Positions 1 through 8,042 of a stretch of 8,042 nt of DNA are shown piece after piece. A program made the translations under genes and the position numbers. The notes beneath the pieces were generated by a model. The model did no database searches and had not been told where the DNA came from. It saw nothing but the letters and a program-made list of their open reading frames with translations. The stretch comes from Naegleria gruberi (taxonomy: Eukaryota), in NCBI GenBank assembly GCA_000004985.1, contig GG739096.1; one strand, written 5' to 3'. The first letter of the stretch is position 1. Each line of letters opens with the position of its first letter.

Positions 1-524
1 GTACTGGAAGAATTGACCATCTCTTGCATCAATGCTGGTAAATCAAGGTACCTTGCCAATTTAACAATCTTTTTCAATTTTCCAAGATCATCAGCTAGCC
101 CATTAATATTCAAATTATCTCCATATAAATATTCCAAAACTACATCAAAATCAGATCTAACCAAATATGTTCCTTCAGTCAACTCTATTTGCTGACTAAT
201 ATCTGCCACCTTCGTCATATCAACAACATATTTTCCATCCACAATGGCCACATCACTCGATTGTTCAATCATTCTCCGTATCAATCCACTCCTTTTCACA
301 ATAAAATCATGAACCTTATACTCAAACCAAGGAGTTTTGATCATCACATTCGGAGGAACAATTAATGGCTGATTGTCGCTCCTTTGATAAACAACCGATT
401 GAGCATCATCATCTTTGGAACCTCCATTAAGACTACGGAACATATTTAACAAATAATTGGACATGTCCATTTCTTCGAGTTGATTTCGTGGCCAAGCAGA
501 AAGCCAATTAAACCTTTTCGACAT
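1..524 (-). CDS. 5' portion of a protein-coding gene (about 174 codons visible, continues beyond window start); BTB/POZ-fold protein with an Elongin C / Skp1-like segment
   Basis: The reverse complement of 522-524 is ATG, preceded by an A-rich tract (AAAAAAATG; yeast-like start context, though A(-3) also holds at 6847 and the real start at 6075 is unknown). The open frame then runs to position 1 with no stop: MSKRFNWLSAWPRNQLEEMDMSNYLLNMFRSLNGG...IKTPWFEYKVHDFIVKRSGLIRRMIEQ...DFDVVLEYLYGDNLNI...IVKLARYLDLPAL. The block HDFIVKR + downstream hydrophobic pattern resembles Elongin C (HEFIVKRE...IKAML...ELLMAANFLD) as recalled from memory. It is not in the supplied ORF track, presumably because it has no stop within the window. 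The product call is from memory-based similarity only. Confidence 0.6.
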   Translation of the reverse strand, partial: MSKRFNWLSAWPRNQLEEMDMSNYLLNMFRSLNGGSKDDDAQSVVYQRSDNQPLIVPPNVMIKTPWFEYKVHDFIVKRSGLIRRMIEQSSDVAIVDGKYVVDMTKVADISQQIELTEGTYLVRSDFDVVLEYLYGDNLNINGLADDLGKLKKIVKLARYLDLPALMQEMVNSSS

Positions 525-759
525 TTTTTTCTCTTTTAATTTCCACTTATTTGTTTCCTTTGTAAAATCTTTGCAAAAAATTGTTGGCAATCAAAGATAT
601 TGTTTGAACTCAACTTGGAAAGCTCAAGCAGTGAAATGAAACTCTACTCGAAAAAAAACCAAAAAAATACCCGTTCGGCAATTAGCTTATCTTGGAGAGG
701 ATCATTGTCATCATTGGCTTTCTACATCATTCATTTATTTGTGCAGCTTGTTATTGTAT

Positions 760-767
760 TATATAAA
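760..767 (+). promoter_or_regulatory. TATA box (TATATAAA) in the divergent intergenic promoter, about 57-64 nt upstream of the ATG at 824; a second TATATAT lies at 786-792
   Basis: A consensus TATATAAA is seen directly in the sequence, at a distance from the start codon that is typical for yeast promoters. The 525-823 interval separates two divergently oriented gene starts. Confidence 0.35.
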
Positions 768-823
768 TTGTACATATTCCGAGTGTATATATTTTAATTA
801 GTAATATAAAGATCATCATCATC

Positions 824-1173
824 ATGATTGAGCAAGTGATTCAAGTTGCTTCATCATATTGGTATTTAGTATTAGCACCTTTGGGATTATTTAAATATGA
901 AGGAGCAATGACAACTTTTGACTTGTCAATCATGTCAGCCTTTTTCTTATTCTTTTGCCCAGTGGTGTTAATTCCATTGTTATTCTTTGGTGTGAGAGCA
1001 CCTTATGGAAAGTTTGCTTCTACTAATAGCAATGAAGGAGAATCAGCAGTGAGCAAATGGTGGAGAAGAATATCAAGTAAGACAGATATTGCCTTGAATG
1101 GTAGATTTGCATTTGCATTCCAAGAATCATTCGCATTATCTTCCTTCCTCTATGTATTATTAACTTGTGAATG
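824..1173 (+). CDS. N-terminal fragment (116 codons) of a 3-oxo-5-alpha-steroid 4-dehydrogenase (steroid 5-alpha-reductase, DET2/SRD5A1-like) family membrane protein; the rest is lost in the N-run
   Basis: ATG at 824 is the first in-frame ATG after a TAA at 764-766; an alternative ATG lies at 908. The translation contains hydrophobic TM-like segments and the motif FFGVRAPYGKF followed by WW..IS.K.DIALNGRFAFAFQESFALSSFLY. This matches the conserved N-terminal region of DET2/SRD5A1-type reductases as recalled (LQAPYGKH...IAWFVMESPTLWL). It is not the TSC13 or DFG10/SRD5A3 type, whose N-termini differ. The reading frame is open when it enters the Ns at 1174; the 824..5737 ORF in the track is an artifact. 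Confidence 0.6.
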
Positions 1174-4100
1174 NNNNNNNNNNNNNNNNNNNNNNNNNNN
1201 NNNNNNNNNNNNNNNNNNNNNNNNNNNNNNNNNNNNNNNNNNNNNNNNNNNNNNNNNNNNNNNNNNNNNNNNNNNNNNNNNNNNNNNNNNNNNNNNNNNN
1301 NNNNNNNNNNNNNNNNNNNNNNNNNNNNNNNNNNNNNNNNNNNNNNNNNNNNNNNNNNNNNNNNNNNNNNNNNNNNNNNNNNNNNNNNNNNNNNNNNNNN
1401 NNNNNNNNNNNNNNNNNNNNNNNNNNNNNNNNNNNNNNNNNNNNNNNNNNNNNNNNNNNNNNNNNNNNNNNNNNNNNNNNNNNNNNNNNNNNNNNNNNNN
1501 NNNNNNNNNNNNNNNNNNNNNNNNNNNNNNNNNNNNNNNNNNNNNNNNNNNNNNNNNNNNNNNNNNNNNNNNNNNNNNNNNNNNNNNNNNNNNNNNNNNN
1601 NNNNNNNNNNNNNNNNNNNNNNNNNNNNNNNNNNNNNNNNNNNNNNNNNNNNNNNNNNNNNNNNNNNNNNNNNNNNNNNNNNNNNNNNNNNNNNNNNNNN
1701 NNNNNNNNNNNNNNNNNNNNNNNNNNNNNNNNNNNNNNNNNNNNNNNNNNNNNNNNNNNNNNNNNNNNNNNNNNNNNNNNNNNNNNNNNNNNNNNNNNNN
1801 NNNNNNNNNNNNNNNNNNNNNNNNNNNNNNNNNNNNNNNNNNNNNNNNNNNNNNNNNNNNNNNNNNNNNNNNNNNNNNNNNNNNNNNNNNNNNNNNNNNN
1901 NNNNNNNNNNNNNNNNNNNNNNNNNNNNNNNNNNNNNNNNNNNNNNNNNNNNNNNNNNNNNNNNNNNNNNNNNNNNNNNNNNNNNNNNNNNNNNNNNNNN
2001 NNNNNNNNNNNNNNNNNNNNNNNNNNNNNNNNNNNNNNNNNNNNNNNNNNNNNNNNNNNNNNNNNNNNNNNNNNNNNNNNNNNNNNNNNNNNNNNNNNNN
2101 NNNNNNNNNNNNNNNNNNNNNNNNNNNNNNNNNNNNNNNNNNNNNNNNNNNNNNNNNNNNNNNNNNNNNNNNNNNNNNNNNNNNNNNNNNNNNNNNNNNN
2201 NNNNNNNNNNNNNNNNNNNNNNNNNNNNNNNNNNNNNNNNNNNNNNNNNNNNNNNNNNNNNNNNNNNNNNNNNNNNNNNNNNNNNNNNNNNNNNNNNNNN
2301 NNNNNNNNNNNNNNNNNNNNNNNNNNNNNNNNNNNNNNNNNNNNNNNNNNNNNNNNNNNNNNNNNNNNNNNNNNNNNNNNNNNNNNNNNNNNNNNNNNNN
2401 NNNNNNNNNNNNNNNNNNNNNNNNNNNNNNNNNNNNNNNNNNNNNNNNNNNNNNNNNNNNNNNNNNNNNNNNNNNNNNNNNNNNNNNNNNNNNNNNNNNN
2501 NNNNNNNNNNNNNNNNNNNNNNNNNNNNNNNNNNNNNNNNNNNNNNNNNNNNNNNNNNNNNNNNNNNNNNNNNNNNNNNNNNNNNNNNNNNNNNNNNNNN
2601 NNNNNNNNNNNNNNNNNNNNNNNNNNNNNNNNNNNNNNNNNNNNNNNNNNNNNNNNNNNNNNNNNNNNNNNNNNNNNNNNNNNNNNNNNNNNNNNNNNNN
2701 NNNNNNNNNNNNNNNNNNNNNNNNNNNNNNNNNNNNNNNNNNNNNNNNNNNNNNNNNNNNNNNNNNNNNNNNNNNNNNNNNNNNNNNNNNNNNNNNNNNN
2801 NNNNNNNNNNNNNNNNNNNNNNNNNNNNNNNNNNNNNNNNNNNNNNNNNNNNNNNNNNNNNNNNNNNNNNNNNNNNNNNNNNNNNNNNNNNNNNNNNNNN
2901 NNNNNNNNNNNNNNNNNNNNNNNNNNNNNNNNNNNNNNNNNNNNNNNNNNNNNNNNNNNNNNNNNNNNNNNNNNNNNNNNNNNNNNNNNNNNNNNNNNNN
3001 NNNNNNNNNNNNNNNNNNNNNNNNNNNNNNNNNNNNNNNNNNNNNNNNNNNNNNNNNNNNNNNNNNNNNNNNNNNNNNNNNNNNNNNNNNNNNNNNNNNN
3101 NNNNNNNNNNNNNNNNNNNNNNNNNNNNNNNNNNNNNNNNNNNNNNNNNNNNNNNNNNNNNNNNNNNNNNNNNNNNNNNNNNNNNNNNNNNNNNNNNNNN
3201 NNNNNNNNNNNNNNNNNNNNNNNNNNNNNNNNNNNNNNNNNNNNNNNNNNNNNNNNNNNNNNNNNNNNNNNNNNNNNNNNNNNNNNNNNNNNNNNNNNNN
3301 NNNNNNNNNNNNNNNNNNNNNNNNNNNNNNNNNNNNNNNNNNNNNNNNNNNNNNNNNNNNNNNNNNNNNNNNNNNNNNNNNNNNNNNNNNNNNNNNNNNN
3401 NNNNNNNNNNNNNNNNNNNNNNNNNNNNNNNNNNNNNNNNNNNNNNNNNNNNNNNNNNNNNNNNNNNNNNNNNNNNNNNNNNNNNNNNNNNNNNNNNNNN
3501 NNNNNNNNNNNNNNNNNNNNNNNNNNNNNNNNNNNNNNNNNNNNNNNNNNNNNNNNNNNNNNNNNNNNNNNNNNNNNNNNNNNNNNNNNNNNNNNNNNNN
3601 NNNNNNNNNNNNNNNNNNNNNNNNNNNNNNNNNNNNNNNNNNNNNNNNNNNNNNNNNNNNNNNNNNNNNNNNNNNNNNNNNNNNNNNNNNNNNNNNNNNN
3701 NNNNNNNNNNNNNNNNNNNNNNNNNNNNNNNNNNNNNNNNNNNNNNNNNNNNNNNNNNNNNNNNNNNNNNNNNNNNNNNNNNNNNNNNNNNNNNNNNNNN
3801 NNNNNNNNNNNNNNNNNNNNNNNNNNNNNNNNNNNNNNNNNNNNNNNNNNNNNNNNNNNNNNNNNNNNNNNNNNNNNNNNNNNNNNNNNNNNNNNNNNNN
3901 NNNNNNNNNNNNNNNNNNNNNNNNNNNNNNNNNNNNNNNNNNNNNNNNNNNNNNNNNNNNNNNNNNNNNNNNNNNNNNNNNNNNNNNNNNNNNNNNNNNN
4001 NNNNNNNNNNNNNNNNNNNNNNNNNNNNNNNNNNNNNNNNNNNNNNNNNNNNNNNNNNNNNNNNNNNNNNNNNNNNNNNNNNNNNNNNNNNNNNNNNNNN

Positions 4101-5710
4101 NNNNNNNNNNNNNNNNNNNNNNNNNNNNNNNNNNNNNNNNNNNNNNNNNNNNNNNNNNNNNNNNNNNNNNNNNNNNNNNNNNNNNNNNNNNNNNNNNNNN
4201 NNNNNNNNNNNNNNNNNNNNNNNNNNNNNNNNNNNNNNNNNNNNNNNNNNNNNNNNNNNNNNNNNNNNNNNNNNNNNNNNNNNNNNNNNNNNNNNNNNNN
4301 NNNNNNNNNNNNNNNNNNNNNNNNNNNNNNNNNNNNNNNNNNNNNNNNNNNNNNNNNNNNNNNNNNNNNNNNNNNNNNNNNNNNNNNNNNNNNNNNNNNN
4401 NNNNNNNNNNNNNNNNNNNNNNNNNNNNNNNNNNNNNNNNNNNNNNNNNNNNNNNNNNNNNNNNNNNNNNNNNNNNNNNNNNNNNNNNNNNNNNNNNNNN
4501 NNNNNNNNNNNNNNNNNNNNNNNNNNNNNNNNNNNNNNNNNNNNNNNNNNNNNNNNNNNNNNNNNNNNNNNNNNNNNNNNNNNNNNNNNNNNNNNNNNNN
4601 NNNNNNNNNNNNNNNNNNNNNNNNNNNNNNNNNNNNNNNNNNNNNNNNNNNNNNNNNNNNNNNNNNNNNNNNNNNNNNNNNNNNNNNNNNNNNNNNNNNN
4701 NNNNNNNNNNNNNNNNNNNNNNNNNNNNNNNNNNNNNNNNNNNNNNNNNNNNNNNNNNNNNNNNNNNNNNNNNNNNNNNNNNNNNNNNNNNNNNNNNNNN
4801 NNNNNNNNNNNNNNNNNNNNNNNNNNNNNNNNNNNNNNNNNNNNNNNNNNNNNNNNNNNNNNNNNNNNNNNNNNNNNNNNNNNNNNNNNNNNNNNNNNNN
4901 NNNNNNNNNNNNNNNNNNNNNNNNNNNNNNNNNNNNNNNNNNNNNNNNNNNNNNNNNNNNNNNNNNNNNNNNNNNNNNNNNNNNNNNNNNNNNNNNNNNN
5001 NNNNNNNNNNNNNNNNNNNNNNNNNNNNNNNNNNNNNNNNNNNNNNNNNNNNNNNNNNNNNNNNNNNNNNNNNNNNNNNNNNNNNNNNNNNNNNNNNNNN
5101 NNNNNNNNNNNNNNNNNNNNNNNNNNNNNNNNNNNNNNNNNNNNNNNNNNNNNNNNNNNNNNNNNNNNNNNNNNNNNNNNNNNNNNNNNNNNNNNNNNNN
5201 NNNNNNNNNNNNNNNNNNNNNNNNNNNNNNNNNNNNNNNNNNNNNNNNNNNNNNNNNNNNNNNNNNNNNNNNNNNNNNNNNNNNNNNNNNNNNNNNNNNN
5301 NNNNNNNNNNNNNNNNNNNNNNNNNNNNNNNNNNNNNNNNNNNNNNNNNNNNNNNNNNNNNNNNNNNNNNNNNNNNNNNNNNNNNNNNNNNNNNNNNNNN
5401 NNNNNNNNNNNNNNNNNNNNNNNNNNNNNNNNNNNNNNNNNNNNNNNNNNNNNNNNNNNNNNNNNNNNNNNNNNNNNNNNNNNNNNNNNNNNNNNNNNNN
5501 NNNNNNNNNNNNNNNNNNNNNNNNNNNNNNNNNNNNNNNNNNNNNNNNNNNNNNNNNNNNNNNNNNNNNNNNNNNNNNNNNNNNNNNNNNNNNNNNNNNN
5601 NNNNNNNNNNNNNNNNNNNNNNNNNNNNNNNNNNNNNNNNNNNNNNNNNNNNNNNNNNNNNNNNNNNNNNNNNNNNNNNNNNNNNNNNNNNNNNNNNNNN
5701 NNNNNNNNNN
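1174..5710. other. Uninterrupted run of 4537 N (assembly gap of estimated size, or hard-masked sequence); no information recoverable
   Basis: Counted directly: the last real bases ATG are at 1171-1173, Ns run from 1174 to 5710, and real sequence resumes with GCT at 5711. All multi-kb ORFs in the track spanning this interval are poly-X artifacts. Confidence 0.99.
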
Positions 5711-6074
5711 GCTGTAGTGGACATTTTCTCTGTTTAAAATTGCAGAATGAGATTTGTAGTTTTTTTTAGATTTTGAAAATATTTTGTTCATCCTTGATAA
5801 CTTGGTGTCATATCGAGAATTGGGGATGATGTTGTTGGAAGGGATGCATTATCGGATAGAATGTGGTTGAGAAGATATTGGCGAGAGATGAGAAAATTGC
5901 TCTCGGAAGCACAATTTTTGAATGGACATCCTGCTAAACGAGTTGATTCAACCAAAGATGTCGAGAGAATGCAAAGATATGATAATACTTTGATTAGGTT
6001 GAGCAATACAGGAGGAGAAGAAGAATGCTAAAGGTAAAAGAATATGAAATGACAATACTTCCTTCTTTGGCTAA

Positions 6075-6716
6075 TTGGATAGATTTGGAAAGTATTCTGA
6101 TACAGTATTGTTAATTTTCTATCATCATATTGAAGGTTTCATTCAGAGAAAAGATCATTATGATCCTTTCATTTTCAAACTCACTAGTGCCATGTTAGTC
6201 ATTGGTTTCAGACTTTTCGCTAGACCAGGTGAATTAGCTAGACTCAAGTGGGGTTATGTTACAAAGCTTAGAAATGGTAACATCAAATTAGATCTCAGTG
6301 GTCACAAAACAGATTTCTTTCTACTAGAAAAGCCGATTACTATTGACAAGCATCTTGAAAATCCTTCAGTGTGTCCAGTGAAATTGCTTTTTGATTACAT
6401 GGACACTGTACAGCATTTCAAAAAAGCAGATTCACCATTGTTTTCATTGCAGGACAATATTTTCTTCAACACTGAAGATGTTTCTCAACTTATCAAGAAT
6501 GCTATGTTCTATGTTGATTCAGAAATCACTGTTTCTGGTCACAGTTTACGTATTGGTGCAACTACTGAGAGTATTATCAAGGGAATTCCCACTCAGGATA
6601 TTATTATGGGGACTAGACATAAGGATGTGAAATCTTTACAACCTTATCAAAGACAAGAAGCTCTTGCAGCTCGCCACTTGTCTACTACTCTCCTTTCTCG
6701 GGACAATATCCATTAG
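6075..6716 (+). CDS. Tyrosine recombinase (phage-integrase family, Cre/lambda-Int type) catalytic domain, complete through the catalytic Tyr. The ORF has no ATG start and no N-terminal core-binding domain, so it is either an exon or C-terminal part of a larger gene, or a pseudogenised mobile-element relic
   Basis: Translation shows the full catalytic signature in canonical order and spacing: Arg I in FARPGELARLKW (R50, codon 6222-6224), Lys in SGHKTD (K78), HxxR in VSGHSLRIGATTE (H156 at 6540-6542, R159), second His in GTRHKDV (H182), and Tyr nine residues later in SLQPYQ (Y191, TAT 6645-6647). Segment-by-segment it parallels Cre (LLRIAEIARIRV / GRTKT / WSGHSARVGAARDMA..IPEIMQAGGWTNVNIVMNYIR) as recalled. 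The 'M' in the ORF track is a TTG (6075-6077) that directly follows an in-frame TAA (6072-6074). The first in-frame ATG (M40, 6192) would delete part of the fold. Confidence 0.75.
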   Translation: MDRFGKYSDTVLLIFYHHIEGFIQRKDHYDPFIFKLTSAMLVIGFRLFARPGELARLKWGYVTKLRNGNIKLDLSGHKTDFFLLEKPITIDKHLENPSVCPVKLLFDYMDTVQHFKKADSPLFSLQDNIFFNTEDVSQLIKNAMFYVDSEITVSGHSLRIGATTESIIKGIPTQDIIMGTRHKDVKSLQPYQRQEALAARHLSTTLLSRDNIH

Positions 6717-6846
6717 TTTATTTATTGTTGGTTTTCTTTTAAGAAACATGTTCTTATCGAAGTTTACTGAGATAAAGTAGTGTTTCTTGAAAACAACAAT
6801 TGAATAAACTAATAATAGAAAGTATGCTCAAAAAAATTGTCATACT

Positions 6847-7974
6847 ATGGTCGCTAAGAAGCCTCAAGATATTGACTCCTCTTCATCTGATGAAGATCTC
6901 CCAGCAGTTGAAGTAGAATACCCCACAACACCAGTGAAAGCAAGAAAACAACAAGCTGCTAAGAAGCTTAGAAAGTTAAAGGCCATGTCACCTGTAGCTA
7001 ATAGAAATAAGCGCAAACAATCTACTTCAGTTTCATCATCTAACAGTGCCTTAGATGATGGTATTTCAACTGTTGTTTCCAGTTCGTTGCTAAGCAATTC
7101 AACTTTGTTGGATAGTTCTTCAACTGCACCCTCTTCGTCAAACAATTCGTCTTCTTCCAATTCAGGTAGAGATAGTTTTGCCAGTAGTTCATCTGAACAT
7201 GATATCATGGCGATCAAAGCCCAAATGCAAGAAATGATTGGAGTTTTGAGAACCGTAACAGGAAATATCTCTGAACTTACTAAGAAAGTTCAGGAGAGAG
7301 AAGAAGAATCAGATGATGATTTTGTTAATCCAGAAGCTATATCTCCAGAAGTTTGGTTACGTCAAACTTATAGAGACCTTAGAAGTTCTTACAATGTTCC
7401 TTCATCTATTGGAGATGATTTATTACTATCTGCAGTATCCTCCGAGATACTTAAAGACCGTAAACAAGAGGAGACCAAGAGAAGAATTCAATATTTGCTC
7501 CTTAAATACAAGGATGTGATTTCCAAGTTTGCCCCAGACATTAGATTGGATGAGATTAACAGTATTGGTTATTCTAAACTAGTAGAGTTAACTCAAATCA
7601 AAATTGAATTGTTGGAATATGCATTGAATTCTCCACTTGATTTTACAGTCATGACAGAGATTACAGAACTTTGTAGAATGATTTGCAAAGTTGAAGCCCT
7701 CTTCCTTAAAGAAGGTTTACAAGTTTCCACTTTCGATGTTGGTAGAGAATTCCTTAACAGATACATTTCTACTAATAGTTTCGAAACTGCTGCCGAAAGT
7801 GAACTTCATAATATTAGAACAACATATCATTACTACAAAGCAACCAAGCAGCAACAAGGTCCAAAGGGAATTACCAAGAAGTATTCTAAGAAGAAACCGT
7901 TTCAAAAGAAAAACAATAAGGGTCAAGGAAACGGTGGTAAATTCCAAGGAAAAGATAAGGATAAGTCAGAATGA
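6847..7974 (+). CDS. Hypothetical 375-aa protein: Lys-rich N-terminus, long Ser/Asn-rich low-complexity stretch, central region with charged heptad-like segments, and a strongly basic Gly/Lys C-terminal tail. Function unknown; a Gag-like or nucleic-acid-binding protein is one possibility
   Basis: ATG at 6847 with A at -3 and G at +4. There are 375 codons with no CTG and a codon preference matching the other genes in the window, ending at TGA 7972-7974. The C-terminal 30 residues (KKYSKKKPFQKKNNKGQGNGGKFQGKDKDKSE) are highly basic. I recognise no confident homolog. The antisense ORFs 6864..7217 and 7717..7947 are mirror artifacts. Confidence 0.55.
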   Translation: MVAKKPQDIDSSSSDEDLPAVEVEYPTTPVKARKQQAAKKLRKLKAMSPVANRNKRKQSTSVSSSNSALDDGISTVVSSSLLSNSTLLDSSSTAPSSSNNSSSSNSGRDSFASSSSEHDIMAIKAQMQEMIGVLRTVTGNISELTKKVQEREEESDDDFVNPEAISPEVWLRQTYRDLRSSYNVPSSIGDDLLLSAVSSEILKDRKQEETKRRIQYLLLKYKDVISKFAPDIRLDEINSIGYSKLVELTQIKIELLEYALNSPLDFTVMTEITELCRMICKVEALFLKEGLQVSTFDVGREFLNRYISTNSFETAAESELHNIRTTYHYYKATKQQQGPKGITKKYSKKKPFQKKNNKGQGNGGKFQGKDKDKSE

Positions 7975-7985
7975 CTCTTCCACTC

Positions 7986-8001
7986 CCTCCTTCCAAGGAG
8001 G
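7986..8001. repeat. Perfect 7-bp inverted repeat with 2-nt spacer (CCTCCTT CC AAGGAGG), starting 11 nt after the TGA stop of the 6847..7974 ORF; it could form a short RNA hairpin
   Basis: Base-by-base pairing was checked: 7986-7992 is complementary to 7995-8001. It is local GC-rich sequence in an otherwise AT-rich context. Confidence 0.5.
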
Positions 8002-8042
8002 AAGATTACAACAGTTTGGAAAAAGTGGCAAATCTCCCCAAA

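What the first reader, a model, noticed from the sequence alone, without database searches (positions are those of the whole stretch)
6075..6716. Complete Cre-type tyrosine-recombinase catalytic domain in a yeast-like nuclear context, lacking start codon and N-terminal domain
The 213-codon frame encodes every catalytic residue of the tyrosine recombinase fold in the right order and spacing (R50, K78, H156-x-x-R159, H182, Y191; H-to-Y spacing 9 as in Cre, not 13 with Trp as in FLP of 2-micron-type plasmids). The frame opens immediately after a TAA, begins with TTG, and has no plausible ATG until inside the domain. The roughly 100-130 aa core-binding domain expected upstream is absent. In eukaryotes such domains mark Cryptons or DIRS/Ngaro/PAT-like retroelements. 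Neither is a routine component of Saccharomycotina-type genomes, so this is either a novel or relic mobile element, a domesticated recombinase, or the last exon of a gene whose 5' part is hidden in the N-run.
Basis: partly seen in the sequence, partly recalled or inferred. Interest (0 to 1): 0.8.

Follow-up and report, generated by a model that had tools for sequence, protein, structure and literature searches.

The report
Truncated retrotransposon recombinase gene in Naegleria
The frame is a broken-off rear half of the recombinase gene of a multi-copy DIRS-type (tyrosine-recombinase) retrotransposon in the amoeba Naegleria gruberi, not a yeast gene, so it is an ordinary relic of a kind of mobile element already reported in this genus.

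Summary
ORF 6075-6716 carries all six tyrosine-recombinase catalytic residues (R50, K78, H156, R159, H182, Y191), and they align with Cre R173/K201/H289/R292/W315/Y324. The context is wrong: the window is a whole 8042-bp scaffold of Naegleria gruberi NEG-M. GenBank already lists the ORF as hypothetical protein NAEGRDRAFT_76701 (174 aa).

Recombinase homology starts at 6113 and matches residues 127-326 of intact 326-aa paralogs at 99%. A near-identical full unit (L015) and sister families show the order gag, RT/RNase H/methyltransferase-like, recombinase. That makes it a DIRS-order retrotransposon, not a Crypton or a host gene.

An element-free homologous contig (L017) matches 5711-6112 and stops exactly at 6112. 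So 6112|6113 is a real host/element junction. The N-run hides a host aldehyde dehydrogenase gene, not the missing N-terminal domain.

After the recombinase stop come 32 nt, then the element's left end (6749), a complete gag (6847-7974) and the start of RT. This head-to-tail unit junction lies inside a ~100-nt palindrome.

Verdict: a young, 5'-truncated, probably dead recombinase fragment beside another copy. Sub-classification (PAT/Toc3-like versus DIRS1-like) and the cause of the truncation are unresolved. Low interest.

The parts
1174..5710 (.). Run of 4537 N, most likely a scaffold gap between two contigs. It is entered from the right by a host gene, not by the recombinase gene.
   Evidence: aldehyde dehydrogenase gene in L017
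5711..5724 (-). First codons (ATG at 5724-5722, MSTT...) of a host aldehyde dehydrogenase gene that runs leftwards into the N-run.
   Evidence: ORF list. L017 carries PF00171 Aldedh exons on the same strand, directly adjoining the matching stretch.
5711..6112 (.). Host flank, not element DNA. It is 92% identical to L017 1771-2175. The match ends exactly at 6112, after which L017 continues with unrelated sequence (GTTGTGTGAAAC...), so L017 represents the empty site.
   Evidence: no match to the element unit L015
6075..6112 (+). About 13 host-derived codons (TTG..., LDRFGKYSDTVLL) that happen to be open in frame with the recombinase fragment. They are not part of the recombinase.
6113..6716 (+). 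3' part of the tyrosine-recombinase ORF, including the TAG stop. It equals residues 127-326 of the intact 326-aa protein and L015 3443-4046 (4 nt differences over 6113-6748). It holds the complete catalytic domain with R50, K78, H156, R159, H182 and Y191.
6192..6716 (+). Existing GenBank gene model NAEGRDRAFT_76701 (EFC35640.1 / XP_002668384.1, 174 aa, 'predicted protein').
6710..6748 (+). End segment of the unit ('B'-like). It begins with the motif CCATTAG, conserved across families and overlapping the stop codon, and ends with ...AAGAAACA.
6712..6813 (.). Imperfect ~100-nt palindrome spanning the unit junction (arms about 6712-6763 and 6766-6813).
   Evidence: DNA fold -25.9 kcal/mol, z -6.0, 0 of 200 shuffles as good; arms listed. 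An analogous palindrome with a different sequence occurs in sister family L016 (z -4.8).
6741..6753 (+). Unit junction AAGAAACA|TGTTC. Position 6749 corresponds to the first base of the element's left end as seen against non-element DNA in L015 (60|61).
6823..6837 (+). TATGCTCAAAAAAAT, a non-coding motif upstream of the gag ATG that is conserved in three diverged families.
6847..7974 (+). Complete gag-like ORF (375 aa, no CCHC zinc finger), identical to EFC35641.1.
   Evidence: Homologous to the ORF preceding RT in L001 (tblastx 41%, E 6.6e-26) and in L015. Zinc-finger scan.
7682..8042 (+). Start of the RT/RNase H/methyltransferase-like ORF. It lies in the +1 frame relative to gag, overlaps gag by about 290 nt, contains the motif GGRLQQF, and runs off the scaffold end.

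Best explanation
The frame is the 3' 60% of the tyrosine-recombinase gene of a multi-copy DIRS-order retrotransposon of Naegleria gruberi. Unit order is gag, then RT/RNase H/methyltransferase-like, then recombinase; unit length is about 4 kb.

In an intact element, RT copies the RNA into DNA, the DNA is circularised, and the two-domain recombinase integrates it by conservative site-specific recombination. This mechanism is established knowledge for DIRS-type elements and was not shown here.

At this locus (shown):
- The inserted DNA begins inside the recombinase ORF at 6113.
- It runs through the recombinase stop and a 32-nt tail, then crosses the unit junction at 6748|6749, which lies inside a ~100-nt palindrome.
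- It continues into a complete gag and the start of RT of a further unit, head to tail.

The fragment has no N-terminal DNA-binding domain, no own ATG before codon 40 and no upstream element sequence. Its intact frame most likely reflects youth (99% identity to full copies), not function (inferred).

How the arrangement arose is also inferred. Either a circular copy integrated at the B|A junction of a resident truncated copy, or a longer-than-unit or circularly permuted copy was inserted.
For: Organism and identity:
- 99% identity over 200 aa to N. gruberi XP_002679188.1.
- The 174-aa model EFC35640.1 and the gag model EFC35641.1 both sit on an 8042-bp contig, the same length as the window.

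Retrotransposon architecture:
- L015 is 99% identical to the window and has gag 159-1277, an RT ORF 1237-3150 (RVT_1 E 3e-26, Dam-like E 7.8e-4, RVT_3 E 0.017) and the recombinase 3153-4046.
- The same order is seen in L001 and L016.

Copy number: at least 4 recombinase loci and at least 6 gag loci at 90% identity or more in N. gruberi.

Host/element junction: L017 matches 5711-6112 at 92% and diverges exactly at 6112.

Head-to-tail junction:
- Window 6113-6994 equals L015 3443-4324, and window 6749-8042 equals L015 61-1347.
- L016 has an exact 127-bp terminal overlap, as expected for a circular or tandem unit of 3980 bp.

Palindromes.

Fold and catalytic residues.

Literature: DIRS1-like sequences in N. 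gruberi (PMC3266345); 89 DIRS fragments in N. lovaniensis (PMC6125883).
Against: - PF00589 is below Pfam's gathering score (22.5 versus 27.1 bits).
- The AlphaFold model is only of moderate confidence (pLDDT 67, TM about 0.35).
- The right end of this insertion is off the scaffold. Tandem, permuted and longer-than-unit insertion therefore cannot be told apart, and no target-site duplication could be looked for.
- The N. gruberi genome itself could not be searched at the DNA level.
- The junction at 6112|6113 rests on a single small Sanger scaffold.
Confidence: 0.9

Rival explanations
1. The insertion is a single, circularly permuted unit. A circular element copy was opened inside its own recombinase gene at 6112|6113, so the 3' part of the gene lies at the left end and the 5' part at the unseen right end.
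For: The inserted DNA starts inside the ORF and passes uninterrupted through the unit junction into gag and RT. The 15 nt to the left of the element in L015 are the reverse complement (14/15) of the sequence at exactly this break point. It is the only hit with at most 1 mismatch in the element, against 0.002 expected. That hints the site is special.
Against: The host target and the break-point sequence share no overlap homology, which conservative tyrosine recombination normally needs. The right end is not available. In L015 the canonical left end lies at the junction, not at this site.
Confidence: 0.2
2. It is a Crypton-type DNA transposon, or a domesticated host recombinase gene whose 5' exon lies in the N-run.
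For: A recombinase-only gene model exists in GenBank. The frame is intact over 200 codons.
Against: In every related contig with enough flank, the recombinase is preceded by an RT ORF in the same orientation. Intact paralogs are single uninterrupted ORFs of about 300-326 aa. 5711-6112 is host DNA with an empty-site homolog, and the N-run is entered by an aldehyde dehydrogenase gene on the other strand. There are several 99%-identical copies.
Confidence: 0.02
3. The join at 6112|6113 is an assembly or cloning chimera of a repeat-rich small scaffold, and no truncated copy exists in the genome.
For: The scaffold is 8 kb, more than half of it gap, and its right contig ends inside a repeat.
Against: A second 174-aa model (EFC35398.1, on a 2202-bp scaffold) starts at the same Met, though this is weak because it could result from a contig end. 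Truncated copies are common in this family; P0013, P0021 and P0023 are examples.
Confidence: 0.05
4. The truncated catalytic domain is expressed from the internal ATG at 6192 and acts as a regulator of the element, for example as a dominant-negative partner of the full recombinase.
For: The frame is intact, all catalytic residues are present, and the gene model was accepted by the annotators.
Against: There are only 2 aa differences (4 nt over 6113-6748) from full copies, so the intact frame is explained by youth. No expression data are available. The fragment lacks the DNA-binding N-terminal domain.
Confidence: 0.03

Closest known systems
PAT-like / Toc3-like elements of the DIRS group (split-direct-repeat retrotransposons with a methyltransferase-like domain and no gag zinc finger; PMC4157794)
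   Same: Order gag, RT/RNase H/MT-like, recombinase, all on one strand. gag has no CCHC finger. After the recombinase comes a short B segment and then a partial, separately diverging copy of the element's 5' end (A2). This is seen in L015 4079-4324, whose diagnostic K-to-N change is shared with N. gruberi EFC35364.1. A more distant relative, L006, shows B1-A2-B2.
   Different: B2 and the right terminus were never seen for this family. The MT-like hit is below Pfam's threshold. In the window the junction is followed by a full gag plus RT rather than a short A2. No phylogeny against reference PAT/Toc3 sequences was possible.
DIRS1 of Dictyostelium and DIRS1-like elements (PMC3266345)
   Same: A tyrosine recombinase together with RT/RNase H and an MT-like domain. 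N. gruberi was listed there as carrying DIRS1-like sequences (7 copies, 6 families), on similarity alone.
   Different: No long inverted terminal repeats were found. No internal region complementary to the junction scored above shuffled controls. The recombinase lies downstream of pol rather than overlapping upstream of it. Only a ~100-nt palindrome at the junction and one unexplained 15-nt internal complement were seen.
Ngaro and VIPER elements
   Same: Order gag, RT/RNase H, recombinase, with internal repeats downstream of the recombinase (PMC4157794, PMC6681497).
   Different: Those lack the MT-like domain. Here Dam-like sub-threshold hits occur at the same position in two families.
Cre recombinase of phage P1
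   Same: Best sequence-profile and fold match. The same six catalytic positions are present, with 9 residues between the H/W position and the Tyr, and the intact paralog has a two-domain layout.
   Different: About 15% identity. His replaces Trp315. It is encoded by a eukaryotic retroelement. The window copy lacks the N-terminal domain.
Cryptons
   Same: A eukaryotic mobile element that uses a tyrosine recombinase.
   Different: Cryptons have no RT or gag. Here the recombinase is always linked to RT and gag.

Membership tests
Tyrosine recombinase superfamily (Pfam PF00589 Phage_integrase) | Catalytic R, K, H-x-x-R, H/W and Y in the canonical order and spacing | tested here: met
   R50, K78, H156, R159, H182 and Y191 were read from the sequence. 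They are conserved in 11 homologs and align to Cre R173/K201/H289/R292/W315/Y324.
Tyrosine recombinase superfamily (Pfam PF00589 Phage_integrase) | Score at or above Pfam's gathering cut-off | tested here: not met
   22.5 bits versus 27.1 for the window ORF; 21.8 bits for the intact paralog. Five homologs carry a precomputed PF00589 hit.
Tyrosine recombinase superfamily (Pfam PF00589 Phage_integrase) | Two-domain fold (core-binding N-terminal domain plus catalytic domain) | tested here: met
   Met for the intact paralog P0001: all Foldseek PDB hits with E <= 0.001 are Cre, Tre, XerA, IntI or lambda Int, over about 300-347 alignment columns. The model is of moderate quality (pLDDT 67). The window copy has only the catalytic domain.
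DIRS order (tyrosine-recombinase retrotransposons) | gag, RT/RNase H and recombinase encoded together in one repeated unit | tested here: met
   L015, L001 and L016. The window itself shows the recombinase 3' part, gag and the RT start. Multiple near-identical copies exist.
DIRS group sensu stricto (DIRS1-like plus PAT) | Methyltransferase-like domain after RNase H | tested here: inconclusive
   PF05869 Dam scores 19.6 and 24.8 bits (cut-off 28.1) at equivalent positions in two families.
DIRS1-like | Inverted terminal repeats plus an internal complementary region matching the joined termini | tested here: not met
   No long ITRs were found. The reverse complement of the junction region finds nothing above shuffled controls in the element body, in two families. 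Only a junction palindrome and one 15-nt complement were seen.
PAT-like (Toc3-like) | Split direct repeats: A1 at the 5' end and B1-A2-B2 at the 3' end | tested here: inconclusive
   A1 and B1-A2 are seen in L015 (97% identical). B1-A2-B2 is seen in the distant relative L006. B2 was not seen for this family. The window shows B followed by a full unit.
PAT-like (Toc3-like) | No zinc finger in gag (separates Toc3-like from Pat1-like) | tested here: met
   gag has 2 Cys and no C-x2-C-x4-H-x4-C pattern.
PAT-like / DIRS1-like / Ngaro | Placement in an RT and recombinase phylogeny with reference elements | not testable with these tools
   No reference DIRS1, PAT, Toc3, Ngaro or VIPER sequences were available. 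Named hits were all 'predicted protein'.
Crypton | Recombinase-only DNA transposon without RT or gag | tested here: not met
   An RT ORF lies directly upstream of the recombinase in all informative contigs.

The most novel reading that the evidence does not exclude
The family is a currently active PAT/Toc3-like split-repeat retrotransposon of Discoba. Its unit junction, a conserved ~100-nt palindrome with the motifs CCATTAG and GAAACATG, is the recombinase's attachment site. New circles integrate preferentially at resident B|A junctions and so build head-to-tail arrays. A second recognised site lies inside the recombinase gene itself, at the 15-mer CCAATTTTCTATCAT. That would explain both the break point in this window and the inverted 15-mer beside the element in L015.
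Probability: 0.12. Interest if true: 0.45.

Novelty: new member of a known kind. Interest (0 to 1): 0.2.

Why it matters
It matters little on its own. DIRS-type elements are already recorded for Naegleria, and this copy is a dead fragment that GenBank lists as a hypothetical protein.

Three modest points of value:
- It corrects an annotation: NAEGRDRAFT_76701 and NAEGRDRAFT_54817 are recombinase and gag pieces of a retrotransposon.
- It gives a near-complete ~4-kb unit, a host/element junction and an empty site for a family whose classification in N. gruberi was left open in 2011.
- It points to a conserved palindromic junction that could be tested as the recombination site of a eukaryotic retroelement recombinase. 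No such site has been defined biochemically, as far as I know (own knowledge, not checked in the literature).

Tried and rejected
Searches that found nothing:
- Exact-protein look-ups of N. gruberi models P0001, P0002, P0003 and of the window's gag found no contigs. The N. gruberi assembly could therefore not be read at the DNA level.
- phmmer of the ORF against PDB sequences gave only a spurious Met-tRNA ligase hit. The family profile was needed.
- The upstream 76-aa frame, the left-contig ORF 824-1171 and gag gave nothing significant in Pfam.
- Rfam and tRNA scans of the window were empty.
- The AFDB fold library was not available.

Ideas tested and dropped:
- 'Yeast context' was rejected by the 99-100% matches to N. 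gruberi proteins.
- I tested whether 5711-6112 is element-derived (other strand, other family, inverted copy). It has no match to L015 or L016 beyond chance-level short words.
- A DIRS1-type internal complementary region for the junction was not found in two families.
- I considered that the left flank of L015 is an inverted copy of the recombinase 3' part, produced by inversion or nested insertion. This was rejected because similarity stops after 15-17 nt.
- I considered an LTR-like reading, with a direct repeat running from 6113 across the junction into gag. It fits the window and the right side of L015, but not the left side of L015. It is left open, not adopted.

Full report
**What is in the sequence.** The window has two sequenced blocks, 1-1173 and 5711-8042, separated by 4537 N. 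ORF 6075-6716 (213 codons) starts with TTG directly after a TAA. Its first in-frame ATG is codon 40.

In window coordinates:
- R50: 6222-6224
- K78: 6306-6308
- H156: 6540-6542
- R159: 6549-6551
- H182: 6618-6620
- Y191: 6645-6647

Pfam PF00589 matches residues 48-194 at E 1.1e-4, but with 22.5 bits, under the 27.1-bit gathering score.

**Whose sequence it is.** The ORF is 99% identical over 200 residues to a 326-aa 'predicted protein' of Naegleria gruberi. It is 47-57% identical over most of its length to eight other full or partial proteins from N. gruberi, N. fowleri and environmental assemblies, and 76% identical over half its length to one further partial protein.

A cluster look-up shows a 174-aa N. 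gruberi model, EFC35640.1 / XP_002668384.1 (NAEGRDRAFT_76701). It is identical to the ORF from codon 40 and sits on a contig of 8042 bp, the length of the window. The next accession, EFC35641.1, is 100% identical to the window's 375-aa ORF 6847-7974.

So the window is a complete small scaffold of N. gruberi NEG-M. The 'yeast-like' context is a misreading of AT-rich protist DNA (GC about 35%).

**Is it a tyrosine recombinase?** Yes.
- In an alignment of 12 family members, ARPGE, HKTD and GHSxRIGA are invariant or nearly so. The R(H/W)K motif and the downstream Tyr are conserved in the full-length members.
- A profile of that alignment finds Cre, Tre and XerA among solved structures (best E 3e-4). 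GHSxRxGA aligns on Cre H289/R292 and the (H/W)...Y segment on W315/Y324. The weaker N-terminal stretch puts ARPGE on R173 and HKT on K201.
- An AlphaFold model of the intact 326-aa paralog is of moderate quality (pLDDT 66.8). All 37 of its Foldseek PDB hits with E <= 0.001 are tyrosine recombinases, aligned over about 300-347 columns. That covers both the N-terminal and the catalytic domain.

The window copy has only the catalytic domain. Homology starts at 6113/6114, residue 127 of the intact protein, and nothing upstream matches the N-terminal 126 residues.

**What element it belongs to.** In environmental contigs the recombinase ORF is always preceded, on the same strand, by an RT ORF.
- L001 has a gag C-terminus, a 642-aa ORF with RVT_1 (E 1.8e-23) and a Dam-like stretch (E 1.9e-5, below threshold), then the recombinase overlapping by ATGA.
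- L003 and L004 show the RT end followed by the recombinase.
- L015 is a 4324-bp contig 99% identical to the window. It carries gag 159-1277, RT 1237-3150 (RVT_1 E 3e-26, RVT_3 E 0.017, Dam E 7.8e-4) and the recombinase 3153-4046.
- L016, a sister family, has the same order. Its two ends overlap by exactly 127 identical bases, which is what an assembler produces from a circular or tandemly repeated unit of 3980 bp.

The window's ORF 6847-7974 is the gag of this unit (41%, E 6.6e-26 to the L001 gag). The RT frame opens at 7682 in the +1 frame. It contains GGRLQQF, the counterpart of GGRLQRF in L001, and runs off the scaffold.

N. gruberi has at least four recombinase loci and at least six gag loci of this family at 90% identity or more.

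This is a DIRS-order retrotransposon, not a Crypton. Such elements were already reported for N. gruberi (7 copies in 6 families, supported by similarity only; PMC3266345). In N. lovaniensis, 89 DIRS fragments make up 0.32% of the genome (PMC6125883).

**What lies upstream.** The 76-aa frame in 5798-6025 found one 68-aa environmental protein at 89% identity. Its contig L017 comes from the same sample as L015. It matches window 5711-6112 at 92% (L017 1771-2175) and then continues with unrelated sequence exactly after the base matching 6112.

L017 carries aldehyde dehydrogenase exons (PF00171) on the minus strand. These lead to an ATG that corresponds to window 5724-5722, so the gene runs into the N-run.

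Three things follow:
- 5711-6112 is host DNA.
- 6112|6113 is a true host/element junction with an empty-site counterpart.
- The N-run does not hide the missing recombinase N-terminus.

**What lies downstream.** Window 6113-6994 is colinear with L015 3443-4324, and window 6749-8042 with L015 61-1347. After the stop codon there are 32 nt, and at 6749 the left end of the element begins again (TGTTCTTATCG...). In L015 this same point (60|61) borders non-element DNA.

In L015 the second copy of the 5' region (A2, 4079-4324) is 97% identical to the first and has lost the gag ATG. It shares a diagnostic K-to-N change with an N. gruberi fragment, EFC35364.1. This suggests a separately maintained partial repeat.

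A more distant relative, L006, shows a recombinase stop, repeat R1, 538 bp, then repeat R2. That is a B1-A2-B2 pattern. It is the split-direct-repeat layout (A1 ... B1-A2-B2) described for PAT-like, Ngaro and VIPER elements (PMC6681497, PMC4157794).

With an MT-like domain and a gag without a zinc finger, the family looks PAT/Toc3-like. However, B2 was never seen for it and no reference phylogeny could be made. A DIRS1-type internal complementary region was sought and not found.

In the window the junction is followed by a full, A1-type gag plus RT rather than a short A2. The locus is therefore a truncated unit joined head to tail to a further unit, or a permuted or longer-than-unit insertion.

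**The junction.** 6712-6813 forms an imperfect palindrome (DNA fold -25.9 kcal/mol, z -6.0). The sister family has a palindrome of different sequence at the same place (z -4.8). Three short non-coding motifs are conserved across families whose proteins are only 34-57% identical:
- CCATTAG at the recombinase stop
- TAGTGTTTC
- TATGCTCAAAAAAAT before the gag ATG

Whether the palindrome is the recombinase's site is an inference. It is attractive because a resident B|A junction would be an ideal target for a new circle, and that would generate exactly the head-to-tail arrangement seen here.

**An unexplained detail.** The 15 nt directly left of the element in L015 (ATGATAGAAATTTGG) are the reverse complement, 14 of 15, of L015 3441-3455. 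That stretch spans the break point of the window's copy. It is the only hit with at most 1 mismatch in the element, against 0.002 expected per shuffled 15-mer. The similarity does not extend on either side. I could not decide between three readings: a special site inside the recombinase gene, templated filler DNA, and a target preference.

**How it works, and verdict.** Intact copies presumably act as in other DIRS-type elements: RT makes DNA from the RNA, the DNA is circularised, and the recombinase integrates it. This is established knowledge for the order and was not tested here.

The window's fragment lacks the DNA-binding half, a promoter and a proper start. It differs from full copies by 2 amino acids, or 4 nt over 6113-6748. 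It is best read as a recent, dead, 5'-truncated copy.

The finding is an ordinary member of a known kind of element in a genus where that kind is already recorded.

Noticed in passing
window 5711-5724 (minus strand) and N-run 1174-5710; L017 2-1784: A host aldehyde dehydrogenase gene starts at 5724 on the minus strand and runs into the gap. The element-free homolog L017 shows its exons (PF00171).
   Followed up: yes
window 3-527 (minus) and 824-1173 (plus): Two host ORFs lie on the left contig. One is a 175-aa frame with a borderline BTB/POZ hit (20.7 bits versus a cut-off of 20.5). The other is a hydrophobic 116-aa N-terminus (MIEQVIQ...) that runs into the gap and has no Pfam hit.
   Followed up: partly
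L015 46-60 versus L015 3441-3455 (= window 6111-6125): The 15-mer abutting the element's left end in L015 is the reverse complement (14/15) of the sequence at the window's break point. It is a unique hit, against 0.002 expected by chance. Unexplained.
   Followed up: partly
L015 34-48; window 5910-5924; L017 1982-1996: The exact 15-mer CACAATTTTTGAATG is shared between the non-element flank of L015 and the host flank of the window's insertion, about 190 nt from the junction. It could be chance or a shared regulatory motif.
   Followed up: no
L016 1-127 and 3981-4107: The sister-family contig has an exact 127-bp terminal overlap, equal to the k-mer size in its name (k127). The unit therefore assembled as a circle of 3980 bp, which means tandem copies, split repeats or extrachromosomal circles in that sample.
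   Followed up: partly
window 6113-8042 versus L015; window 5711-6112 versus L017: The element DNA, including its non-coding 130 nt, is about 99% identical between N. gruberi NEG-M and the environmental sample ERZ929261. The adjacent host intergenic DNA is only 92% identical, with many indels. Either the element spread more recently than the strains diverged, or the sample holds several Naegleria strains.
   Followed up: no
window 7682-7974: The RT frame overlaps the end of gag by about 290 nt in the +1 frame and has no ATG near the conserved GGRLQQF. This suggests expression by frameshifting or another recoding or re-initiation event.
   Followed up: no
P0023 (EFC35816.1, 11,225-bp N. gruberi scaffold): A 569-aa gene model joins gag residues 1-354 directly to the recombinase from about residue 109. 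Either this copy has an internal deletion of RT, or the gene model treats RT as an intron.
   Followed up: no
L001 about 3600-3645 and L002 (same sequence): In this family member the recombinase frame leaves the family alignment right after GHSLRIGAT and stops 12 codons later, so the Tyr is lost. This is another truncated or rearranged copy, with a different break point.
   Followed up: no
L009 (6321 bp), L008, L010, L011 (JGI metagenome contigs): These are distant DIRS-like elements from other, GC-richer eukaryotes, with gag followed by one long RT-to-recombinase ORF. In L009 a stretch near 2-520 recurs near 5328-5708, judged from repeated ORF translations and not aligned, so it may have flanking direct repeats.
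   Followed up: no
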